Below are positions 1 through 41,350 of a stretch of 41,350 nucleotides of DNA, one piece after another. Under the pieces are notes generated by a model. That model had not been told where the DNA came from. It did no database searches and saw only the letters and a list, made by a program, of their open reading frames with translations. Positions within the stretch are counted from its first letter, which is position 1. The number at the start of each line of letters is the position of its first letter. Origin of the DNA: a virus (lineage: Duplodnaviria > Heunggongvirae > Uroviricota > Caudoviricetes); the IMG/VR virus record IMGVR_UViG_3300045988_014834, positions 1 through 41,350 of that record, one strand, 5' to 3'. Both the position numbers and the translations under genes were made by a program.

Positions 1-55
1 CCCCGTCGCGCTGCACGTTTTTTCTTATCGATTACACCCATCGCGATAAGCGCCT
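1..55. repeat. Terminal direct repeat, identical to 41296-41350; circular closure or terminal redundancy
   Basis: Read directly: first 55 nt equal last 55 nt of the window. Confidence 0.9.
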
Positions 56-139
56 GTTCGTGTCCGTCGGCTATAGAATCAAACTCTCTGATTTTATGCT
101 TATCCACAAACTCGTAGGTGGCGAACCTGTACAGCGCGT

Positions 140-556
140 CTACTTTTCCTGTAATGCTTTGCGCTCGGCGTTATGGAACGCGGCCACCTGTGTACCTAAT
201 GCCCTGAACTGGTCCAGCAATTTGTTAAATGCTTCTTTAGAGAAAGGCTCATCGAAGCTCCAGCCGTTTACGACTTCTGCCGCGAGTTGTCGGTTGAGGT
301 CTTCGGCCAGTTCGTTAACCGCCAGGTTATATTCAGTATAGTCGCCGGATTCTTTGGCGGCTTTTTCCAGCTCTTCGAAACGCGCCAACCCGCGGCGGTA
401 CGCGATAATGAAAGCACGTCCGGCTTTAACGGCGGCATCCGCATCGGGACTTACAACGTTAAGCCACTCCCCTGAGTCTTCGCCATTTGGCAGGAGAATT
501 GGCATCTTCTTGCCTACCAGTGCTTTCTCTTCGAAATAAAAATCAGAAAGTTTCAT
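140..556 (-). CDS. Tail assembly chaperone (lambda G-like), 138 aa
   Basis: Sits between major tail protein and tape measure genes on the late strand; its 3' end is overlapped in the -1 frame by an ORF that runs to the tape measure start. Confidence 0.5.
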   Translation of the reverse strand: MKLSDFYFEEKALVGKKMPILLPNGEDSGEWLNVVSPDADAAVKAGRAFIIAYRRGLARFEELEKAAKESGDYTEYNLAVNELAEDLNRQLAAEVVNGWSFDEPFSKEAFNKLLDQFRALGTQVAAFHNAERKALQEK

Positions 557-664
557 TCTTTAATCCTTTGGTTAAGAGGTTACAGGTTAAGGGTAAATGC
601 GCCAGACGGGAACCACCCGCTTTTCGTGTGCGACACTAGGCGCAAACTTATTCTAGCACACTAC

Positions 665-693
665 TTGCACACCCCAATATAATAGGGTACTAT
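665..693 (+). promoter_or_regulatory. Early promoter: -35 TTGCAC, 17-nt spacer, -10 TACTAT
   Basis: Sequence TTGCACACCCCAATATAATAGGGTACTATTCAC, nearly identical copies at 8523 and (reverse) 20188-20216. Confidence 0.6.
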
Positions 694-723
694 TCACTCA
701 CACCAACAATGAAGGAGTTTAAA

Positions 724-915
724 ATGTCCAGTTTACCAGTTTCCTTAATTCTGTTTGCACTACTAGCTTATTTTGCACCTTTCCTGGTTGCGTACTTCCG
801 TAATCATAAGGCGAAGTTAGCTATATTCATGGCTAACCTGTTTCTTGGTTGGGCTCTGCTGCCGTGGGTCTTTATTTTAATCTGGGCGTGCAACTCGAAT
901 GTTAACGAGAAGTAA
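724..915 (+). CDS. Small two-helix membrane protein, superinfection-immunity-like (Imm family pattern), 63 aa
   Basis: AAGGAG 6 nt upstream of the ATG at 724; two hydrophobic helices; motif YF.P....YFRNH...LAIF.ANLFLGW...PW..ILIWA matches my recollection of the Imm_superinfect family. Confidence 0.55.
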   Translation: MSSLPVSLILFALLAYFAPFLVAYFRNHKAKLAIFMANLFLGWALLPWVFILIWACNSNVNEK

Positions 916-953
916 GCTAGTATAGGACAAATCCTAAACACGAGGACGTAAGA

Positions 954-2084
954 ATGGCCCAGAAGAAAATAACCGACGAACAGTTACAGGAAGAATTGAA
1001 CGCCGGGATGAAGAATATCGACATTGCCCGTAAATACGGCATCTCCGACCGCGTTATTCGTATTCGCAAAGCGAAGCTGGCTAAGAAAGGCGTAGGCCAC
1101 GGGCGTGACGTTAGCCATCTCGTGCCGGACGGCTACAAGATTAAAGGAACGTCATCCCTGGTGGACGAGTTCGGCAACACTAAGCTGCAATGGGTTAAGA
1201 CCGACACCGATGCGGAACGTCAGGTCGAGTTAATGAAGGCCGTAATCGAGGGCATGAAGTCAGAGATTACCCCTGTTGCGCCTGTTAAAGCGACTCGAGC
1301 CAAACGCGACGACAAGCTACTCAATCTTTACACTGTATCTGATTTCCATCTCGGTATGCTGGCATGGGCCGACGAGAGCGGCGACGACTGGGATATGAAG
1401 ATTGCAGAAGACCTGTTCTCCCGCTGGTTCGATGCCGCGTTTCAGAAAGCACCGGATGCTGGAACAGGGGTTATTAACCTGCTGGGCGACCTTGCACACT
1501 TTGATAGTCTGGATGCCGTTACCCCGGCGAGTGGTCATGTTCTTGACGCCGACACCCGTTACCAGAAACTTGTCCGCTACATGATTCGCATGGTCCGCCG
1601 TGTTGTAGATATGGCGCTCGTTAAGCATAAAAATGTTCGCTTGCTTATTGTGCAAGGGAACCACGACGAGAGTGGCATGATTTGGTTAGCTGAGATGTTC
1701 AGTACGCTGTACGACAATGAGCCTCGTGTGTTCGTCGATACGTCGCCGGATGTTTACAAGATGGTGCAACACGGCAAAACGACGTTGTTCTTTACACACG
1801 GGCATAAATGCCGGTTTGAGGTGGTCGAACCCATTATGATAGCTAAGTTCAGAAAAGCATTTGGCGAAAGCGAGTACAGTTATGCACATGTTGGGCATCT
1901 CCACCACCAAAAGATCGTAGAAAGCAGGAATATGGTAGTGGAGCAGCATCGCACTCTCGCGGCGAAAGATGCATATGCTTCTCGCGGCGGGTGGATGTCG
2001 GGCCGTAGTGCAAACGTAATTACTTATAGCGCCGAATATGGCGAGGTCGCACGTTTAACTATTTCACCGGAGATGCTGGGATGA
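954..2084 (+). CDS. HTH domain fused to a calcineurin-like metallophosphoesterase, 376 aa
   Basis: N-terminal HTH-like segment (NIDIARKYGISDRVIRIRKAK); ordered phosphoesterase motifs DFHLG, GDLAHFD, GNHDE, HGH, GHLHH. Confidence 0.6.
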   Translation: MAQKKITDEQLQEELNAGMKNIDIARKYGISDRVIRIRKAKLAKKGVGHGRDVSHLVPDGYKIKGTSSLVDEFGNTKLQWVKTDTDAERQVELMKAVIEGMKSEITPVAPVKATRAKRDDKLLNLYTVSDFHLGMLAWADESGDDWDMKIAEDLFSRWFDAAFQKAPDAGTGVINLLGDLAHFDSLDAVTPASGHVLDADTRYQKLVRYMIRMVRRVVDMALVKHKNVRLLIVQGNHDESGMIWLAEMFSTLYDNEPRVFVDTSPDVYKMVQHGKTTLFFTHGHKCRFEVVEPIMIAKFRKAFGESEYSYAHVGHLHHQKIVESRNMVVEQHRTLAAKDAYASRGGWMSGRSANVITYSAEYGEVARLTISPEMLG

Positions 2085-2311
2085 CTTCAAAATATGACCA
2101 TACACTCACCAACACCGCAGGCGATTCCATTACATGTGATGTTTATGATGTGCTAAGGGCCTTCGTTATCCACGACCCCGCGCTACAACACGCATTAAAG
2201 AAACTGCTATGCATGGGCGGCAGGGGGCATAAGGACGCGGATACAGACCTTAACGAAGCAATTGAAAGTCTGGAGAAGTTACGGGAGTACCGAAGTAATA
2301 TTGATGAGTAA
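2081..2311 (+). CDS. Hypothetical protein, 76 aa, coupled to the phosphoesterase gene
   Basis: ATGA stop/start overlap with the upstream gene; followed by a hairpin terminator. Confidence 0.45.
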   Translation: MTSKYDHTLTNTAGDSITCDVYDVLRAFVIHDPALQHALKKLLCMGGRGHKDADTDLNEAIESLEKLREYRSNIDE

Positions 2312-2340
2312 GAAAAAGGCCCCGAAAGGGGCCTTAGTTT
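2312..2340. terminator. Bidirectional intrinsic terminator (GGCCCC-GAAA-GGGGCC)
   Basis: Perfect GC hairpin flanked by an A-run and a T-run, between convergent genes. Confidence 0.7.
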
Positions 2341-3512
2341 TATGCGTAGGTTATACGCTGAATAACAATAGACGACTGGTACTGATTGCCTGTGGACTGT
2401 CCTTCTATGCTTTGGGTGATTGACTCAGGCCCGCCAATCTCTGGTGTAACCGCCGTAAGTTCCGCGCGTTTCAGGCTGAAAGACATAGCCCCGTTTACCC
2501 CCGCCAGAATAGAGTTAATCTCTACCTGCTGCTCGTTGATAAACTTCTGAATCATCGCCATGTCGTACAGTTTACCGGAGATGGAGAAGGTGTTAGCTGC
2601 ACGGCTACGCTCCACAAACGCTACGTTAGTGTTACCAAGTTCGAACTGTGCGGACGCGCTGTTATCGTTGGTGATGGTCAGACTGTCACAACGCAACGGC
2701 GTAGAGCCGTCGAACACGGAAACGTCAACCGAGGAGAATGGCTCGTCACCAAACGTAACAGAGGAGAAATCAGAACCTGTCGGCGGCTCGGTGAGAATCT
2801 CCTGGCTGCGCCCGATGAACGGGAAACTGCCCGTTACCATCGCATTAACGGCCTGCTCGACAGTGAAACCGGAAACTTCCACACCTTTAGTAAGCGTGTA
2901 CGCGTCAGCCCCGCCGCACTGCCCTTTGTACCAGGTGAGAATAGAGAACGTCTTGCACTGGCTTCCTGTTTCCAGTTTATCCCCTGTCTTAGCGGCGGTA
3001 GTTACTGTCTCAGTGGTAAGAGTATGTTGGATACCCGCACCTGTAACAACAGTTGCACTTACCTCGGTTACGATAAACGGTTTTGCGTTGTCGCCCGTTA
3101 AGTCGGTAAACGCAATCAGGTCGCCCACTTCAATGCCGTCGGTAATAAAGCTGCCATCAGCACGGGTGAACGTCTTGCCCGCCGGTGCGACGGTAATCGA
3201 CAGCCCGGACAGAAAAACACCGGATTGCCACGTAGAGCCTAACGCGCCCGCTAACCAGTCATCCTGGCTTTTCGAGCTAAGCTCAATAGCATATTCACCA
3301 CTAACCTGTTTGTTACCGGTGCGGATGGACGTAGTTTCACGGCTGCCATCCAGTTCGTTGGAGGTCAGCGTGTCACGGGTAATGGCAGGAACGCCACCTG
3401 TGTTACGCAGCGGCGACCATACCGGGTTACTTGGTGTTACGCCCGGGGTAACTTCCGCCACATAGAATTGCGCGGTATTCGCGCCCTTAAAAGGAGTTGT
3501 AGCCATATTCAC
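2340..3512 (-). CDS. Major tail (tube) protein, 390 aa
   Basis: Position between neck genes and tail chaperone; Thr/Ser/Gly-rich beta-type composition; terminator immediately downstream. Confidence 0.5.
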   Translation of the reverse strand: MNMATTPFKGANTAQFYVAEVTPGVTPSNPVWSPLRNTGGVPAITRDTLTSNELDGSRETTSIRTGNKQVSGEYAIELSSKSQDDWLAGALGSTWQSGVFLSGLSITVAPAGKTFTRADGSFITDGIEVGDLIAFTDLTGDNAKPFIVTEVSATVVTGAGIQHTLTTETVTTAAKTGDKLETGSQCKTFSILTWYKGQCGGADAYTLTKGVEVSGFTVEQAVNAMVTGSFPFIGRSQEILTEPPTGSDFSSVTFGDEPFSSVDVSVFDGSTPLRCDSLTITNDNSASAQFELGNTNVAFVERSRAANTFSISGKLYDMAMIQKFINEQQVEINSILAGVNGAMSFSLKRAELTAVTPEIGGPESITQSIEGQSTGNQYQSSIVIQRITYA

Positions 3513-3925
3513 AGCCTCTTGGTGAATGCAATAAAGTTAATTGACAATGGCCGTTTGGCCCATCCGTTTTCTACAATCAGCGGCCCCAGGCTAACCGATT
3601 GAACCTCGGCGCAGATGTCGTTACGTGAAAATGACTTACCTGCCTTAAACGCCGTGTTAAGTAAGTCTGCCATTTTATTGATTGGCGCGCTACCTTTCAC
3701 CGATGCGTAGTTAATATCTACCTGATAGACGCCAGCGCGTTGCTCGGTGAAGAACAAATCCGCCTGCTCCGTATCCGCCAGCAACATGTAACTCGCCAGA
3801 TACGCCGTATCGGTTGACGTCGGCGCGTCGATATTTTCGAGCGCGACCTTGATGCCGTTGGCGGTTCCGAAGGCTACCAGCGGCACATCGAACGCTTTTG
3901 TTAAGTCCTCAAAGTAGCCCATCAT
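3509..3925 (-). CDS. Neck/tail completion protein (hypothetical), 138 aa
   Basis: Coupled late-strand gene between capsid and tail genes. Confidence 0.35.
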   Translation of the reverse strand: MMGYFEDLTKAFDVPLVAFGTANGIKVALENIDAPTSTDTAYLASYMLLADTEQADLFFTEQRAGVYQVDINYASVKGSAPINKMADLLNTAFKAGKSFSRNDICAEVQSVSLGPLIVENGWAKRPLSINFIAFTKRL

Positions 3926-4317
3926 TTCACCTTGTTGGCTTCTTCGTTAATGAGTTGCTGGAATCGGGACACGTTAGTTCTGACAACCCCGGCGGGCGCT
4001 TGCTGCGACCAGCCATACTCCAGCCGTTGTGCGTACGGCAGATTATTTGTCAGCGTGAACTCGCGCCAGTCTGCTGCTTTCAGCACGAAACCCGTAGCGT
4101 TTCCGGTTGCTGTGGCCCCTGATTTATCGGTAGCATCTGTAACCCCGTAAGCAGGTGTTCCACCAGATGCCATCCAGTTCATACGAAAGCGGCCTGTATC
4201 TACCGGACTCGCCTTTATGATAGCGGAAAACAGCTTGATAGACACCTGACGCATCACCTTCTCGGGGTTCTTCTTCGCCTTTTCCACGAACTTAGAGACG
4301 TCAAGCGCGAAACTCAT
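3922..4317 (-). CDS. Head-tail joining protein (hypothetical), 131 aa
   Basis: Synteny in the late operon. Confidence 0.35.
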   Translation of the reverse strand: MSFALDVSKFVEKAKKNPEKVMRQVSIKLFSAIIKASPVDTGRFRMNWMASGGTPAYGVTDATDKSGATATGNATGFVLKAADWREFTLTNNLPYAQRLEYGWSQQAPAGVVRTNVSRFQQLINEEANKVK

Positions 4318-4727
4318 TTTCTCACCTGAATAAAGTAGGCCACGACATCATCATTAACCATCTTCTTCTCGATAGCTACGACAGACCATTGCTCGCCGCC
4401 GAATTGTACCTTGTCTTCCATCTTCGGAGCGACACTGCAATCGGCTTTAACAATCACGTCACCGGCCTGAATCGTCGTACCGTTTACCAGTCCCGCGTTT
4501 ACCGGAACTGGAACGGCCTTCAACGGCAGCACTTCATCCGCAGACCAGACGTATTCACCAAGAACTTCATCCCACACTTTCGAGCCAGAGCGAATTAGAG
4601 ATACCGTGCTACCGAATTTGGTTAGCAGGCGTGTGCCCACGCCTTGCATACGTCTACTGAAAGCTGTACCCATTACGCGGCCTCCAGTCTCGAGATAACC
4701 AGTAGCGCGGATGGTGCTGTGCCCCAT
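4314..4727 (-). CDS. Head-tail connector protein (hypothetical); true start probably the ATG at 4673
   Basis: Synteny; internal Met gives an ATGA overlap with the upstream gene. Confidence 0.35.
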   Translation of the reverse strand: MGHSTIRATGYLETGGRVMGTAFSRRMQGVGTRLLTKFGSTVSLIRSGSKVWDEVLGEYVWSADEVLPLKAVPVPVNAGLVNGTTIQAGDVIVKADCSVAPKMEDKVQFGGEQWSVVAIEKKMVNDDVVAYFIQVRK

Positions 4728-5287
4728 GCAGTTACAGTAGCCGCTTGCGGATATACACCACCAAAGTTGCTTCCGGCGCTGTCTCGCATAATCTGAACGG
4801 CAAACGTCTGGCCTGCGGAGGGGTTAATAACTACACGAGACTCAATCGGGATTGTGGTGTCCGCGCTCACCAGTTTCGTGGCGGCTGGCGAGCCGTACTG
4901 AGCGCCGTTAAGGAGAATGCGGGACAACAGGATGGATGTACCGCTGGCCCCTGTACGCCCCGCCTGTAACTTGATGCGAACGGCATAGTTACCCGCGGTG
5001 TTAAAAGTAACCAGCCCCGCGGCATTTATCATTACAGGGTCTGACGCGCCACCCTGCGCGGAGCCGAAAGTTAACTGCAACGCCGTATCTACTGCGGGAG
5101 GCGTTTGTGTTACGGTAGACGCAGCACGGAGAACTTCAACCTCTTTAACACCCGGAGTGGCGTAAATAGGTGAGTCCGCCATCTGTGTCATTACTTCGCG
5201 TAACTTCTCGGGTGTGATAAGCCCGGTGGTGTTATCGGGAAGGTTCGCTCCGATAAGGGTAAACATCTCTGTTTTGGTCTTTGCCAT
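4673..5287 (-). CDS. Structural protein (hypothetical), 204 aa
   Basis: Late-operon position downstream of the major capsid gene. Confidence 0.35.
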   Translation of the reverse strand: MAKTKTEMFTLIGANLPDNTTGLITPEKLREVMTQMADSPIYATPGVKEVEVLRAASTVTQTPPAVDTALQLTFGSAQGGASDPVMINAAGLVTFNTAGNYAVRIKLQAGRTGASGTSILLSRILLNGAQYGSPAATKLVSADTTIPIESRVVINPSAGQTFAVQIMRDSAGSNFGGVYPQAATVTAWGTAPSALLVISRLEAA

Positions 5288-5289
5288 TT

Positions 5290-5802
5290 TCAGCCCCGGT
5301 ACACGTTAAACGAGAAACCATTGTTAAGACCGCCGCACAGTAACGGACGTAAGGCGTCGTCAGCAGCGGTAATAGTGGTCGTGGCGCCACTGCTGCCGTT
5401 GTTGAAGTAGGTCACTGTCACCGCACCCTCAACACGCTCGGTCTGCACGGAGCGCCCGTCTGAGTTAGCCCGCACTTCCGTACCCGCGCCATATGTGGCG
5501 GAGGCGATTACCTGCGCAAGAATTACCTGTTTCGGAATGGCATTGTTCGGTACAGGGAAGCCGTTCAACGTTACCCCAGTGCGGGGGTATGCCAGAGACT
5601 GCCCGGCGGATACGCGGCGACCGCACATCTGCGGTTCTGCAAGCCCGACATAAGTAGCACCATTGCGCAGGGCAACCTCCGCGGCAGTATCGTCTTCCGG
5701 CAGCTCCAGGCCATAATTAGCCGCTAACGCGCGGGCGTCAGCCAGACTAATGTAACTGTCAGCATTAGGGACGATTTCACCCGTTTCCACGATTAGCGGC
5801 AT
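5290..5802 (-). CDS. Head completion/structural protein (hypothetical), 170 aa
   Basis: Late-operon position. Confidence 0.35.
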   Translation of the reverse strand: MPLIVETGEIVPNADSYISLADARALAANYGLELPEDDTAAEVALRNGATYVGLAEPQMCGRRVSAGQSLAYPRTGVTLNGFPVPNNAIPKQVILAQVIASATYGAGTEVRANSDGRSVQTERVEGAVTVTYFNNGSSGATTTITAADDALRPLLCGGLNNGFSFNVYRG

Positions 5803-5993
5803 GAATTATTCCTCTGATTTCGCCCGACGCTGGCGGCGCGGTGTCTCTTCTTTAGTCGATTCTACCACGGCACCTTCTGGTGCGAAACGAGCATCTACTA
5901 CACGGAACCCCCGACGGTTATATTCTCGCTTCTGCTCGATGGTAATCGGCATTGGTACGTATTTAATTTCCACTTTAATTTCTCCTAGTAAAA

Positions 5994-6015
5994 AGGGGCC
6001 GTAGCCCCTTTGTTT
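5994..6015. terminator. Hairpin terminator/attenuator just downstream of the major capsid gene
   Basis: AGGGGC-CGTA-GCCCCT with T-runs on both sides. Confidence 0.5.
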
Positions 6016-6030
6016 TTACCACTAACTGTA

Positions 6031-6999
6031 TCACTTGTCCGCGTCGGCGATTGCCAGAGTACCGAGGGTGTGTTTGTTCTCGGCAACAGCTTTGTCCCAG
6101 TTGGTCGCGGTGAACAGTTCTGCGTCCAGCGGAGATTTACCGCCGTTGGCGACATCCCAGCTATAGCCTTTCAGTTTCAGGCCGAAGCTGTAATCCGCCT
6201 GCCAGGTGGTCTGGATGCGGGTGTTACCGTTGCTGGTATCAATGTTGCTGATAATGTCAGAAGCATTATCAACGATGATGCCGTTTGCAACTACTGACAG
6301 GACCTTAGTCTTGTTCGGAGTACCAGCTTCGTACAGCGCAGGGATGTCGGAGATCACATAACGCTTACCGAGAACATCGACAACCATAACGTTACCAGCA
6401 ACGAACAGCTGGTTTGCGTTAGTCAGCGCTTTATCTACCAGCGTGTGATAAGCAGCACCAGTCATGATGTCGGTAATCAGCAGCTGAGACTGGTCGCCGA
6501 ATTTAGCGTGGCTGTTGTTCAGCACGTTCAGGGACAGACCCACGGTTGCAGATACGTCGTTAACCAGCGCGGCCTGACCAGATACCGCCGCAACAGCTGC
6601 GCCAACAGCAGTGTTGAGCTGGTCCGCTAACAGTGCGTCAGAGAAGCCTTCGGAAATAGCACGAATCGCGCTCGCCGGGTCTTCGTTAAGCCAGGTCATT
6701 TGCGCAGGCTCGAACAGTACCGGTCCGAAGCCGCCAGCGACTTTAACGCCTACATGCTCGCCCTGAGTCAGCGCGGTAGCTGCCTGAGACGCGATAGCGG
6801 CGTAACGGTCAACGCGGCGTTTAGCGGAGGCAATCTGGTTAAAGAAAGACTCACGTGAGAAGTCACCGCGCCATGAAGCGGTAGACAGTACAATTGCACC
6901 ACCGGAGGCTGCGTTAAACTGGTCAGTTTTCTGGCCAAGCAGTTCGATAGTGGTACCGACGATGTCGTCGTTATAAACCTTCATATCTGACAGAGACAT
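6031..6999 (-). CDS. Major capsid protein, 322 aa
   Basis: Follows the scaffold gene; size and composition typical of an HK97-fold capsid protein; attenuator hairpin downstream. Confidence 0.65.
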   Translation of the reverse strand: MSLSDMKVYNDDIVGTTIELLGQKTDQFNAASGGAIVLSTASWRGDFSRESFFNQIASAKRRVDRYAAIASQAATALTQGEHVGVKVAGGFGPVLFEPAQMTWLNEDPASAIRAISEGFSDALLADQLNTAVGAAVAAVSGQAALVNDVSATVGLSLNVLNNSHAKFGDQSQLLITDIMTGAAYHTLVDKALTNANQLFVAGNVMVVDVLGKRYVISDIPALYEAGTPNKTKVLSVVANGIIVDNASDIISNIDTSNGNTRIQTTWQADYSFGLKLKGYSWDVANGGKSPLDAELFTATNWDKAVAENKHTLGTLAIADADK

Positions 7000-7005
7000 A
7001 TTCTG

Positions 7006-7632
7006 TTATCCTCGTTTGCCGTATTTGGCGTTAAGTTTTTGCTGGATTACGTCCGCACCACCGGCCCCGCCAGTAGAATTTTTGTTACCGGAAGCCCCGC
7101 CGCCGGTTGCTGCATCTGCTTTAATCAGATGCGAAAATGCTTTGTGCTCACGCAGATACTTTTTAAATTGCTCTGCGTCGGTGGTGATGACATTACCGTC
7201 TGCACCTGTGAACTTGGTCACAACGTCATCGCCGTCAAATTCGGTCTTGACCATCATAGCGATAATATCCGCTGCGCTCTCATCAATCAACATTCCAGAC
7301 AACTGGCTGATAACTGATTTACGTTCCGCGCCGAGGATACGCTCAGCCATTTTGCTAATCTTACCGTCTTTCTCGGCGAGTACTGGCTCATACTGACTGC
7401 GCAACGTTTTCTCGAATGCCTCAAGTTCGCCGTTCTGTTTTGCGCGTTCCTGTTCGGCTTTCAGCTTCGCATCTGCGGCTTCTTTAGCGGCAGCGGCAGC
7501 AGCTTTCTTTTCAGACAAGAGTTTCTCGTTGTTAGCTTTAAGACCGGATACCAGCGCGTCAACTTCTTCTTTTGTAAACGTGGTCTTAGCCTCTTGTTGT
7601 TCGATAATTTCGTCTTTCACTTCTTCGCTCAT
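7006..7632 (-). CDS. Scaffolding protein (track ORF starts at a TTG at 7683; likely ATG at 7632)
   Basis: Ala/Lys/Glu-rich coiled-coil composition, directly upstream of the capsid gene. Confidence 0.55.
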   Translation of the reverse strand: MSEEVKDEIIEQQEAKTTFTKEEVDALVSGLKANNEKLLSEKKAAAAAAKEAADAKLKAEQERAKQNGELEAFEKTLRSQYEPVLAEKDGKISKMAERILGAERKSVISQLSGMLIDESAADIIAMMVKTEFDGDDVVTKFTGADGNVITTDAEQFKKYLREHKAFSHLIKADAATGGGASGNKNSTGGAGGADVIQQKLNAKYGKRG

Positions 7633-7711
7633 CAGTATGTCCCCTGGACGTTGGAATCCGGGCCACCCGGATTTACATGTCAAGAATAAATTATTCCAAC
7701 ATGCAAGGCAA

Positions 7712-7975
7712 CTATTCCAGAATATTCCTCACGTAATCCTGCAACATGAACACTTTCAGCCGCAGCTGCCGTACACATTCGGCGTTCTGAACGTCGATGG
7801 CTAAATCCTCGTCAGCGTCGCTACTTGGCATCGCCAGTTTGCACGGCGGCTGCATCATCGTCGTATCCGGAGATGGAATTGGCGTTTGCGACGGCGCGGG
7901 ACTTGAGTTGCACGCGCTCAGGGTCAAAAGTGCACACGCTGCGACCAGGCGTTTTGATGTACTTAACGACTTCAC
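7712..7975 (-). CDS. o-spanin (Rz1-like lipoprotein), 87 aa
   Basis: Signal peptide with lipobox LSAC, Pro-rich mature region, starts inside the upstream gene in a different frame. Confidence 0.5.
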   Translation of the reverse strand: MKSLSTSKRLVAACALLTLSACNSSPAPSQTPIPSPDTTMMQPPCKLAMPSSDADEDLAIDVQNAECVRQLRLKVFMLQDYVRNILE

Positions 7976-8207
7976 GGGTAATCACCTCTGATTTCGTCTT
8001 GCCTTCGTTGTCAGCGGCTGCGGCCTTTGATTCATCCTGCTGCTGCCGTTGTGTTTTCTTCGCTAACTCAGCCTGGGCTTTCTGCTGTTGCTGCGAAACG
8101 AGATTCGCCCGGCCTTCGCTCCAGCCGCTGCGGTACTGATAGATGCCGTGTGCGTAAGCCAGGATGATGAAACATGCTCCTGCTACGACAGTTGCTTTAA
8201 GATTCAT
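7821..8207 (-). CDS. i-spanin (Rz-like), 128 aa
   Basis: N-terminal transmembrane helix then charged Gln/Lys-rich region; embeds the lipoprotein ORF. Confidence 0.5.
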   Translation of the reverse strand: MNLKATVVAGACFIILAYAHGIYQYRSGWSEGRANLVSQQQQKAQAELAKKTQRQQQDESKAAAADNEGKTKSEVITREVVKYIKTPGRSVCTFDPERVQLKSRAVANANSISGYDDDAAAVQTGDAK

Positions 8208-8306
8208 GTTTCCCCTTTCTCGATAAGTAAAGCCCCGCCTTAAAGCGGGGCGCTAGTCCTTATCATTTAAACATAGAAACGGCGTAATCTCAGTAAACCA
8301 GTTACT

Positions 8307-8460
8307 TTTTACACAAGCAATAGAGTATGGCCCTTCCGAACGCGTCAGCGTAACTACACTCAGGACTTACGTCCCGCTCCGTTACCTGCCCGCGCCGCGG
8401 TCGCTTGTTCACACTTCACAAGCTCAGGAGGAGCTTAGCACACTTTTAGTGAAAAGTCAA
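8307..8460. repeat. Conserved ~150-bp noncoding element, copy A (second copy 20382-20525)
   Basis: About 75 percent identity to copy B with compensatory changes in a hairpin (GGAC-TTAC-GTCC here, GTGCC-TAAT-GGCAC in B). Confidence 0.6.
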
Positions 8461-8522
8461 CTATTCGAATAGTTTATTCCAACATTTACAATTTAGTGGA
8501 ATAACTGGAATACATAAATAGT

Positions 8523-8551
8523 TTGCACACCCCGATATAATAGGGTACTAT
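8523..8551 (+). promoter_or_regulatory. Early promoter copy (TTGCAC N17 TACTAT) driving the methyltransferase
   Basis: TTGCACACCCCGATATAATAGGGTACTATTCAG. Confidence 0.6.
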
Positions 8552-8579
8552 TCAGTTAACTTGAACAGCAGGAGTTAAA

Positions 8580-9308
8580 ATGTTTACTTTGAAACGTGGG
8601 GATTGTCTGGAGTTGATGCATGACGTACCAGATAAGAGTGTAGACCTTATTTTATGCGATTTACCTTATGGTACGACGCAAAACAAATGGGATACGGTAA
8701 TACCTTTCGATGCCCTATGGGGCCATTACATGCGTATTTCTCGCGGTGCTATTGTGCTAACAGCAGCGCAACCTTTCACTAGCGCGTTGATTATGAGTAA
8801 TGCTAAATTGTTCAAATACTCGTGGGTTTGGGATAAGGCAAATAGCACTGGATTCCTTAACGCTAAAAAGCAACCTTTACGCCGAACAGAGGACGTGGTT
8901 GTATTTTATGGCTCACAGCCAACCTATAACCCTCAAATGGAAGTTAGAGGTAAGCCCCGTAAGAAAGGTGGGTATATTAAAAAAGACGGCTCTGACAACT
9001 ATGGGTCTTTTAAAAGTGTAGAATCTGTTAGTAATGATTACTACCCCACCAATTTGATAGAAATATCTAATGCTAATAGGTCGGAAAAGTGCCACCCCAC
9101 CCAAAAACCAGTAGCGTTGATGGAATACCTGATTAAGACGTATACAAACGAAGGGGATACAGTTCTTGATAACTGTATGGGCAGCGGGACGACCGGAGTT
9201 GCGTGTGCGAACACAAACCGGAAGTTTATAGGCATGGAGTTAGACCGTGATTACTTCCGTATAGCCAGAAGACGCATATCTGAAGCATATAAAACTAAGG
9301 CCCCTTAA
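8580..9308 (+). CDS. Orphan DNA methyltransferase (N6-adenine/N4-cytosine beta-class), 242 aa
   Basis: Catalytic-motif region DLILCDLPYG followed later by the AdoMet motif HPTQKP...VLDNCMGSGTT; no restriction enzyme partner nearby. Confidence 0.85.
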   Translation: MFTLKRGDCLELMHDVPDKSVDLILCDLPYGTTQNKWDTVIPFDALWGHYMRISRGAIVLTAAQPFTSALIMSNAKLFKYSWVWDKANSTGFLNAKKQPLRRTEDVVVFYGSQPTYNPQMEVRGKPRKKGGYIKKDGSDNYGSFKSVESVSNDYYPTNLIEISNANRSEKCHPTQKPVALMEYLIKTYTNEGDTVLDNCMGSGTTGVACANTNRKFIGMELDRDYFRIARRRISEAYKTKAP

Positions 9309-9320
9309 GGGGCCTTTTAT
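9295..9320. terminator. Bidirectional hairpin terminator (AAGGCCCC-TTAA-GGGGCCTT)
   Basis: Perfect hairpin between convergent genes. Confidence 0.65.
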
Positions 9321-9781
9321 CATTCTGGCTTAGTGACCTTCGCTGCTTTACTGACAGCCTCTACGCCGTCAGCATCGGTAACTTTAACGAAGTATCCACC
9401 GACGGCATTAACCGTCAGAGACAACGCCTCTTCAGGGGCGTTGACTACTTCCTTCCCGTCTTTGTACCAGGTAAGCGCATACGGAGCTTTACCCGCCTTA
9501 ACTTCGACAGAGATAGTGGCGCTGCCGTCTGCCAGTTCGACGTCTTTTGGTTGCACTGAGAAATACACGTCGCCAGCATCAGCCAGATACGGAATTTCAT
9601 AAAGCATACCAGCCGCGGGCAGCGCAATGCCGGTCTTGTCTGCAAACGGCATATCGTCTACTGGCGTACCTAGTACACTTTCGTCTTCAATAAACACCAC
9701 GTTCTCGCCGGAGCCAGACACGCGGGCGTACTGGACTACGCGACGCGACGGTACATCAGTTACTTTGAAAAATCCCATCAT
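9320..9781 (-). CDS. Structural protein with beta-rich (Ig-like?) C-terminal domain, 153 aa
   Basis: Position after the head morphogenesis gene; composition only. Confidence 0.3.
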   Translation of the reverse strand: MMGFFKVTDVPSRRVVQYARVSGSGENVVFIEDESVLGTPVDDMPFADKTGIALPAAGMLYEIPYLADAGDVYFSVQPKDVELADGSATISVEVKAGKAPYALTWYKDGKEVVNAPEEALSLTVNAVGGYFVKVTDADGVEAVSKAAKVTKPE

Positions 9782-10857
9782 TATTCCTCTTTCAGATAAT
9801 CAGCAACACGTTTATCGAGTTCCGCCATCTGCTTAAGCGTGAGCGGATTCCAAAAACCATCTACAGATATTACGCGAAACTCTTCCGGTGATATACCGCT
9901 GTTGCGGAAAATCTTACCGCGCACCGGGCCGAGCGCCTGGTCCTGGAACCACGCTGGTTGTTGTTTCAGGAACTCGTAGTAAGTGGTGTCTGCGCTTACC
10001 TGAGTACCGCCGTCCGCACCCTTAGCCGCTCGTTTCGCACCTTTATCGAGGAAGTCGAACTCGGAACTGATTACCGGAGCTGTGCACGATCGACAGTTAG
10101 GATGGGCGGGGGGCATCGGCCCCTTACCAATTTCCCACGTCATTCCGTCTCTGGCTCTGCAAATCGTACTGGTACGACTGTCCAGCGTCGACACCCACTC
10201 GTATTTCTCGATGATGTCGTCGTTCTGGCGATACGTCTCGTTGCGGGCTTCGTTGGATACGTGGGACAGCGCGGTGCGGATTACGGTAGCGGCATTACGT
10301 TCAGAGATGTCCGCCAGCCCACCAGCGCCAACAACATTCTTAACAATCTGCCGTGTCGTTTGACCTTGTACAAAGCCCATCTTAACGCCGGTTACCAGGC
10401 GCGATACTTCTGTTTCACCCCAGCCATCCATCAGCTTAGTGAAATCGACGGGCTTGTCGCTTAACGATAAGGGTTGAAACTCGGCGGCGGCCCACACTTG
10501 TTCGGCGGTTGGCGTAACAAATTCCGCATTTACGTTGGCGGTAAGTGTCTTTACATTCCACCCGGCCTCATATGCCGCCAGTTCCTTAAGGTCTTCTGTC
10601 AGCTTTGTTTGCCAGTCGCCGGTAAGTCCGGTTAGTGCTTCTTCCAGGTCGCGTAACAGTTTATTCAGCCGTGCGGTGCTGCGACCGTCGTCGCCAAATA
10701 ACAGCACCTGCCGTTTGATTTCATCTCGCATTTCCTGAATGAGCGGTGCGAGGTCTTTCACTTCGCCTGATGCGGTGCGTTGTAGCCATATTTGGTGGCT
10801 GATTAGTGATGTAAGTAAGCTCATAGATAAACCCTGTGGCGCTAAAGTTAATAGCAT
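9781..10857 (-). CDS. Head morphogenesis protein (SPP1 gp7 / Mu F-like), 358 aa
   Basis: Follows the portal gene; conserved C-terminal Cys-containing region (ICRARDG...HPNCRSC). Confidence 0.65.
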   Translation of the reverse strand: MLLTLAPQGLSMSLLTSLISHQIWLQRTASGEVKDLAPLIQEMRDEIKRQVLLFGDDGRSTARLNKLLRDLEEALTGLTGDWQTKLTEDLKELAAYEAGWNVKTLTANVNAEFVTPTAEQVWAAAEFQPLSLSDKPVDFTKLMDGWGETEVSRLVTGVKMGFVQGQTTRQIVKNVVGAGGLADISERNAATVIRTALSHVSNEARNETYRQNDDIIEKYEWVSTLDSRTSTICRARDGMTWEIGKGPMPPAHPNCRSCTAPVISSEFDFLDKGAKRAAKGADGGTQVSADTTYYEFLKQQPAWFQDQALGPVRGKIFRNSGISPEEFRVISVDGFWNPLTLKQMAELDKRVADYLKEE

Positions 10858-10893
10858 ACTATAAGAAAGCCCCTTTCGGGGCTATATGTGAAC

Positions 10894-12387
10894 TTACTGC
10901 TGGGTGGTGTCCTGTTGCTGCGCCGACTGCGGAATTTCTCCTGCTACCTGAGAAACAGCACCTAACGGCAGAGGCACATCTTCGATAGCGTTCTGAATGT
11001 CCTCATCTGTCCAGTCAGTTACGCCAGCTTTACGCAATGCCGCGTAATAAGCGGTAGCCGGTAGCAGGCCTGCGTTGATATCGGCCATCCACTGAGCACG
11101 GTCCTGAGCGGTCATCGGTTGCAGGAAGAACTCCATATTCAGCTTGAACTCAATCTCAGTACCGTCACTAAGCCCAAGCATACCAGCTACCCATTTCAGC
11201 GCATCGGTATACGCCATGCTTACGTTACGTGCGATTGTTGCCATAACGGACGTATCAGCGCCGCGTTGCAGGCGTGCCGATTCAGCAGTGATTTGCTGCG
11301 TCGGGGTGATAAGCTGCGCGCCAATCTGGATGGCCTGATTCTCTTTATCCAGCATGTTCTGCTTGGCAAGATTGTTCTCTCCTGCCTGAACCAGAAACGC
11401 ATTGCCGCCGTAACCAATGTTATGGCCTGAACGCGACCCCATGCGCACGCCGTGAGGGTTAGCTTCTTTCCACTGCGCCATGCTCATATTCTCACCGGGA
11501 GCGATGAACAGAGTAGGCTGGCCTACGACGAAGCTGGACTCCTCATTGTCTGCGCTGTTGCGGAAGTGTCCAATATTGAGTTCAGCCAACGGCAGCAAAG
11601 GTGCATCGTCAGGGGTTGAGTCGTTATTCCCCGCGCCAATGAACGTGAACGGAATCACCCCGACCGGAATATTACCGAGTTTCGGGAAGATTTCGATATA
11701 GCCACCTTCCATCAGTGCGCCTTTCTGGTTAAAGCGGTACAGACGCTGGCGATACTGGCCTTCGAAGATATCAAGGACGCGGTATTGCTCGCCGTAGTTT
11801 GGGCTAAACTCATCCGTGCCGTCGGTGTACTCATATTCTTCACACAATACGACCATAACCACGCGATTGACCGACCCTACGCGCTCGAGGCGCCAGTTGA
11901 TGATGTTCTCTGCGGTGTAGAAAGCGATTGTCGGGTTAAGTAAGCCCTCGTTTTGCTCAGCCATAGTGGCGACTTCTACCGCGGGGGCATCAACCAGCAA
12001 ACCGCCACGTCCGACAGCGTCAATCTCATACAGGGTATCCTGAGCGTGCTGCCACAGGCCGACACCAGACCCGTCGCAGTTAGTGGTCAGGTACTCCATC
12101 TGAGACGGAATAATCATCTCGGGGTCTTTGCGCATTACGCTGCCTACCATACCGGAAAGCGTTCGCTTGGTGAAGTTGTAGCAAATAGCCCCTGCTTCAT
12201 ATTCGGCCTGACGCTGGCGACCATACACAGGGTCCGGCTCATTCTTGCCGACGTCACGTAAATACGATGTAAGGTCGCCAGAAAGAGCATGTCGCACCTT
12301 CTGCCACTTAGGGAAATACTCTTCGTACTGGCGGTGGCGGGTTTTAACGTTCTGCCCTTGCCCTGCGTTACTGTTTGCGGAAACCAT
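10894..12387 (-). CDS. Portal protein, 497 aa
   Basis: Immediately downstream of the terminase large subunit; size; acidic Gln-rich C-terminus. Confidence 0.7.
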   Translation of the reverse strand: MVSANSNAGQGQNVKTRHRQYEEYFPKWQKVRHALSGDLTSYLRDVGKNEPDPVYGRQRQAEYEAGAICYNFTKRTLSGMVGSVMRKDPEMIIPSQMEYLTTNCDGSGVGLWQHAQDTLYEIDAVGRGGLLVDAPAVEVATMAEQNEGLLNPTIAFYTAENIINWRLERVGSVNRVVMVVLCEEYEYTDGTDEFSPNYGEQYRVLDIFEGQYRQRLYRFNQKGALMEGGYIEIFPKLGNIPVGVIPFTFIGAGNNDSTPDDAPLLPLAELNIGHFRNSADNEESSFVVGQPTLFIAPGENMSMAQWKEANPHGVRMGSRSGHNIGYGGNAFLVQAGENNLAKQNMLDKENQAIQIGAQLITPTQQITAESARLQRGADTSVMATIARNVSMAYTDALKWVAGMLGLSDGTEIEFKLNMEFFLQPMTAQDRAQWMADINAGLLPATAYYAALRKAGVTDWTDEDIQNAIEDVPLPLGAVSQVAGEIPQSAQQQDTTQQ

Positions 12388-12398
12388 TTGTTGTCCTC

Positions 12399-13649
12399 TT
12401 AAAGTGCGAAAGTCACCGGGATGTTGATTACTGGTTTAACCACCGGCATCTCGTAAACTACAGGATAGCCGAGAGCATCCGCCATATGGTCAATGATGCC
12501 GTCTTTAGCTGGCTCTCCGTTATCGTCGTATGCCTGCTGTTCCAGCGTCTTCGCTATCTCAGGGCATAAGTGGTCATTAACCCACAGCTTACCTTTTTCC
12601 AACGCGGTATTCACTGCTAAAACACGGTCTTTAACCGGGGGGTTGGCGGATTTAGTGCGAACATCAAACCCGGCCTGCTGTAGTAATGCGATATCAGAGA
12701 TTGACGCTGAGTTGGTTTTGCGGTTCTTGCCGCTGGCGTCGGGGTAAACGACGATGCTGTGACCTTGCGACTTCCACTTCTCGGTAATTACGCGCACGGT
12801 GTCCGGCGTGTCGAACAGGCCTTTCAGTTCTGCTACCGCGTGCCAGCCGTCTTTACGCTGCACGTATACGGCACTTGCGTTCTTCGTAACGTTGAAGTCC
12901 TGCCCAATGTACAGCGTGTCACCTGGTTGAATTGTCTCTTTGCTGCGGTGCTTACGGCGGTCATACGCGTAATACACGCTGCCGGAGGTAAGGTTGACGA
13001 ACTCACCATTCAGGTACGCGTTAATTAATTGCGCGGGGTAAGTCTCAGTCAGTGAGCTAATGTAGTCAGGCGGCAGGAATCGCGCATTCTCGTGTGTGGA
13101 AGCCTGCACCATCGAGTAACTTGGCGTCGGATTCTCTTTGAACTTGGCATAGACGAACTTAAACCCTTCCGGCGTCGTGGTGACAGAGATGTGGTTAATT
13201 ACACCGGGAATAACCAGACGCATACGGGCTACTATTTTGTTCCACGCCAGCTCCGCTTTTTCTCGGCTCAATACGTCCAACTCATCGACGACCGCAGCCG
13301 CGATTTTGAAACCAACAATCGAGCCAGGGTTATCCATTGAACGGCAGATAACTGTACCTAACACTGTCTTACCGCGGGTGACAACAACTTCTTTGTCGCC
13401 AGATTTAACCAGCACATCGAGGCCTAGCAGGTTAGCGGCTTCCTCAAATGTCGGGTAGAAGATGTCGCGAATAGCCGGGTATGTGGGCCCGAAGTAGCCG
13501 AGGCGCGTACCGGGGTGCTTGAGCATAAACGTAAGTAAGTCCAGACAGCCAACAAAGGTTTTGCCGCTTCCGAAGCCGCCAACGTAGGCCTTGTATTTAT
13601 TGTCGCAATTCAGGAACAGTGCCTGTGGTGCGGATAGCTGAATACTCAT
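12399..13649 (-). CDS. Terminase large subunit, 416 aa
   Basis: Walker A GGFGSGKT near the N-terminus; position ahead of portal. Confidence 0.85.
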   Translation of the reverse strand: MSIQLSAPQALFLNCDNKYKAYVGGFGSGKTFVGCLDLLTFMLKHPGTRLGYFGPTYPAIRDIFYPTFEEAANLLGLDVLVKSGDKEVVVTRGKTVLGTVICRSMDNPGSIVGFKIAAAVVDELDVLSREKAELAWNKIVARMRLVIPGVINHISVTTTPEGFKFVYAKFKENPTPSYSMVQASTHENARFLPPDYISSLTETYPAQLINAYLNGEFVNLTSGSVYYAYDRRKHRSKETIQPGDTLYIGQDFNVTKNASAVYVQRKDGWHAVAELKGLFDTPDTVRVITEKWKSQGHSIVVYPDASGKNRKTNSASISDIALLQQAGFDVRTKSANPPVKDRVLAVNTALEKGKLWVNDHLCPEIAKTLEQQAYDDNGEPAKDGIIDHMADALGYPVVYEMPVVKPVINIPVTFAL

Positions 13650-14230
13650 TCCTCTACCTCGCCCATATTAGTTGTTACGATTTTACCTACTGGCTCAGCG
13701 ACACTGAAAACAATCTCAGTCGGTGCCGTTTCTTCGGTGGATTCAACTGGTTTCTCTTTGCTAAGGCCGAGCTTAGCCGCGGCAAACGTAGCTGAGATAC
13801 CTGCGGCCCCTGTCTCGGTGAAATATGCCTCTTCCAGTGCCTGTGCGGTCTCGTAGGCTTCTGCGAATGCGGGAATCTCACGCAGCCACAGCTTAATAAT
13901 CGGGATAGTGACACCAATATGTAAGGCGAAGCGGGCCAGCGACGGTGGTTTATCCTGAATCAGCGGGCGTTCGTCGCCTTTGGACGTAGGCACAAGCTCC
14001 CATGACGTGCGGTCGAAGAACTCGATTAACGCGTCGCAATAGTCCGGGTCCCACAACGCAGCGGAATTACGGGATGATTGATAAAGGCTCTGTTTGCCGC
14101 GCGGTCGTTTACGACGACGGTTTGCGCTAACTGCTTCTTCATGTGCAGCTTGCACCACCTCTGGCGATGGCTGCTTGAGTTTCAGCTTCATAGAATCCCC
14201 TTGCATATGCGTCTGACCATCAGAGCGCAT
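13646..14230 (-). CDS. Terminase small subunit candidate (likely start at the ATG near 14191)
   Basis: Coupled upstream of the large subunit; basic N-terminal region. Confidence 0.45.
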   Translation of the reverse strand: MRSDGQTHMQGDSMKLKLKQPSPEVVQAAHEEAVSANRRRKRPRGKQSLYQSSRNSAALWDPDYCDALIEFFDRTSWELVPTSKGDERPLIQDKPPSLARFALHIGVTIPIIKLWLREIPAFAEAYETAQALEEAYFTETGAAGISATFAAAKLGLSKEKPVESTEETAPTEIVFSVAEPVGKIVTTNMGEVEE

Positions 14231-14256
14231 CAGACGCGCCCTACGCGTCTAAAGGG

Positions 14257-14290
14257 ATTATATAAGGGGATTGGGTGGGATGTACAGAAA
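14257..14290 (-). promoter_or_regulatory. Candidate late promoter: perfect -10 TATAAT, poor -35
   Basis: Minus-strand TATAAT at 14262-14257, just after the early-operon terminator and upstream of the terminase genes. Confidence 0.35.
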
Positions 14291-14312
14291 AGCCCTCAGT
14301 AGAGGGCTTGTG
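14288..14312 (-). terminator. Intrinsic terminator ending the small-gene operon
   Basis: Hairpin AGCCCTC-AGTA-GAGGGCT followed by a T-rich run on the minus strand. Confidence 0.55.
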
Positions 14313-14318
14313 GTGTGA

Positions 14319-14474
14319 CTATTCGGTTATATCGCCGCCGTCTACCAGTGCGATTGGTATTCTAACTTCGCCGTTGAATGTTTCGGCGTACCAGAACTTC
14401 TCGCACTGCGTTACGCTGAAAACATCGAGTTCTGACGTAGCGCCTGTTTTCCAGTAGATAGTTAACTTTTTCAT
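14319..14474 (-). CDS. Small protein, 51 aa (ORF below track cutoff)
   Basis: ATGA overlap with the upstream HTH gene; terminator downstream. Confidence 0.35.
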   Translation of the reverse strand: MKKLTIYWKTGATSELDVFSVTQCEKFWYAETFNGEVRIPIALVDGGDITE

Positions 14475-14731
14475 TCCCCACTCTCCTCTTTAGCAATGCG
14501 TTGCTCTGTTTTAGTGATACCCCGGCGCGTGAATAACACCGGGCTTGTTTTAACGTGTGTCATCAGACGATTGTTATAAATTACGTGGCGCTCGCAATCG
14601 ACGTCTTTACTGTACTTCGCAATCGTCATTTCGTTGATGCCGGTTTGTCGGCAAGTCTCTGCCATCGTGCCGTATTCTTTAATCAGGTTCGGAATGCTGG
14701 TAATCATCCTAAGAAATTCCTCGTTGTCCAC
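14471..14731 (-). CDS. Small HTH DNA-binding protein (likely start ATG at 14707, 78 aa)
   Basis: HTH-like segment MAETCRQTGINEMTIAKYSKD; last large gene of the small-gene operon. Confidence 0.45.
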   Translation of the reverse strand: MDNEEFLRMITSIPNLIKEYGTMAETCRQTGINEMTIAKYSKDVDCERHVIYNNRLMTHVKTSPVLFTRRGITKTEQRIAKEESGE

Positions 14732-14874
14732 ATCGCATTCGGATATTTGTTATCGCGGTCCTGCACTACAGCAATCATGTTACCGCGTTGCACGAGGCAG
14801 AAGTGGCGTTGCTGCTCGCCGTTGTAGCGACGCCAGATTGCTTCTTCGATTGCTGCGTTGATGTCACTGAACAT
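14704..14874 (-). CDS. Small protein, 56 aa
   Basis: ATG start, stop overlaps the next ATG. Confidence 0.35.
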   Translation of the reverse strand: MFSDINAAIEEAIWRRYNGEQQRHFCLVQRGNMIAVVQDRDNKYPNAMWTTRNFLG

Positions 14875-14876
14875 AA

Positions 14877-15059
14877 CTACCCCACTATCTCATCACCAAG
14901 CCACGCCGTTTCTCGTATATCGTCAACCACACAGGCGGCGTGCTCACGGCTAATTGCAAAAATGTAGAAGCTGAACTTCTTCCCGTCGGCGTCGATGTGG
15001 TTAACCGAGTAAGGTTTCCACAGGACGCCATCAATTACTACTGGTTCAGGCGCTTTCAT
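14877..15059 (-). CDS. Small protein, 60 aa
   Basis: Track ORF in a coupled series. Confidence 0.35.
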   Translation of the reverse strand: MKAPEPVVIDGVLWKPYSVNHIDADGKKFSFYIFAISREHAACVVDDIRETAWLGDEIVG

Positions 15060-15198
15060 TCTTCATGCGCTCAAGTAACAACTTAAACGCCTCCAGTTGA
15101 AACTCACCGTTAATCGACAGTTGCCCGCCTAACGTCTGTTTCTCCGACTCAAGCACCATAATACGGCGCTCGAGCGATGCTATTGTGATTTTAGGCAT
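15046..15198 (-). CDS. Small coiled-coil protein, 50 aa
   Basis: Heptad-like leucine pattern; overlaps neighbours by a few nt. Confidence 0.3.
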   Translation of the reverse strand: MPKITIASLERRIMVLESEKQTLGGQLSINGEFQLEAFKLLLERMKNESA

Positions 15199-15376
15199 TG
15201 GTGTCACCTTTGTTCAGGTTGAAGCGGTTAATCAGTTCACGGCGTGTCTCGTACAGCGACTCTACCATTTGCTCGGCTACCGCGATTTTAGTATTCAGGA
15301 CGTACATCACGTGGCTGATATCTACGCCGCTGTTAACGGCCTCTACCATCATCTTTTCGTAGTCGCGGTCAGTCAT
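15191..15376 (-). CDS. Small protein, 61 aa
   Basis: Track ORF, coupled. Confidence 0.35.
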   Translation of the reverse strand: MTDRDYEKMMVEAVNSGVDISHVMYVLNTKIAVAEQMVESLYETRRELINRFNLNKGDTNA

Positions 15377-15531
15377 TCCTTACGCTCTCCCCACATGCGA
15401 TTGAGATACTTGTTCTTGTCCGGCCCCGGGAAACTGTTACGTTTCATCAGTTCCTCGCGTGTCGGGAACGGGGTGTGATTGACTTTACGGCCTACTCGTA
15501 ATGGTGTGCTTACTGGGCCTTGTTCGCTCAT
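15373..15531 (-). CDS. Small protein, 52 aa
   Basis: ATGA overlaps on both sides. Confidence 0.3.
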   Translation of the reverse strand: MSEQGPVSTPLRVGRKVNHTPFPTREELMKRNSFPGPDKNKYLNRMWGERKE

Positions 15532-15677
15532 TTCTTCTCTCCTGCATATGCTGCTTTCAGGGTCTGCATCGCAGCGAACCAGAACGCGGCCGCCGGGATG
15601 CTGTTGCTCAGGTTACTAACGGCGATGCGTGCCATCAGTTGTGCGTCTTTAAATGCTTCGATATCTGTGATTTTCAT
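15528..15677 (-). CDS. Small protein, 49 aa, first gene after the promoter
   Basis: GGAG upstream of the ATG; about 25 nt downstream of the predicted start site. Confidence 0.3.
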   Translation of the reverse strand: MKITDIEAFKDAQLMARIAVSNLSNSIPAAAFWFAAMQTLKAAYAGEKK

Positions 15678-15710
15678 CTTCTCTACTCCGTTCTCGTTGT
15701 CGATGAAGTA

Positions 15711-15739
15711 AATATAGTAGGGTCGAGGGTAATAGTCAA
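15711..15739 (-). promoter_or_regulatory. Near-consensus sigma70 promoter: TTGACT, 17 nt, TATATT
   Basis: Minus strand reads TTGACTattaccctcgaccctacTATATT. Confidence 0.6.
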
Positions 15740-15760
15740 CTAGTCATTGCAGAAAATAGA

Positions 15761-15795
15761 TAAAAAAAAATCCCGGCTGGGTCAGGGCCGGGATA
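15761..15795 (-). terminator. Strong intrinsic terminator after the endolysin gene
   Basis: CCCGGC/GCCGGG stem followed by a run of nine T on the minus strand. Confidence 0.7.
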
Positions 15796-15858
15796 AAACT
15801 GGAGAGCAGAGGGATGGAGCAGGAGGTGATTTAAGTATCGTCTGATTAGTCTTAGGTG

Positions 15859-16347
15859 TCAACCTTTCACCGCGCGCCCAATAGCCTCAGCCTCCCGCCA
15901 CGGTTTACCGTCGAATAGTGCAAGACGTCCCGCGGTACGGCGACGCAGGCCGAGTAATGGTTTGCCGTTCTGGTTGATGAACAGCGCCAGCTTAGCCCGC
16001 AGCGTCGAGATATCGCCGGAACGCAGCGCCTTACCTGTGCCAGTAGTAGCGGCAATCACACCAGCACCTGCGTTGTATACCAGGTCACACACTGCGTCGA
16101 ACTGCGCCTGGGTCAGTGAATGGTGTGCTGCTGCATCAACCGCAACTACAGCCTTAGCCATATCACGATTCAGTAACAGGAGGCCTTGCCCCTTCGTAAT
16201 CTTCTGCCCTTCGTACACATGAGGGCCATAGCTTCCGTAGCCTATGGTTAAGTATTTTTCCGAAGGTGTCGCGCGGTATGCGGTCCCGCGGAATCCCTCG
16301 AACGCAGCGGTAAAATGCAATCCATTATCTGAAATGTTTCGAGACAC
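15859..16347 (-). CDS. Endolysin (GH24 lysozyme, T4 E / P22 gp19-like), 162 aa
   Basis: Catalytic region FEGFRGTAY...TIGYG and conserved C-terminal motifs; adjacent to holin-like genes. Confidence 0.85.
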   Translation of the reverse strand: MSRNISDNGLHFTAAFEGFRGTAYRATPSEKYLTIGYGSYGPHVYEGQKITKGQGLLLLNRDMAKAVVAVDAAAHHSLTQAQFDAVCDLVYNAGAGVIAATTGTGKALRSGDISTLRAKLALFINQNGKPLLGLRRRTAGRLALFDGKPWREAEAIGRAVKG

Positions 16348-16597
16348 GCTTATGCCCTCCGTATGATAGCCACGCCTGGCGAATCTGACGCAGCGAAACT
16401 AATGTGATTAATGTCTCCGGCAGCGTCGGCGACATGCCACCCTGTAACAGGTGAATACACCCGGCAGCGCAGACGATAGCAGTCAGGATATAGAGCACCC
16501 GACCAAATATCCCGTCGTCAACGCTGGGGTGATACACGTTAAACAGCGATGTGCCTCCGATCGCCAGCATACCGCCGAACCAGAATAACTCATTCAT
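16325..16597 (-). CDS. Holin/antiholin-like membrane protein, 90 aa
   Basis: Two predicted transmembrane helices; between holin and endolysin. Confidence 0.4.
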   Translation of the reverse strand: MNELFWFGGMLAIGGTSLFNVYHPSVDDGIFGRVLYILTAIVCAAGCIHLLQGGMSPTLPETLITLVSLRQIRQAWLSYGGHKRVSKHFR

Positions 16598-16898
16598 CTG
16601 TGCCTCCTCGACGTTCGATGTATTCTCCGGCTACGATGCCAGAAAGGCGGGAATAGATAGGCATCCAGAGAATGGCAATGATGAATCCGAGGCCAGCTAT
16701 CTCGCGCTCACCGGTAATACCGAACCATTGGGCAGCAAGAGGCGCGCCGAAAATGGCACACGCGAAGCCGGTTAGAAGAAATACCAGTCCGTCAATCGGC
16801 CCGGATATAGACTTTTTATGTTGTCTTAGTCCGACCAATCCACCTACCAGCGCGGCAGCGAGAAGCCACCCCGTCACTGTTTCAGTAAATTTATCCAA
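16590..16898 (-). CDS. Holin-like membrane protein, 102 aa
   Basis: Three hydrophobic helices, charged C-terminus, just upstream of the endolysin. Confidence 0.5.
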   Translation of the reverse strand: MDKFTETVTGWLLAAALVGGLVGLRQHKKSISGPIDGLVFLLTGFACAIFGAPLAAQWFGITGEREIAGLGFIIAILWMPIYSRLSGIVAGEYIERRGGTDE

Positions 16899-16973
16899 GA
16901 TGAATCCTCCAGGTGCGTATTAAGTATGCAGTAACTGGAGGATAGCACGGTTAGGAATTATCTTAATAACGGT

Positions 16974-17267
16974 TTATTTATGTCTCCAGATGTACTGTCG
17001 TCTCTGTGGTTTCGTCGGAATATCATCGTACCCCAGCGATTTCCAGTAATTAAATAGCCGATTAGCTATAGCGGCGCGTTCCTGCGTTTTAAACTCACCG
17101 AGGTTCACGGCCTTACCGTTCTGGAATCCGCAGGCACGGATAGCTTTACGTCTGGCCTGAATCTCAGGGTACAGCGTGTTACCGCGACGCTTGTATATCT
17201 GTGTTTTAGCTCTCGGTGACAGCGGCGCAAGGCCGCTTCGTTTCAGGATGTCAGTTGCAAGGGTCAT
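16974..17267 (-). CDS. Hypothetical basic protein, possibly DNA-binding, 97 aa
   Basis: Basic composition; weak AP2-like pattern. Confidence 0.3.
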   Translation of the reverse strand: MTLATDILKRSGLAPLSPRAKTQIYKRRGNTLYPEIQARRKAIRACGFQNGKAVNLGEFKTQERAAIANRLFNYWKSLGYDDIPTKPQRRQYIWRHK

Positions 17268-17497
17268 AGCAGAATACCTAGTTCGTATATGGTTTGCTGG
17301 TCTACAAACTCAGGCGCTATAACGTCACTATAACCACTATACACCTTACTCGCTTCTCGCACGAGACAACGGGCGGCCGCTTTTATTTCCAGAAGCTCGG
17401 CTTCTAGTTTCGCGTAGTCTTCGTAGCCTACCCAATCACCTTCATCGTGTGGCCCTATTAAACCACCCTGTAATAAATATCTCTGTACCATAATCAC
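17264..17497 (-). CDS. Hypothetical protein, 77 aa
   Basis: Coupled ORF in the early operon. Confidence 0.35.
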   Translation of the reverse strand: MIMVQRYLLQGGLIGPHDEGDWVGYEDYAKLEAELLEIKAAARCLVREASKVYSGYSDVIAPEFVDQQTIYELGILL

Positions 17498-17697
17498 TTC
17501 TCCTGTTTACCAAGTCGCTTAGGCGAGCAGATAGCGCGTACCTCTGAATCGTTGGGCTTGTCGCCCTGAAACAGGAAGTGCGCGTTCTCTGCGGCGCGTG
17601 CCGCTGACTGGCACGCCTCCATCGAATAAAACGTTTCTGATGCCGCCAGGTGCATATGCCCTGCGGACAGTACCCAGATAAACAAGATGCTGGTCAT
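17494..17697 (-). CDS. Small predicted secreted protein, 67 aa
   Basis: N-terminal signal-peptide-like stretch MTSILFIWVLSAGHMHLAAS; two Cys in the mature part. Confidence 0.35.
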   Translation of the reverse strand: MTSILFIWVLSAGHMHLAASETFYSMEACQSAARAAENAHFLFQGDKPNDSEVRAICSPKRLGKQEK

Positions 17698-18149
17698 TTC
17701 TTTAACCCGCACTTCTTGCACATCATCGAAGCACTTGTATCGTAAAAGTACCAATCGTGCTCGCATTCCTGCGCGTCTTCCTTACGGCAACCATATTGCT
17801 CAGGCACGCACCCGCCTTTGCGGATAAGTTTGTACGCCTCTGCGTCACCAGTAGCCCGAACCAGCGCCAAATGCAATTCCTTAAGCTCCGCCCGCGCATC
17901 GCGTAACTGGTTCTTGAGTGACTGCACCTCATGCGCCAGGTCTTCGCGCTGTTGCTTGTACGGGTTGTGCTCCAGACCTATGTAAGCATCGATTATTGCG
18001 TTTTCCTCGTCGGTATAGTTACCGCGACCCGCGATACTACGGTCGATACTCCACCGTTCAATCTCACCCATTACATCTACGACAGATAGCTGCTGCCGTA
18101 GCTGGTCAATCAGGTACTCGAATACTTCGTTTTTGTTACTCATCATCAA
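17694..18149 (-). CDS. Hypothetical protein with C-terminal Cys-rich zinc-ribbon-like motif, 151 aa
   Basis: C-terminal Cys cluster ending CKKCG. Confidence 0.4.
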   Translation of the reverse strand: MMMSNKNEVFEYLIDQLRQQLSVVDVMGEIERWSIDRSIAGRGNYTDEENAIIDAYIGLEHNPYKQQREDLAHEVQSLKNQLRDARAELKELHLALVRATGDAEAYKLIRKGGCVPEQYGCRKEDAQECEHDWYFYDTSASMMCKKCGLKK

Positions 18150-18276
18150 ACCCCATTGTTATCACTTTCGTGTCGCCGTTACACACCGAAGTGCTGCCTA
18201 GTATCTCGTAAGCATCAACCAGTTCGCCTAAAGTCCAGGACCTATACCCTTCCATCCAAGTTGCTGCGGGAATCAT
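18136..18276 (-). CDS. Small protein, 46 aa
   Basis: Promoter plus GAGGAG upstream; overlaps the next gene start. Confidence 0.3.
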   Translation of the reverse strand: MIPAATWMEGYRSWTLGELVDAYEILGSTSVCNGDTKVITMGFDDE

Positions 18277-18307
18277 ATTCTGTCTCTCCTCTCGTTCGTG
18301 TAAATGA

Positions 18308-18336
18308 ATAGTAGCCTATTCTATCTTAGCGTGCAA
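18308..18336 (-). promoter_or_regulatory. Promoter TTGCAC, 17 nt, TACTAT (early-type, divergent spacer)
   Basis: Minus strand TTGCACgctaagatagaataggcTACTATTCA. Confidence 0.5.
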
Positions 18337-18343
18337 GTAAATT

Positions 18344-18514
18344 TTATTGGTGTTTTAAAGATAATCGTTCGCTACGAATCCAATAGTACCTTGGACGTCT
18401 GGCCCACTGACGCCATCGCATAACACGGTACTTGTTGCCGTCTGACGCAACAATAAGCCCTAATCGCTTTTCCCCGTTTCTACCGGTCCAGGTTACGATG
18501 TCATTCAGTTTCAT
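18344..18514 (-). CDS. Small basic protein, 56 aa
   Basis: GGAG upstream; Arg/Trp-rich C-terminus. Confidence 0.3.
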   Translation of the reverse strand: MKLNDIVTWTGRNGEKRLGLIVASDGNKYRVMRWRQWARRPRYYWIRSERLSLKHQ

Positions 18515-18575
18515 TGTTGCATCTCCTGCAATAGTCGCTTCGATTGTTGCGTTTGGTGAAATAGAACAAAAATGA

Positions 18576-18595
18576 GAAAAATGATACGCTGCTGT
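18576..18595 (-). terminator. Hairpin ACGCTGCT-GTGT-AGCAGCGT followed by a T-rich run on the minus strand
   Basis: Read from sequence. Confidence 0.45.
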
Positions 18596-18638
18596 GTAGC
18601 AGCGTAAGTCACTCAGTAAAATCTTAAACTATTGAACA

Positions 18639-18851
18639 TCACACTTCCGGCGGCTCGGGTAAGGGCATCCAGTGGGTTACAACTCCCGCATCATTCGCAT
18701 ACAGCTTGCTGTAACAATATATTTTCCAAATGGGAGTGTTGTCGGCGTACACGAAGTAATAACCCTCATGCACCTGACTGTCTTCCGTGCAAACAAGAAT
18801 GTCGGCAAATTCTTCCGGCATCCGCTCACTACACTTAATCCACTCACCCAT
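18639..18851 (-). CDS. DUF551-like phage protein, 70 aa
   Basis: Pattern W.KCSERMPEE...VTHWMPLPEPP matches my recollection of the DUF551 family. Confidence 0.45.
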   Translation of the reverse strand: MGEWIKCSERMPEEFADILVCTEDSQVHEGYYFVYADNTPIWKIYCYSKLYANDAGVVTHWMPLPEPPEV

Positions 18852-18854
18852 AAA

Positions 18855-18998
18855 TCACCTCGGATTCGCAACAGACAACACACCAGCTTTCCACGCCCGC
18901 CACGCGAGACGCGTCTTAACGTTCAGGTATTCTTTCTTCGAACCCTTGTTAACCGGCAGACCCTCGACGACGGCCCACCGCTCGAATGCTTCTCTCAT
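18855..18998 (-). CDS. Small protein, 47 aa
   Basis: Coupled between flanking genes. Confidence 0.3.
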   Translation of the reverse strand: MREAFERWAVVEGLPVNKGSKKEYLNVKTRLAWRAWKAGVLSVANPR

Positions 18999-19001
18999 AA
19001 C

Positions 19002-19217
19002 TCAACTCCTGCGTCTAACATTGTGCCCAGGGGCATAGCACCGTGTTCTGTCTTTACTTATCACCCAACCGTCGGACCTTGCTCGCCTTGCACACTCGGA
19101 CCACGTTTCCCCAGCATACTCCCCTGAGTCCACCATACTCCATTGTTTTGAATTACACTCATCGCAATCACAATAGAGATGTACAGCATATCCCGCGGCT
19201 ACCATACCAACCCCCAC
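19002..19217 (-). CDS. Cys-rich small protein (putative zinc-binding), 71 aa
   Basis: CDCDEC ... C ... C pattern. Confidence 0.35.
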   Translation of the reverse strand: MGVGMVAAGYAVHLYCDCDECNSKQWSMVDSGEYAGETWSECARRARSDGWVISKDRTRCYAPGHNVRRRS

Positions 19218-19276
19218 AACGCGTGCACCGCATAAACGGCGCTGACAATTAAAATAAACGGGTAATTATTCATAAC

Positions 19277-19543
19277 CTAGTCCTTAACCCTTACCCAGAA
19301 CTCACCCTGTACCCAGCACCATAAAAGATTACGTGTATTGTTCACCATCCCGTAATCATTGCGAGCACGAATCGGATAAACGTCTTTATACAGCAGAATC
19401 CCTGTTCGCAGAAACTCAGGATCGCGAGTCGCAGCGCGCCACATGTTGTAAAATTGCTCAAGCCCAGCGCCCCTGGCCATTACTCGCACCTTATGCAGTT
19501 TTTCGGCAACAGTTTCCAGTTCGGTGGTATTCATTAACGGCAA
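19277..19543 (-). CDS. Hypothetical protein, 88 aa
   Basis: Track ORF in the early operon. Confidence 0.35.
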   Translation of the reverse strand: MPLMNTTELETVAEKLHKVRVMARGAGLEQFYNMWRAATRDPEFLRTGILLYKDVYPIRARNDYGMVNNTRNLLWCWVQGEFWVRVKD

Positions 19544-19737
19544 CCTCCCTCAGAGTCGTCGGCACGAGCATCGTGATTCGATGCCGTTCGTAGCGCACGT
19601 AAAACTTTTAGCAATAGCTCGCATGTCCCGGAAGAAATAGTTGGACCATCTAAGATAACAACCTCGTATCTGTTTACCTGAAAATGCACTTTCTCCAGTC
19701 TATGATGTTTCAGTTCTTCAAATAATTCTTCCATCAC
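19534..19737 (-). CDS. Hypothetical protein, 67 aa
   Basis: Coupled ORF. Confidence 0.35.
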   Translation of the reverse strand: MMEELFEELKHHRLEKVHFQVNRYEVVILDGPTISSGTCELLLKVLRALRTASNHDARADDSEGGCR

Positions 19738-19925
19738 TTAGCCCCTTTGAATTTAAAATTGTTGCCGATGAGTTTCATATCCTGCGCGTATAGAACGGTG
19801 AGATACGACCCCGTTAAAGATTTGGCAAAATAGATATTATTTTCTCTATGAAATGCGAAGATAACCGCTAACTCTCCGGTCTCTGTAACCCTCACCAACT
19901 GACCCTTCTTAAACATAACCCTCAC
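19734..19925 (-). CDS. Hypothetical protein, 63 aa
   Basis: Coupled ORF. Confidence 0.35.
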   Translation of the reverse strand: MRVMFKKGQLVRVTETGELAVIFAFHRENNIYFAKSLTGSYLTVLYAQDMKLIGNNFKFKGAK

Positions 19926-19934
19926 TCCTCTGTC

Positions 19935-20153
19935 TTATTTAAAGTAGATAGCGAATTTCTTGTAACCCGCAGGCTCGTTACGAAGCCCTTTACCGTTAGC
20001 GAAACGTTGTACGTTGATAAAATCATTTTCATCCATTCCGTCGGTGTCGAACGTACAGAAGTTGCGTTTGTTCCCAATAATTACGCGCTCTGAGGTATCG
20101 ATGCCGTAAACTTCTTTGATTGCGGAAACTACGCTTGCAGTCGCTTTGTTCAT
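19935..20153 (-). CDS. First early-left gene, hypothetical, 72 aa
   Basis: AGGAAT upstream; about 30 nt downstream of the early promoter. Confidence 0.4.
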   Translation of the reverse strand: MNKATASVVSAIKEVYGIDTSERVIIGNKRNFCTFDTDGMDENDFINVQRFANGKGLRNEPAGYKKFAIYFK

Positions 20154-20187
20154 TTCTGAATTCCTTATGTCTCGTTCCGATAAGTGA

Positions 20188-20216
20188 ATAGTATACTATT
20201 ATGTTGGGGTGTGCAA
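20188..20216 (-). promoter_or_regulatory. Early promoter copy (TTGCAC N17 TACTAT) for the leftward early operon
   Basis: Minus strand TTGCACACCCCAACATAATAGTATACTATTCAC. Confidence 0.6.
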
Positions 20217-20381
20217 GAGATTAGTTACGTTGCCGTTGTGATTCTTTCGTTTCTTAAAAGAGTACGCAACGCAGTGGGTGGGCGTTAGCCCACCCCAGCG
20301 GAGTGAAGTACTCTCTACATTGCTTACGGCAACTATAGAAACTTTTAATTATCAGTGACTTGGGTATTTAGGCGGGATTAA

Positions 20382-20525
20382 CAATAGACTTTGGCCCTTC
20401 CGAAAGCGCCAGCGGAACTACACTCAAGTGCCTAATGGCACGCGTTGCGTTCCCTGCCGCTCCGCGGTCGCTTGCGATATCTCACAAGCTCAGTGAAGCT
20501 TAGCATATTTTTAAGTAAAAGTCAA
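20382..20525. repeat. Conserved ~150-bp noncoding element, copy B
   Basis: Aligns with 8307-8460 including covarying hairpins. Confidence 0.6.
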
Positions 20526-20572
20526 TACCAGTAGCATCTTTTGTATCTTAGTAACTTTGTGCGGTGTTTTGG

Positions 20573-20601
20573 TTGCTTTTACATTCCCGCTATCCTATAC
20601 T
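20573..20601 (+). promoter_or_regulatory. Rightward early promoter candidate (TTGCTT, 17 nt, TATACT)
   Basis: Read from sequence, upstream of the HTH gene at 20633. Confidence 0.45.
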
Positions 20602-20632
20602 CGGTTTCACCAAACCAACAGGAGATGTAAAA

Positions 20633-20815
20633 ATGCAGCATTACATGACACAGAATGAAGTAGCTGAACGTATCGGGGTGACCCGTCAGACAATTAATAA
20701 CTGGTTGCGCAGTGGTAAATTCCCGGATTGTTGTATTAAGGTTATGGGCCGCCGTTTACCAGGAACATTTGATCGTAATAAAGTTGAAGCGTGGATTAAG
20801 GAGAACGTGAAATGA
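20633..20815 (+). CDS. Small HTH DNA-binding protein (AlpA/Xis-like), 60 aa
   Basis: GGAG then ATG; HTH-like segment MTQNEVAERIGVTRQTINNWLRSGKFP. Confidence 0.5.
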   Translation: MQHYMTQNEVAERIGVTRQTINNWLRSGKFPDCCIKVMGRRLPGTFDRNKVEAWIKENVK

Positions 20816-21102
20816 AAGGTGTAATATTCCATGATAAAGAGAACGACAATTCTTATATGGTTTATTTGGTGCAAGGCGAGTATGCGTTGTGCTTTAACGT
20901 TTCTTGTAAACTGGACTCTTATTCACCGTTTTGCGTTACAGAAGAATTGCAGTTGATTAGTCTCCGAAGACTCAGCACAATGTCGGCCTCCATCGATGTC
21001 TCTGACCACTTAGCGTACGTTTATCAGTATTTCGGCGATGAGATTGTTGTAGATTATTATCGTAAGTATGAGCATTTGATGGGATGTCTGGCTAAAAGAT
21101 AA
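20812..21102 (+). CDS. Hypothetical protein, 96 aa
   Basis: ATGA-coupled to the upstream gene. Confidence 0.35.
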   Translation: MKGVIFHDKENDNSYMVYLVQGEYALCFNVSCKLDSYSPFCVTEELQLISLRRLSTMSASIDVSDHLAYVYQYFGDEIVVDYYRKYEHLMGCLAKR

Positions 21103-21160
21103 AAGAAAGCCCCGACGCGGTGAACGCCGAGGCCAAATTACTTGCTGAAGGAAATACAAC

Positions 21161-23428
21161 ATGTACGATGTAATTTTATCCTACTCGTGGTCACGTCGCA
21201 ACGCGCGAGCAGAGAAAAAGGATATAAACGTCAGAACCACACACACGGCAACACTGGACGACCTGAAAGAGTTAATCCGGCCGCTCGATGCCGTCCGCGA
21301 TGGGATTAACCCTAAGACCGCTCCCGGTTATATCACTGCCGCGTGTGACTCAACGCACAGCACCGTAAAAGACCCGGAAACCGGTGACTTTAAGCAGGCA
21401 CGTAAAGGCTTTTTCTATCGCTGTGACGCGTCTGTAAGCAAATCGTCACTGGCGTATCTGGACTTTGACAGCGCAACGCCGGAAGAATATCAGGAAGCGG
21501 TGCGCCTGGTTAAGCGCAGCCGCCATGCCATGTGCCTCTATACCACGGCTTCCCATACAGATGAGTCGCCACGCTTTCGTGTCGTCATGCCGCTGGCCCG
21601 CCCGGTTGAAGGCGGTGACATCATCCGCGTTCGTCATGGATTGCTGGAGCACTTCTTCAAAGGCATGGGCGCTGACCGCAGCGGGTTCACTCTGTCCCAG
21701 CCGATGTACCTGCCGCCGGTTGGCTCTACTGTTATCTGGTCGCGTCGCAATGACCTGATTGACCCCGACGAGTTACTGGAAGGTATCCCCGCCGTTGATG
21801 TTAGCAGCGCATCGGATTACCAGATACCGGAAGAACTGCGCACCGCGTTTACTGATGCGTTTGAAGCACTGGCGTTTGAGTACGGCGGGGTCATGACGCC
21901 GCGCGGCCTTAAGATGCCTGCTACACCGGAACATGCAGAGAACTACAGCGACCCGACGCCGCGCCCGGACGACTTCCTGCTGTGCTTCCCGCGCGAGGGA
22001 TACGAAGCGCCTAACGTAACCATGATTCACGACACCGACATCACGGCGACCGAAGGCATGCCCCCGAAAGAGGTGTGGAAATACGCGTGTGATGCTACCG
22101 GGCTGCCATTCAGTGAAGTGGCAGAGGCCATCGGTTGGGGTGCGCGTGAATCTGTCTCATGCAGCCTCGACGACCTGGAAGACGACGAGGACTCAGAGGA
22201 GGACGAGCTACCGGAACCGGTAAAGGCTGATTTCGTCGTAGAAGGGTACATGCCGTCGGATTGCATCTGGGATATTGTTGGGGAATCTGGCACGTACAAA
22301 TCATTCTATACGCTGGGGATAATGTACCTGAGCGCCGCCGGATACCGGTTTGCAGGGGCTGATACCCAGCGTTGCCACCATTTCTATATCGACGGTGAGG
22401 GTGGCGCAGCTACCCGCACACGTATCGATGCACTCGCAGCCAAATATGGTGAGGAAGGTAAAGATTATGTACATGTCATCGATATGGGTGAAGTCGGCAA
22501 GCTGAAAAGCCTGATTAAGCTAATGCGTGAAACTGCGGGCGACGAGCCAATCGGCATGGTTGCGTTCGACACCCTTAATCAGACCCTGGCCCTGACGATT
22601 GATAAGTTCGATGAGAACAGTTCATCAACAGCAATCGGCATGGGTAAAGTTATCGCCATTCTGAAAGAAGTACGCGACGCAACTAAAGCCGCGGTGGGTG
22701 TCGTTCACCATACCCCGAAGGGCGGAAAGAAAGCCCGCGGCAGTGGGGCGCTGTATGCGGGTGTCGACGTGGAACTGACAATAGAACGCGCGACCGAACG
22801 TCAGATAAACGTATACCACTCTAAATTTAAGCACGGGCCTCAACAGAAAACGGTTGGTATGGTGCTGGAGTCGGTACAGTTCCGCGAAGCCCCGCCGTCG
22901 AAAGAATACCGCGCGGTTGAGTTCCTCGGTAGCGCAGAGGAATACGGCACAATAGTAAACCTCGACCTGCCTGAGCCGCACAAGGCGCTTGTGCTGATGC
23001 CGTGGGGTTTCGAGCCGTTCAAAACTGACGAGGAGAAAGAGAGGGAAGAAGGGCTGACAAAGGAAGGTAAAGAAAACGTACGTAAAACCGTAGAGAACGC
23101 CGTCAACAGTTCAGAAGCCACGATACTCGCCGCGTTTGAACTGGCGGAAGGAACCTACAACGGCAACGAGGGCATCACGGTAGCCGCAGCGAATAAGCTC
23201 GCGCAGTCTGACCCCAACGCAAAGGCGTTTAACTCCAAAGAAGCCATAGAACGCGGGAAGATTAAGAAAATGGTTGAGGCGGGGTATCTCGTGCCCGGGA
23301 CTGACGAAAACAATCAGATAATCCCGGGCCGTTACAGACTTAACACCCGGATAACGGATAACAAGATTCCGAAGACAATATACGAACCGAATGAAATGTT
23401 GACAGTAACAGAGGAGGATTTGGAATGA
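21161..23428 (+). CDS. Replicative primase/helicase (primase-like N-terminal region plus P-loop ATPase), 755 aa
   Basis: Walker A GESGTYKS; RecA-like core; size and position at the head of the replication module. Confidence 0.5.
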   Translation: MYDVILSYSWSRRNARAEKKDINVRTTHTATLDDLKELIRPLDAVRDGINPKTAPGYITAACDSTHSTVKDPETGDFKQARKGFFYRCDASVSKSSLAYLDFDSATPEEYQEAVRLVKRSRHAMCLYTTASHTDESPRFRVVMPLARPVEGGDIIRVRHGLLEHFFKGMGADRSGFTLSQPMYLPPVGSTVIWSRRNDLIDPDELLEGIPAVDVSSASDYQIPEELRTAFTDAFEALAFEYGGVMTPRGLKMPATPEHAENYSDPTPRPDDFLLCFPREGYEAPNVTMIHDTDITATEGMPPKEVWKYACDATGLPFSEVAEAIGWGARESVSCSLDDLEDDEDSEEDELPEPVKADFVVEGYMPSDCIWDIVGESGTYKSFYTLGIMYLSAAGYRFAGADTQRCHHFYIDGEGGAATRTRIDALAAKYGEEGKDYVHVIDMGEVGKLKSLIKLMRETAGDEPIGMVAFDTLNQTLALTIDKFDENSSSTAIGMGKVIAILKEVRDATKAAVGVVHHTPKGGKKARGSGALYAGVDVELTIERATERQINVYHSKFKHGPQQKTVGMVLESVQFREAPPSKEYRAVEFLGSAEEYGTIVNLDLPEPHKALVLMPWGFEPFKTDEEKEREEGLTKEGKENVRKTVENAVNSSEATILAAFELAEGTYNGNEGITVAAANKLAQSDPNAKAFNSKEAIERGKIKKMVEAGYLVPGTDENNQIIPGRYRLNTRITDNKIPKTIYEPNEMLTVTEEDLE

Positions 23429-23622
23429 GCGGTAAATTTAAAGAAGTAAGCGACGAACTGAAAGGTAATAAATACACCAACCACAGAGGTGAAGTAGTGG
23501 AAGTTCTTAACGTAGTTCCTTATGGGCGTGGGTATCATGTTGTATACAGCTACACAGAGGCTTACAGCGTGTATTGCGGGTTAGGTAAGTTTCGAAAAAG
23601 ATACCCGATAAAGGTGCAATAA
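23425..23622 (+). CDS. Hypothetical protein, 65 aa
   Basis: ATGA overlap with the primase stop behind a strong GAGGAGG. Confidence 0.4.
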   Translation: MSGKFKEVSDELKGNKYTNHRGEVVEVLNVVPYGRGYHVVYSYTEAYSVYCGLGKFRKRYPIKVQ

Positions 23623-23650
23623 AAAAAAAGAAAGGGGCGTTAAGCCCCTT
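23622..23650 (-). terminator. Hairpin terminator (GGGGC-GTTAA-GCCCC) with T9 on the minus strand
   Basis: Read from sequence; stop codon of the HTH gene lies in the loop. Confidence 0.55.
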
Positions 23651-23855
23651 CACCAAACGCCAGCCACTTGGCGTCTACTTGCAGCACTTCCGCCAGTTTG
23701 AACAGCGTCGCCGGGCGGACGTCCTGAGTTACTCCAAGCGCCAGCTGGTTAATTGCACCCTGGGAAACGCCGGCCAGAACAGCCAGACGGCGCTGGGAGA
23801 TGCCGAGTTCTTTACGGCGTTGTTCTACACGAATGCCTAGTTCAGATGGTTGCAT
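23640..23855 (-). CDS. Cro/CI-type (XRE family) HTH regulator, 71 aa, divergent within the replication arm
   Basis: ELGISQRRLAVLAGVSQGAINQLALG is a classic XRE-type HTH; AAGGAG upstream. Confidence 0.6.
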   Translation of the reverse strand: MQPSELGIRVEQRRKELGISQRRLAVLAGVSQGAINQLALGVTQDVRPATLFKLAEVLQVDAKWLAFGEGA

Positions 23856-23919
23856 GTCAATTACTCCTTAGTCAGTTGATATGTGAATAGTACCATATTA
23901 ATTATTTTAGAAAAGCCCA

Positions 23920-23948
23920 TTGACAAGTGAATAGCTCGCTATTATAGT
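23920..23948 (+). promoter_or_regulatory. Middle promoter TTGACA, 17 nt, TATAGT with embedded palindrome AATAG-N4-CTATT (23930-23943)
   Basis: ttgacaagtgAATAGctcgCTATTatagtt. Confidence 0.55.
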
Positions 23949-23979
23949 TAGCACATACCAAACGAGAGGAGCGAAACAA

Positions 23980-24450
23980 ATGTTAGACCAATTTCTGAAA
24001 TTACTTGAGCGTTTCGTAGTTGCCCACGAACTGATTGCTGCGAACAGTGTGAAACAAGTAGTCGTTGCTGAAACCGCAACAATCGAGACCACTGTTGCGA
24101 AAGAAGCAACAAAAGAAATCCCAGTCGAAGGTGAAGACCTCGTCGACACTAAACCGGCAGAAGAAGAGAAGCCAAAACGCAAGCCGCGTAAAGCTAAAGT
24201 AGAGGAGCCGACGCCAGAGCCGGAAGAAGAGAAGGAAGAAGTCGATTACCAGTCTCTGCGCGACCAGATTCAGGCTATCGACGATGCGATTAATGAAGGT
24301 CCGAGCGATGCCGCGTGCGATGATTCCGATGAACTGCTGGAAGAGTTCACCGGTAAGAAAATGAAGATTGCCGCGATTAAAGACGAAGACCTGGCCGAGT
24401 ACCTGGAACGCCTGACGGCAATCAAGAACAAGTATTTCGAAGAAGAATAA
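23980..24450 (+). CDS. Highly acidic protein, 156 aa
   Basis: Long Glu/Asp-rich stretches, short basic patch KPKRKPRKAK, C-terminus YFEEE. Confidence 0.45.
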   Translation: MLDQFLKLLERFVVAHELIAANSVKQVVVAETATIETTVAKEATKEIPVEGEDLVDTKPAEEEKPKRKPRKAKVEEPTPEPEEEKEEVDYQSLRDQIQAIDDAINEGPSDAACDDSDELLEEFTGKKMKIAAIKDEDLAEYLERLTAIKNKYFEEE

Positions 24451-24493
24451 CTATCTCGCGGCCTTCGGGCCGCTTTAACTGAGGGTCGGAAAT

Positions 24494-24766
24494 ATGATTT
24501 ATCAACTCTACCGCGCCGTAGACAGGCGAGATAACACCGAGGCGTTGTGGCTATTGCGTGCGCCGTCAGGGGCGCACCAGATGGAAGAGATGGCCTACTT
24601 AGGCAAAGTACCACGGCCTAAAGATATAGGCCGTCATGTGTCGCAGATTAAGCGCACGACTTTCGCCAAGCCAGACTTTTATGTCTTCGAGTCGATGTAT
24701 GGCTGGGCTATGCATTGCGATCATAAGACCAGGCATTTAATTGACCAGTGGGAGAACATGGTATGA
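24494..24766 (+). CDS. Hypothetical protein, 90 aa
   Basis: Track ORF with GAGGG upstream. Confidence 0.4.
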   Translation: MIYQLYRAVDRRDNTEALWLLRAPSGAHQMEEMAYLGKVPRPKDIGRHVSQIKRTTFAKPDFYVFESMYGWAMHCDHKTRHLIDQWENMV

Positions 24767-25110
24767 CGGATAAATGGTGGCTTAATTTGCGCAGCGGTGA
24801 CAAGGTTTACACCGTCGGTGACCGCAGAAAGAACAGTGGCGCAGCTACTGTTCTACAAAATGGCAAAAAGTACATACACATTGCGCATGAAGCTCGGGCG
24901 CTCCGCGTGAATAAATCATCCGGCAGGCTTGAGGATTACCCAAAAACATTTATATACAAAAGTGAAAAGCATCACATGGCCGCTGTTGACGCAAGACGTC
25001 AGTTCGCAGGAATGTTGCGACAGTTAAGTGACTTACATCGTGATGATTCTTTCATTCCTACAGAAGAACAGTTACAAGCATTAAACTTGTATTTGGAGAG
25101 TTTACGATGA
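24748..25110 (+). CDS. Hypothetical protein, about 115-120 aa
   Basis: Coupled ORF. Confidence 0.4.
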   Translation: MGEHGMTDKWWLNLRSGDKVYTVGDRRKNSGAATVLQNGKKYIHIAHEARALRVNKSSGRLEDYPKTFIYKSEKHHMAAVDARRQFAGMLRQLSDLHRDDSFIPTEEQLQALNLYLESLR

Positions 25111-26348
25111 TTCTAAAAGAACGCGGCGGCAATAATGATGTGCACGCCTTACTGTCACCGTCTGGGGCTAAAAAGTGGCTTACATGCAGTGCATCACTGG
25201 CCTGTGAGAAAGATATTCCTAACACGTCGGGTAAAGCCGCTGTATTAGGCACAGCCATGCACACCATAGCTGAGGTACATCTCAACGCCTATATTCGCGG
25301 AACTGCGTTGCCGTTAGAGCGTGAAGTTGGTGCTTACGTGCTGGATGAGGGTAAAGGCCAGATTAAGGCGCTAATCAGCCCGATGAAAGGTGCGGTACTG
25401 ATTACGGCGGACATGATTGAGCAGGTGCGCAAGTACACCGACTACTGTAAGGCAATTATCGATGTAGCGACTTACGCCAAGCTCGAGATGCGCGTCAATC
25501 TTACGGAGGTATTGCATCCGGGTTACGAAGGCGTTGAGACGTTCGGAACGGCTGACCTTGTTGCCGTTCAGGAACTAGCAAACACCGACGAGCACATGCT
25601 CATTATCGGTGACCTGAAAACAGGACGGCATCGTGTCGAAGCGAAAGAAAACAAGCAGCTTATGCTTTACGCTCTCGGTGTTTATCGCCGACTCAAGAGG
25701 CGCTATAACATCACCGTGGTTCGTCTGGTAATATTCCAGCCGTACGCTGGTGGTGCGTCGGAGTGGGGCATCTCGGTTGAAGGTCTGGAACTGTTCGCCA
25801 AGTTTGCACAAAAACGCGCGCTGTTAGCCCTTGATGCGTATTCCCGTGGCAAGAAGAACCTGAAAGCGTCTGACTTCAGGCCATCGGTAGATGGTTGTCA
25901 GTGGTGCCGGTTCTCCGAACAATGCGCCGCACGTACAAAGACGGTTAACGCAGTACTGGCGGAAGAACTGGAAGACGATTTTGCGCTTGAGCTTACGCCT
26001 GAGCAACTCGTAGCTGAGTATGAGAAGTTGCCGTTGTTGCGACAGCACATCGACAAGGTCGAGAAAGCTATGGCCGCCGCGTTGCATTCCGGTAAGAAAG
26101 TGCCGGGGTACAAGCTGGTAGAAGGTCACCATGGTAATCGTGCGTGGAAAGATGCGGAGAAAGTAGCAGAACTCTACGGCGACAAGCTGACTAAAGAAGT
26201 GCTCATGTCACCTACCGAAGCTGTTAAAGTCATACCGGAAGAAGAACTGAAAGACTTCATTACCCGTAAGCCCGGCGCACCGTGTGTTGCAACGGCAGAC
26301 GACAAACGCCCTGAGTGGAATCAGGTAACAGAGGAGGATTTAGAATGA
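25107..26348 (+). CDS. PD-(D/E)XK nuclease, Cas4-like (DUF2800-type phage exonuclease), 413 aa
   Basis: Core GTADLVAV...IGDLKTGR and C-terminal Cys cluster CQWCRFSEQC. Confidence 0.6.
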   Translation: MILKERGGNNDVHALLSPSGAKKWLTCSASLACEKDIPNTSGKAAVLGTAMHTIAEVHLNAYIRGTALPLEREVGAYVLDEGKGQIKALISPMKGAVLITADMIEQVRKYTDYCKAIIDVATYAKLEMRVNLTEVLHPGYEGVETFGTADLVAVQELANTDEHMLIIGDLKTGRHRVEAKENKQLMLYALGVYRRLKRRYNITVVRLVIFQPYAGGASEWGISVEGLELFAKFAQKRALLALDAYSRGKKNLKASDFRPSVDGCQWCRFSEQCAARTKTVNAVLAEELEDDFALELTPEQLVAEYEKLPLLRQHIDKVEKAMAAALHSGKKVPGYKLVEGHHGNRAWKDAEKVAELYGDKLTKEVLMSPTEAVKVIPEEELKDFITRKPGAPCVATADDKRPEWNQVTEEDLE

Positions 26349-26518
26349 TGGTTTATATACTCACGCGGTATCACCGCCGATACTCTATTCAAGAACTTGA
26401 TATTGTTTCTGTTCACGCCAAACGCGCCGACGCCGACAAAATTGCAGAAGAGAAGAACTCAAAGCATGATGCGGTGCAACCTTATATCTATAAGGTAGTT
26501 CCGAAGAGACTTAAATAA
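26345..26518 (+). CDS. Small basic protein, 57 aa
   Basis: ATGA overlap with the nuclease stop behind GAGGAGG. Confidence 0.35.
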   Translation: MMVYILTRYHRRYSIQELDIVSVHAKRADADKIAEEKNSKHDAVQPYIYKVVPKRLK

Positions 26519-26522
26519 AGTG

Positions 26523-26552
26523 TTGACAACCTGAATAGTTAGCTATTATAGT
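26523..26552 (+). promoter_or_regulatory. Middle promoter TTGACA ... TATAGT with palindrome AATAG-N4-CTATT (26534-26547)
   Basis: ttgacaacctgAATAGttagCTATTatagtt. Confidence 0.5.
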
Positions 26553-26607
26553 TCTAATCACTGGCCGGGCAGTTCCCGGAGTAAACTTTGAAAAGCGAGA
26601 AATCAAG

Positions 26608-27234
26608 ATGGGACTGAAATTAAATCTGCGTAAAGTAAACACTGCATGGGTTAACGTATTCGAACGCGAAAAAGACCGTGAAAACGATGATGGCTCAATC
26701 ACTAAAGGCCAGTACAGCGCGACTATTATCCTGCCGTCTGACCATGCTCAAATCGACGCGCTTTACGATACCGTTTACGCTGTAGTTGAAGAAGCATTAG
26801 GCGCAGCCGCTGCCGAGAAATGGATGAAGTCCAACTACGGCGAAGGGAAGCACATGGATAAATGCGCGATTAAAGACATTGCAGAGCGCGACAATCCGTT
26901 TGAGGACTTCCCGGAAGGCTTCTACTTCAAAGCGAAGGCACAGAAACAGCCGCTGATTGTAACCTCTAAAAAAGGTGAGACTCAGGTAGAGCAGGACTTC
27001 AACGTAGACGGCGAACAGATTGAAGGCGAACAGGTTTACAGCGGCTGCGTAGCTAACGTAAGTGTTGAAATCTGGTTCAGCCAGAAATACAAAGTACTCG
27101 GCGTTAACCTGCTGGCTATTAAATACGTCGGCGAAGGTAAAGCGTTCGGTGGTTCTAAAGTCGCTGCAAGCGTCAATGACCTGGAAGACGACGAAGAAGA
27201 TGAAGCACCGCGCCGTGAACGTCGTCGCCGCTAA
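26608..27234 (+). CDS. ssDNA-binding protein candidate (DUF2815-like), 208 aa
   Basis: Acidic C-terminal tail DLEDDEEDEAP; lies between the Cas4-like nuclease and the polymerase. Confidence 0.45.
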   Translation: MGLKLNLRKVNTAWVNVFEREKDRENDDGSITKGQYSATIILPSDHAQIDALYDTVYAVVEEALGAAAAEKWMKSNYGEGKHMDKCAIKDIAERDNPFEDFPEGFYFKAKAQKQPLIVTSKKGETQVEQDFNVDGEQIEGEQVYSGCVANVSVEIWFSQKYKVLGVNLLAIKYVGEGKAFGGSKVAASVNDLEDDEEDEAPRRERRRR

Positions 27235-27295
27235 TATCTGAATCAATCTAACTAAGGCCCTTCATTGGGCCTTTTTACTAAGGGTCGAAAATAAT

Positions 27296-29566
27296 ATGCC
27301 TAATTTATTATACCTGGATACTGAGACATTCTCTGAAGCGGACTTAAAGAAAGTCGGATCGTATGCGTATGCGGAGCATCCGACAACCGAGATTATAATT
27401 TGTACATATGCCATTGATGATGGGCCCGTAGAAGTATGGGATTGCACTTCCGAACCGGTAATGCCAATAAGCCTCCGCATTGCGCTGCGCAATGTTATGC
27501 GCGGACGTATGAGAATTGTAGGCCATAACTTTTTAATGTTCGACAGGCTTGTTATGAAGCACTGCTGGGGCGTTGATATCAAGCCAAGAAACACCATTGA
27601 CACGATGATTAGAGCGTTTCGTCACGCGTTGCCGGGGTCACTTGATGCGCTGTGCGAAGTGCTGGGCGTATCTGCGGACAACGCTAAAGATAAACGCGGC
27701 AAGGCGCTGATTCAGCGTTTCTCTAAACCCACGCCGAAGAACTACAAAATCCGCCGCTACACCGCTGAAACTCACCCTGACGAGTGGGCTCTGTTCATCA
27801 AGTATGCCGTGAGCGACATCACTGCGATGCGTGAAGTCTTCCATAAGCTGCCGCGTTGGGGTAACTCAGAGTTTGAAGACCGCGTACTGGAACTGGACCA
27901 GTTAATCAACGACCGAGGCTTCTTTGTTGACACGGCTCTTGCTGAGGCGGCGGTAGCGGCAGTGGAACGCCACAAGCAAGAGCTAAAAAACGAGGCCCGC
28001 GCGAAATTCGGGGGGAAACTAACTGGCAAAGATTTCCTGCCAATCCTTCGGGAACTGGCACCGGCCTACAACATTTATAATGCGCAGAAAGCAACGCTCG
28101 AAGGTTTGCTAGAGGACGACGACCTGCCTGATGATGCGCGTACAATCATTGAGATGCGCCTCGGCGCGGCCTCCACGGCGTCGACAAAATACAAACCGCT
28201 CCTGCTAGGACGGTCCAAAGACGGACGGCGCCGTGGTTGCATCCAGTACGGTGGGGCAAAGCGCACTTTACGATTTGCGGGTAAAGGGTTCCAGCCGCAG
28301 AACCTGTCGCGTGGGTACTACCACGACGACCCAACCAACGAGGAAAAGAAACTCGTACGCCAGCCGTGGGAGTCTGACGAAGACTGGAACCGCAGGCTTA
28401 ACCCGCTATCCTTCGGCATCAATTTGCTTTTAAAGGGTCGGGCGCATCGCCGTTTTGATATATCTAAACTAACGGCCTCAACTGTCCGCAGTTGCATCAT
28501 CCCGGAAAAAGGCAATAAGTTGCTCGTTGCCGACTACTCAAACGTGGAAGGTCGTGGGTTAGCCTGGACGGCGGGGGAGACGTCTGCCCTTGAGACGTTC
28601 CGCGCGGGGATTGATATCTATTGCGCCACAGCTGGTAAGATGTTCGGCATGGACCCTATTGAGCTTAAAGCCACCCGTAAGGACCTGCGTCAGGTCGGGA
28701 AATGTTGCGAGCTCGGCCTCGGCTACGAGGGGGGCGTAGGGGCCTTCATGACTATGGCTAAAACTTACGGGCTGGACCTCTTTAAAATGACGGAGACAAT
28801 GCGGGGGACATTCCCTGACCATATATGGGCCGCCACTGCCCGAGGTTATGAATGGGCGCGGATCCAGGAGGCTAAGCGACCTCCAAAACCCGGTAAAAAG
28901 GATGAACGGGCCTCTTACGTGTTGCCTAAGGAAGTGTGGCGTACCTGTGATGCTATCAAGCGCATGTGGCGGGAAGCTCACCCGGAAACAGTGAAATTCT
29001 GGAACGACCTTAAGGATTCGGTAATTGCTGCAATCAGAAATCCGGGACGAGAGTTTTGGGCGGGAGCCAGAGTCCGCCTTAACGGCGACAGAGCTATTCG
29101 CATCTGGCGTACTAAAGAGAAAGACAGACAGGGTAACTTTGTGCCAGGTTGGTGGCTGTGCGTGGAGTTGCCGTCCGGACGCATCATGTCCTACCCTGGC
29201 ATAGGCTTAAGCGTGACTAAAGAAACTGACGAGGATGGGCGCGTAACAACTAACGTTCGCATTAAGTACCAGGGTGAAAACCAGACTACCCGCCAGTGGA
29301 CAACTTTGTACACACACGGTGGAAAATTGTGTGAAAACATCATCCAGGCGTTGTGCCGTGATTTACTGGTTAACGGACTCCTGACGGTCGAGGCAGCGGG
29401 CTACCCAATTGTACTTCACGTGCATGACGAATGCGTCGCCGAAACACCAGACACACCGGAGTACACGGTTAACGAGATGGGTGACCTGTTATGCTCATTA
29501 CCTGAATGGGCTGAAGGATTCCCACTAACATGGGCCGGGGAAGAGGTGTACCGTTATGCTAAGTAA
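27296..29566 (+). CDS. DNA polymerase, family A, with 3'-5' exonuclease domain, 756 aa
   Basis: Exo I motif YLDTETF; PolA motif A DYSNVE, motif B K..G.YG, motif C VHDE. Confidence 0.85.
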   Translation: MPNLLYLDTETFSEADLKKVGSYAYAEHPTTEIIICTYAIDDGPVEVWDCTSEPVMPISLRIALRNVMRGRMRIVGHNFLMFDRLVMKHCWGVDIKPRNTIDTMIRAFRHALPGSLDALCEVLGVSADNAKDKRGKALIQRFSKPTPKNYKIRRYTAETHPDEWALFIKYAVSDITAMREVFHKLPRWGNSEFEDRVLELDQLINDRGFFVDTALAEAAVAAVERHKQELKNEARAKFGGKLTGKDFLPILRELAPAYNIYNAQKATLEGLLEDDDLPDDARTIIEMRLGAASTASTKYKPLLLGRSKDGRRRGCIQYGGAKRTLRFAGKGFQPQNLSRGYYHDDPTNEEKKLVRQPWESDEDWNRRLNPLSFGINLLLKGRAHRRFDISKLTASTVRSCIIPEKGNKLLVADYSNVEGRGLAWTAGETSALETFRAGIDIYCATAGKMFGMDPIELKATRKDLRQVGKCCELGLGYEGGVGAFMTMAKTYGLDLFKMTETMRGTFPDHIWAATARGYEWARIQEAKRPPKPGKKDERASYVLPKEVWRTCDAIKRMWREAHPETVKFWNDLKDSVIAAIRNPGREFWAGARVRLNGDRAIRIWRTKEKDRQGNFVPGWWLCVELPSGRIMSYPGIGLSVTKETDEDGRVTTNVRIKYQGENQTTRQWTTLYTHGGKLCENIIQALCRDLLVNGLLTVEAAGYPIVLHVHDECVAETPDTPEYTVNEMGDLLCSLPEWAEGFPLTWAGEEVYRYAK

Positions 29567-29687
29567 ACTGATTATAGCGGTACTGGCGGGATTCGCTGCC
29601 GGTGTTTACTGTCACGAGGGGCAATACGGCATGATTGTCGCCGTACTAGGCATGTTCATCGCAATTTATCTGTGGGTGCTGGAATGA
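29556..29687 (+). CDS. Small hydrophobic membrane peptide, 43 aa
   Basis: ATG overlapping the polymerase 3' end; one transmembrane helix. Confidence 0.3.
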   Translation: MLSKLIIAVLAGFAAGVYCHEGQYGMIVAVLGMFIAIYLWVLE

Positions 29688-29773
29688 AAATTTACCGGTT
29701 ATACGAAGAAGACTGTAGAATCTGTCTGCGCTGCGGGATTGAGCATACGAAACGGGAGGGGTGTGTACTATGA
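29684..29773 (+). CDS. Small Cys-rich (zinc-ribbon-like) peptide, 29 aa
   Basis: ATGA overlap; Cys pattern C-x2-C ... C. Confidence 0.25.
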   Translation: MKIYRLYEEDCRICLRCGIEHTKREGCVL

Positions 29774-29922
29774 CGATGTTTGTATTTTGGTCGACAGTAA
29801 CCCTGCTCGCACTGTTACTCGGCGCGGGAATAGCCGCGATGTTCTGTTATGGCCTGTTCTTTAAGTTTGTCGGTGTTGCCGTTCTGGGAGGGGCTTTCCT
29901 TACTTGGGTTCTGCGCTCATGA
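29770..29922 (+). CDS. Small membrane protein, 50 aa
   Basis: ATGA overlaps on both sides; two hydrophobic segments. Confidence 0.3.
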   Translation: MTMFVFWSTVTLLALLLGAGIAAMFCYGLFFKFVGVAVLGGAFLTWVLRS

Positions 29923-30203
29923 CTAAAGAGGGCCGCGTACAGAAATACGCAAAGGAGCGATTCGAGGCCCTCGGGGGCCTCGTTCGAAAGCTGTCTTATG
30001 AGGGACGCTCCGGCGCCCCCGACCTCCTGGTAATTCTCCCCGGCGGCATTGTCTGGTTTGTCGAGGTTAAGAAAGACGAAAATACGAAGCCAGACCCGCA
30101 CCAGTTACGTGAACATGAGAGATTTCGAAAACGTGGTGCAAATGTTTTTGTCGTCGGTTCGTTTAAACAGGTTGACGACCTAATAGCGAACTATTATAGT
30201 TAG
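29919..30203 (+). CDS. VRR-NUC domain nuclease, 94 aa
   Basis: Core PDLLVILPGGIVWFVEVKK (D...E.K PD-(D/E)XK pattern). Confidence 0.55.
   Translation: MTKEGRVQKYAKERFEALGGLVRKLSYEGRSGAPDLLVILPGGIVWFVEVKKDENTKPDPHQLREHERFRKRGANVFVVGSFKQVDDLIANYYS
30172..30200 (+). promoter_or_regulatory. Middle promoter TTGACG, 17 nt, TATAGT with palindrome AATAG-N4-CTATT (30182-30195)
   Basis: ttgacgacctAATAGcgaaCTATTatagtt, inside the 3' end of the VRR-NUC gene. Confidence 0.5.
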
Positions 30204-30233
30204 TCCTACACCAACAATATAAGGAATTGAGAA

Positions 30234-30425
30234 ATGAAACACGAATATGACCGCAAGCCAGCCCGTGACATCGTACCAGGTGACATGATTTTCAACGTTA
30301 AGACACGCCAGCCTGTTGCCGTTGATACGGTGTTCGTCGAGTCGAACGGTAAACTGGTTATCGAGGACGTAACCGGTAACGTTACGGCGTTTGGGCGTAA
30401 AGAGTTAGTTCTGGTGTTGAAATGA
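30234..30425 (+). CDS. Hypothetical protein, 63 aa
   Basis: AAGGAAT upstream of the ATG. Confidence 0.4.
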   Translation: MKHEYDRKPARDIVPGDMIFNVKTRQPVAVDTVFVESNGKLVIEDVTGNVTAFGRKELVLVLK

Positions 30426-30919
30426 ACAAATTAACTAGAAGGCCTGATATTGAGGAGGCGAAACGTCTTCTTAACTATGACCCCGAAACAGGCGTATTTA
30501 CACGGAAAGTAAGCATAAAAGGTAGGAATGCGGGGGAGGTAGCCGGGGGTCCAAACGACAAAGAATACATAGTTATCACCGTATCTGGTGTAAGAATAAA
30601 AGCCCACCATCTGGCATGGGCTTTCGTCTACGGAGAATATCATAATGGTGAGCTTGACCATAAAGACCGTAACAGGGCTAATAACGCCATAAATAATATA
30701 AGGCCAGCAACCAGGAGCCAGCAGATTCAGAACCGAGACTGCGCATCACATAACACTAGCGGTGCGATAGGGGTTTACCAAATACCCTCTGGCAGGTGGC
30801 GCGCCAGAATAGGCGTCAATAACAAATACATCCACCTTGGCTATTTTGACACTATAGAAGAAGCGTCGCGCGTATACCAAAGAGCCGCGGAAATATACTT
30901 CGGGGAGTTCAGGGCATGA
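30422..30919 (+). CDS. HNH homing endonuclease with C-terminal AP2-like DNA-binding domain, 165 aa
   Basis: HNH motif HH...ELDHKDRNRANN..NN; C-terminal GVYQ..SGRWRARI...LGYF.T.EEA..Y. Confidence 0.65.
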   Translation: MNKLTRRPDIEEAKRLLNYDPETGVFTRKVSIKGRNAGEVAGGPNDKEYIVITVSGVRIKAHHLAWAFVYGEYHNGELDHKDRNRANNAINNIRPATRSQQIQNRDCASHNTSGAIGVYQIPSGRWRARIGVNNKYIHLGYFDTIEEASRVYQRAAEIYFGEFRA

Positions 30920-32340
30920 GTAAGTTTAGGCGCAGGGAATATCAGAAAATAATGACGTCGTTTATGTTACGGCACCCACGTTGCAATATCTGGTGCGGCA
31001 TGGGAGGGGGTAAAACCTCCTCTACTATGTGGGTGCTCAACAGATTGTTTCGCAACGGGCAGCTTACTGAAGAGGACCGAGTGTTAATTCTGGCTCCTTT
31101 ACGTGTTGCGTCAGGTACGTGGCCAGCGGAACAGGCACGTTGGAATTTCCCATGCCTGAGTGTCGTAGATGCCACCGGTTCAGAGAAGCGCCGCATCGCG
31201 GCGCTGGAGTCCGACGCTAACGTGGTATGCACCAACTATGAAGTTATCGAGTGGCTTATTGACTATTACGGCAAAGACGACTGGCCTTTCACCGTTATCG
31301 TTGCCGATGAAAGCACGAAGCTAAAATCATTCCGCAGCCGTTCTGGCGGTAGCAAGCGGGCAAAGGCGCTTAGTAAAGTGGCGTTCGGAAAGGTTAAGCG
31401 TTTCATTAACCTGACGGGCACACCGTCGCCAAACGGCCTCAAGGACTTGTGGGGGCAGAACTGGTTTATCGACGCTGGCGAGCGACTCGGTTCTTCATAC
31501 ACGGCATTCACCGACCGATGGTTTAACTCGGTGCAGAAAGGTAAGTCGGCTATGGCGCGGGGGTATCACGCACGACCTGGTGCAGATAATGAAATTCACC
31601 AGAAGATGAAGGACATTAGTCTCACGATTGACGCCGCCGAGTGGTTCGGATGCGAAGCGCCGATTATTGTACCGGTTGAAATTGACCTGCCTAAGAAAGC
31701 ACGTCAGGCGTATATCGATATGGAGGAGAAGCTATTCGCGGAACTGGAGAGCGGAGAAGTCGAAGCGGCTAACGCCGCGGCGAAGACCTCAAAGTGTTTG
31801 CAGATTGCGTCTGGTGCCGTGTATGTGTCAGGACCAGACGGAGAAGCAACCAAAGACTGGGAGAAAGTGCACGACACGAAACTGGATGCGCTGGAGTCGA
31901 TTGTTGAGGAGTTACAGGGCGCGCCGTTACTTGTGGCCTATCAGTTCAAGCACGAACTGGAGCGCATCCTTAAGCGGTTCCCGCAGGCACAGGCGTTTGC
32001 CAAAGGTGTGAAGGGTAATAAGCAGATGGAAGCGTGGAACCGCGGTGAAATCGAAATATTATGCGTACACCCTGCGTCAGCCGGGCATGGTTTGAATTTG
32101 CAGGACGGCGGACATCATCTGGCGTTTATTTCGCAAGGGTGGAACCTTGAGCACTATTTGCAGGTTGTCGAGCGCATAGGCCCAGTTCGCCAGAAACAGG
32201 CGGGCCACGAACGCCCTGTGTTCCTTTACCACATTGTTGCTAAAGACACGCTGGACGAGGTTGTTGCCGCGCGTACCGACGAGAAGAAATCGGTACAGGA
32301 AGAATTGCTTAATTACATGAAGAGACGAGGTAAGAAATGA
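30916..32340 (+). CDS. SNF2/DEAD-like superfamily 2 helicase, 474 aa
   Basis: Walker A GMGGGKT, DEST box, LTGTPSPN motif. Confidence 0.7.
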   Translation: MSKFRRREYQKIMTSFMLRHPRCNIWCGMGGGKTSSTMWVLNRLFRNGQLTEEDRVLILAPLRVASGTWPAEQARWNFPCLSVVDATGSEKRRIAALESDANVVCTNYEVIEWLIDYYGKDDWPFTVIVADESTKLKSFRSRSGGSKRAKALSKVAFGKVKRFINLTGTPSPNGLKDLWGQNWFIDAGERLGSSYTAFTDRWFNSVQKGKSAMARGYHARPGADNEIHQKMKDISLTIDAAEWFGCEAPIIVPVEIDLPKKARQAYIDMEEKLFAELESGEVEAANAAAKTSKCLQIASGAVYVSGPDGEATKDWEKVHDTKLDALESIVEELQGAPLLVAYQFKHELERILKRFPQAQAFAKGVKGNKQMEAWNRGEIEILCVHPASAGHGLNLQDGGHHLAFISQGWNLEHYLQVVERIGPVRQKQAGHERPVFLYHIVAKDTLDEVVAARTDEKKSVQEELLNYMKRRGKK

Positions 32341-32546
32341 ATAATGAGTTTGATATTGACGCTTGCAACGAATTGATAAAAGCCGCTCTTAATGCCCGCG
32401 AGCAACTGCTTGCCATGCAGTTAAAGCGAGAAATAAAACGTATCAAGGAACTGGAAGAAGAGGTTCTACGACTACGGCAGCAGCGTGACGCGGCTAACGC
32501 TCTTATTCAGGAACAGAACCGAATTATTGCAGGAGATACAGAATGA
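32337..32546 (+). CDS. Small coiled-coil protein, 69 aa
   Basis: Coupled to the helicase; heptad-like charged pattern. Confidence 0.35.
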   Translation: MNNEFDIDACNELIKAALNAREQLLAMQLKREIKRIKELEEEVLRLRQQRDAANALIQEQNRIIAGDTE

Positions 32547-32826
32547 AAGTCAACGAACTACTCCAGGAATCCGCGTACACCCTCACTCAGCGTGGTGAGC
32601 AGAACGGATACGATAAGAAGGAAGAGGCAGTGCTGCCGAGGTTGCGGCGCTGTTTAACCTGAAGACGGGTCATAGCCTTACTGAGTCCGATGCCTGGCAA
32701 TTCATGATTTGCCTGAAGGAGGTGCGTCTAAAACAGCAGCGGAAGAATGGCGGTGATAAGAAGGACACGCCGATAGACCTGATATCTTACCAGGCGCTGC
32801 TCGCGGAATGTTTAACTGATAAATGA
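32543..32826 (+). pseudogene. Gene split across two frames (frameshifted or recoded)
   Basis: ATG-initiated 39-codon ORF (32543-32662) overlaps a start-less 69-codon open frame (32617-32826) around a purine run. Confidence 0.4.
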
Positions 32827-32855
32827 AAAAGGCCCCTAAAGGGGCCTTAATTTTA
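32826..32855. terminator. Bidirectional terminator (GGCCCC-TAAA-GGGGCC) between replication arm and tailspike
   Basis: Perfect hairpin with flanking A and T runs. Confidence 0.7.
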
Positions 32856-34721
32856 CTGTTTAACGCGCATAAGCCAGGGGGCATCTGCGGTGTTGAACGC
32901 AAGTACGACAACACTGCCTGGCGGGAGAACTCCCAGACCCAGACTCCCTTTTGCGTAGGTGCTGCCCGCCAGTGGCCATACCTGAACTGTGTTAACCACA
33001 ACGCTGGTAATAGAGCCGCCAATCAGGGTTATGTTTTCTGGCCTTGCACCAACTGTAATGGTGAGCGGCGAGGTAGCTCCCGCAAAAGTTGCCGTGGTGA
33101 CCCCCCGCGCTTTATCACCTTTGTTATTCTCGAACACCATCCCAGTTTTTTCGGCCCCGCCGATACCATCGCCGGATTGCGACCGGAAAAAGTTACTAGA
33201 AATATGAAGCTGTCCAACATGATTATCCACCGAAATACACGCAGAGGTGCTACTACGGAATGTATTCGCTGTGATATCCGTAAAGTTAGCAGTAGAGCCA
33301 AACTGAACCGGGACAGTACCTCCGTTAATGGTGCTGCCAGTTAGCTTGGTCCCTACGCCGGCATCTAACAAAAATGCGTTATTTATATAAGCCTGAGCAC
33401 CGTCAATTAACACAGTATCTGCTCCCGGGCCAATGTTAATAGCGTAATCTGTATCCTGGCCCGCGAACCAACAACTATTAAACTGGGCGGCCCGGACATT
33501 GTCCAGATAGATAAAATTAACATTCGACGGCGAGTCAAAGTTGACGCTGTCAAACATCAATGAAATGGCTTTCGCGGTAGAACTCGCGCCAACCTCAAGA
33601 TGCACCTTAGAGTAAGAATAGAACACGGCAGCCCGGACGAACACACCTTCTACATAATCACCCAGGCTCATACCCGTAACGCCCCGTTCAAAGCGTCCAC
33701 CACTGATAGTAGTGTCGAATGTTTTCAGGGCACCATTCCCGAGACCTACCAGTTGAATATCTTTACCGGTCGTACCGGTTGACGCACAGTTGATAATGTT
33801 GGTTACGATAGTGTTATTAAGTCGGATAAAACCAAACGCTTTATTATCACCATAGCAGTAAGCATTTTTAATAGTCATCAGCCCGACATTTTGCGCCACA
33901 ATCTGCTGCTGGGTGGTAGCTACAGTGTTGGTCATGGTCGCGCCAATAATCATGGGCGAATTAACCTGACTGCTGCCGAAGCCGATACGGAAATGAGGCG
34001 CGTCTACAGTCTGCATGATTTCAGAACGGTCAAAATTCAACTCAATCTGAGACGTGACATTTATTGCCGCGGAAATCTTATAGATCTTTTTCGCAGGGAA
34101 TACTGAGCTCTCAACAGTCCTGACGCCACTCAATGCCGCCGCTTGCAGGGCTGCGGTATCGTCTGTAACTCCATCCCCCTTAGCCCCGAAATCCTCAAAT
34201 GTAAGAACATCACTATTTTTATTATGCTGCGTTCTTGCAACGGCCTCCGTAACTGGTTGCCGGGTTGTTACAAGGGCGTCGCCTAAGTTATCAGCGGGGG
34301 ATAACAACTGACCGCGCAAAGTGATGTCGCCAACGGGACGCCATGCGCCAGACGCAATACCACCAGTTGACGACGGAGAAGAACCGGCCGGTATAACCTT
34401 CGGCAGCAATCCCTGCCAGTAATAGTAATCGTTGTCGCCACCGCCGGCAGACGGCCACAGGACCGATTTATTCCTGTCGTTTGTACTTAGTGTGCCGCCC
34501 GTTGTGAAATCAAAGGATGCCGGTTCGAAGCCGATATCGCGCATGATTGCGGGGAGAGTTTTCTGGGTCTGCCCAGTAACCTGATTTGTCGCGTAATCGA
34601 TATCAGCACCCGTAGCAACACCGCCGGATTTACCCGTGATAACCTCAGCCTCGAAAATCTGGTGTTTCTTGGCGGTCTGTAAATCCGCCAGGCTTAAAAC
34701 GTCACCGCATCCGCTTGACAT
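32853..34721 (-). CDS. Tailspike / receptor-binding protein (probable beta-helix), 622 aa
   Basis: Last gene of the tail operon; Asn/Gly/Thr-rich periodic composition. Confidence 0.55.
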   Translation of the reverse strand: MSSGCGDVLSLADLQTAKKHQIFEAEVITGKSGGVATGADIDYATNQVTGQTQKTLPAIMRDIGFEPASFDFTTGGTLSTNDRNKSVLWPSAGGGDNDYYYWQGLLPKVIPAGSSPSSTGGIASGAWRPVGDITLRGQLLSPADNLGDALVTTRQPVTEAVARTQHNKNSDVLTFEDFGAKGDGVTDDTAALQAAALSGVRTVESSVFPAKKIYKISAAINVTSQIELNFDRSEIMQTVDAPHFRIGFGSSQVNSPMIIGATMTNTVATTQQQIVAQNVGLMTIKNAYCYGDNKAFGFIRLNNTIVTNIINCASTGTTGKDIQLVGLGNGALKTFDTTISGGRFERGVTGMSLGDYVEGVFVRAAVFYSYSKVHLEVGASSTAKAISLMFDSVNFDSPSNVNFIYLDNVRAAQFNSCWFAGQDTDYAINIGPGADTVLIDGAQAYINNAFLLDAGVGTKLTGSTINGGTVPVQFGSTANFTDITANTFRSSTSACISVDNHVGQLHISSNFFRSQSGDGIGGAEKTGMVFENNKGDKARGVTTATFAGATSPLTITVGARPENITLIGGSITSVVVNTVQVWPLAGSTYAKGSLGLGVLPPGSVVVLAFNTADAPWLMRVKQ

Positions 34722-34733
34722 ATAGAGTCCTCT

Positions 34734-37289
34734 TTAATTAAAACCATTGCTGAATCCGTCGGAGAAACCGCTACCAAAAGGTGCTACGCCGTCGTATTTA
34801 TAAAATCCGTCGTCATAGTTGTAGCCTGTAATCTTGACCGTGCGGTCGTCGCCCGGGTCGATTGAAGAAACAACTATCTTCTGTGCATTATGCCTTGCTT
34901 CGTTGCCGAATGAAAACTCAGTTTTTAGTGCACTATTCCCCGTGTAGATTGCCTCCTCCGGAGCGGAGAGCATAATCACCTCGCGGTCATGGCTTCCTTT
35001 GATAACAGAGATACTCTGCACCGAGCCATCGCGCTTCTTGAGGATGATGGAGTGGTCATCGCCGGGGGTAAACGTAACAGGCTGGGATAGCGTAAGTGTA
35101 AGCCCATTAACGGCAACAACATAACCATCCTGCGGCGCGATACGTGAACCTTTAACCACACTGATTACGCCACCCGGGGTGGCGAGTGCGCCCTCTTCGG
35201 TAGCTTCAAACTCTACGACAACTTTACTTAACGCGTTGCGCTGATAGCGACGCCACGCCAGCCAGTACGCTTGCTGATAGTTGCGCACGCCCTTCGATTC
35301 GTATTCCTCGGTGTTTGCGCCGAGTTCTTCCGGGATATAAATAGTTTCCTGTACGTTAGTATCCGGGTCTATGTACGAGAACGACAGGCTATCGTAGGTT
35401 GTCGAATCGTTGAATGTGCGCGACCATTTCTCTGTACCAGTAGTTTTGCTGCGGTGGGTGAACACCATCTCTGGCCCAGCTACCGGGCGGTCGAATCGCA
35501 GCATAATATCCGCGCCTTTACGGTATGCAGTACAGAACACGGCCTCCGCTATTGTCTGAACGATGTCCTGCATCGTGGTGTCATAGTCGTCGAACGTGTA
35601 GCAGAACTGCCCCGCTAATTCACTGCCGAAATATGACTCAATTTCTTCCTGCACAGCAAGTAACTTGTCCATGTTTGCCGTTGTCAGTTCCAGATTGCCT
35701 ACTGCGGGGTCGCGAGCCAATCGTATCAACGACTGCACCGCCTGAGTGTTTGGCGACATTACTGTATCGAATACCCCATTGCCTAAGTATTTGTAGCACA
35801 TCTCGGTTGCGATCATGCGTAGCTCGGGGTTGTCGATACTGGCGGCACGCGGTGTCTGTTTGCGGGCGCAGTGTACCGTTGTCCTGTTGCCATAGTGCGG
35901 GGTTGTGTCCAGAGACTGCCCGTACAGGTTAATGAAGGTTATCTCGTCGCTTACCGTTCCGTCGTAGTCCTTGTCGAAATTAGTTATACGGCGCATACGG
36001 GCGCGAAAACGAGATGCGGTCGGCAACTGCCCGTAGATAGACGTACCGACGTAATCCGTATTATTGCCTGTAATTGTGGCCTGTACCGTGTAAATATCGC
36101 TCAACGGGTTGCGCTGAGAATCAATCATCTGATACTGGAGTTCTACCGTTACGCTGGTGCGGTTATAGCCGCCGTCGTATTTGTAGAGGCCGTTCTGCCC
36201 CGCGACGTTAGCGAGCACCCGGTCAACTTCTCCGCGCACCATGTAATACCAGTCGGTCAGGGATACGTCATAGGTGTTGCTAGGGCCGATAAACGTATCA
36301 GAACGCTCTGTAAGTGCGTAAGTCTCTCCGCTATTAAGATTTCCCCAGTTACCTATATTCCCGACGTACAGCCGAACCTCGAAGTCGTCGACATATAAAA
36401 CCTCAAATGAGCCGTTCAGGTTGGTGACGTCCTTAACGTCAAAATTGCTCAACACCGCCACATCACCAACGCTAAGAAACTCAGAAAAAGCAGAGTCACC
36501 TGACGGGTCATATAGGTAGCCGGTGGTCGAAATACGTTTGGCGGTCCCACCAGAGCTTGGGTTAGCCCCGATGTCGTTTGGCGCTTTCAGTACAATACCG
36601 TCAACGTCGTCGTTGGAATATGTCACATAGAGTTTCTGGTCAATGACGTCGCCGATTTGTAGTTGCGGCGATGTGGTGTTGTTCGGTGATGTATACGGCG
36701 CGTATACGGCAACAGAGGAACCTGTGATGTCGCTTATCAGGGTGTCGCCCTCTGTTACGCCATCAGCCTCAATATGCAGATGTCCGCGTCCTGCGTCGTA
36801 GTACGAATACTCCAGTAAAGCACCAGTGGAGTTGAACGCTTTATACGTCTGCATCAGGTCGTTAGGGATTGTCTGCACAGTCCCGCAGATGTCATAAGAG
36901 CGCTCGTAAGGACGCGGCTTGTTGGAGCGGTCTGTGAGGCTGTTGTTCGGTGATGTTGTCTGGTTATTAACAGCGGTATAGTTAGCGTTAGACGTCTGGC
37001 TAAGCCCAAACAACTTGGCGATTGGCTTAAGGATAAAACCGAACACCTTACTAACTGCACCAAGCGCCCCGCTACCAGCACCCTCAATAATGTGGTACAC
37101 AGCGTCTTCGTCTTTAAGCGCGTCGAAGTCGTCCGTTACGTCTGTATCATCGCCAATCTCGCCGAGGTAGACGCGCACCGGCACGCCGTCCGGGATACGG
37201 TTAACGACAAACTCCATCGGCATCCCGACGTGTTTTGTACGGTCGAAAGCGCCTTCCGCGTTTCGCGTGTAGTGCAGGATTATCGCCAA
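34734..37289 (-). CDS. Central tail fibre / tip protein (lambda J-like), 851 aa
   Basis: Large protein after the NlpC/P60-like tail assembly gene. Confidence 0.5.
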   Translation of the reverse strand: MAIILHYTRNAEGAFDRTKHVGMPMEFVVNRIPDGVPVRVYLGEIGDDTDVTDDFDALKDEDAVYHIIEGAGSGALGAVSKVFGFILKPIAKLFGLSQTSNANYTAVNNQTTSPNNSLTDRSNKPRPYERSYDICGTVQTIPNDLMQTYKAFNSTGALLEYSYYDAGRGHLHIEADGVTEGDTLISDITGSSVAVYAPYTSPNNTTSPQLQIGDVIDQKLYVTYSNDDVDGIVLKAPNDIGANPSSGGTAKRISTTGYLYDPSGDSAFSEFLSVGDVAVLSNFDVKDVTNLNGSFEVLYVDDFEVRLYVGNIGNWGNLNSGETYALTERSDTFIGPSNTYDVSLTDWYYMVRGEVDRVLANVAGQNGLYKYDGGYNRTSVTVELQYQMIDSQRNPLSDIYTVQATITGNNTDYVGTSIYGQLPTASRFRARMRRITNFDKDYDGTVSDEITFINLYGQSLDTTPHYGNRTTVHCARKQTPRAASIDNPELRMIATEMCYKYLGNGVFDTVMSPNTQAVQSLIRLARDPAVGNLELTTANMDKLLAVQEEIESYFGSELAGQFCYTFDDYDTTMQDIVQTIAEAVFCTAYRKGADIMLRFDRPVAGPEMVFTHRSKTTGTEKWSRTFNDSTTYDSLSFSYIDPDTNVQETIYIPEELGANTEEYESKGVRNYQQAYWLAWRRYQRNALSKVVVEFEATEEGALATPGGVISVVKGSRIAPQDGYVVAVNGLTLTLSQPVTFTPGDDHSIILKKRDGSVQSISVIKGSHDREVIMLSAPEEAIYTGNSALKTEFSFGNEARHNAQKIVVSSIDPGDDRTVKITGYNYDDGFYKYDGVAPFGSGFSDGFSNGFN

Positions 37290-37645
37290 AATTCAATCTC
37301 CGTGTACGTGTCTCTGAGGTCCGCCAGCCGGTCAAGCCGTACCTGACGGGATGCAAGCTCGCAATGACTCACCATCCCGTCGAAGTAAACTCCCGCGTGC
37401 CACACGATACGACCGCCGCGGCGATACCCCATAAGCACCGCACAGAAGTTTTCAGGCTTATCAATTTTCGTAAGCCCCTTCGTGTTGCGGTGGCCTTCGT
37501 CAAACGCTTCGTTAATTGCCGTTGGGCTTGTAACGTCGAACGCCGGGGTTTCTAATCCGGCATCTGCCCGTACAATGCGCACGTGATGCCAGCAATTGCG
37601 TTTGCGAAAGTCGTAAGGTATGCCCGTGTAATCATTAATATTCAT
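37280..37645 (-). CDS. Tail assembly protein with NlpC/P60-like Cys/His residues (lambda K-like), 121 aa
   Basis: NCWHHV ... VWHAGVY ... HCE pattern; position. Confidence 0.45.
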   Translation of the reverse strand: MNINDYTGIPYDFRKRNCWHHVRIVRADAGLETPAFDVTSPTAINEAFDEGHRNTKGLTKIDKPENFCAVLMGYRRGGRIVWHAGVYFDGMVSHCELASRQVRLDRLADLRDTYTEIEFWR

Positions 37646-38172
37646 GTGGTCAACAGGCCGCGTAATAACGGTATCTCTTTAGGTGTCATCAGTATACCAG
37701 TGCTTCGTTGGTTCAGCATAGGCGTACCGACATCCGCAGAGAACTCGCCCTTCTCCTGGTTGATGGCCTGTAACTCGTACACGACAGGGCCATCAGCCGG
37801 GTAAGACAGGTCGGTGCTGACGTAACGGCGGAATACGAACTTCGGCAACTCGGTATTGCTCATCGGGATTTTATCCATCTCATCGTCCAGTTGATTGAGA
37901 ATATCCGGTAAAGTAAACGTCGTCGTCTGGTCCATATCACTGTTGTTAGCAGCCCCCGACGCCTCCATCGGGGTTGGTTCGAAGGTGATTGTTTCGCCCG
38001 TCTCCAGTGTTGCCGTAAGTTCCTGTAACCCGCGCACAAGATAATACGTCTTTGACAGCAACGGGTGGCTGATTTGCAACGTGATGTAATCCAGTTCGCC
38101 GTCGGGATTTGAGGCCAGCTTACGGCGATAGGCTGCTTCTACTGATTCCTGGCTCATTGCATCGGGTCCCAA
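37642..38172 (-). CDS. Minor tail protein (lambda L-like), 176 aa
   Basis: Synteny after the tape measure gene. Confidence 0.4.
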   Translation of the reverse strand: MGPDAMSQESVEAAYRRKLASNPDGELDYITLQISHPLLSKTYYLVRGLQELTATLETGETITFEPTPMEASGAANNSDMDQTTTFTLPDILNQLDDEMDKIPMSNTELPKFVFRRYVSTDLSYPADGPVVYELQAINQEKGEFSADVGTPMLNQRSTGILMTPKEIPLLRGLLTT

Positions 38173-38654
38173 ATTCGTGGAAACGTCGATTGTGCGGTTC
38201 CGTAGGCTTTAAGGAAACATCCCAGCCCATCACCATAGCAACCATACAAATCCGGCAGATTGTTAACAAGACACTGGTTCTCAAGGTCCTGGAACGGCGA
38301 TTTCTCGGCGGTTGCCGTGAAAGTAATCGTCCAGTTAATGCCGTCTTCGGTGGACTCAGCGATGGTGGACGTGATGGTTACCTGGTAATCCTCGATACCC
38401 ATGCCGAAGTCATGCGCCATCCAGAAACTTGACGCACCGCCATCGACTTTCTCAAGGAACGACAGAAACGCCTGCCGCCCTAGCGCCGATGTAATCAGGG
38501 TTACGCTGACAGGGAACACGTCGTAATACGTGTCACGGCCCTGGCGCACCCCGCCGCCAGCTAAATCAACGCTCCATACGTTGTTGCGTCTGGTCATTGA
38601 GTAGCCTTTCGACACTATAGGACGGAGGCCACGTGGGAAATATAAGTCGCTCAT
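38154..38654 (-). CDS. Minor/distal tail protein (lambda M-like), 166 aa
   Basis: Immediately downstream of the tape measure gene. Confidence 0.4.
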   Translation of the reverse strand: MSDLYFPRGLRPIVSKGYSMTRRNNVWSVDLAGGGVRQGRDTYYDVFPVSVTLITSALGRQAFLSFLEKVDGGASSFWMAHDFGMGIEDYQVTITSTIAESTEDGINWTITFTATAEKSPFQDLENQCLVNNLPDLYGCYGDGLGCFLKAYGTAQSTFPRIWDPMQ

Positions 38655-41077
38655 TATTTGAACCCCGGCGCGTTTCTTGTGGCCTTGCGGGCCTTGCTAA
38701 TCTTACTGTTGCTGTTCTGCAAAGAGGCCGCCACTTGCTCCTCGATGATGATGCGCAAACGACCTTCATCATCTTGTTCGGTGGATACGCGGCCAATCTG
38801 ACTCGATGTGTTATTTACAATGGTAACATTAGTTGGTCCGCTATTTCCGCTATTATCGCCGTTTAACTGTTGTCGTGTTTGGCTTGCGTTCACCGCGCGC
38901 CCCGCCCCTGCCATCTTGATAATCTCGGGGCCGCGCTCACCAACAAGATAGCTGCCGCCCGCGTTCATTTGACCTCCTTGTTCGCGGAACCCCGTTAAGG
39001 CTAACGCTTGGGTACCCGCAACCGTTGATGTGATGCCTGCCATCGCCGGTGCGCTGTTTGTCCCTAGAGTAGCCAGGGACGCCATAGCTGCAGCGGGGGC
39101 ATACGCTGCAGCAATCGCCGCGCCGGTAGCCGATGCTGTCGCGATGGACGCCGCGGATGCCATTTGTCCTATAATCATGTTTTTCAGGTACTCCACCCCC
39201 ATCTGCGTTAGCCCTGAAACGACTGAGGACAGAATGGCGTTACCGAGGTTCGCCATTGCTTCGCTAGCGGTCTGTGTGCCGTTAATGAGGCCAACTATGG
39301 AGCTGGATGCGGATGCACCAACAGCGTCAAGGGAATCCATTAACATATTGTTCCACTCGGACTGGTTGCGGAAACGCTCCTCGGCCGCGGCGGCCAACCC
39401 ATCGTTATACTGCTTGTCCAGTTCAGCCCGTGCCTGCAACGCGACTTCATGTACGGAGTTTTCTTGTGCCTCATATTCCTCTATAACCGCAAGACGCTTC
39501 TGCCGTTCAAGCTGTAAGTTTGCTATGGGGTCGATTGATGCCAGAACCGCTACACCTTGTTGCAGTTTTTTCTGTTCCTCGGCTAACTCTTTATCAATAG
39601 CGTCTTGTCGTTTTTGCCCGTATTGAAGAACTATTGCGGTTTTCGCCTTTTCATATTCTTCAGCAGTTAGCGCCCCTTCTTTTCGGTATTTAGCGGCCTC
39701 CTTAAGTTTCTGCTGTTCCTGAGCGTCAATAGCCTTTAACTCGTCGTTGTTCTGACGGGCCAGAGTATCGAGATAATCTTGCGCCTGTTTACGCAATTGC
39801 TCCGCTTTCTTAGCGGCGGCTTTCGCATCTTTGTCGTTGGTGTTTCCGGCTCCGCCATTTCCGCCCTTTTTATTAACAAGGCTGGCCAAGTCAATTTCCT
39901 GCTTCTTGCGCTCGTCGTACTGCTTGCGCTGTTCCTCAATTTCTTTCTTACGCTGCTTAGACCTGTTGGTAATGGCCTGTGATTCCGCCTCTGCGCGTTT
40001 TATGCTGGCGGCGTATGCGGCGTCGGCCTCTGCGGTCAGGTTTTTAAATGTGAGCGCTGCCGTTTTGCTCGGGTCAAACACGTCGGCAAGGGTCTGTCCT
40101 AACGCTACGGCGTAATCGTCAATGCGCTGGAACCACGCAATAACCTCGTGGAATGTCTGCTGGATGTCAGGCAGCCACTCACGGATAGCGTCCGGTATAG
40201 TTCCCAGCGAGTCGGACATATCAACGGATTTGTCCTCTGTATCGAATGCCAGGTCATCCAGGGCATCAGAAATAAACTTGAACGACTCATTGAACAGCGT
40301 TACCCAATCCTGGAGCGTGGCTGCTATCTCATTAGACGCTATAGCGTCGGTGAGCGCTGTAATAGCATCTTCCGCTGTTGCTGCTTGTTCACCTACCGCG
40401 TCACCAAAACCGGATTGTGCTACCGCGAGAACAAGGCCATCGAAGGAGTCGGCGAGGCTTGACAATTGACCGTCTAATGTCTTCGAGCGCGTCTCCATCG
40501 CTCCGGCGAAATCAGTGTTGCCAATGTTTAGCAGGTATTTCTGAATCTCTTCGGAGTTCTTCTTAACCGTGGTTGTTACGCCGCGGAACGTGAAAGAAAC
40601 GGTATCCGCCTGTTGCGACGACTTGATGCCAAACTCTTTTAGTCGCTCAAACTCAAAGGTACTGGCGTCGGCAACTGCCTCAATCATCTGATTAAGGTCT
40701 TTACCCATCGCCGCCGCGGTGTTGCCGTAGGAGATTAATGCCTCTTTGCTGGGGTTCAGACCCAGGGCCACCAGCTTAGTAAAGCCTTCCACCGCCTGAT
40801 TAAGCCCGTATGGTGTTTCTTTTGCGAACTGTTGCAGGACGCTGAAAGCCTTAGCCGCGTTCTCTGCGCTTCCGGTCATCGTGATGAGGCCGGAGTTCAG
40901 CTTGTCGAAGTTGCGCTGGGAGTCCACCAGCGCGCTGAATACCTGCTTAGCAGTTTCCAGACTGACAACGGCGGCGGCGGCAGCGCCCGCAGCTTTGGTA
41001 AGCCCGTTCAGTTGTGATGTGGTTTTATCGACGCCGGTCGATGATACTCGTACTATCAAACTAGCGGTATCAGCCAT
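38654..41077 (-). CDS. Tail tape measure protein (track start is a TTG at 41092; likely ATG at 41077)
   Basis: Long Ala/Gln/Glu-rich coiled-coil protein with Gly-rich C-terminal region; sits between chaperone and minor tail genes. Confidence 0.8.
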   Translation of the reverse strand: MADTASLIVRVSSTGVDKTTSQLNGLTKAAGAAAAAVVSLETAKQVFSALVDSQRNFDKLNSGLITMTGSAENAAKAFSVLQQFAKETPYGLNQAVEGFTKLVALGLNPSKEALISYGNTAAAMGKDLNQMIEAVADASTFEFERLKEFGIKSSQQADTVSFTFRGVTTTVKKNSEEIQKYLLNIGNTDFAGAMETRSKTLDGQLSSLADSFDGLVLAVAQSGFGDAVGEQAATAEDAITALTDAIASNEIAATLQDWVTLFNESFKFISDALDDLAFDTEDKSVDMSDSLGTIPDAIREWLPDIQQTFHEVIAWFQRIDDYAVALGQTLADVFDPSKTAALTFKNLTAEADAAYAASIKRAEAESQAITNRSKQRKKEIEEQRKQYDERKKQEIDLASLVNKKGGNGGAGNTNDKDAKAAAKKAEQLRKQAQDYLDTLARQNNDELKAIDAQEQQKLKEAAKYRKEGALTAEEYEKAKTAIVLQYGQKRQDAIDKELAEEQKKLQQGVAVLASIDPIANLQLERQKRLAVIEEYEAQENSVHEVALQARAELDKQYNDGLAAAAEERFRNQSEWNNMLMDSLDAVGASASSSIVGLINGTQTASEAMANLGNAILSSVVSGLTQMGVEYLKNMIIGQMASAASIATASATGAAIAAAYAPAAAMASLATLGTNSAPAMAGITSTVAGTQALALTGFREQGGQMNAGGSYLVGERGPEIIKMAGAGRAVNASQTRQQLNGDNSGNSGPTNVTIVNNTSSQIGRVSTEQDDEGRLRIIIEEQVAASLQNSNSKISKARKATRNAPGFK

Positions 41078-41350
41078 GATTTCTACCTTCAAAGATTGCT
41101 TCTAAGCCCATGATAATGTCTATCTCGAACAGGCTAAGCTGTTTTTGCGTAACATCGAGATAGGCTTTCAGGTCTTGCCACGTAACGGATTCTCTTGCGA
41201 ACAATACTACAGCGTCCTCGCGCGCGTGTCGCGTAAACTTAATGTCGCAATACGTCTCAAAGGTGGATATAAAAAGGGGTGGGCATTCTGGCCCACCCCG
41301 TCGCGCTGCACGTTTTTTCTTATCGATTACACCCATCGCGATAAGCGCCT
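41070..41350 (-). CDS. T-like -1 frame extension of the tail chaperone; in the circular genome it continues as 56-170
   Basis: Open minus-strand frame from the stop at 171-173 through the junction to 41070, ending in overlap with the tape measure ATG; no convincing own start codon. Confidence 0.45.
   Translation of the reverse strand, partial: ALIAMGVIDKKKRAARRGGPECPPLFISTFETYCDIKFTRHAREDAVVLFARESVTWQDLKAYLDVTQKQLSLFEIDIIMGLEAIFEGRNHG
41276..41299 (-). terminator. Terminator-like hairpin GGGGTGGGC-ATTCTG-GCCCACCCC with T5 on the minus strand
   Basis: Read from sequence; lies inside the chaperone extension frame. Confidence 0.4.
41296..41350. repeat. Second copy of the 55-bp terminal repeat
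   Basis: Identical to 1-55. Confidence 0.9.

Follow-up and report, generated by a model that had tools for sequence, protein, structure and literature searches.

The 55-bp repeat at the two ends of the window – the whole stretch of 41,350 nucleotides analyzed here – is a by-product of the assembly software, left when a circle was closed, and not a structure in the phage DNA. The window itself is the complete genome of an E. coli siphophage of the genus Kagunavirus (Guernseyvirinae). As a whole, the observations are best explained by three elements taken together, i.e. an overlap artefact with k = 55, a complete circular map, and a headful-packaged Kagunavirus; we consider this combination highly probable.

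Direct comparison of the window ends reveals that bases 1-55 and 41296-41350 are identical at 55 out of 55 positions, and both ends read CCCCGTCGCGCTGCACGTTTTTTCTTATCGATTACACCCATCGCGATAAGCGCCT. The longest prefix of the window that is also its suffix comprises exactly 55 bases; by simple arithmetic, an exact match of this length at two given positions is expected by chance with odds of 4^-55, or about 8e-34. A search of both strands of the window found no third copy of the 55-mer, and internal direct repeats longer than 32 nt are absent from the window. The edges of the repeat are sharp: from base 56 (GTTCG...) onwards the continuation of the second copy differs, and the bases that precede position 41296 (...GGCCCA) are not repeated. 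The first copy (1..55) is genuine genome sequence and belongs to the coding sequence of a chaperone extension; the second (41296..41350) is redundant and has the length of an assembler k-mer. After removal of the overlap, 41,295 bp of unique sequence remain, with a G+C content of 51%. The initial annotation had already reported identical 55-bp ends and a unique genome of 41295 bp, and the complete match together with the missing third copy bears this out.

The length of the overlap matches a k-mer size used by common assemblers. By default, metaSPAdes runs through the k series 21, 33, and 55, of which 55 is the largest value, and the default k list of MEGAHIT does not contain 55. Among metagenome contigs, terminal repeats accumulate at lengths of 55, 77, and 99 bp (CheckV, PMC8116208, legend to Extended Data Fig. 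3), which the CheckV authors ascribe to the k-mer lengths of assemblers and to circular templates broken at a random location (PMC8116208). Individual examples are a circular plasmid contig from metaSPAdes with a 55-bp end overlap (PMC8851603) and phage contigs from SPAdes with identical ends of 77 bp (PMC9409062); according to the COBRA paper, the end overlaps of both metaSPAdes and MEGAHIT correspond to the largest k (PMC10914622). The k-mer overlaps of de Bruijn assemblers (SPAdes/metaSPAdes, k = 55/77/99/127) are exact direct repeats present at contig ends only, as in the window. On circular paths they fall at an arbitrary position, away from the packaging genes and with genes running across the ends; here, too, we found no difference from the window. 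In our model, the repeat would come from an assembler based on de Bruijn graphs (most likely metaSPAdes or SPAdes, run up to k = 55): a closed cycle of reads would have been written as a linear contig cut at an arbitrary node, which would leave the k-mer of that node at both ends. The true sequence would be a circular map of 41,295 bp from a lytic Kagunavirus siphophage.

On the minus strand, the structural genes follow each other in the order small terminase, large terminase, portal protein (10894..12387; DUF4055 in Pfam; PHROG 145, E 1e-145), head morphogenesis protein, major capsid protein (6031-6999), tail tube (2340-3512), and tail assembly chaperone; then come the join, the tape measure gene, and the genes of the distal tail. 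The chaperone gene (140..556, minus strand) resembles gene G of lambda and is assigned to Phage_TAC_4 in Pfam and to positions 1-138 of PHROG 15027 (E 7e-71). The tape measure protein (38654..41092, minus strand) is recognized mainly by homologs annotated as tape measure in related phages; its match to the Pfam family TMP_3 is weak (38.4 bits, below the curated cut-off of 41). The junction thus lies between the chaperone and the tape measure gene and about 12 kb from the terminase genes (12399-14230). This gene map agrees with the earlier reading that the junction falls in the tail operon and not beside the terminase.

Within this block, a group of plus-strand genes at 709-2311 is placed against the flow between the tail tube and the tail assembly chaperone genes, and is likewise annotated in the relatives. 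It includes the gene for a superinfection-immunity-like small membrane protein (709-915) and a metallophosphoesterase gene (954-2084). A direct repeat of 32 nt (665-696 and 8523-8554; 31 of 32 positions identical), which reads TTGCACACCCCAATATAATAGGGTACTATTCA and contains TATAAT, occurs just upstream of this island and of a second plus-strand island at 8580-9308 within the minus-strand structural block. From its sequence and placement, the 32-nt repeat looks like a shared promoter for inserted plus-strand genes.

Many Kagunavirus records share 87-94% nucleotide identity with the window over about 70-80% of its sequence, as well as its gene order, and the Escherichia phages P AB-2017, HSE2, and K1G are about 90-93% identical to it. 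The Kagunavirus phages of E. coli (P AB-2017, HSE2, K1G, K1ind1-3, fTaEco03, Shashou) have genomes of 40.6-44.5 kb with the same order of genes; they differ from the window by the usual mosaic, with uncovered segments of 20-40%. Close relatives measure 40.6-41.5 kb, in agreement with the window, and the deposited records of the relatives open at many different positions.

These relatives allow the join to be examined directly. We joined the last 1,500 to the first 1,500 unique bases and used these 3 kb as a query; in 43 independent phage records it aligned internally, in a single piece, with 91-94% identity and 100% coverage. Each of 14 IMG/VR contigs and 8 metagenome contigs contains the exact 55-mer once, always flanked on both sides and never terminal. 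A 50-mer that spans both the repeat and the adjacent hairpin has no match in IMG/VR; a rare variant, A, is present in the hairpin of the window. All around the circle, the genes are collinear with those of phage Shashou; the stretch across the join measures about 895 bp here and 909 bp in Shashou, and the two ends of the Shashou record map to the adjacent window bases 14242/14243. By alignment, the window and the Shashou record are rotations of one circular map.

A circle in an assembly graph may also be spurious or chimeric and thus not represent a complete single genome, and spurious cycles do occur in metagenome graphs (PMC9104695). For the window we regard this as very improbable: its size agrees with that of close relatives; complete regions for packaging, head, tail, replication, and lysis are collinear with Shashou around the circle without a gap at the join; and the junction is 91-94% identical to isolate genomes in a single aligned piece.

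Even less credible, to the point of being nearly negligible, is the idea that the 55 bp form a genuine short direct terminal repeat with which the virion DNA physically ends, in the manner of T7-like phages. The sole point in its favor is that an exact direct repeat stands at both ends of the record, and the likeness to T7-like short exact repeats goes no further than this formal appearance in a linear record. T7-like repeats are physical ends, consist of non-coding DNA, occupy the same place in relatives, and go along with a different clade of terminases, whereas the repeat of the window lies within a gene and is internal in all relatives. Physical ends at this place would fall in the middle of a coding sequence, the conserved extension of the tail assembly chaperone; the sequence runs through the join in the 43 related records, and the 55-mer is internal in 22 other contigs; the repeat has the length of a standard assembler k-mer. 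Moreover, pac packaging has been predicted for a phage with an almost identical large terminase, and the enzyme of P AB-2017, 99.3% identical to that of the window, has been placed outside the clade of short-terminal-repeat phages (PMC5582158). Because the join lies inside a conserved coding sequence, the contig ends are not where the ends of a physical genome would be expected. The interpretation of the repeat as an assembly overlap, already preferred over a physical terminal repeat in the initial annotation, is consolidated by the k-mer length of 55, by the join inside a coding sequence, and by the continuity in 43 relatives.

The coding sequence in question is a minus-strand open reading frame that runs straight through the junction once the sequence is circularized. 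It corresponds to the T part of the lambda G/GT system, is shifted by -1 against the chaperone gene, and becomes open about 11 codons ahead of the chaperone stop, so that it overlaps the end of that gene. On the linear record the frame is split: the upstream part extends from the proposed slip site to the junction (1..149, minus strand), with the -1 frame open; the downstream part extends to the stop codon (41070..41295, minus strand), overlaps the start of the tape measure gene, and is joined to the former by the open frame across the junction. The encoded peptide aligns with positions 151-259, the second half, of PHROG 15027 'tail assembly chaperone' (E 3e-60). The records of K1G (RefSeq) and fTaEco03 give the chaperone as a joined coding sequence, with the homologous stretch as its second piece; altogether, the records of the relatives disagree on the annotation of such a joined gene.

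We propose the heptamer G GAA AAG (149-143), which is directly followed by the stop codon TAG (142-140), as the place where ribosomes change frame. The motif GGAAAAGTAG is invariant in 10 out of 11 aligned sequences (eight from Kagunavirus, including the window, and three from Jerseyvirus); the exception, Raoultella phage RP180, has the canonical G GGA AAG. G GAA AAG at 149-143 is likely a -1 slip site. The authors who described Shashou saw no canonical slippery sequence. The arrangement resembles lambda G/GT in several respects: two overlapping frames are situated between the tail tube and the tape measure genes, the second of them is shifted by -1 and starts before the first has ended, the slip-prone A AAG at the gene end is present in the window as well, and RP180 even has the G GGA AAG of lambda. 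Unlike lambda, most members possess the non-canonical G GAA AAG right before the stop codon, and frameshifting here is a prediction. A second candidate, A AAA AAC (23-17, minus strand), lies 12 nt upstream of the hairpin described below; we rejected it as a frameshift signal, since its reading frame is closed by stops and belongs to no gene.

The hairpin is located inside the T-like frame, directly at the junction. It is rich in G+C, occupies positions 41276..41299 – as had been noted before – on the minus strand, and consists of a 9-bp stem and a 6-nt loop: the arms GGGGTGGGC (41276-41284) and GCCCACCCC (41291-41299) enclose the loop ATTCTG. The repeat begins with the last four bases of the hairpin. 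We considered whether the hairpin had caused the contig to break, and regard this as unlikely: with 24 nt, the palindrome falls short of k = 55 and should leave the graph unbranched. No link between the hairpin and the break point was found, and we treat their adjacency as coincidence.

Read on the minus strand, the hairpin is preceded by an A-tract (18-23) and followed by TTTTTAT (T-tract at 41271-41275), and the whole was scored as terminator-like. The predicted folding energy is -24.6 kcal/mol (z -3.7). The conserved peptide G-P-E-C-P-P dictates part of the sequence. Among the 8 isolate genomes and 22 contigs compared, pair five of the stem is U-G in most cases, U-A in the window and two contigs, and C-G in two further contigs, but never C-A; the eighth pair is either G-C or G-U, and the remaining changes fall in the loop. 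In this comparison, the hairpin is conserved in Kagunavirus with substitutions that preserve pairing. The Jerseyvirus homologs lack the extended stem and the U-tract, and the Shashou annotation has no terminator entered at this site. One could imagine a working transcription attenuator inside a stretch translated only by ribosomes that have shifted frame. Most ribosomes would stop at position 140 and leave the RNA bare; A-tract, hairpin, and U-tract would then end part of the transcripts and lower the dose of the tape measure and distal tail genes, and ribosomes that shift frame would melt the hairpin. We hold such a function to be rather unlikely. In any case, the attenuator idea is unconnected with the terminal repeat.

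As regards packaging, the initial annotation had deduced a circularly permuted, headful-packaged genome from the distance between the junction and the terminase genes. This reasoning does not hold: a de Bruijn assembler breaks any circular path arbitrarily, so that the junction position says nothing about packaging, and contigs of Chi-like phages, which package by cos, also end within genes (PMC9409062). The conclusion itself is nevertheless supported on other grounds, namely the near-identity of the terminases to those of P AB-2017 and Shashou. The large subunit (12399..13649, minus strand) contains the Pfam domains Terminase_6N and Terminase_6C and is 99.3% identical to the enzyme of P AB-2017 and 98.1% identical to those of Shashou and of Salmonella phage Jersey. 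The small subunit (13646..14230, minus strand) belongs to PHROG 3064 (E 1e-73) and is 94.8% identical to its counterpart in Shashou, for which the GenBank record gives an HHpred similarity to P22 gp3. A sequence search with both subunits against all solved structures returned no usable match that would tie the enzyme to P22, SPP1, or P1; Pfam has no family for the small subunit and only the general Terminase_6N/6C for the large one. Since the structure searches were empty, the headful assignment rests on near-identity to phages with read-based predictions, and its link to the well-studied headful terminases on a published phylogeny and on the HHpred note.

Several results from these relatives point in the same direction. 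Based on sheared-DNA (TruSeq) libraries, PhageTerm predicted pac packaging for Shashou (PMC6776780). The large terminases of the P/L/G AB-2017 phages and of K1G/K1H form a clade of their own that stands close to the headful packagers and is separate from the clade of phages with short terminal repeats (PMC5582158). Published work predicts headful packaging for the Guernseyvirinae phage Sciku, and PhageTerm found no obvious termini in the Kagunavirus fBC-Eco01. For Jerseyviruses, the ends of Se_F1 are redundant, random, and permuted (PMC9409062), and a circular restriction map and a broad PFGE band have been published for K47. In comparison with the headful (pac) systems of P22, SPP1, and P1, the window shares the pac prediction obtained from reads for near-identical terminases, and its subfamily shares permuted ends and a circular map; it differs in that its terminases have no detectable match to solved structures. 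By analogy with these phages, there is good support for a circularly permuted genome packaged by the headful mechanism.

The terminase genes are mosaic within the Guernseyvirinae. The large terminase of the window is 98-99% identical to that of some Kagunaviruses and of phage Jersey, about 54% to that of most Jerseyviruses, and about 40% to that of other Kagunaviruses and of Dhillonviruses. Because of this mosaicism, packaging data cannot be transferred by genus name alone. The large terminase behind the experimental data on K47 probably shares only about 54% identity with that of the window, judging from other isolates from Kenya, whose enzymes show about this value.

One can also accept the repeat as an artefact and the map as complete, and still propose that the virion DNA has fixed ends elsewhere, which could be cohesive or carry a direct terminal repeat of greater length; closure of the circle would then be due to reads from concatemers, to annealed ends, or to a collapsed repeat. 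Circular closure alone does not discriminate between the two cases, as the Chi-like contigs with genes across their ends illustrate (PMC9409062). Furthermore, a paper on a Kagunavirus uses generic cos wording for the terminase (PMC9825357), and neither the structure nor the Pfam searches tied the terminases to a headful enzyme that has been studied. Yet the pac prediction by PhageTerm concerns a phage whose large terminase is 98% identical, no obvious termini emerged in fBC-Eco01, and the phylogeny puts the 99%-identical enzyme of P AB-2017 near the headful packagers and away from the short-repeat clade (PMC5582158). The scattered starting points of the relatives' public records and the absence from the window of internal direct repeats longer than 32 nt also speak against fixed ends, which we therefore consider improbable. 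If headful packaging applies, as we infer, the reads would form a circle because a headful (pac-type) terminase cuts the virion DNA from concatemers; the virion molecules would be linear, terminally redundant, and circularly permuted, and would have no fixed ends.

For the use of the record, the last 55 bases (41296-41350) should be trimmed and the remainder treated as a complete circular map of 41,295 bp; the repeat should not be taken for a packaging signal or for physical termini. On the linear record, gene callers truncate the chaperone-extension frame that crosses the join, and the linear list of open reading frames shows only a fragment of 88 aa. Genes should hence be called on the circular sequence, which keeps this frame whole. 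As for the biology of the phage, the repeat adds nothing new: genome and packaging mode are of a well-known kind, headful packaging is already the accepted view for the genus, and our understanding of phage biology is unchanged.

Follow-up and report, generated by a model that had tools for sequence, protein, structure and literature searches.

Morons were defined in the lambdoid phages HK97 and HK022 as one or more extra genes lying between genes that are adjacent in relatives and furnished with a promoter and a terminator of their own. Among phage exclusion proteins, the T5 Llp and phi80 Cor proteins are known examples, and T4 Imm is a protein of about 83 aa. A locus inviting comparison with these systems is found at positions 665-2340 (plus strand) of the 41,350-nt stretch of DNA analyzed here (IMG/VR record IMGVR_UViG_3300045988_014834; hereafter the window), derived from a virulent, Kagunavirus-like E. 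coli phage of the Guernseyvirinae, where imm, a phosphoesterase gene and an ORF for a 76-aa protein are inserted between two minus-strand tail genes. Annotations of this island exist already for hundreds of related Guernseyvirinae phages, and for this reason its mere presence, as first pointed out, matters little; the observation is real and mostly ordinary. Bas74, P AB-2017, Ent1 and Jersey have these genes between tube and chaperone in unchanged order and orientation, and in Bas74, having the same three-gene layout, the imm record already bears the note 'moron'. Differences among relatives consist of genes added or exchanged, namely, those for an HNH endonuclease, for a PNKP phosphatase plus kinase, for an Ant-like DNA-binding protein, or for a lipoprotein replacing imm.

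From the ORF list of the window, the three cassette genes are located at 724-915, 954-2084 and 2081-2311, all on the plus strand, so that the gene positions given in the preliminary description are correct, and both neighbors are tail genes. On one side lies the tail assembly chaperone gene (140-556, minus strand; Pfam Phage_TAC_4, 7e-6; so annotated in relatives), the first gene of a distal tail operon that proceeds with tape measure, minor tail proteins, a J-like fiber and the tailspike and runs across the window ends. On the other side, the tail tube (major tail) gene (2340-3512, minus strand; Pfam Phage_tube_2, 3e-35) closes the proximal late operon. Its true start is likely the ATG at 3506; relatives annotate tube genes of 1167 nt.

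A separate, counter-oriented unit with its own promoter and hairpin terminator had been proposed, and both signals are borne out as recurrent elements of this genome. The predicted cassette promoter (665-693, plus strand) is a 29-mer of the form TTGCAC-17-TACTAT, which recurs at 8523-8551 (plus strand, one mismatch) and 20188-20216 (minus strand, three mismatches), with 0 copies expected by chance, while its 18-nt core has eight matches against 0.16 expected. Variant copies precede replication genes, the element is kept in Kagunavirus and Jerseyvirus relatives, and in phage fBC-Eco01 it has been reported as a repeated motif (PMC9825357). As it agrees with the sigma-70 consensus at only 7 of 12 positions and a generic promoter scan of the window did not call the 665-693 element, its status as a promoter is based on repetition and conservation and not on consensus strength. 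At the other end, the cassette and the tube gene have in common a two-way hairpin terminator (2316-2335, both strands; AAGGCCCCGAAAGGGGCCTT, with the stem AAGGCCCC-GAAA-GGGGCCTT), GC-rich, with T runs on both strands, called on both strands by the terminator scan and positioned 4 nt from each of two converging stop codons. The same stem is present at 9297 and 32829 and as a variant at 27254, giving four convergent junctions in all, and the Cornellvirus VSiP shows an identical hairpin 3' of its tube gene and a hairpin at the same three junctions. Instead of being imported, both signals belong to the standard equipment of this phage.

In line with this, a second counter-oriented island built from the same parts is found in the head module (8523-9316, plus strand), comprising the promoter copy at 8523-8551, a gene for a Dam-like DNA methyltransferase (8580-9308, plus strand) and the hairpin terminator at 9297-9316. 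A motif AGTGTGCTA(G/A)A was considered as a late-promoter element common to both islands and was rejected; its best two matches adjoin the islands, and the number of matches is not above chance.

The comparison of relatives at the tail junction, proposed in the preliminary description as a check, was run, and cargo was found to differ or to be absent at exactly the boundary between tube and chaperone genes, a pattern by which morons are recognized in comparisons. Among 73 related loci, the phosphoesterase cassette is present in 46 (32 of them with imm), other counter-oriented cargo in 22 and nothing in five, the tube-chaperone gap of the latter measuring 94-185 bp; in a distant Vibrio relative, the tail operon is contiguous. 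The tube-chaperone junction is a cargo hotspot. Base composition differs among the three genes, with GC contents of 42.2% for imm, 51.2% for the phosphoesterase gene and 46.3% for the 76-aa ORF at a genome value of 51.0%, confirming the impression by eye that the first gene is AT-richer; the imm value falls within the lowest 5.6% of 192-nt windows.

Likeness to the lambdoid morons thus covers the insertion between genes adjacent in relatives, a putative promoter and a terminator of its own with a transcription predicted to run apart from the late operon, one AT-rich gene, and a first slot encoding exclusion-type envelope proteins. In contrast, the present phage is virulent, so that expression in the prophage state does not apply, the signals are repeated ones native to it, the longest gene is conserved across the supergroup and typical in GC content, and the counter-oriented insert would make a separate promoter necessary for the tail genes downstream. 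The label of a classic moron agrees with the presence/absence signature, and imm is moron-like, but the label is qualified by the widespread phosphoesterase gene with its typical GC content and by the standard signals. These same features, together with the near-universal occurrence of the phosphoesterase gene in T1-like phages and the counting of imm as a core gene in the Jerseyvirus papers, could also be explained by an ancestral set of ordinary genes, early or middle in expression, brought into the tail module by rearrangement, its variable neighbors then reflecting ordinary mosaicism. This is regarded as unlikely, however, considering the five relatives without insert, the 22 with unrelated cargo at an identical junction with the same promoter geometry, the exchange of slot 1 among four unrelated envelope-protein families and the AT-richness of imm. 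Moreover, phosphoesterase alleles are decoupled from their flanks within Jerseyvirus (87% versus 55% identity, with the tube at 67-68%).

The first gene, imm (724-915, plus strand; GAAGGAG 6 nt upstream of the start at 724), encodes an inner-membrane protein of 63 aa with two helices that belongs to the superinfection-immunity family of T4 Imm. The membrane immunity-like nature previously ascribed to this product is well supported by Pfam Imm_superinfect (PF14373; 3.9e-13, 49.5 bits versus a cut-off of 27.9) and by phrog_1039, 'immunity to superinfection' (3e-22), and from the translation two hydrophobic stretches can be read at about residues 5-25 and 32-56 with RNHKAK between them. The product resembles T4 Imm in its clear family match, its small size and the two hydrophobic helices of an inner-membrane protein. 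It differs in its length of 63 aa, in belonging to a siphovirus with another DNA-delivery route and in that no Sp-like partner was identified. The first slot of relatives encodes an envelope protein in every case, either Imm, a member of the lipoprotein-like phrog_14165, a secreted protein of 120 aa or a membrane protein with a single helix, and this agrees with superinfection exclusion. The imm gene is the moron-like part of the cassette and, by analogy to T4 Imm, its product would most likely block DNA entry of superinfecting phages. In a Jerseyvirus study, the role of imm was called unknown (PMC8425127). For such a very small two-helix membrane protein, a function in lysis timing or membrane physiology instead of exclusion of other phages might also be considered, as the authors of the K1B4 study tie imm to lysis and a virulent phage gains less from classical immunity. 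This is very improbable, though, given the assignment to T4 Imm by both Pfam and PHROG, the location of lysis genes elsewhere (endolysin at 15859-16347, spanins at 7712-8207) and the resemblance of the lipoprotein and periplasmic alternatives in slot 1 to exclusion proteins such as T5 Llp and phi80 Cor.

In slot 2, the 376-aa protein (954-2084, plus strand) is composed of a helix-turn-helix (residues 8-44), a beta-hairpin/helix linker (61-104) and a dinuclear metallophosphoesterase core (119-376), in agreement with the preliminary description of a DNA-binding phosphoesterase. The motif set DxH, GD, GNH(D/E), H, GHxH of the calcineurin-like superfamily is intact, with the metal motifs D130-x-H132, G178-D179, G235-N236-H237-D238, H282 and G314-H315-x-H317 being invariant or nearly so in 49 homologues. 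Scores against Pfam remain just under the gathering thresholds (Metallophos_2, 25.2 versus 27; Metallophos, 19.6 versus 21.5), but despite this the protein belongs to the metallophosphoesterase superfamily as judged from predicted fold and motifs. The structural model was unusable when calculated from the single sequence (pLDDT 39) and became confident when redone with the 49-sequence alignment; its best structural neighbors are DNA nucleases at a sequence identity of 12-17%, while a PDB sequence search with the cassette protein gave no match.

Homologues of the phosphoesterase occur in 2040 phage records, T1 included, and form 4681 clusters at 50% identity; as the close-homologue search gave only matches of at least 95% identity, the 50%-cluster library was taken instead. 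In T1, Dhillonvirus and a Vibrio phage, the gene resides outside the tail module. Among the cassette-less relatives, only VSiP was searched for the gene elsewhere, and here the equivalent head-module island carries it in place of the methyltransferase. With its genome-typical GC content, the homologues in 2040 phage records and the sites elsewhere, the phosphoesterase gene is, on this comparative evidence, not accessory cargo but a widespread T1-supergroup gene lodged in the dock between tube and chaperone.

The slot-2 product is a predicted DNA-binding, Mre11/SbcD/DP1-like metallophosphoesterase that would most likely trim or process nucleic-acid ends in phage DNA metabolism. Unlike Mre11/SbcD and PolD DP1, it has an N-terminal helix-turn-helix and a beta-hairpin linker of its own, and its gene adjoins imm and the 76-aa ORF in a genome without a Rad50/SbcC partner; none of the window ORFs of at least 400 aa was matched to such an ATPase, all of them having other functions assigned or lying inside the structural/packaging block. 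A match to the Mre11 capping domain was likewise not seen in the 376-aa protein. Directly behind the phosphoesterase gene, relatives encode an HNH endonuclease or a PNKP-type phosphatase plus a P-loop kinase. Anti-defense could be imagined here, the phosphoesterase destroying cyclic (oligo)nucleotide signals or, together with the phosphatase and kinase of the relatives, healing RNA or DNA ends cut by defense nucleases, for example, anticodon nucleases. Such a role appears distinctly unlikely, as the best structural neighbors are DNA nucleases, an N-terminal DNA-binding domain is unexpected in a small-molecule phosphodiesterase, no PADLOC model matches the protein, and the very wide conservation and relocation among T1-like phages fit housekeeping better. 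Furthermore, BASEL Kagunavirus isolates are highly sensitive to restriction-modification and variably sensitive to Old (PMC11990801). Of the roles initially suggested for the cargo, exclusion is compatible with the slot-1 envelope proteins, whereas anti-defense or host manipulation by the phosphoesterase gains no direct support, the nearest folds being those of DNA nucleases and PADLOC giving no match.

The start of the third gene (2081-2311, plus strand) overlaps the stop of the phosphoesterase gene (ATGA), indicating translational coupling and one operon. The encoded 76-aa protein is conserved, belonging to phrog_2452 (4.5e-33) and being 76-84% identical in Bas74, K-01, Ent1 and Jersey, while Pfam, NCBIfam and PADLOC gave no match. 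The idea of a C-terminal remnant of the P AB-2017 'ATPase', raised by PHROG matches at the ends of longer profiles, was dismissed after direct BLASTP comparison (E 0.73).

Regarding the timing of expression, the promoter had been called early in the preliminary description. A palindrome, AATAG-N4-CTATT (680-693), is located inside the cassette promoter, overlapping the -10 element, and is found at all eight motif copies, suggesting regulation by some factor. In the RNA-seq study of the related Kagunavirus K1B4, the authors put imm in the latest-peaking class, with a peak after 100 min, and imm and the methyltransferase in another temporal class than capsid and tail genes. This time course was poorly synchronized, with sampling past the first burst and at most 8.9% phage reads, and the late class also includes the DNA polymerase; hence, this sole related RNA-seq study shows only an uncoupling of imm from the structural genes. 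A promoter that is not early but palindrome-controlled, with continuous or rising expression and possibly switching with the overlapping chaperone-directed promoter, is a real, if minority, possibility. It would agree with the palindrome at every motif copy, with the -35 regions of both divergent promoters lying within about 10 nt of each other and with the last-peaking imm and N-methyltransferase of K1B4, the genes of which have the same promoter type in the window. The same promoter, however, heads a leftward block of small ORFs at 20188 that looks like an early region, and the K1B4 late class is weakened as an argument by the polymerase it contains, the unsynchronized infection and the low proportion of phage reads.

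In the opposite direction, an extended -10 element directed toward the chaperone gene can be predicted at 650-658 (minus strand; TGcTAGAAT, read from sequence). Almost all relatives with a cassette have TAGAAT or TATTCT at -95 to -99 relative to the chaperone ATG, and those lacking a cassette do not; the position of the back-to-back promoters is constant whatever the cargo, and the pair is missing where cargo is absent. Transcription of the distal tail operon thus appears to be resumed at a promoter placed back to back with that of the cassette, at a distance of only a few bases. The start site predicted for this transcript (about 643-644) coincides with the 5' end of the outer stem of a structured RNA in the chaperone leader (582-646, minus strand), in which an outer stem encloses two hairpins and which matches the Rfam family RF02996 int-alpA. 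The match covers the full model and amounts to 32.4 bits, 3.4 below the gathering threshold of 35.8 (E 4e-5 on 321 nt, 0.005 on the whole window), while at the same place in vB_Eco_K-01 it reaches 36.6 bits and is above gathering.

The three-helix structure is supported by covariation. Within an alignment of 35 sequences, 82% of cells are paired and compensatory changes occur in 13 of 17 pairs, giving a covariation of 0.388, compared with 0.138 after shuffling (0/500) and no more than 0.117 in slid controls; the G-U pairs agree with the minus strand. Like int-alpA RNA, the element has the outer stem around two hairpins and the conserved UAG, GAAAAG and CGGG/CCCG hairpin. In contrast to the family, the window copy has mismatches in the first two outer-stem pairs and lacks the U-rich consensus tail, and the context is a tail-chaperone leader instead of an integrase or alpA gene. 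No match was obtained for the element in E. coli genomes, and among viral contigs strict pattern scanning yielded only two matches, one in an unrelated high-GC contig. Tentatively, and as a fairly improbable extension, the two back-to-back promoters, the palindromic operator, the two-way terminator and the int-alpA-class RNA might form a dedicated regulatory device. The RNA would then act in cis as a leader required for the approximately 9-kb distal tail operon (5' stabilizer, processing site or put-like antitermination element), and exclusion and tail genes would be expressed jointly or in alternation, depending on how the overlapping promoters are occupied.

Combining these results, host RNA polymerase would initiate at the phage's standard repeated promoter and transcribe imm, the phosphoesterase gene and the 76-aa ORF as a single operon up to the standard two-way hairpin, where the opposing tube transcript would end as well. 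The tail operon would thereby be split, with chaperone, tape measure, tip and tailspike being restarted from TGcTAGAAT in a transcript predicted to open with the conserved int-alpA-like RNA. For this reading as a whole, with 665-2340 as a self-contained counter-oriented transcription unit in the cargo dock between tube and chaperone genes, a probability of roughly 70% is assumed.

In small E. coli and Salmonella phages amenable to engineering, the junction offers a precisely defined insertion site that can be used repeatedly; natural cargo swaps at this site spare tail assembly, and it is useful for phage engineering. Besides, the label 'DNA repair exonuclease' covers a very widespread, uncharacterized helix-turn-helix metallophosphoesterase of T1-like phages that merits biochemistry. 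Finally, a well-supported structured RNA is now located where the distal tail operon begins and, if the proposed regulatory dock is true, this would be the first functional context for the orphan int-alpA RNA family.

The minus-strand genes for the tail assembly chaperone (140–556) and the tail tube (2340–3512) enclose a plus-strand cassette at 665–2340, a real feature with ORFs at 724–915 (imm), 954–2084 (phosphoesterase) and 2081–2311, exactly where the preliminary description had placed them. The imm start codon (ATG at 724) is preceded by GAAGGAG, and the second and third genes share an ATGA overlap, hence forming one operon. The AT-richness previously ascribed to the first gene holds for imm (42.2% GC versus 51.0% for the genome), whereas the phosphoesterase gene is not AT-rich (51.2% GC). 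The 63-aa imm product belongs to the T4 Imm family (Pfam score of 49.5 bits versus a cut-off of 27.9; phrog_1039) and bears two hydrophobic helices. The 376-aa protein is assigned to phrog_704 (8e-167), with a complete set of metallophosphoesterase metal ligands that is invariant in an alignment of 49 sequences, and its AlphaFold model (pLDDT 91.5) predicts an N-terminal helix-turn-helix, a beta-hairpin/helix linker and the phosphoesterase core. A Rad50/SbcC-like partner is not encoded in the window. The conserved 76-aa protein (phrog_2452) yields no informative database matches.

This 2-kb region has matches in 440 phage records, nearly all from Escherichia and Salmonella phages of the Guernseyvirinae (Kagunavirus, Jerseyvirus). 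The tube–chaperone interval was measured in 80 related loci gathered via the chaperone protein, 73 of which hold both flanks, and the central idea of an insertion at this junction is supported: 46 of the 73 loci carry a phosphoesterase cassette, 22 other counter-oriented cargo without phosphoesterase, and in five tube and chaperone genes are merely 94–185 bp apart. In slot 1, the cargo position beside the cassette promoter, imm is present in 32 of the 46 cassettes and something else in 14. The four unrelated families found there, Imm, a lipoprotein-like family including Jersey gene 25 (phrog_14165), a secreted 120-aa protein and a single-helix membrane protein, are all envelope proteins. Variable cargo and an all-envelope slot 1 form the pattern among relatives that is characteristic of an exclusion slot of the moron type. 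Tube proteins of cassette-less phages are 66–69% identical to that of the window, a divergence equal to that of Jerseyviruses, and a distant Vibrio relative has a contiguous tail operon. The phosphoesterases of the Jerseyviruses Ent1 and Jersey share 55 and 87% identity, respectively, with that of the window, compared to 67–68% for the tube proteins of both, indicating a recombination history of the cassette separate from its flanks. A minimal version of the junction, with just one small counter-oriented gene for a membrane protein (phrog_5031), is seen in a subgroup, the IMG/VR loci L034 and L047–L051.

The phosphoesterase gene is not accessory. Homologues are present in 2040 phage records, among them those of T1 (45% identical), Dhillonvirus (74%), Klebsiella T1-like, Vibrio and Rhodobacter phages, and group into 4681 clusters at 50% identity. 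The gene resides near lysis or methylase genes, outside the tail module, in T1, Dhillonvirus and a Vibrio phage. The Cornellvirus VSiP has an 83%-identical phosphoesterase in its head module, within a second counter-oriented island, and two unrelated genes at the tube–chaperone junction. A second island is also present in the head module of the window (8523–9316, plus strand), encoding a Dam-like DNA methyltransferase and equipped with a promoter copy (one mismatch) and the same hairpin stem. A role of the phosphoesterase in host manipulation, as first suggested, is not favored, since the genes directly behind it in relatives encode HNH endonucleases or the combination of a PNKP-type phosphatase and a P-loop kinase, pointing to nucleic-acid end processing instead.

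The window has the appearance of a complete genome (about 41 kb) that is circularly permuted, with packaging, head, tail and lysis genes on the minus strand and a replication block (helicase-primase, exonuclease, Gp2.5-like SSB, DNA polymerase and helicase) on the plus strand. Also on the minus strand, the leader of about 200 nt before the spanin genes (8208–8440) is ended just upstream of the gene start by a hairpin that strongly resembles a terminator, GCCCCGC-TTTAAG-GCGGGGC with a TTT behind it (8232–8251), similar to a promoter-leader-terminator arrangement for which antitermination would be required. The 3′ part of the 128-aa membrane-protein gene (7821–8207, minus strand) is overlapped in another reading frame by an 87-aa lipoprotein-like ORF (7712–7975, minus strand) whose signal peptide ends in LSAC and which overhangs the gene end by about 110 nt. 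This arrangement resembles an overlapping Rz/Rz1 spanin pair.

As described previously, the 29-nt promoter element at 665–693 recurs, namely at 8523 (one mismatch) and 20188 (three mismatches), with none expected by chance, and its 18-nt core is present in eight copies in the window versus 0.16 expected. The cassette promoter agrees with the sigma-70 consensus at only 7 of 12 positions; a generic promoter scan missed it. The same class precedes a leftward small-ORF block (20188, 18305) and, as a variant with a TTGACA -35, replication genes (23928, 26532). In all copies, the -10 is covered by the palindrome AATAG-N4-CTATT (679–696, 8537–8554, 18305–18322, 20185–20202, 23884–23901, 23928–23945 and 26532–26549, with a weak match at 15729–15746). 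It faces either way with respect to the gene that is driven, suggesting a candidate operator for a regulator. For phage fBC-Eco01, the motif was found via PHIRE and ascribed, as a promoter, to a 'phage-encoded RNA polymerase' (PMC9825357); no RNA polymerase gene is among the annotated ORFs of the window. The proposed bidirectional terminator is supported by a hairpin at 2316–2335, scored terminator-like on both strands and 4 nt away from each of two converging stop codons. This hairpin, AAGGCCCC-N4-GGGGCCTT, is found at every convergent junction of the window (2316, 9297, 32829 and a variant at 27254) with a constant stem and differing 4-nt loops, and its stem is located at the same three convergent junctions in VSiP, a phage of a different genus. 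These repetitions mark promoter and terminator as standard elements of the phage itself rather than imported signals. The moron interpretation stands for the junction polymorphism and slot-1 swaps, but not for the phosphoesterase gene and the signals.

The claimed early expression cannot be confirmed; use before small ORFs and replication genes would fit host-polymerase early or middle promoters. In the sole transcriptome found, from the Kagunavirus K1B4 (closely related by its authors' phylogeny), imm, N-methyltransferase and DNA polymerase are assigned to the latest-peaking class, and the genes for capsid and tail to the middle one (PMC12645636). As the 120-min sampling outran the latent period of 30 min and phage reads did not exceed 8.9% (PMC12645636), only an uncoupling of imm from the structural genes is deduced.

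The intergenic region 557–664 shows cross-genus conservation far above that of the chaperone protein downstream. On the minus strand, the chaperone-gene leader (582–646) matches Rfam int-alpA (RF02996) at 32.4 bits (gathering score 35.8), and the same site in vB_Eco_K-01 at 36.6 bits. Over 35 diverse sequences, pairing in the three-helix structure amounts to 82%, with compensatory changes in 13 of 17 pairs and a covariation score of 0.388 versus 0.138 for shuffled alignments (above all 500; slid controls ≤0.117), and its G-U pairs are consistent with the chaperone-sense strand. The element was not detected within 320 nt upstream of the chaperone gene in L034 and L047–L051. Even most cassette-less phages possess it, there intercistronic between tube and chaperone; therefore, the RNA is older than the cargo, whose insertion point lies between this RNA and the stop codon of the tube gene. 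Immediately 5′ of the RNA, loci with a cassette have a -10 directed toward the chaperone gene (TAGAAT; the window copy has a TG upstream). This predicted promoter is back-to-back with the cassette promoter at a spacing fixed regardless of cargo, and both are missing in loci without cargo. The distal tail operon would thus restart here, with the int-alpA-like RNA probably as 5′ end of its transcript. An int-alpA-type element is also located in the high-GC viral contig L092 (554–597, plus strand), flanked by a putative regulator gene and by a block with a tape-measure-like gene, hinting at a link of this RNA with tail operons beyond the present phage group.

Annotations of the cassette already exist in public records, the Bas74 record showing an identical layout with a 'moron' note on imm, which counts as a core gene in Jerseyvirus papers and whose role is there called unknown (PMC8425127). 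The hotspot analysis, back-to-back promoter geometry and int-alpA-like leader were not found in the literature searched. Overall, the initial interpretation finds partial support, and a cargo dock with a moron-like exclusion gene and a relocated supergroup gene is the best description of the unit.

Follow-up and report, generated by a model that had tools for sequence, protein, structure and literature searches.

The question raised by this locus is what a gene of 63 codons, set at the head of a plus-strand cassette between the minus-strand tail genes of a virulent phage, does for that phage. The DNA analyzed (hereafter the window, 41,350 nt at its full length) is the genome of a Kagunavirus (Guernseyvirinae) that shares about 90% identity with Escherichia phage P AB-2017 and related phages. 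Nucleotides 1-55 of the window are the same as nucleotides 41296-41350 (identical ends, a k=55 overlap), hence the assembly is complete and circular, with a genome of 41,295 bp once the overlap is counted only once. No integrase is found among the large ORFs of the window or in the annotated relative, in agreement with the first-pass annotation, which had described an apparently virulent phage with no integrase.

The features of the locus are collected in Table 1. The first-pass annotation had also placed the gene, imm, first in its cassette, and imm indeed heads a three-gene plus-strand operon, in the order promoter-like element, imm, exonuclease gene, gene for a 76-aa protein, and terminator, with minus-strand tail genes on either side. 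The same three-gene plus-strand arrangement between tail genes is present in Kagunavirus and Jerseyvirus relatives. The hairpin that closes the operon also lies 3' of the major tail gene on the minus strand, and a near-identical bidirectional terminator hairpin (AAGGCCCC-nnnn-GGGGCCTT in both) is found at 32829-32848; at each of the two sites plus-strand and minus-strand gene blocks converge. The exonuclease scores slightly under the cut-offs of the Pfam families Metallophos_2 and Metallophos, and its N-terminus gives a weak GerE-like HTH match (E=0.012). The 76-aa protein matches positions 150-220 of 235 in PHROG 2452 and positions 172-237 of 246 in PHROG 17613 ("ATPase"), i.e., it corresponds to the C-terminal part only of longer proteins of relatives, which are annotated as ATPase or unknown. 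The content of the cassette 3' of the exonuclease varies: some relatives have a phosphatase/polynucleotide-kinase-like gene and an ATPase gene there (L001 2580-3619; L005 13785-14824; L007 3783-4640); in the window and in Bas74 the 76-aa gene, matching the C-terminal part of those longer proteins, stands alone after the exonuclease.

Table 1. Coordinates of the imm locus and of the related sequence elements in the window.
Feature	Coordinates	Strand	Remarks
Promoter-like element TTGCAC-N17-TACTAT (TTGCACACCCCAATATAATAGGGTACTAT), copy 1	665-693	+	ahead of imm; kept at this place in both Kagunavirus and Jerseyvirus
Promoter-like element, copy 2	8523-8551	+	ahead of DNA methyltransferase island
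Promoter-like element, copy 3	18336-18308	-	ahead of small-gene units
Promoter-like element, copy 4	20216-20188	-	head of leftward unit, divergent control region
Shine-Dalgarno (SD) AAGGAG	712-717	+	6 nt 5' of ATG 724; read from the sequence
imm, 63-aa Imm-family (PF14373) small membrane protein	724-915	+	predicted helices 3-25 and 29-62
Exonuclease, operon gene 2, 376 aa	954-2084	+	metallophosphoesterase-type "DNA repair exonuclease"; PHROG 704, E=8e-167
76-aa gene, operon gene 3	2081-2311	+	start overlaps exonuclease stop (ATGA)
Bidirectional intrinsic-terminator-like hairpin AAGGCCCC-GAAA-GGGGCCTT	2316-2335	both	8-bp stem, 6 GC pairs, T-rich tails on both strands
Major tail gene	2340-3512	-	beyond 3' end of imm operon
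Tail assembly chaperone, divergent neighbor of imm	140-556	-	Pfam Phage_TAC_4 and PHROG 15027
Tape measure protein, 807 aa from ATG 41077	38654-41077	-	ORF, hydropathy; annotated as tape measure in relatives

The imm ORF runs from ATG to TAA (63 codons and a stop; product MSSLPVSLILFALLAYFAPFLVAYFRNHKAKLAIFMANLFLGWALLPWVFILIWACNSNVNEK). Relatives differ on its start, giving products of 68, 63, or 59 aa. The upstream in-frame ATG at 709, used for the 68-aa product in several GenBank records, is not preceded by an SD and is missing in Jerseyvirus SETP13, hence 724 is the better start; a purine-rich SD is found at the same distance from the imm start codon in relatives. For codons 26-63, pN/pS is 0.03-0.11 between two Kagunavirus alleles (A, that of the window, and B), which differ by many synonymous changes, and 0.21 against Jerseyvirus; for the N-terminal 25 codons within allele A it is 0-0.07, i.e., purifying selection again. 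Thus, imm is a working gene under purifying selection, not a chance ORF.

Several other candidate features around imm were considered and set aside. A minus-strand ORF at 804-941 (45 aa) was dropped, as it has no support. A terminator-like hairpin inside imm (816-837) is conserved only in part among relatives, is missing from SETP13, and lacks a true T-run; it was taken to be a side effect of the coding sequence. Small ORFs called within the promoter region of relatives are probably spurious because they are not intact in the window. Such "hypothetical" ORFs across the imm promoter region belong to the annotation noise of public relatives, as do the three choices of imm start and one exonuclease called from a start within imm (examples of this noise are L001 1097-1222, L002 1068-1181, and L007 2566-3786).

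By profile comparison, the product is a member of the Imm family (Pfam PF14373, Imm_superinfect). The first-pass annotation had proposed this family and had suggested a profile search, which gives E=3.9e-13 and 49.5 bits (gathering score, 27.9), with residues 16-56 covering profile positions 2-42 of 42, i.e., the whole domain. The motif on which that proposal relied, YF.P....YFRNH...LAIF.ANLFLGW...PW..ILIWA, matches residues 16-55 exactly. The protein also matches PHROG 1039, "immunity to superinfection" (E=3.2e-22, 80.3 bits); T4 Imm has been placed in the same PHROG (PMC9409062). Searches with Imm gave no match among NCBIfam models and no sequence match to any PDB chain at E<=1. The protein also fits the family in size and shape, being small (63 aa, with about 60-100 aa expected), with two hydrophobic stretches and a short basic loop. 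Kyte-Doolittle hydropathy places the stretches at approximately 4-25 and 32-56, split by the loop R26-N-H-K-A-K31, and an AlphaFold2 model based on a shallow alignment of 10 sequences (a word-indexed protein search gave only nine close clusters) has helices at 3-25 and 29-62, with mean pLDDT of 77.5; hence, the earlier description of a 63-aa product with two hydrophobic helices holds.

A tblastn search finds Imm in 366 phage records, mostly Salmonella and Escherichia Guernseyvirinae (Kagunavirus and Jerseyvirus) and a few Straboviridae, with the best matches at 98.4% identity. Many of these records are already labelled "superinfection immunity protein" or similarly; orthologues annotated under that name include AQN31949.1 (P AB-2017), XPK43187.1 (Bas74 SonjaBuckley), and YP_008767023.1 (Salmonella phage SETP13). 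The Kagunavirus allele A orthologues are 98% identical to the window protein (one or two residues apart) and occupy the same place between the chaperone and exonuclease genes, and the position of the locus is conserved in both genera, Kagunavirus and Jerseyvirus. The differences are that some orthologue records give 68 aa from the upstream ATG, and that the N-terminal helix differs in allele B and in Jerseyvirus. Several Guernseyvirinae genome papers name the gene, by homology only. Since it is annotated in close GenBank relatives and mentioned in genome papers, neither the gene nor its annotation is new, and both are routine in the Kagunavirus group. The result therefore adds little to the catalogue: the standard annotation is confirmed, and the function in this lineage stays at the level of analogy.

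The family is best known from T4, a strictly virulent phage whose Imm is the founding member of PF14373; T4 also uses Spackle, against its tail lysozyme. The first-pass annotation had called a gene of this type unusual cargo for a virulent phage. This was wrong, because T4, the source of the type member, is itself virulent, and virulent Guernseyvirinae account for nearly all of the phage copies that tblastn detects. T4 and the window phage are both virulent phages of E. coli, and T4 Imm (NP_049660.1; gene sequence taken from NC_000866), like the window protein, passes the PF14373 gathering score (58.2 bits), is small and very hydrophobic, and has a basic loop; the hydropathy profiles of the two proteins are superimposable. 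Their sequences share only 26% identity (ungapped BLASTP, 54 aa, E=2e-10), and the window protein is shorter (63 against 83 aa), beginning seven residues later and lacking the charged tail, some 20 residues long, at the C-terminus of T4 Imm. When the proteins of Kagunavirus alleles A and B, Jerseyvirus SETP13, Straboviridae phage LPCS28, and T4 are aligned, nine residues are invariant, P19, A23, R26, I34, F35, L39, W43, W48, and W54, so that the Pro, the Arg, and the three Trp positions are shared by T4 and the window. Here, R26 and W43 align to R33 and W50 of T4 Imm, and both are invariant in the two Kagunavirus alleles, Jerseyvirus, a Nanhuvirus, and T4. The genes differ in location: in T4, imm is placed between genes 42 and 43, within the early replication-gene region, whereas the window imm lies inside the tail module, beside the genes for the chaperone and the tape measure protein.

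Mechanistic data for the family come from a 2026 preprint on T4 (bioRxiv 10.64898/2026.03.06.709160), in which Imm, an inner-membrane protein with its N-terminus in the periplasm, co-purifies with the tape measure protein gp29 and is imaged bound to the gp29 helical-bundle domain, in a complex of low resolution. Its binding is reported to disturb the interplay of this domain with the gp29 transmembrane segment, and the substitutions R33A and W50A weaken exclusion (bioRxiv 10.64898/2026.03.06.709160). The residues needed for exclusion by T4 Imm are invariant as R26 and W43 in the window protein, hence a block of tape-measure-mediated entry was taken as the most likely function. We hold with moderate confidence, by analogy with T4, that imm encodes an inner-membrane exclusion protein which would block tape-measure-mediated genome entry of superinfecting relatives. 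Transcribed from its own putative host-RNA-polymerase-type promoter as the first gene of a three-gene operon within the tail block, imm would yield a helical hairpin in the inner membrane, with the basic loop R26-K31 predicted to be cytoplasmic and the N-terminus periplasmic (by hydropathy and the positive-inside rule). Following the T4 model, this hairpin may bind the incoming tape measure protein at its membrane-inserting part and prevent a conduit from forming; the genome of a later phage, whether of its own kind or a related one, would then be kept from passing the inner membrane of the infected cell. Our literature search found no experiment on any Guernseyvirinae Imm.

The target itself differs between the two phages. 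The window phage is a siphovirus, and its tape measure protein is unrelated in sequence to T4 gp29; BLASTP of the Kagunavirus tape measure protein against gp29 detects no similarity, hence homology between them was rejected, and the Imm target is not transferable by homology. The tape measure protein is a hypothesised target class, by analogy with gp29. A hydrophobic Ala/Gly-rich segment lies near residue 653 of the window tape measure protein, and a hydrophobic peak near residues 616-653 is common to all tape measure variants of the group. The length of this protein varies: it is 807 aa in the window and in L017, and in other loci 756-760 or 778-779 aa. Even among otherwise close relatives the C-terminal third is hypervariable, with the hydrophobic peak always kept.

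Other inner-membrane exclusion proteins for which a similar mode is proposed, i.e., a small protein blocking genome translocation, are HK97 gp15, suggested in the discussion of the T4 preprint to act through the tape measure protein (bioRxiv 10.64898/2026.03.06.709160), and P22 SieA, listed as an exclusion protein (PMC10883804). They come from a siphovirus and a podovirus, respectively, belong by description to other protein families, and are expressed from prophages, not during lytic infection. The preprint further likens T4 Imm to a small membrane protein that stops membrane insertion of an incoming helical pore-forming domain, as an analogy with no homology claimed (bioRxiv 10.64898/2026.03.06.709160).

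Co-variation of Imm with the tape measure protein was assessed for 23 loci with flanks from IMG/VR (L010-L032), which are not independent samples. The Imm N-terminal helix is of two types in Kagunavirus, MSSLPVSLILFALLAYFAPFLVAYF in allele A and MTGITMFFLIIIVLVYFIPFLVAHM in allele B, while the C-terminal 38 residues are almost identical between them. Allele A goes with type 1 neighbors (chaperone 96-99% and tape measure 58-97% identical to the window), and allele B with type 2 (54-56% and 37-39%, respectively). This pairing of imm positions 724-798 with chaperone and tape measure type is seen in 21 of the 23 loci; the other two, L019 and L029, are recombinants. The intergenic spacer between the two divergent segments is 95-98% conserved. 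Jerseyvirus SETP13 has a type 2 chaperone and tape measure, and a third Imm N-terminus. The association holds strongly over the chaperone and the first two thirds of the tape measure protein, but is not seen in the hydrophobic C-terminal third, which varies independently of the Imm allele (e.g., L010 versus L017); the next gene beyond is also uncorrelated. An association that fades with genome distance is the pattern expected of simple linkage, which is not separable from functional matching here, so the co-variation looks like linkage, and neither supports nor excludes functional matching of Imm with the tape measure protein.

The bolder suggestion, that the Imm N-terminal helix sets a specificity matched to the chaperone/tape-measure type, forming "exclusion groups" in Guernseyvirinae, and that Imm is a general blocker of tape measure conduits across myoviruses and siphoviruses, perhaps also acting, given the bacterial and conjugative homologues described below, against other DNA-delivery machines, is a speculation that we regard as unlikely.

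Homologues of Imm are also found outside phages. A scan of one genome per bacterial species gave 135 confirmed bacterial homologues, 36-63% identical, from many phyla. Three contexts were sampled (L035 4983-5174, with neighbors at 2044-4308 and 6207-6830; L057; L078): two have housekeeping neighbors (Chryseobacterium and Oceanobacillus), and the third, in Candidatus Velamenicoccus archaeovorus, has conjugative-transfer genes (TraG/TraD-like and TraE). The homologue in the conjugative cluster hints at roles of the Imm family beyond phage exclusion. As homologues are widespread in bacterial chromosomes, two of the three sampled beside housekeeping genes, the family name may over-generalise from one characterised member, and a family broader than phage exclusion leaves room for rival readings, in which Imm acts on a host membrane component or has another role in the membrane.

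The first of these, in which Imm excludes through a host inner-membrane component or a general membrane property and not by binding the tape measure protein, seems to us considerably less likely than the tape measure reading, and is the alternative to be taken most seriously. It would explain why the Imm core is near-invariant although the tape measure proteins are only 37-39% identical between types and hypervariable in their hydrophobic C-terminal third; it would also accommodate a window tape measure protein with no similarity to gp29, and homologues in bacteria with no phage context. Nevertheless, the sole mechanistic data for the family, those on T4, show Imm bound directly to its tape measure partner, the T4 interface and core residues are conserved in the window protein, and the hydrophobic segment is conserved in all tape measure variants, all of which argues for the tape measure as the target.

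That exclusion is not the main function, and that Imm serves in protection against lysis from without, in lysis timing or membrane integrity, or in the phage's own replication, is unlikely. Function in Guernseyvirinae Imm is assigned by homology, some bacterial homologues lie among housekeeping genes, and the paper on the Kagunavirus transcriptome (PMC12645636) loosely ties the gene to lysis and puts it in the last temporal class. However, imm is far from the lysis genes (in P AB-2017, the holins and endolysin are near 28-29 kb and the spanins near 20.5 kb), no holin family is among the Pfam matches of Imm and no other family reaches threshold, and the residues needed for exclusion in T4 are conserved.

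Less probable still, and in our view very unlikely, is a broad, moron-like spectrum, with Imm directed against unrelated competing phages rather than the phage's own kind. A core invariant across two genera could mean a target common to many phages, and imm lies within a variable accessory cassette; but none of the PADLOC-DB defence models matches Imm, the exonuclease, or the 76-aa protein, and T4 Imm is described in PMC7677548 as acting on T4 and close T-even phages. Finally, the notion of a chance ORF or mis-annotation, to which the 63 codons and the disagreement of relatives over the start lend some colour, is refuted by the Pfam match, the distribution over 366 records, and the low pN/pS with many synonymous changes, along with an SD and a synteny conserved in hundreds of genomes.

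The upstream sequences bear on the expression of imm. A sequence TTGCAy-N17-TAyTAT upstream of imm is conserved in Kagunavirus and Jerseyvirus. The full element, cTTGCAC-ACCCCrAyATAATAGgg-TACTATTCA, is present in the window in four near-identical copies, where 0.77 are expected, and these align over approximately 36 nt; in P AB-2017 the corresponding places hold three copies, where 0.01 are expected. Downstream of each copy, at 25-35 nt, are an SD and a start codon. The element fits the class of host-RNA-polymerase (sigma-70-like) promoters, and is a putative promoter on the strength of this resemblance. Together with the SD and start codon downstream of each copy, this makes early or continuous expression of imm plausible. 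A perfect TATAAT is found at 678-683, within the spacer of the element at 665-693. The spacer is also conserved, and a short inverted repeat inside it (ACCC...GGGT) could be an operator.

The only Kagunavirus transcriptome, that of K1B4, assigns imm to the "late" class, with DNA polymerase and methylases, unlike the 42 of 57 phage genes that fall in the "middle" class (PMC12645636). In that study, "late" genes peak after 100 min (up to 120 min) and the phage latent period is 30 min; as the classes thus extend well past the latent period and the "late" one includes DNA polymerase, the K1B4 assignment says little on the timing of imm (PMC12645636).

The intergenic region between imm and the divergent chaperone gene also holds a conserved block at 598-660, nearly invariant from Kagunavirus to Jerseyvirus, with an inverted repeat formed by TGCGCC (598-603) and GGCGCA (639-644), and a small hairpin with a T-run (CGGGAACCACCCGCTTTT). 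A possible role of this block is in the control of the chaperone/tape-measure transcript.

Phage cocktails make use of Kagunaviruses and Jerseyviruses, and if imm works in exclusion, closely related members of a cocktail would interfere in co-infected cells. These small, tractable siphoviruses, in which natural Imm alleles occur alongside very different tape measure proteins, would hence be a convenient system for testing the generality of the conduit-block mechanism proposed for T4.

Besides the imm cassette, the minus-strand structural block of the window is interrupted by another plus-strand island, formed by a DNA methyltransferase gene (PHROG 67) at 8580-9308; the promoter-like element found ahead of imm precedes this gene as well, and P AB-2017 lacks it.

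Follow-up and report, generated by a model that had tools for sequence, protein, structure and literature searches.

Organization of the locus

The window analysed is a complete Kagunavirus genome (Guernseyvirinae) of 41,350 bp. The late-strand region of interest comprises the following genes and sequence elements, several of which are predictions discussed below.

6031-6999, minus strand: major capsid gene
7006-7632, minus strand: scaffold gene, with its ATG after the ribosome-binding site AGGGGA
7655-7673, minus strand: conserved hairpin AATCCGGG-TGG-CCCGGATT, whose 3' arm an earlier note had read as a -10 element
7678-7683, minus strand: TTGACA hexamer taken as a -35 element in that note; not conserved
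7683-7711, minus strand: candidate scaffold promoter (P_scaffold), -35 TTGCCT (7711-7706), 17-bp spacer, -10 TATTCT (7688-7683)
7684-7697, no strand assigned: dyad O-site1, GGAATA-ATT-TATTC, unchanged in five clades
7691-7702, minus strand: 12-mer copy 1, reading ATGTTGGAATAA, inside the spacer of the TTGCCT-17-TATTCT candidate
7712-7975, minus strand: o-spanin gene, lipobox LSAC
7713-7728, minus strand: two accessory GGAATA boxes of site 1 (7718-7713 and 7728-7723), 10 bp apart
7821-8207, minus strand: i-spanin gene, with the o-spanin gene embedded
8222-8251, minus strand: predicted intrinsic terminator GCCCCGC-TTTAAG-GCGGGGC followed by TTTACTTAT; hairpin at 8232-8251, U-rich tail
8317-8431, minus strand: core of a structured 5' leader RNA; hairpin P1 and a long P2-P3-P4 stem-loop, then GGAAGGGCC
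8432-8460, minus strand: predicted spanin promoter (P_spanin), -35 TTGACT (8460-8455), 17-bp spacer, TGc (8440-8438), -10 TAAGCT (8437-8432)
8467-8480, no strand assigned: dyad O-site2, GGAATA-AAC-TATTC, 6 nt before the -35 element in every case
8474-8485, minus strand: 12-mer copy 2, at about -60 to -49 relative to the spanin-leader promoter
8498-8512, plus strand: two accessory boxes of site 2, GGAATA on this strand (TATTCC on the minus strand), 9 bp apart
8523-8554, plus strand: divergent cargo promoter element, TATAAT at 8536-8541
8580-9308, plus strand: DNA methyltransferase gene in a variable cargo slot

The 12-mer TTATTCCAACAT has two exact plus-strand copies in the whole 41,350 bp, at the two positions reported in the earlier note (7691-7702 and 8474-8485), and no other exact copy exists genome-wide. 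Shuffled sequences gave an expectation of 0.01 copies, and at least two copies occurred in none of 100 shuffles. The note had also proposed a search for more copies; allowing up to three mismatches across the whole genome, this returned 33 matches against 31 expected, which is chance level. Gene context agrees with the earlier placement of the copies upstream of the scaffold/capsid genes and of the spanin pair: copy 1 falls within the interval from the o-spanin stop codon (7712) to the scaffold ATG (7632), copy 2 lies within a 372-bp gap upstream of the i-spanin gene, and the two flank the spanin pair, with the arrays 783 bp apart. The TTGAC(A/T) hexamers described after each copy on the minus strand are likewise present, TTGACA (7683-7678) after 7 nt and TTGACT (8460-8455) after 13 nt.

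A conserved dyad with accessory boxes

About 100 related loci from five clades (A to E) were compared, and copies were counted in 42 IMG/VR loci whose flanks were complete. Of these 42, 23 have two exact copies of the 12-mer, 5 have one and 14 have none. For the inner dyad, 35/42 have two copies and 7/42 have one, the second copy being 1 nt off; no locus lacks it. GGAATA and TATTC are unchanged from clade A to clade E, while the central triplet (ATT, AAC, CTT or AAT) and the nearby spacers vary; the ATGTT portion of the 12-mer is clade-specific, and clades B to E have different bases there. These patterns indicate that a conserved cis-regulatory element is present at both late-strand units, as the earlier note had supposed, and that its unit is the dyad GGAATA-N3-TATTC with accessory GGAATA boxes rather than the 12-mer. 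The 12-mers are best read as the left half-sites of the dyads plus five clade-specific flanking bases.

The dyad consensus is TGGAATA-N3-TATTC(C)A, a palindrome of 14-17 bp. The pattern GGAATANNNTATTC matches only O-site1 and O-site2 in the entire genome (0.03 matches expected). O-site2 reads GGAATACTTTATTC in clade B and is the perfect palindrome TGGAATAAATTATTCCA in clade C, and 40 of the 48 distinct upstream sequences carry the complete site-2 array without change. At site 2 the spacing from the dyad to the -35 element is constant in three clades despite differing -35 (TTGACT, TAGACT, TGGACT) and -10 (TAAGCT, TACGCT, TAACCT) sequences. The site-1 intergenic region is present in 484 phage records, and the palindrome of both late-strand promoters is kept in hundreds of Kagunavirus and Jerseyvirus phages; we found no description of the motif in the literature.

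Each dyad has extra GGAATA hexamers about one and about three helical turns away. At site 1 these boxes overlap the final o-spanin codons and the stop codon, where clades A and B share 18 nt, AGGAATATTCTGGAATAG, while the adjacent codons have diverged. At site 2 the boxes lie 17 nt from O-site2. Box orientation differs between the sites and between clades. Of the 31 GGAATA hexamers in the genome, the two sites together hold six in about 160 bp; the hexamer is about two-fold enriched over the genome, partly through GAGGAATAATG gene junctions.

In clade C, an opposite-strand cargo gene and a bidirectional terminator lie between the o-spanin gene and site 1, and the block GGAATAG-TTGCCT...dyad...hairpin remains with the scaffold gene, which makes site 1 a self-contained upstream region. 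Site 1 of clade D has two full dyads, 33 bp apart, and the array is absent upstream of its spanin leader.

A near-copy that precedes the tail-chaperone operon, at 648-659, is more readily explained as a -10 element, belonging to the extended -10 promoter TTGGGG-16-TGcTAGAAT, than as an operator.

Predicted promoters at the two sites

The core at site 2 reads as a near-consensus extended -10 sigma-70 promoter. Its TTGACT matches five of six -35 positions, and TAAGCT has T1, A2 and T6 with a preceding TGn. Clades A to C all retain TnGACT, TG and TAnnCT around a variable spacer; TG, T1, A2 and T6 are invariant in relatives, and all four bases occur after TG. A consensus scan missed P_spanin because its -10 element scores 3/6, and fBC-Eco01 carries the annotation 'Host promoter1' at the homologous site. 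O-site2 would span -55 to -42, centred near -48, with no overlap with the core promoter. A paralogue of this promoter occurs elsewhere in the genome:

20381-20525, minus strand: paralogous promoter (TTGACT 20525-20520, TAAGCT 20502-20497) and second leader RNA copy (105 bits); repeat D7

Its core (20497-20525) is nearly identical to that of P_spanin and has no GGAATA boxes. As the paralogue shares both core and RNA with P_spanin, the boxes appear to be an added regulatory module.

At site 1, conservation points to a different pair of hexamers from those in the earlier note. TATTCT is found in 41/41 distinct related sequences (a 42nd was an unrelated match and was left out), preceded in all five clades by TTGCCT, TTGCAA or TTGCGT, always at 17-bp spacing. 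We therefore regard TTGCCT-17-TATTCT as a candidate scaffold promoter, with the assignment drawn from this conservation. It scores 4/6 + 4/6, with TTG and TA..T matching consensus, and was neither called by the consensus scan nor annotated in fBC-Eco01. If it is the promoter, O-site1 spans -21 to -8, over the spacer and the -10 element. With the dyad over the -10 element and the 12-mer in the spacer of this TTGCnn-17-TATTCT candidate, the site-1 dyad would occupy an operator position rather than that of an upstream activator site. P_scaffold has another dyad-like element, GGAATATTC, with its centre near -47.5. Neither a terminator after site 1 nor a -10-like element after TATTCT was found.

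The earlier note had instead proposed that a late activator binds the 12-mer, each copy serving the TTGAC(A/T) hexamer that follows as a -35 element with a poor -10. Several observations are compatible with this. Both copies lie upstream of late-strand genes with TTGACA or TTGACT next; this reading would put the centre of the site-1 dyad near -41.5, which is a class II position, and a clade-A palindrome at site 2, CTATTCGAATAG, also has its centre at -41.5; the late genes of most phages are under positive control; and the few early genes of K1B4 include one for an HTH protein.

The promoter elements themselves argue against it. The site-1 promoter of that reading, TTGACA-17-CGGATT, does not hold up under comparison: among the 41 distinct sequences the -35 hexamer is TTGACA in 30, TTGTTA in 10 and TTGTTG in one, and it is TTGTCG in clade E, while the -10 hexamer is CGGATT, CGGTGT or CGGCTA in relatives, all without A2. 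This hexamer is the 3' arm of the hairpin at 7655-7673, whose stems covary (AAUCCGGG/CCCGGAUU, ACACCGGG/CCCGGUGU, GAGCCGGG/CCCGGCUC) while the first loop base is free. The description of a poor -10 is thus apt for site 1, where the essential A2 is missing, but not for site 2, where TAAGCT is conserved with TGn and 17-bp spacing. An activator does not replace a -10 element, and with that element absent altogether the proposed site-1 promoter does not fit the activator type. Nor does site 2 look activator-dependent, since its near-consensus core is nearly identical to that of the box-free paralogue. The distance from element to hexamer differs between the sites by 6 bp (7 vs 13 nt), about half a helical turn, which leaves no single activator geometry, and clades B and C do not preserve CTATTCGAATAG. 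The earlier interpretation is therefore partly supported overall, and we consider its activator component unlikely.

We also rejected an ECF-like sigma reading, with GGAAT as the -35 element, as the two sites share no -10 element at a constant distance from GGAATAA.

Leader RNA and terminator

The region between P_spanin and the i-spanin gene contains a structured leader, which is a more novel by-product of this analysis than the operator arrays. Its core has a folding z-score of -3.4 and a covariance-model match of 135.7 bits. In the alignment, 95.7% of cells are paired compared with 29-43% in slid controls, and 10 pairs have changed on both sides; the covariation score is 0.283 against 0.095 in shuffles, for an alignment that was fitted to the model. 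Neither the leader RNA nor the two intergenic regions had an Rfam match at the gathering threshold, or a meaningful one at E values up to 10, and BLAST matches to the leader RNA were in Guernseyvirinae only. Some genomes have two paralogous copies, each heading a long terminator-containing operon, and clade C has a rearranged version. The intrinsic terminator that directly precedes the i-spanin ribosome-binding site likewise shows compensatory variants (CCCTGC/GCAGGG, CCCGGC/GCCGGG, CCCGAC/GTCGGG).

Two other readings of the leader were discarded. A small protein (a 36-38-aa ORF annotated in some records) is contradicted by 1-nt indels in close relatives and by the lack of such a frame in clade B, and the TAG core of an ops/RfaH-like element is not conserved in the paralogous copies.

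In its position the leader resembles HK022 put (PMC9378689), a stem-loop RNA straight after a promoter that is also found in two copies, each heading a long operon with terminators. Unlike put, it is about 105 rather than about 70 nt long, has no sequence, Rfam or BLAST similarity to it and is rearranged in clade C. It is conceivable, although doubtful on present evidence, that the arrays, a box-dependent promoter, the ~105-nt leader RNA and the terminator form an undescribed late-gene switch of Guernseyvirinae, in which the RNA would act in cis, either by put-like antitermination or by attenuation in response to a ligand or protein. Put-like action would mean that the RNA renders polymerase resistant to terminators through the beta' zinc-binding domain. 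If the switch exists, the RNA would gate the lysis and capsid genes and an operator-binding protein would set promoter timing.

A predicted regulator of both promoters

We propose, with a probability of roughly 0.55, that the arrays are binding sites of one regulator, probably phage-encoded, that coordinates both sigma-70 promoters around the spanin cassette. As in repressor operators, the sites have dyad symmetry, conserved half-sites and a variable centre. Block conservation and constant spacing to promoter elements point to selection on the dyads themselves. Overlap between operator and core promoter would exist at site 1 if TTGCCT/TATTCT is the promoter and is absent at site 2, and the geometry differs, with dyad centres at about -48 (site 2) versus about -14 (site 1). 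This difference counts against the proposal, and the flipping box orientation is awkward for a simple dimeric repressor.

The proposed mechanism would require one sequence-specific DNA-binding protein to occupy both GGAATA arrays. Bound at -14, it would compete with RNA polymerase and would thus be expected to hold down or time scaffold/capsid transcription; the scaffold/capsid mRNA would start just before the conserved hairpin and carry it as a 5' stem-loop. Transcription from P_spanin would produce a structured leader of about 200 nt ending at the intrinsic terminator, and expression of the spanins and downstream genes would need read-through because the terminator lies just before the spanin ribosome-binding site. 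We infer these promoters, transcription starts and protein contacts from comparative sequence data, and lean towards repression at -14, while the sites at -48 may activate or repress. In the literature searched we found no experimental transcription-start, footprint or expression data for any member, and the only RNA-seq paper, on K1B4 (PMC12645636), gives no transcription starts.

Candidate DNA-binding proteins in the phage are an HTH_17, an HTH_3 (23640-23855) and a NinH-like protein (14471-14731). The most plausible binder may, tentatively, be the 60-aa HTH_17 winged-helix protein (20636-20815), which is Xis/AlpA-like by Pfam family. It is 80-98% identical in 443 records, a level that fits an invariant operator, and the HTH_3 protein is about 50% identical between the two genera. 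A 97-aa ORF (16974-17267) with an AP2-like motif was supported by neither Pfam nor a PDB sequence search. A 151-aa zinc-ribbon/coiled-coil ORF, considered as a hidden Q, gave an AlphaFold model (pLDDT 75.6) with no PDB fold match at E < 2 and none to Q21 or AlpA.

The binder could also be a host protein. An Enterobacteriaceae transcription factor or nucleoid-associated protein on the arrays might tie late promoter activity to the physiology of the host or to titration by replicating genomes. The operator is invariant over phages of E. coli, Salmonella, Raoultella and Shigella, when most small phage regulators diverge, and the sites are A/T-rich and upstream of the -35 element. The HTH_17 protein is, however, equally conserved, and no E. 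coli regulator consensus known to us fits TGGAATA-N3-TATTCCA: to our knowledge, none of ArgR, RcsB/RcsAB, CpxR, Lrp, Fis, IHF, DnaA, OxyR, HipB and Cra fits both core and spacing. We therefore judge a host binder rather improbable.

The boxes might alternatively load a Q/AlpA-like processive antiterminator, with polymerase then reading through 8232-8251 into the lysis and morphogenesis genes. The layout of a constitutive-looking promoter, a short non-coding leader of about 200 nt and a terminator immediately before lysis genes is like that of lambda pR'-qut-6S RNA-tR' and PalpB-ABE-tB (PMC9371919, PMC7969949). A -10-like hexamer, which may correspond to the pause element of those systems, lies near +1 in clades A (TAAGCT-6 nt-GAGCTT) and B (TACGCT-3 nt-TACGCT), and a candidate protein-binding hexamer, GGAATA, lies between the site-1 -35 and -10 elements, like lambda QBE or AlpA ABE; terminator-like hairpins also occur within late-strand operons, for example at 10868-10883. 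Clade C lacks the -10-like repeat, though, site 1 has no downstream terminator, and the site-2 dyad, upstream of the -35 element at about -48, is too distant from a pause near +1 to +6. Searches with Pfam and PHROGs found no Q-like, AlpA-like or other antiterminator protein. The HTH_17 protein has 60 aa and no N-terminal 'nozzle' segment, and it cannot act in the manner of AlpA because P. aeruginosa AlpA, with eight helices and DNA contacts at residues 128-142 (PMC9371919), is a much larger Q-like protein. The leader here is moreover a conserved covarying RNA, which the lambda 6S leader is not known to be. Antiterminator loading by the boxes is, in our assessment, quite improbable.

That the repeat is a duplication or gene-conversion relic, or a homologous 'linker' for module exchange with no regulatory role of its own, seems very unlikely. 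Both sites are mosaic junctions, with cargo varying by site 2 and in clade C also by site 1; two unrelated scaffold alleles start directly after site 1; and the extra ATGTT identity is clade-specific, as conversion would give. Even so, the dyad is unchanged in five clades while flanking coding and non-coding DNA has diverged, and the conserved blocks at fixed promoter distances indicate selection on the sites. It is scarcely credible that the GGAAUA repeats act in RNA, as GGA motifs for CsrA or a phage translational repressor of scaffold: site 1 would be in any read-through transcript, with three GGA motifs upstream of the hairpin and AGGGGA, but at site 2 both divergent promoters lie downstream of the boxes, two of the boxes are oppositely oriented and box orientation also flips in clade D, and this orientation-independent conservation argues for double-stranded DNA as the target.

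Relation to known regulatory systems

The boxes of Xis/Cox/TorI-type proteins (lambda Xis X1-X2, P2 Cox) are about 6 bp long, phased at about 9-10 bp and arranged as direct or inverted repeats, and are bound by HTH_17-like proteins of 60-90 aa that repress or activate. The GGAATA arrays are similar in box size, phasing and mix of orientations; unlike those arrays they have no excision function, and binding of the HTH_17 protein to GGAATA is hypothetical.

A dyad that one regulator would bind at two promoters also recalls the lambdoid OR/OL operators (CI and Cro; 434, P22), which are few-copy dyads of 14-17 bp with conserved half-sites and a free centre that overlap or abut sigma-70 promoter elements, and at which one protein can repress at one position and activate from another. 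The present sites differ in belonging to a virulent phage without an immunity region, in lying at presumed late (lysis and head) promoters, and in having accessory single hexamers in either orientation. The phi29 p4 sites (A2b/A2c early, A3 late) are similarly several compact sites for one small protein, which activates when bound upstream and represses when its site overlaps the promoter; there is no sequence or protein homology to p4, and the arrays here are 783 bp apart around a gene pair.

Guernseyvirinae (Kagunavirus, Jerseyvirus) belong to the most frequently isolated phages, and to those most frequently applied in the therapy and biocontrol of K1 and uropathogenic E. coli and of Salmonella. 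Promoters in their published genome papers are software-predicted only, and one such paper credits a recurring palindrome to a phage RNA polymerase, although no such enzyme is annotated in these phages. The predicted parts kept in about 480 genomes are two operator arrays, two late promoters with predicted start sites near 8425 and 7676, a putative 5' stabiliser hairpin of the capsid mRNA, and the leader RNA with its terminator. Cargo ('moron') genes insert precisely at the array edges: the slot by site 2 is empty in K1H and holds different genes in phiSD1 and ER23. This precision should help to engineer payload sites that leave late expression undisturbed.

The repeated 12-mer and its conserved dyad

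The 12-mer TTATTCCAACAT, which the earlier note had placed at 7691-7702 and 8474-8485, occurs in the window exactly at these two positions against 0.01 copies expected. On the minus strand, TTGACA lies 7 nt past the first copy (site 1, before the scaffold gene) and TTGACT 13 nt past the second (site 2, before the i-spanin gene). The repeat is real and non-random, and looser matching in the window gave further copies in chance numbers only. The window itself holds the complete, circularly permuted genome of a Kagunavirus siphovirus (Guernseyvirinae); a K1H record matches it at ~96% identity across the region, and 303 records of related phages were found. Its ends share an identical 55-bp direct repeat (1-55 = 41296-41350), which most likely reflects assembly overlap in a circular, permuted genome rather than a biological terminal repeat. 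The minus strand carries the structural and lysis genes.

Genes and gaps around the two sites
14230 down to 9320, minus: terS to Hoc-like
8580-9308, plus: DNA methyltransferase
372 bp: gap between DNA methyltransferase and i-spanin
8207-7712, minus: i-spanin and o-spanin
7711-7633: gap of ~80 bp between o-spanin and scaffold
7632-7006, minus: scaffold
6999-6031, minus: capsid, followed by head-tail and tail genes

Searching with the i-spanin yielded 47 IMG/VR loci and searching with the site-1 core 58 loci; together with 46 metagenome loci and GenBank records, these relatives sort into five sequence clades (A to E). The 12-mer had been described as conserved, which holds only for the part of it that lies in a dyad: of 42 fully flanked loci, just 23 have the exact 12-mer twice and 14 lack it altogether, its ATGTT part being swapped for TAAGT, ATTCA, GATGT, AAAGT and others in other clades, whereas the inner dyad GGAATA-N3-TATTC has two copies in 35 and, in the remaining seven, one copy a single base off. 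The site-1 dyad reads GGAATAATTTATTC in all clades; at site 2, clade A has GGAATAAACTATTC, clade B GGAATACTTTATTC and clade C a perfect TGGAATAAATTATTCCA. Within the window the dyad is found only at sites 1 and 2 (0.03 expected), and every dyad is accompanied by two extra GGAATA hexamers.

Accessory boxes
7718-7713 and 7728-7723: site 1, direct repeats, 10 bp apart
8498-8512: site 2, inverted orientation, 9 bp apart, always 17 nt from the dyad

The site-1 boxes overlap the final o-spanin codons, whose DNA sequence stays constant while adjacent codons diverge. Of 48 distinct sequences, 40 carry an exact copy of the full site-2 array and the other eight have single substitutions. Because the blocks are conserved, the spacers free and the boxes orientation-independent, the arrays point to recognition as double-stranded DNA by a protein; action of the repeats at the RNA level, a recombination relic and binding by a host factor are all less likely readings. 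Sites 1 and 2 are described here as two conserved putative operator arrays, each at a late-strand promoter; elements of this sort are familiar. Genome-wide, GGAATA is about two-fold over-represented (31 vs 16); part of this excess reflects translational-coupling junctions GAGGAATAATG (ribosome-binding site, stop and start; 5807-5812 and 9782-9787), which are unrelated to the operator.

A candidate scaffold promoter

Activator-dependent late promoters with poor -10 elements had been proposed at both sites; the operator arrays at two late-strand promoters bear this out in part, but the proposed site-1 promoter, TTGACA-17-CGGATT, fails. Its -35 is kept in only 30 of 41 distinct sequences (TTGTTA in clade B, TTGTCG in clade E), and the hexamer 17 bp downstream (CGGATT, CGGTGT or CGGCTA) is indeed poor, having no A2, and forms the 3' arm of a hairpin with a covarying stem (AAUCCGGG/CCCGGAUU, ACACCGGG/CCCGGUGU, GAGCCGGG/CCCGGCUC) and a free first loop base. 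TATTCT, by comparison, is present in 41 of 41 distinct sequences, exactly 17 bp past TTGCCT (TTGCAA in clade D, TTGCGT in clade E), with the first seven spacer bases free. As -35 and -10 these hexamers keep the most important positions, TTG and TA...T, and score 4/6 + 4/6. TTGCCT-17-TATTCT therefore fits as the candidate scaffold promoter, with a predicted start near 7676. The hairpin is plausibly the 5'-terminal stem-loop of the scaffold and capsid mRNA and a possible stabiliser, as the action of RNase E would suggest. In clade C, an opposite-strand gene and a bidirectional terminator come between o-spanin and the site-1 block, yet the block stays beside scaffold, which argues that it carries its own promoter.

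Relative to the candidate promoter, the 12-mer spans -26 to -15, the dyad -21 to -8, and the accessory boxes -42 to -37 and -52 to -47; of these, GGAATATTC forms a short palindrome whose centre lies near -47.5. In clade D, site 1 contains another complete dyad, centred at -47 and 33 bp away from the first one. Both promoters would therefore share a dyad-like element near -47 or -48, and only the scaffold promoter has a further one, over its -10.

The longest scaffold ORF starts from a TTG at 7683 (7006-7683), within the regulatory region, and RefSeq K1H annotates the homologous long form; the likely start is the ATG at 7632, after the ribosome-binding site AGGGGA. Two unrelated N-terminal alleles (MSEEVK..., MNRFLR...) both start directly past the conserved intergenic block. 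Upstream of the tail-assembly-chaperone operon (557-708, minus), a candidate extended -10 promoter, TTGGGG-16-TGcTAGAAT, is followed by a 5' stem-loop, GCGCC...GGCGC, containing CGGGTGG, which the site-1 hairpin also has; such 5' hairpins seem to recur among the late mRNAs of this phage.

A predicted spanin promoter and its leader RNA

At site 2, TTGACT begins 6 nt downstream of the dyad and is followed, after a 17-bp spacer, by TGcTAAGCT. Relatives carry TTGACT, TAGACT or TGGACT as -35 and TAAGCT, TACGCT or TAACCT as -10; the TG is invariant and the next base varies freely, as is characteristic of an extended -10 promoter, and the description of a poor -10 does not hold here. The fBC-Eco01 GenBank record has a software-predicted host promoter at the homologous site and a terminator annotated ahead of the spanin gene. 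Transcription is predicted to start near 8425 and to run ~200 nt down to a terminator hairpin, which directly adjoins the spanin ribosome-binding site and has compensatory changes in its stem. A near-identical promoter at 20497-20525, without any GGAATA box, heads a paralogue of the leader. The comparison shows that the boxes are an add-on at the spanin promoter, one expected to make it behave differently from this otherwise identical box-less promoter.

Leader elements
8251-8222, minus: leader terminator hairpin, GCCCCGC-TTTAAG-GCGGGGC then TTTACTTAT
8317-8431 and paralogue 20381-20497, minus: structured leader RNA, ~105 nt, immediately downstream of TTGACT-17-TGnTAAGCT promoters
L051 4614-4728, L054-L057 about 465-580, L103 about 1360-1460: leader RNA in related loci

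The leader comprises a hairpin P1, a long P2-P4 stem-loop and the motif ACCGCG...CGGAAGGGCC, and its first ~105 nt fold better than shuffles (z = -3.4). A search of Rfam gave no match. A covariance model built on 14 sequences identified 58 copies across 65 sources; 95.7% of cells are paired vs 29-43% with slid partners, figures biased towards the structure because the alignment is fitted to the model, and a plain MAFFT alignment is already 92% paired vs 32-40%. Ten pairs are altered on both sides, the covariation score is 0.283 vs 0.095 in shuffles (0/500 reach 0.283), and the apical hairpin shows four or five different pair types at each position. There are two copies in the window and some Kagunaviruses and one in K1H; clade C has a rearranged version that the covariance model does not find. 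In some GenBank records the spanin leader contains an annotated small 'hypothetical protein' (8318-8425, minus, in the window; fBCEco01_09; 1542-1658 in the related locus L052), but close relatives have 1-nt insertions and deletions there, and the short ORF is thus probably non-coding RNA structure. The structured leader RNA is newly recognised, and the RNA with the possible switch around it is a more novel lead than the operators. An ORF at 24748-25110 (plus) matches Pfam Phage_ProQ_C_like (E = 1.6e-6); its product may therefore bind RNA, which is noteworthy in view of the conserved structured leader RNAs.

Candidate regulators and mechanism

That one regulator would bind both arrays is the most economical reading. 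Occupancy over the scaffold-promoter -10 should compete with RNA polymerase, while the upstream sites near -48 might serve either cooperative repression or polymerase recruitment.

Candidate binders
20636-20815: HTH_17 winged-helix protein, 60 aa
23640-23855: HTH_3 protein, 71 aa
14471-14731: NinH-like protein

The HTH_17 protein is 80-98% identical in 443 records, whereas HTH_3 is only ~50% identical between Kagunavirus and Jerseyvirus; strong conservation suits an invariant operator better than divergence does, and HTH_17 might tentatively be proposed as the binder of the dyad arrays.

A Q/AlpA-type antitermination module is also suggested by the promoter-leader-terminator-lysis-gene layout, by a -10-like repeat just past the -10 in clades A and B, by the site-1 GGAATA hexamer between -35 and -10, and by terminator-like hairpins within late operons. 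However, no Q-like protein was found with Pfam or PHROGs, at 60 aa the HTH_17 protein falls far short of the size of P. aeruginosa AlpA (PMC9371919), and a 151-aa zinc-ribbon ORF considered for the role was rejected, its AlphaFold model (36 homologues, pLDDT 75.6) having no PDB fold match. Alternatively, the leader RNA itself could act like HK022 put, which it resembles in position, general shape and presence in two copies but in nothing else.

Strong terminator-like hairpins lie inside late-strand operons at 10868-10883 (minus, between portal and MuF-like), at 18585-18606 (minus, inside the leftward operon) and, after capsid, at 5992-6011, which implies partial read-through or antitermination. 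The 151-aa protein (17694-18149, minus) has a long coiled coil and a C-terminal Cys/His cluster, with >1300 homologues of 141-257 aa, those listed all being on phage-genome-size contigs (about 45 kb or less).

A second palindrome and cargo slots

A second palindrome, TGAATAGTAcCCTATTAT (AATAG-N4-CTATT), has seven copies in the window vs 0.01 expected (679-696, 8537-8554, 18305-18322, 20185-20202, 23884-23901, 23928-23945 and 26532-26549; also near 30172-30203). It overlaps the -10 of early/middle promoters, namely TTGACA-17-TATAGT on the plus strand and TTGCACACCCC-ATATAAT-AGGGTACTATTCA elements, and one copy lies in the HTH_3 gene's own promoter; a Cro-like repressor probably uses it as its operator. 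The fBC-Eco01 paper lists this palindrome, under the consensus tgAATAGTa-ccTATTat-T, as promoters recognised by a phage-encoded RNA polymerase, although annotated genomes of this phage group include no RNA polymerase gene. No description of the GGAATA-N3-TATTC motif was found in the papers searched on these phages, in which genome papers report predicted promoters only and one transcriptome study (K1B4, PMC12645636) has coarse time points and no start sites.

An opposite-strand cargo slot runs from the Hoc-like gene to site 2 (8523-9318), holding the methyltransferase here and small ORFs or nothing in other phages (related loci L001 2709-3215, L003 4083-4525, L002 2454-3182, L103 2196-2564); clade C has a second slot between o-spanin and site 1. 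Cargo genes carry their own promoters, and the insertion points are the exact edges of the GGAATA arrays. In the replication module, an HNH endonuclease ORF (30422-30919, plus; PHROG 99, E = 1e-60) is probably a mobile insertion.

Follow-up and report, generated by a model that had tools for sequence, protein, structure and literature searches.

A probable overlapped two-component spanin encoded apart from the holin and endolysin genes in a Kagunavirus genome

In phage lambda, the Rz/Rz1 spanin pairs a type II inner-membrane protein, which carries a helical periplasmic domain, with a small, proline-rich outer-membrane lipoprotein encoded in the +1 frame. LysB/LysC of phage P2 is the prototype of the overlapped spanin architecture, and PseT.3/PseT.2 of phage T4, whose lysis genes are classically scattered, is the prototype of spanins encoded far from the holin (t) and the endolysin (e). 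Other small phage lipoproteins of the outer membrane, such as Llp of T5 and Cor of phi80 and HK022, have exclusion roles. To our knowledge, RNA-only processive antitermination is essentially restricted to put elements of the HK022 type, whose read-through of terminators is independent of proteins and relies on the RNAP beta' zinc-binding domain. In HK022, put is formed by two stem-loops and occurs in two copies per genome, each located after a promoter and before terminators and long operons (PMC9378689).

Among the Guernseyvirinae, the spanins of phages Jersey, SETP3, K1G, K1H, and K1ind1-3 were grouped into one overlapped "Jersey" family of i-spanins and o-spanins, with an overlap of 155 bp in phage Jersey itself, and a "separated" variant was described in the same family (Kongari et al. 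2018, PMC6139136). The separation of these spanin genes from the holin and endolysin genes was stated explicitly in one study (PMC6763661). It is implied by gene numbering in Golestan (spanins ORF7/8 versus ORF66-68; PMC7203180), fBC-Eco01 (Gp11/12 versus Gp68-70; PMC9825357), and Jerseyvirus SeF1 (Gp009/010 versus Gp063-065; PMC9409062). The literature treats the Jersey spanin family bioinformatically, and we found no experimental test of it there.

Here we analyzed a window of 41,350 nucleotides, the whole of IMG/VR record IMGVR_UViG_3300045988_014834, which is a complete Kagunavirus genome (Guernseyvirinae, K1H-like). Its first 55 bp are duplicated exactly at its end (positions 1-55 and 41296-41350), and the assembly represents a circularly permuted genome of 41,295 bp, closed into a circle with an overlap of k-mer size. 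Across positions 7000-9400, the window shares 95-97% identity with Kagunavirus phages, among them K1H, HSE2, and phiSD1. Compared with K1H, a DNA methyltransferase gene (8580-9308, plus strand; Pfam N6_N4_Mtase) is inserted between the decoration gene and the spanin leader. Within 8523-9318, the gene is accompanied by a bidirectional terminator (9297-9316) and its own promoter-like repeat (8523-8554), which is repeated at 665-696 and, inverted, at 20183-20217. Jersey-like Salmonella phages also carry this methyltransferase gene.

Two overlapping spanin genes in the head module

Two minus-strand ORFs of this genome (Table 1) very probably encode the two-component spanin of the phage. The original prediction, made from the letters of the sequence, had described the longer ORF as i-spanin-like, with an N-terminal transmembrane helix and a charged periplasmic region, and the shorter one, which starts inside it in another frame, as o-spanin-like, with an LSAC lipobox and a Pro-rich mature part. 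Both descriptions were borne out by matches to spanin PHROGs, by the identity to the K1H proteins annotated as spanins, and by the curated "Jersey" family. The gene structure, the topology signals, the conservation of both frames, and the family membership are directly established.

Table 1 Features of the spanin locus and of related sites, in window coordinates
Feature	Position	Strand	Details
i-spanin gene	7821..8207	-	ORF 8207->7821, ATG start, 128 aa
o-spanin gene	7712..7975	-	ORF 7975->7712, GTG start, 87 aa
Dual-coding overlap	7821..7975	-	155 bp; o-spanin in +1 frame relative to i-spanin
GC-rich hairpin	8232..8251	-	Weak U-tract, terminator-like or attenuator; 12 nt before i-spanin ribosome-binding site
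Leader RNA element, copy A	8329..8431	-	P1 hairpin and long P2 hairpin; CM R1, 122.7 bits
Promoter-like site, copy A	8432..8460	-	-35 TTGACT (8460-8455), 17-nt spacer, TGcTAAGCT (8440-8432; -10 TAAGCT)
Upstream box ATGTTGGAATAAACTATTC overlapping palindrome CTATTCGAATAG	8461..8485	-	Perfect palindrome (8461-8472) abuts -35
Second copy of box ATGTTGGAATAAnnTATTC	7684..7702	-	Just after o-spanin stop, followed by TTGACA
Leader copy B and promoter-like site	20393..20525	-	Leader 20496-20393; -35 20525-20520; -10 20502-20497; CM R1, 81.7 bits
Endolysin	15859..16347	-	Soluble lysozyme without N-terminal TM/SAR segment; Pfam PF00959 Phage_lysozyme, E 2.1e-25; PHROG endolysin families
Second holin/antiholin	16325..16597	-	PHROG 2508
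Holin	16590..16898	-	PHROG 2359
GAATAG-N4/5-CTATT palindromes	20179-20201, 23878-23900, 23922-23951, 26524-26555, 30172-30203, 18299-18321

The ATG of the i-spanin gene is preceded by a purine-rich, Shine-Dalgarno-like stretch (AAAGGGGA). The N-terminus of the protein (MNLKATVVAGACFIILAYAHGIYQYRSGW) holds a hydrophobic segment followed by a hydrophilic part of 104 residues. The transmembrane domain covers approximately residues 3-21, with a Kyte-Doolittle maximum of 1.94 over residues 3-19 and Lys4 on the cytoplasmic side of the helix. Hydropathy and an AF2 helix over residues 3-64 agree on one transmembrane helix, at the N-terminus, followed by a C-terminal domain in the periplasm. The single-sequence AF2 model, which is too weak (mean pLDDT 59) to show more than a long helix at the N-terminus, adds a second helix at residues 69-79 and leaves residues 80-128 unstructured. 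The periplasmic part contains 31 charged residues, 11 Gln, and one Cys (Cys92). The protein matches PHROG 2536 ("Rz-like spanin") over its full length (E 3.5e-56), and its homologs in 47 loci are 63-98% identical and all keep Cys92.

The o-spanin gene starts 232 nt into the i-spanin gene and runs 109 nt beyond its end, an architecture of the "overlapped" type. A stop two codons before it leaves GTG 7975 as the sole start codon ahead of the signal peptide, and this GTG follows an 8-nt stretch that matches the extended Shine-Dalgarno sequence (GAGGTGAT, 7988-7981). The signal peptide (MKSLSTSKRLVAACALLTLSA|C, with the mature protein starting CNSSPAPSQTPIPSPD) has a basic n-region, a hydrophobic h-region, and the lipobox LSAC ending in Cys22, so that both an SPII signal and a lipobox Cys are present. 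The +2 residue is Asn and not Asp, and the lipoprotein therefore lacks an inner-membrane retention signal. The mature protein has 66 aa, including 8 Pro and Cys at mature positions 1, 24, and 46. It matches two PHROGs, 5672 (E 4.7e-30) and 1267 (E 5.7e-20), both described as "Rz-like spanin". A genome-wide scan for lipobox ORFs revealed no other plausible lipoprotein and no u-spanin candidate. The Pfam search gave no significant family for the spanins (best hit DUF2514, E 0.019, 15.4 bits against a cut-off of 26) and reported neither Rz nor Rz1 for the pair; what links it to lambda Rz/Rz1 is accordingly class and topology, sequence homology being undetectable.

The orthologs in the RefSeq entry of phage K1H, annotated as "Rz-like spanin" (gp06) and "Rz-like spanin; overlapping gene" (gp07), are 97% and 94% identical to the i-spanin and the o-spanin, respectively. 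In K1H they are flanked by a Hoc-like decoration protein on one side and by the proteins of the scaffold and the major head on the other, an annotation that confirms the predicted location of the pair in the head module. In many GenBank relatives the o-spanin ortholog is labeled hypothetical or omitted, and some annotate only one spanin. Correct annotation of the GTG-initiated o-spanin would be useful for the curation of phage-therapy genomes.

Using the i-spanin, we collected 47 related loci from viral contigs, of which one (L048) is truncated, leaving 46 that are readable for the o-spanin. In all 46, the +1-frame ORF is open, and its product has both a signal peptide and the lipobox Cys, which stands in an LSAC, LASC, LSGC, LNGC, or ITGC lipobox. 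The Cys moves by one residue between the LSAC and LASC variants, with the length unchanged. Mature Cys24 and Cys46, found in the contexts PPC and AEC, are likewise kept in 46 of 46, and the C-terminus (...LQDYVRNILE) is kept among the related loci. Both spanins thus have periplasmic Cys available for putative intermolecular disulfides.

Nucleotide diversity by codon position was computed over 39 distinct ungapped loci. At positions 1/2/3 it was 0.111/0.086/0.240 in the part that encodes only the i-spanin and 0.086/0.033/0.245 in the 109-nt tail that encodes only the o-spanin. In the overlap encoding the mature o-spanin, it was 0.127/0.098/0.152 at the i-spanin-frame positions, a flattening that is expected for two coding frames. 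From these patterns we conclude that both frames are under purifying selection. In five Jersey-like loci (L040, L042, and L044-L046), an Arg77-to-His change in the i-spanin coincides with a GTG-to-ATG change of the o-spanin start (window positions 7973-7978), because the same nucleotide serves both frames. One further locus (L036, 2501-2854) has the "separated" architecture, with a 118-aa i-spanin and a 14-bp overlap. Its o-spanin has a divergent N-terminal half and the same C-terminus, and the arrangement matches the FSL_SP-031 case of Kongari et al.

Promoter-like sites, a leader RNA, and sequence boxes around the spanin genes

Directly upstream of the spanin pair, with no coding sequence in between, lie a promoter-like site, a structured leader RNA, and a GC-rich hairpin. 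The original prediction had placed the pair just downstream of a repeated element (copy A) and a candidate promoter motif; both elements are real and conserved. Indeed, the arrangement of promoter-like site, leader, and hairpin is kept in all 46 relatives with enough flanking sequence, including Jersey-like Salmonella phages. A sigma-70 consensus scan of positions 7300-9500 called no promoter, and the copy-A site was missed because its -10 matches the consensus at 3/6 positions. Its conservation in copies A and B and in relatives nevertheless leads us to infer that it acts as a promoter. The hairpin in front of the i-spanin gene shows compensatory changes among relatives (GCCCUGC/GCAGGGC and GCCCGGC/GCCGGGC).

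Exactly two copies of the leader were detected in the window by a covariance model (CM R1) derived from 16 variants, and the next match scores 11 bits. When the whole window was searched with filters off, no third copy was found ahead of the tail genes. Two copies are present per Kagunavirus genome, and at least one is present in Jersey-like phages. Copy B heads a leftward block in which small genes are followed by those for the holins, endolysin, terminase, and portal. When folded independently by MFE, all 16 variants gave a short P1 hairpin, a linker of 0-2 nt, and a long P2 hairpin. The base of P2 is conserved (CCG-C-GGNGCG ... CGCNUU-CGG), its middle and apex are variable, and the 3' tail of the leader is invariant (AAGGGCC; UUCGGAAGGGCC).

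Strong covariation also points to a conserved RNA structure. Among 25 distinct sequences, in an alignment fitted to the model, 95.3% of cells were paired, compared with 28-45% in slid controls, and both partners had changed in 12 of 32 pairs. A MAFFT alignment made independently of the model gave 90.8% paired, compared with 31-41% in slid controls. Because of its G-U pairs, the RNA is assigned to the minus strand. Rfam gave no match at gathering thresholds over the whole window and nothing credible at E<=5 within 8150-8600. The leader belongs to no described family and is an undescribed structured element, and our literature search found no paper linking these phages to antitermination or to a leader RNA. 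When 20 early and middle proteins were scanned against PHROGs for Q-like or N-like antiterminators, a single HTH regulator (20564-20815) emerged, the other proteins being of unknown function.

We offer only as a tentative possibility, by analogy with put, that the leader is a cis-acting processive antiterminator, or the target of a phage factor, that would coordinate late expression of the split lysis genes. The leader RNA may also be an sRNA. If functional, it could represent a second, unrelated class of antitermination RNA in widespread therapeutic coliphages and salmophages and would explain late-gene timing. Minus-strand terminator-like hairpins lie in the leftward block downstream of leader copy B (18585-18606, 10868-10883, 9297-9316, and approximately 20274-20296), and transcription from 20.5 kb would have to read through them to reach the terminase and portal genes.

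Sequence boxes occur on both sides of the spanin pair. The box ATGTTGGAATAAnnTATTC has exactly two matches in the window (7684-7702 and 8467-8485, both on the minus strand), compared with 0.1 expected. The two copies bracket the spanin pair, and each lies upstream of a TTGAC(A/T) hexamer. The box is conserved in Kagunavirus relatives; Jersey-like relatives keep only its GGAATAAnnTATTC core. The copy downstream of the o-spanin gene, together with its TTGACA, is a candidate promoter for the scaffold and capsid genes. The longest scaffold ORF starts at TTG 7683 (minus strand), as annotated in RefSeq K1H, and this TTG is part of the TTGACA hexamer. ATG 7632 (minus strand), with the Shine-Dalgarno sequence GGGGA, is more likely to be the scaffold start.

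The last codons of the o-spanin gene (RNILE*, 7712-7729), AGG AAT ATT CTG GAA TAG, contain two more GGAATA motifs. In 45 of the 46 loci, Kagunavirus and Jersey-like alike, AAT ATT CTG GAA TAG is invariant, synonymous sites included. The exception (L034) has a Leu-to-Met change in the o-spanin end, and the preceding Arg codon varies synonymously among loci. The invariant synonymous sites suggest a DNA-level constraint that overlaps the coding sequence, possibly an array of regulator-binding sites across the end of the o-spanin gene. Palindromes of the form GAATAG-N4/5-CTATT are found in the spacer and -10 region of early-type promoters (TTGACA-17-TATAGT) and agree with the published PHIRE consensus tgAATAGTa-ccTATTat-T. 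The same half-site makes up the palindrome CTATTCGAATAG that abuts the copy-A -35. An HTH protein is encoded on the plus strand at 20564-20815. As the half-site is common to the early promoters and copy A, one regulator might repress the early promoters and activate the late one.

Separation of the lysis genes and the proposed function of the pair

The holin and endolysin genes were correctly predicted to lie at 15859-16898, distant from the spanins; their products are identified by Pfam and PHROG matches, and approximately 7.7 kb separates them from the pair. From the terminators and the dedicated promoter-like site, we reasonably infer that the lysis genes form two transcription units. The spanin genes would be the first cistrons of a leftward head-tail unit, behind their own promoter-like site, structured leader RNA, and hairpin.

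By analogy with lambda Rz/Rz1, we can propose how the pair would be localized, form complexes and Cys-linked homodimers, be timed in its expression, and disrupt the outer membrane. The N-terminal helix of the i-spanin would anchor it in the inner membrane, with its charged, putatively largely helical domain projecting into the periplasm. The same DNA, read in the +1 frame, would yield the o-spanin, which after export and lipidation at Cys22 would be sorted to the outer membrane, a destination predicted because Asn, not Asp, follows the Cys. Both proteins would accumulate in the envelope during late gene expression, where the conserved Cys could form disulfide-linked homodimers and the periplasmic C-terminal regions of the two spanins could bind each other, creating a bridge across the periplasm. 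The peptidoglycan mesh would keep this bridge inactive until the holin releases the soluble endolysin. Once the wall is degraded, the spanin complexes would fuse or disrupt the outer membrane and complete lysis. Since spanins would accumulate harmlessly before holin triggering, their genes would need late expression only and no linkage to the holin.

Other readings of the pair must be weighed. The ORF from 7975 to 7712 might be a chance open frame that is not expressed, the 128-aa protein alone being real. Its GTG start, its alternative frame, and its frequent omission by gene callers would fit, and several GenBank relatives annotate one spanin or hypothetical proteins. However, the frame stays open in all 46 readable loci despite a divergence of up to ~35%, the lipobox Cys and two further Cys are invariant, the 109-nt tail has the codon-position diversity given above, and a perfect 8-nt Shine-Dalgarno sequence lies 9 nt upstream of the GTG. 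Together with the matches to PHROG 5672 and 1267, this conservation, codon pattern, and ribosome-binding signal effectively refute a chance frame, to which we give next to no credence. If both proteins are made, they could still be a membrane protein and an outer-membrane lipoprotein with another role, such as superinfection exclusion or receptor masking, with the outer membrane disrupted by other means. Phage exclusion lipoproteins do exist, the pair is not adjacent to the holin and endolysin genes, and the literature yields no experiment on this spanin family. An exclusion or masking role is nonetheless very improbable: an overlap in the +1 frame with a type II membrane protein is the signature of two-component spanins, the family is curated as such (PMC6139136), and the genome offers no other spanin, u-spanin, or second lipoprotein candidate. 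In addition, the late-type leader and the position at the head of structural genes fit late expression, and exclusion genes are typically early genes or morons.

The transcriptional separation of the lysis genes is the less secure part of our interpretation. A termination-resistant RNA polymerase starting at the copy-B promoter (~20.5 kb) might read leftward through the holins, endolysin, terminase, and portal to the spanins and the head-tail genes, the copy-A promoter merely reinforcing this transcription, so that the lysis genes would not form two independent units. The minus strand carries all of the genes concerned, each block has the same leader RNA at its head, and minus-strand hairpins inside the block (18606-18585, 10883-10868, and 9316-9297) would need to be read through in any case. 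However, an opposite-strand methyltransferase gene (8580-9308), with its own promoter-like repeat and the bidirectional terminator at 9297-9316, lies between the blocks, and in methylase-less relatives the copy-A promoter region is immediately preceded by a strong terminator. The promoter-like site of copy A is also kept in all 46 relatives with enough flank. We therefore regard continuous transcription from copy B as unlikely, while giving it appreciable weight, and favor a spanin pair served by its own promoter-like site.

Comparison with described systems

The spanin pair and its position apart from the holin and endolysin are already known for this phage group. As both have been described for the Guernseyvirinae, the finding is an ordinary one. 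It illustrates that an overlapped spanin pair can be recognized by reading a sequence alone and that lysis genes need not be clustered, both points being already established for the Guernseyvirinae and T4.

The layout of leader copies A and B resembles that of putL and putR of HK022, as the nascent transcript would hold two adjacent stem-loops, two similar copies occur per genome, and each copy lies past a promoter-like site and before terminator-like hairpins (with weak U-tracts) and long operons. The leader is longer (~100 nt compared with ~70 nt for put), and its phage is virulent and non-lambdoid, unlike HK022. Searching the HK022 genome with CM R1 gave nothing significant, the best match (12.2 bits, E 0.67) lying outside the interval from IS903 to gene O in which the put sites are presumed to be. 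As Rfam has no family matching the scanned HK022 region (27.6-30.1 kb), the absence of an Rfam match for the leader is uninformative on its relation to put. The put-like resemblance of the leader is thus an analogy in layout.

The pair described here shares with lambda Rz/Rz1 the functional class, the predicted topology, and the periplasmic Cys, and Pfam detects no sequence homology between them. In lambda, Rz1 is embedded and the spanin genes are the last of an S-R-Rz/Rz1 cassette, whereas here the genes are overlapped and lie ~7.7 kb from the holin and endolysin. P2 LysB/LysC and T4 PseT.3/PseT.2 belong to sequence families that differ from that of the present pair, and the T4 genes are separated rather than overlapped. 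The closest described system is the "Jersey" family, which corresponds to PHROG 2536 and 5672: the proteins, the 155-bp overlap, the +1 frame, and the position between decoration and scaffold genes are the same. Compared with this family and K1H, the present lipoprotein has Asn instead of Ser at its +2 position, and the locus carries an inserted methyltransferase gene upstream of the region of the spanin leader; otherwise, there is no substantive difference.

Follow-up and report, generated by a model that had tools for sequence, protein, structure and literature searches.

A promoter-coupled structured RNA predicted at the head of two long operons in Kagunavirus and related phages

A noncoding element of about 150 bp occurs twice in the 41,350-bp stretch of DNA analyzed here (hereafter, the window), which raises the questions of whether it functions as RNA, as DNA or as a small gene, which of its strands is transcribed, and what it does where it lies. 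The window covers all or nearly all of the genome of one Kagunavirus, a virulent siphovirus of Escherichia coli (Guernseyvirinae), in the orientation opposite to that of most database records, and its gene content was inferred from the annotated relatives Bas70 and fKuEco01. The duplication, first noticed in a sequence-only reading, was confirmed with MAFFT and blastn: copy A (8318-8460) and copy B (20382-20525) align in the same orientation with 77.6% identity over 147 nucleotides (E = 5e-23). The copy A region matches 181 phage records at 80-99% identity, including Escherichia Kagunavirus, Salmonella Jerseyvirus, Raoultella and Shigella phages.

A small protein can be ruled out as the product. 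As originally stated, no open reading frame is common to both copies: copy A contains only a 36-aa frame with a GTG start (8302-8412, minus strand) and copy B unrelated frames of 22-29 aa, and indels of 1-4 nucleotides between the copies disrupt the reading frame. Hypothetical proteins of about 36 aa are annotated over the RNA element in several phages (Bas70_0007, KE1_005 and CPT_Snoke_056; gene calls of this kind lie at 8302-8412 on the minus strand of the window, 5282-5392 in L040 (Bas70), 4468-4578 in L041 (fKuEco01) and 433-540 in L059); because the frame is not conserved between the copies, these are very likely false gene calls.

Architecture of the duplicated element

On the minus strand, both copies begin with the promoter-like pattern TTGACT-N17-TAAGCT that had been pointed out previously; the exact pattern is present at these two sites only within the window, and both promoters also have the TG of an extended -10, giving the sigma-70 type TTGACT-N14-TGC-TAAGCT (Table 1). 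The generic promoter scan missed the pattern because TAAGCT fits TATAAT at just 3 of the 6 positions. The transcription starts, which are predictions from spacing, fall about 7 nucleotides past the -10 (G8425/A8424 in copy A and G20491/A20490 in copy B). The promoter is kept in all copies of the A, B, C, E, F and G sequence types (see below).

Table 1 Predicted features of the two copies and their surroundings, in window coordinates
Feature	Position	Strand	Details
Promoter P_A	8432..8460	-	-35 TTGACT 8455-8460; TG 8439-8440; -10 TAAGCT 8432-8437; 17-nt spacer
Palindrome	8459..8474	-	AACTATTCGAATAGTT; perfect, 16 bp; adjoins -35 of P_A; read from sequence
P1, copy A	8403..8423	-	5'-terminal hairpin GCUUGU-(9 nt)-ACAAGC
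P2, copy A	8336..8400	-	long irregular hairpin
3' tail of core, copy A	8318..8335	-	AAGGGCCAUACUCUAUUG
Rest of leader A	8252..8317	-	A/U-rich; weak similarity to copy B
Terminator-like hairpin, locus A	8223..8251	-	GCCCCGC-UUUAAG-GCGGGGC, then UUUACUUAU; stem-loop 8232-8251
Promoter P_B	20497..20525	-	TTGACT 20520-20525; extended -10 TG 20504-20505; TAAGCT 20497-20502
P1, copy B	20470..20489	-	GCUUGUGA-GAUA-UCGCAAGC
P2, copy B	20400..20467	-	same architecture as copy A, with compensatory changes
3' tail of core, copy B	20382..20399	-	AAGGGCCAAAGUCUAUUG
GC-rich hairpin, locus B	20276..20296	-	GGGGUGGGC-UAAC-GCCCACCC; downstream of copy B; kept in B and F loci
Second promoter, type 1	20188..20216	-	TTGCACACCCC..ATAATAG..TACTAT; tandem with P_B
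HTH_17 (Xis/MerR-like) DNA-binding protein	20633..20815	+	60 aa; divergent from the locus B element

Rightward promoters are indeed located near both copies, at distances of 62 bp (8523, TTGCAC-N17-TACTAT) and 47 bp (20573, TTGCTT-N17-TATACT), and belong to two different types. The former is one of three occurrences in the window of a 29-bp motif for which the chance expectation is none (TTGCACACCCC-N-A-N-ATAATAG-NN-TACTAT, matching TTGCAC-N17-TACTAT; 665-693 and 8523-8551 on the plus strand, 20188-20216 on the minus strand). Each copy of this type 1 motif directly precedes a gene block (an exonuclease block, a methyltransferase and a small-gene block), and the motif, with its conserved spacer, is probably the standard early promoter of the phage.

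The predicted minus-strand core comprises about 100 nucleotides arranged as a 5' hairpin (P1), a 2-nt GA linker, a long hairpin (P2) and an AAGGGCC..CUAUUG tail, in which AAGG and CUAUUG are conserved and the middle is the most variable part. P1 starts 2 nucleotides after the predicted transcription start in every sequence type and is closed by U-A or U-G across the variants; its stem in copy B is 8 bp long, longer than in copy A, and includes one U-G pair. P2 spans 65-68 nucleotides, with about 20-22 bp interrupted by conserved internal loops. From the bottom to the apex, P2 of copy A runs through CCG/CGG, a bulged C, GGCGCG/CGCGUU (two of whose pairs are G-U), CAG/CUG, GUAAC/GUUAC, an asymmetric internal loop with a conserved GAGUGUA, and the apical GGGAC-GUAA-GUCC(U). 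Compared to copy A, P2 of copy B shows replacement of C-G by A-U in P2b and of U-A by G-C in P2d, and has an entirely different apex, GUGCC-AUUA-GGCAC (20428-20441).

This fold replaces the two short hairpins of the sequence-only reading by P1 and the ~65-nt P2. The first of these hairpins (GGAC-TTAC-GTCC at 8363-8374 versus GTGCC-TAAT-GGCAC at 20428-20441) is real and its changes are compensatory, and it proves to be the apex of the far longer P2. The second (AAGCTC-AGGAG-GAGCTT, 8420-8436) is present in the DNA of both copies but is not an RNA hairpin of the transcript made from this promoter: one of its arms coincides with the -10 hexamer and so lies ahead of the predicted start, and the other serves in the RNA as the 5' arm of P1, where its partner is ACAAGC (8403-8408). 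The hairpin is therefore better read as a DNA palindrome. The minimum free energies of the minus-strand folds are -38.3 (A) and -47.3 (B) kcal/mol, compared to -26.7 and -36.5 kcal/mol for the plus strand, and the z-scores of the minus-strand folds are -2.3 (A) and -3.8 (B). In copy A, the minus-strand fold is both the minimum free energy and the centroid structure; in copy B, the centroid departs from it in distal P2 only.

Covariation, transcribed strand and distribution

A covariance model of the element (R1) was built, and homologues were collected by pattern scans of IMG/VR and metagenomes and from GenBank phages. Covariation was assessed in 33 distinct sequences from related phages and metagenomes, which represent about 8-10 lineages of a single phage subfamily in alignments fitted to the model. 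The conservation of the hairpin pairing across related genomes, a test set in advance, is borne out in these 33 sequences: the predicted pairs form in 98.5% of the alignment cells, versus 29-40% when the partners are slid (98.5-98.7% and 24-45% when a second, similar analysis is included). Double-sided changes are observed at four pairs (4-6 over both analyses), two of which show three Watson-Crick types: pair 40-106 is C-G (23 sequences), U-A (7) or A-U (3), and pair 51-94 is U-A, G-C or A-U; at 53-93 and 54-92, the pair is either A-U or G-C. None of 500 shuffles reached the observed covariation score or number of double-changed cells. The initial suggestion that selection acts on secondary structure is thus upheld, at the level of RNA, by the covariation across the 33 sequences.

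The same alignment indicates the strand. The paired positions include 71 G-U cells (among them two adjacent, near-invariant pairs in P2b) as against 2 A-C cells, which identifies the minus strand as the RNA strand. Together with the conserved minus-strand promoter, this asymmetry supports the earlier proposal of minus-strand transcription, whereas the proposed alternative of a plus-strand or protein-bound DNA structure is contradicted by the 71 G-U versus 2 A-C cells and by the minus-strand fold being about 11 kcal/mol more stable; a plus-strand RNA or a cruciform is ruled out by these two lines of evidence. The adjacent P2b G-U pairs (columns 38-39 with 107-108 of alignment A4; 8395-8396 with 8339-8340 in the window) give way in some variants (L075/L052, L082 and L065) to one G-C pair and a U-U mismatch, and two Watson-Crick pairs never take their place; this pattern suggests that a non-canonical site is conserved here, at which a metal or a protein possibly binds. 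Overall, the comparative data indicate that the predicted RNA structure is real, is conserved across the phage subfamily and is formed by the minus strand.

Nearly all genomes of Kagunavirus and Jerseyvirus contain copy A, and copy B or its variants are optional; many phages possess copy A only, so that the second copy appears dispensable. Further types at locus B are C and C2 (fKuEco01, L AB-2017), E (SCS44, Snoke) and F (L084, L077); the G type (L065, L082) is found at locus A. Six types (A, A5, B, C, C2 and E) share one fold despite unrelated apical stems (for example, GGGAC/GUCC, GUGCC/GGCAC, CACGU/ACGUG and GGUGC/GCAC), and the F and G types fit the model. In the D-type phages (Cornellvirus, phiEap-2 and Hafnia TS33), a diverged leader occupies locus A, upstream of the spanin gene, with the promoter layout TGGACT-N14-TGA-TAACCT, a 5' hairpin, a GUAAC/GUUAC hairpin and GCGCGGAAGGGCC; it scores just 14 bits with R1, so its homology to the element leans mainly on synteny and shared motifs. 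At the syntenic site of Klebsiella phage 37P2 and Vibrio phage 1.115.B, which were searched as capsid-protein relatives, no element was found; among the relatives reached in this way, a diverged version was confined to the D-type phages. In 37P2 (L047, Guernseyvirinae; 1572-1860, minus strand), at least five TTGCGAG motifs lie upstream of the spanin gene instead, possibly a different regulatory scheme for the same operon. The metagenome pattern matches L070, L079, L092 and L101 were discarded as unrelated high-GC bacterial DNA. No match to the element was detected among 5,426 complete E. coli genomes, which rules out host mimicry or a prophage origin. In one metagenomic contig (L061, 2382-3300), an E-type second copy lies between a Hoc-like head-decoration gene and a type 1 promoter with small genes; this layout implies a rearranged genome or a different inter-operon junction.

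The constraint on the element extends beyond base pairing. Among 43 distinct locus A sequences, the mean pairwise difference is 0.015-0.076 in the core and 0.11-0.24 in the adjacent spanin coding sequence, that is, the core is 5-10 times less variable. The leader (8170-8410) is 100% identical to that of the Salmonella Jerseyvirus dunkel, compared to 57-90% identity for the flanking genes. Most of the differences fall within the apical hairpin, the spacer of the promoter and the central part of the tail; across the subfamily, primary sequence is almost unchanged in P1, the linker, basal P2 and the tail.

Operon context of the two loci

Locus A is located past the end of the packaging and head-morphogenesis operon, and in fKuEco01, a strong terminator lies directly upstream of P_A. 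The order of features is P_A, the RNA of about 195 nucleotides, a terminator-like hairpin, and the genes for an Rz-like spanin, scaffold, major capsid, connector and tail-tube proteins. The hairpin, preceded by about 65 nucleotides of A/U-rich leader, lies 16 nucleotides upstream of the spanin start codon (8207); its U-tract is moderate, and in the G-type loci it is conserved, with changes in the loop only. Between the element and the spanin gene, no further promoter is apparent. Directly 3' of the major capsid gene, within the operon, there is a predicted strong intrinsic terminator (AAAGGGGC-UAC-GGCCCCUUUUU, 5992-6011, minus strand), so that the connector and tail-tube genes would depend on read-through. 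Further terminator-like hairpins are found within or at the ends of the two operons headed by the element (10868-10883 and 18585-18606).

The capsid gene itself (6031-6999, minus strand) is mosaic with respect to most of Kagunavirus: it is at least 99% identical in 8 phage records (including BUCT789 and fTaEco01) and 94% identical in Enterobacter phage phiEap-2, and has no tblastn match in Bas70. The upstream noncoding element, unlike the capsid gene, is common to BUCT789, fTaEco01, phiEap-2 and Bas70. A third minus-strand operon, encoding tail chaperones, the tape measure and a tail fibre, has a candidate extended -10 promoter (TGC-TAGAAT) followed by a hairpin leader of about 60 nucleotides, UGCGCCUAG..CUGGCGCA (557-665, minus strand), that is not homologous to the element.

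Upstream of P_A, the 16-bp palindrome is centered at about -41.5, given a start at G8425, and clusters with GGAATA/TATTCC half-sites (8474-8480, 8498-8504 and 8508-8513), among which the forms GGAATAA, TTATTCC and GGAATAC occur. This cluster is retained in D-type phages (L044, 3440-3500; L053; L055, 22640-22700) and also in fKuEco01 (L041, 4365-4420), where there is no divergent gene; the palindrome and the half-sites are confined to locus A, being absent at locus B. The array at 8459-8514 looks like a putative regulator site for the late promoter.

Locus B lies between a divergent HTH_17 gene and an operon of small genes, holins, endolysin, terminase and portal. The GC-rich hairpin downstream of copy B has no adjacent U-tract and so is not a canonical intrinsic terminator; the C and E loci instead have GGUGCC-UUCG-GGCACC with a U-rich tract (a weak terminator), and the downstream hairpins of the D type also lack a U-tract. 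The tandem type 1 promoter immediately precedes the gene that opens the operon (19935-20153). The HTH_17 gene adjoins the element in 7 of the 8 B-position loci examined (the exception is L061), and its product is a candidate regulator; as an AlpA-like antiterminator it was rejected, given that it matches generic HTH families only, with neither family nor PDB support. In Bas70 (L040, 36260-36540), the position of copy B is occupied by an unrelated cassette in which a promoter resembling the sigma-70 type precedes a long, perfectly paired hairpin (GUUGACGAACCCUC..GAGGGAUUCGUCAAC) and then a terminator of canonical form (GGGCAGGC-UUAA-GCCUGCCC-UUU); a type 1 promoter comes next, and locus B may be a swap site for small RNA modules. 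The minimum of the cumulative GC skew (20000-21000) coincides with locus B and with the switch from minus-strand to plus-strand genes; because it coincides with this switch in transcription direction, it is unreadable as an origin on its own.

Known systems and candidate functions

The element does not fall into a known RNA family. Rfam searches of the whole window gave no match at gathering thresholds, with chance matches far below threshold at E ≤10 at both loci, and ARAGORN found no tRNA or tmRNA in the window. No boxA (YGCUCUUWA) is present within one mismatch in either leader, the nearest sequence, CUCUAUUG, deviating from the consensus, and boxA/nut antitermination as in lambda N or rrn was rejected on these grounds. 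In comparison to transcription-terminating riboswitches, in which a terminator overlaps or adjoins the aptamer and alternates with an antiterminator, the terminator-like hairpin lies about 70-100 nucleotides past the conserved core, and no alternative pairing is evident by eye. We found no description of the element in the searchable literature; in the sole time-course RNA-seq paper on Guernseyvirinae, intergenic transcripts were not analyzed. No Q, N or AlpA homologue is annotated in Bas70 or fKuEco01, and there was none among 15 candidate proteins compared to PHROGs and Pfam; the co-occurrence screen for partner proteins, which is noisy, contrasted the window, TS33, Bas70 and fKuEco01 with a single negative genome, 37P2.

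As far as can be judged from sequence comparison, the element is a promoter-coupled, structured, strongly constrained minus-strand RNA that heads two long operons. We tentatively propose, with a probability of about 0.4, that it is a cis-acting leader RNA coupled to its promoter that modifies elongation or termination, in a put-like or factor-loading manner, and aids read-through of terminators. Under this proposal, host sigma-70 RNA polymerase would start at TTGACT-N14-TGC-TAAGCT and make the two-hairpin RNA within the first ~100 nucleotides of the transcript; the nascent RNA would then affect, in cis, the complex that is transcribing it, by acting on RNA polymerase itself, as put of HK022 does, or by serving as a loading site for a host or phage factor. 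Transcripts from the element promoters would pass the next hairpin or terminator (8232-8251 at locus A) as well as the internal terminators of the 6-11-kb operons (5992-6011, 10868-10883 and 18585-18606). At locus B, where the module lies in tandem upstream of an ordinary promoter, only the RNA-bearing transcripts would reach the distal lysis and packaging genes. A role in read-through in cis is favored because the position of the RNA is fixed at the 5' end of its transcript, because the module is duplicated as a unit ahead of terminator-containing operons, because locus A mirrors the layout pR'-6S-tR'-lysis-morphogenesis of lambda, because such unchanging sequence in P1, basal P2 and the tail suggests that a conserved machine binds there, and because no antiterminator protein is recognizable.

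The closest functional parallel is put of phage HK022, which consists of two adjacent irregular stem-loops, with putL RNA beginning essentially at the transcription start, and which mediates antitermination and anti-pausing in cis, free of protein factors and dependent on the zinc-binding domain of the RNA polymerase beta' subunit (PMC9378689). Like putL and putR, the element is present twice in a genome, in copies that have diverged with compensatory changes in their stems and are each promoter-proximal in a long operon with terminators; it too comprises two adjacent stem-loops, starts essentially at the predicted transcription start, as putL does, and is found in a phage in which no dedicated antiterminator protein is recognizable. 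Unlike put, it is about 100 rather than about 70 nucleotides long, shows no sequence or covariance-model similarity to put, and belongs to a virulent siphovirus, in which it heads lysis, structural and packaging operons rather than lambdoid early operons. In the PL-putL and PR-putR regions of HK022, the best hit of R1 with filters off was 5.5 bits (E = 3.5), outside the put sites, and blastn-short against put yielded chance 6-7-mers only; these searches rule out homology. The more specific possibility, that the RNA modifies RNA polymerase without the aid of any protein, has no sequence relationship to put and is used throughout the subfamily to drive host polymerase past terminators into the lysis, head, tail and packaging genes, we regard as unlikely.

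Several observations speak against a cis-acting leader. The hairpin after copy A has a moderate U-tract, and those after the B and D types have none, so that there is perhaps little to antiterminate immediately downstream; the downstream genes at locus B are already served by the promoter at 20188-20216; and the swapped cassette of Bas70 looks more like an exchange of interchangeable small RNA genes. The foremost alternative is that the element is a stand-alone sRNA gene, with a promoter, an RNA of about 190-230 nucleotides and a terminator. Such an RNA would act in trans, be it through pairing with mRNAs of the host or the phage, by sequestering a protein as a decoy or sponge, in anti-defence or otherwise, and the location of its gene ahead of operons would be incidental. 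We consider this doubtful. Copy A does combine a promoter, a structured RNA and a terminator-like hairpin, copy B is followed by a hairpin and then by an independent promoter, the unrelated promoter, hairpin RNA and canonical terminator of Bas70 look as if sRNA genes had been swapped at locus B, and the perfectly conserved A/U-rich 3' part of leader A resembles a seed or an Hfq-binding region. Arguably, however, many transcripts should run into the genes past the B-type and D-type hairpins without U-tracts, the spanin-head-tail operon has no other visible promoter at locus A, and the 5,426 E. coli genomes contain no match. The sequence-only reading had suggested that the copies may be minus-strand small RNA genes; the minus strand and the promoter stand, but independent genes are one option only. 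Given the co-directional operons, the lack of another promoter to the spanin gene, and the B, C and D hairpins without canonical U-tracts, a cis-acting leader is at least as likely.

A role in mRNA processing or stability, with P2 as an RNase III site or P1 guarding the operon mRNA from 5'-end-dependent decay, is distinctly unlikely in our assessment. The RNase III sites of the early mRNA of phage T7 (R0.3, R1.1 and others) are repeated, mutually similar irregular hairpins in polycistronic transcripts with conserved internal loops. The element resembles them in its repeated irregular hairpins of about 50-65 nucleotides with conserved internal loops: P2, with its ~20-22 bp, conserved loops and variable stems, occurs in more than one copy per genome, and P1 begins 2 nucleotides from the predicted 5' end. 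However, the near-invariance of P1, the linker, basal P2 and the tail exceeds the needs of a duplex-shape signal, and the element, with a further hairpin at its 5' side and a tail that is conserved, never occurs apart from its own promoter and 5' end, unlike the T7 sites that are placed between genes.

The layout of locus A also invites comparison with the late region of lambda, pR' - qut - 6S RNA - tR' - S/R/Rz - head/tail. At this locus only, a sigma-70 promoter is followed by a noncoding transcript of about 195 nucleotides, a terminator-like hairpin, a lysis gene and head and tail genes; unlike in lambda, the search for a Q homologue gave none, the module has a second, homologous copy, and the leader itself is structured and under selection, whereas we know of no requirement for a selected structure in 6S RNA. 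A late-promoter module that depends on a protein, as those of Q or AlpA do, and in which DNA sites at the promoter matter and a DNA-binding protein of the phage (for instance, the product of the divergent HTH_17 gene) loads onto paused polymerase, would account for this succession of promoter, ~195 nucleotides, terminator and lysis or structural gene, for the AAGCTC..GAGCTT DNA palindrome that spans the -10 and +1, for the palindrome at -41.5 of P_A with its GGAATA half-sites, and for the HTH_17 gene next to the second copy in 7 of 8 loci. Nevertheless, such a module appears highly improbable: a DNA site leaves unexplained the compensatory changes and G-U pairs 40-100 nucleotides past the start, the HTH protein matches neither the AlpA nor the Q families, and locus B is devoid of the upstream half-sites.

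A DNA-level element, that is, an origin primed by a structured transcript (as with ColE1 RNA II or the R-loops of T4 oriF/oriG), a cruciform or protein-bound DNA, is barely credible, even though the cumulative GC-skew minimum at 20-21 kb falls at locus B and an A/T-rich stretch follows the GC-rich structured RNA, because locus A, the near-universal copy, is off any skew extreme, the skew switch is the switch in transcription direction, and the G-U pairing and strand asymmetry favor RNA over a cruciform.

Guernseyvirinae are virulent phages of Enterobacteriaceae that are widely used in phage therapy and biocontrol. To our knowledge, put and a few others are the only known RNA antiterminators. 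The ~100-nt RNA, one of the most conserved segments of these genomes, is a concrete, testable candidate for the timing and maintenance of late transcription in virulent siphoviruses without an RNA polymerase of their own, placed where lambda and HK022 have their late and early antitermination signals. The element merits an Rfam entry, and the annotations of 36-aa hypothetical proteins should be corrected. Were it a trans-acting sRNA, it would be a universal noncoding gene of a therapeutically used group of phages. If it acts on RNA polymerase, it would represent a new class of RNA antiterminators and a compact part for terminator-proof transcription units; if that action is independent of proteins, it would be a second, independently evolved put-type system, the first outside the lambdoid phages.

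Follow-up and report, generated by a model that had tools for sequence, protein, structure and literature searches.

A solitary beta-class DNA methyltransferase with a DLPY motif, apparently carried as cargo in a fixed slot of a Kagunavirus-type phage

The closest characterised relatives of the enzyme considered here come from 936-type lactococcal phages. Researchers detected only adenine methylation in the methylomes of lactococcal phages, and the DNA of two of these, Phi145 and Phi93, proved resistant to HphI (Murphy et al. 2014, PMC4190342). A plasmid expressing mtPhi145-1 was HphI-resistant only upon induction, and the motif GGWG(m6)A was assigned by the authors to M.Phi145I; CCCA and GTAG were extra motifs without an assigned enzyme in the Phi93 and Phi145 methylomes (PMC4190342). 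M.Phi145I is encoded at 781-1638 of the Phi145 genome (KM091444), and its translation contains MILCDLPYGTTACTWD, with the motif MILCDLPYGTT. A homologue was found in a virus record of the Caudoviricetes (IMGVR_UViG_3300045988_014834), whose 41,350 nucleotides are referred to below as the window. Aligned over 259 columns (about 228 query residues), the two proteins share 44% identity (E 3e-71).

Over 20.6 kb, the best matches of the window backbone are Escherichia and Shigella Kagunavirus phages (87-89% identity), and by this similarity the backbone is that of a Kagunavirus-type siphophage of the Guernseyvirinae. The analysis yielded the integrity of the gene, the family and fold of its product, the alignment and frequency of its catalytic motif, selection, base composition, the architecture of the insertion slot, and the absence of a restriction enzyme. 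The gene and its motifs are as follows.

8580..9308, plus strand: coding sequence of an orphan beta-class DNA amino-methyltransferase, 242 aa plus stop, with an ATG start (ORF listing)
8570..8574, plus strand: ribosome-binding site AGGAG, 5 nt before the ATG (read from the sequence)
8658..8669, plus strand: motif IV, codons GAT TTA CCT TAT for D27-L28-P29-Y30 (read from the sequence)
9093..9110, plus strand: HPTQKP motif, residues 172-177, preceding the SAM-binding motif (phmmer alignments)
9168..9194, plus strand: motif I region D-N-C-M-G-S-G-T-T, residues 197-205, with the SAM-binding GxG loop (alignment)

The product scores 105.2 bits (E 6.4e-30) against Pfam family PF01555 (N6_N4_Mtase), whose gathering cutoff is 26.7 bits, and also matches the PHROG 67 DNA methyltransferases (4e-71) and the PADLOC type II methyltransferase model MTase_II (7e-78). 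Searched by phmmer against solved beta-class enzymes, it returned E-values of 5e-19 to 6e-13. In these alignments D27-L28-P29-Y30 occupies the same columns as the DPPY of CcrM, M1.HpyAVI, and M.BceJIV, the HPTQKP motif is identical in CcrM and M.BceJIV, and MGSGTT (residues 200-205) lies opposite FMGSGTT of M1.HpyAVI and FFGVGTT of CcrM. The order of the motifs is thus the circularly permuted one of the beta class, with motif IV N-terminal, HPTQKP following, and the GxG loop of motif I at the C-terminal end. An earlier note on this DNA, made from the sequence alone, had proposed this layout and had read the catalytic tetrapeptide as D-L-P-Y; the phmmer alignments and the PF01555 match bear out the first point, and residues 27-30 the second. 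D27, P29, and Y30 supply the Asp/Asn/Ser and the Pro-aromatic pair that define motif IV, and the strict P-P dipeptide of the (D/N/S)-P-P-(Y/F/W) signature is replaced by L-P. The signature is a consensus and not a criterion of homology. As 102 of the 142 aligned family members and the active M.Phi145I deviate from it in the same way, the L-P is no bar to beta-class membership. An alignment of 45 homologues showed D27 and P29 to be invariant and L28 and Y30 to be at least 90% conserved; also invariant were G31, T33, W37, and D38 next to motif IV, H172, T174, K176, and P177 of the HPTQKP region, and D197, G201, S202, and T204 of motif I.

The fold agrees with this assignment. An AF2 model of the protein (pLDDT 83, pTM 0.81, with pLDDT >90 in the catalytic core) matches the Rossmann-like class I methyltransferase fold of the solved members, and Foldseek returned probability 1.0 to M.BceJIV (8URK), CcrM (6PBD), M1.HpyAVI (5HFJ), M.MboIIA (1G60), and M.RsrI (1EG2). 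Motif IV follows a strand formed by residues 21-27 (pLDDT about 92). The presumed target-recognition stretch (about residues 110-170) is short, and pLDDT falls to 49-65 over residues about 121-170. PF01555 was the only significant family in Pfam; Dam-type profiles (alpha-class Dam and the T1/HP1-type Dam, PF05869) gave no match. Membership in the Dam-type alpha class was also considered and is ruled out by the beta-class motif order.

The gene stands alone on its strand between late genes, in the following setting.

7712..8207, minus strand: spanin genes of the Rz/Rz1 type on the left flank, at 7821-8207 and 7712-7975 (PHROGs 2536 and 5672)
8208..8569: highly conserved non-coding region (roughly 350 nt) between the spanin start and the cargo slot
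8523..8555, plus strand: promoter-like element TTGCAC-N17-TACTAT (8523-8551) with an embedded TATAAT at 8536-8541 (recognised by its repeats and conservation)
9297..9316, both strands: bidirectional hairpin terminator AAGGCCCCTTAAGGGGCCTT, with a perfect 8-bp stem and scored as a terminator on both strands
9320..9781, minus strand: gene for a Hoc-like head decoration protein on the right flank, running towards the methyltransferase gene (PHROG 3945, 3.7e-85)

Leftward beyond the spanins lie scaffold and major capsid genes, and rightward beyond the Hoc-like gene those for head morphogenesis and the portal. The terminator overlaps the methyltransferase stop codon and lies just after the stop of the Hoc-like gene; like the upstream non-coding region and the promoter-like element, it is part of the phage backbone. 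As the earlier note had stated, the gene runs opposite to its flanking late genes, the spanins and the Hoc-like gene both being on the minus strand, and has no endonuclease partner: a scan of 26 of the larger ORFs, which took in most of the larger ones on the likely coding strands and some of the structural ORFs, revealed no restriction endonuclease. The sole nucleases in this set were an HNH/AP2 homing endonuclease, a DUF2800 PD-(D/E)XK protein of the replication module, and a weak VRR-NUC match. As far as the scanned ORFs show, the methyltransferase is solitary and not part of a restriction-modification system. A chromosomal homologue, P0081, sits in a prophage-like context without a recorded restriction enzyme domain. 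Two further observations concern the surrounding genome. The homing endonuclease (HNH_3 plus AP2 domain, 30422-30919, plus strand) lies directly upstream of an SNF2-type helicase gene (30916-32340) and is likely a mobile insertion in the replication module. The spanins (7712-8207, minus strand) lie between head decoration and scaffold/capsid genes, about 8 kb from the lysozyme gene (15859-16347), and lysis functions are therefore split between two places.

Comparison with related phages indicates that the position, rather than the methyltransferase itself, is the conserved feature. The gene is present in only 14 of 182 related phage records, at 91-93% nucleotide identity, and all of these carriers are Salmonella Jerseyviruses (S100-S123, ER23, and dunkel) in which it is annotated as an adenine-specific methyltransferase or 'dpnA'. 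No Escherichia phage record in the phage collection searched carries the cassette. In other relatives the place is taken, with the orientation unchanged, by a RusA-like resolvase (VIPECOMC04), by endonuclease VII (LSPA1), or by an 84-aa ORF (phiWAO78-1). The slot of K1H looks empty, yet has an unannotated membrane-like ORF of about 35 aa. Whatever the cargo, it always lies on the plus strand between the spanins and the Hoc-like gene and begins at the same start position. An alignment of six phages showed homology to continue with hardly a gap across the upstream non-coding region, to break at the ribosome-binding site and start codon, and to resume at the GGCCCC/GGGGCC terminator stem, from which it follows that the methyltransferase is one cassette among several that can occupy the fixed expression slot; the GGCCCC...GGGGCC stem itself is kept in relatives with different cargo. 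Slot occupants in further relatives include genes annotated as sliding clamp and small hypothetical ORFs.

The base composition of the gene points to a foreign origin, its GC content of 43.0% lying below the 51.0% of the window and the 52-55% of the genes on either side. A dN/dS of 0.075 relative to the copy in phage S100 indicates strong purifying selection. Judged from these comparisons, the gene is horizontally acquired cargo in a fixed slot of Guernseyvirinae phages. Donor searches found no match to the gene among complete E. coli genomes, and the best matches on plasmids, at ≤57% identity, were in Firmicutes phage-plasmids. Papers on Jerseyvirus and Kagunavirus methyltransferases, and on the one Kagunavirus transcriptome found, that of K1B4, contained nothing on the slot. 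What is modestly new is an Escherichia-type backbone bearing a cassette otherwise seen only in Salmonella phages. The slot has a conserved control region on one side and a terminator on the other. An anti-restriction gene seems to have moved by way of it between Salmonella and Escherichia phage lineages, which is relevant to choosing or engineering therapeutic phages for host range.

The upstream boundary of the slot carries a sequence that recurs in the genome.

678-697 (plus strand), 8536-8555 (plus strand), 18304-18323 (minus strand), and 26531-26550 (minus strand): copies of the 20-mer TATAATAGGGTACTATTCAG

These 4 copies in the window compare with 0 expected. Three of them share a longer consensus, CTTGCACaCCCC-ATAtAATAGGgTACTATTCA, readable as TTGCAC-N17-TACTAT, and each extended copy lies about 28 nt upstream of a ribosome-binding site and ATG. 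One precedes the methyltransferase gene, another a 68-aa membrane ORF (709-915) with a phosphoesterase-like ORF of 376 aa (954-2084) behind it, and the third a 46-aa ORF (18276-18136), the first in a cluster of small ORFs running leftward. The element is invariant in relatives with other cargo, and in fBC-Eco01 the same spot is annotated as the PHIRE-predicted 'phage promoter2'. A sigma-70 consensus scan of 7700-9900 on both strands returned no promoter, TTGCAC-N17-TACTAT falling below threshold, and a canonical promoter belonging to the methyltransferase gene is rejected by this empty scan. The repeats probably represent a phage-specific promoter class. As the promoter-like element is shared by relatives with other cargo, it is part of the backbone and not the gene's own. 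Of the earlier note's claim that the gene has its own early promoter and terminator, the terminator at 9297-9316 is borne out, and the wording on the promoter is inexact. The ORFs at 709-2084 form a second plus-strand island (68-aa membrane ORF and 376-aa ORF) inside the minus-strand tail module, which may be another accessory-gene slot; the 954-2084 ORF has a weak match to calcineurin-like phosphoesterases.

The promoter-like element lies within the non-coding region 8208-8569, which is far better conserved than the surrounding genes. Over the first 300 columns of an alignment of 6 phages it hardly varies, and in 179 of 181 Kagunavirus and Jerseyvirus phage records the match extends over 80% or more of its length, in nearly every case with 90-99% identity. 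The region contains a hairpin (8232-8251), a GC-rich block near 8360-8400, a 16-nt perfect palindrome, AACTATTCGAATAGTT, at 8459-8474, and one small ORF of 36 aa (8302-8412, minus strand). Its folding signal is weak (z -1.6 and -1.8), and an Rfam search of the region returned only a chance-level match far below its gathering score; a known RNA was rejected on both counts. The palindrome ACTATTNNAATAGT was also considered as a genome-wide operator or regulon site and discarded, since its one exact copy in the window is no more than chance. The promoter and leader for the operon of spanin, scaffold, and capsid genes might lie in this region.

The earlier note had singled out DLPY as a noteworthy variant that might hint at altered specificity or mechanism, and had allowed that finding DLPY to be common in many aligned homologues would count against this. 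Such alignments do show DLPY to be common and unremarkable. Among the 120 best homologues drawn from a collection of 5.8 billion proteins (61-100% identity), 109 carry DLPY. A pattern count over the 150 best representatives of 50%-identity clusters (43-75% identity, out of 1.84 billion proteins) gave 108 with DLPY and 24 with DPPY or DPPF. A MAFFT alignment of 142 sequences, comprising such cluster representatives together with homologues from cultured phages and restricted to comparable length, contained 102 DLPY, 27 DPPY, 3 DMPY, and 3 DLPF members, and single members with DIPY, DVPY, DIPF, and DPPF. The position of residue 28 underwent about 25 state changes on a neighbour-joining tree that is rough (the representatives are star-like) yet shows a clear interleaving of DLPY and DPPY; P, L, M, I, and V swap repeatedly, and the nearest neighbours of most DPPY members are DLPY proteins. 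The subfamily signature, C/A-D-L-P-Y-G-T-T-x-x-x-W-D, is present in the window protein. DLPY also occurs in cultured phages of Xanthomonas, Geobacillus, Flavobacterium, and Lactococcus, and DPPY in a cyanophage, in Enterococcus, Brucella, and Vibrio phages, and in more distant homologues. These counts identify DLPY, at the level of sequence, as the normal form of motif IV in a very large phage subfamily. A full-text search for papers discussing DLPY in methyltransferases returned none that were relevant, and the explicit count showing DLPY as the majority state of motif IV in the subfamily is modestly new.

How might a Leu be accommodated at this position? In M.TaqI-type enzymes, the backbone carbonyl of the residue that follows the Asp makes the contact with the target amino group. 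Because the contact is of this kind, leaving the side chain free to vary, it is plausible that Leu can replace Pro in motif IV. That L28 instead marks an altered catalytic mechanism or specificity relative to the DPPY enzymes is very unlikely. Such a reading draws on the departure from the textbook (D/N/S)-P-P-(Y/F/W), on the DPPY of all solved relatives aligned here, and on the empty full-text search, but L is the majority residue, and the swapping of L, P, M, I, and V between near neighbours suggests a near-neutral exchange, not a functional switch; moreover, the DLPY enzyme M.Phi145I gives ordinary sequence-specific protection, with only adenine methylation detected (PMC4190342). Being both the majority state among homologues and the motif of an active enzyme, DLPY is not remarkable. 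It is extremely unlikely that the gene is an inactive remnant whose motif degenerated by decay: the departure from the canonical motif and the foreign base composition could be read in that way, but the gene is full length, retains all the invariant residues of the subfamily, and has a dN/dS of 0.075, its AF2 model is confident over the catalytic core, and a DLPY relative is active. A bolder proposal takes the DLPY clade, whose size is 100 or so 50%-identity clusters at the least and probably far more, as a functionally distinct beta-class branch in which a more flexible catalytic loop containing Leu and a very short recognition region would allow relaxed or multi-motif adenine methylation. 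The Phi93 and Phi145 methylomes, with their extra motifs CCCA and GTAG, give it some room, and if it were true a single phage protein of 240 aa could counter several restriction systems together; we nevertheless regard it as a distinctly improbable idea. Since D-L-P-Y is catalytically competent, what does mislead is a strict P-P rule for motif IV, under which phage methyltransferases of a large and widespread group would be overlooked or wrongly labelled.

The preferred reading, which we consider quite probable, is that of a functional solitary beta-class methyltransferase, carried as exchangeable cargo, that methylates phage DNA, most probably as m6A, against restriction. Transcription would start from the promoter-like element of the backbone, run in the direction opposite to that of the late genes, and stop at the shared bidirectional terminator. 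The enzyme, whose DLPY retains the catalytic Asp as well as the second Pro and the Tyr, would modify a short motif in phage DNA while that DNA replicates during infection, and the progeny DNA would thereby resist the restriction enzymes of the next host. We infer here the m6A chemistry, the anti-restriction role, and the function and timing of the promoter. The earlier note had likewise proposed protective self-methylation, and this is still the most reasonable role because the homologue M.Phi145I protects DNA in this way (PMC4190342). The enzyme might instead act mainly in regulation or in some other form of counter-defence, through gene timing, packaging, or masking from non-classical defence; orphan methyltransferases such as Dam and CcrM are regulators, and P1 Dam methylation affects packaging (as cited in PMC4190342). 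We find this distinctly unlikely for a gene that is dispensable and patchy (14/182 records), in a slot that otherwise holds unrelated genes; so uneven an occurrence is more in keeping with an accessory for host range than with a core regulator. As to chemistry, PF01555 spans both N6-adenine and N4-cytosine enzymes, M.PvuII and the rotifer N4CMT appear among the sequence and fold matches, and a homologue in Geobacillus phage E3 is annotated as a cytosine methylase. Motif IV of m6A beta-class enzymes begins with Asp, and that of N4C enzymes typically with Ser. The window motif starts with Asp, m6A enzymes alone make up the best matches by sequence and by fold (CcrM, M1.HpyAVI, M.BceJIV, M.RsrI, and M.MboIIA), and the best NCBIfam matches are adenine-specific models; in the characterised member of the subfamily, only adenine methylation was detected (PMC4190342). 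N4-cytosine methylation thus appears unlikely, and N6-adenine chemistry is probable, to judge from the Asp of the motif, the m6A enzymes among the nearest sequence and fold relatives, and the analogy to the characterised relative.

The described systems frame the window enzyme at several distances. CcrM (6PBD), M.BceJIV (8URK), M1.HpyAVI (5HEK/5HFJ), M.MboIIA (1G60), and M.RsrI (1EG2) share its fold and motif order (query TM-score 0.6-0.73), with the HPTQKP motif and the GxGTT SAM loop conserved. However, these solved m6A enzymes are only 22-26% identical to it, all carry DPPY, and have unrelated target-recognition parts; CcrM has an extra C-terminal domain, and several are members of restriction-modification systems or chromosomal regulators, not phage cargo. 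M.EcoGII, a non-specific beta-class adenine methyltransferase of an E. coli prophage, is likewise solitary and borne by a phage or prophage; its catalytic motif is N-terminal, its TRD central, and its FxGxG C-terminal (PMC5778455). Unlike the window protein, it is 349 aa long and has the canonical DPPY, and it was dropped as a model for these reasons, as was the non-specific Hia5 for being an alpha-class enzyme. Non-specific activity is not implied for the window protein.

M.Phi145I and M.Phi93I of the Lactococcus 936-type phages (Skunavirus) belong to the same subfamily of small beta-class orphan phage methyltransferases. M.Phi145I has the identical C-D-L-P-Y-G-T-T and the same HPTQKP...G-S-x-T-T layout, and both enzymes are also cargo, placed where a structural or packaging module has a hot spot for insertions, and lack an endonuclease partner. 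They differ in having a Firmicutes host and a slot between the terminase subunits, on the same strand, and M.Phi145I is longer, its 285 aa including about 32 residues more in the stretch presumed to recognise the target. Because that stretch (residues about 110-165) differs by 32 gap positions, the GGWG(m6)A specificity is not transferable to the window enzyme, whose target is likely different from that of M.Phi145I. Prediction of a recognition sequence was given up, since no characterised enzyme shares the recognition region. Closest of all are the putative adenine-specific methyltransferases of the Salmonella Jerseyviruses S100-S123, ER23 (labelled 'dpnA', by annotation only), and dunkel, which represent essentially the same gene (about 95% protein identity) in the same spanin/Hoc-like slot and orientation. 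Their hosts are Salmonella, whereas the window backbone is nearest to the Escherichia/Shigella Kagunaviruses. The window gene is thus a new copy of an already annotated cargo methyltransferase of the Guernseyvirinae, from a subfamily with one characterised representative.
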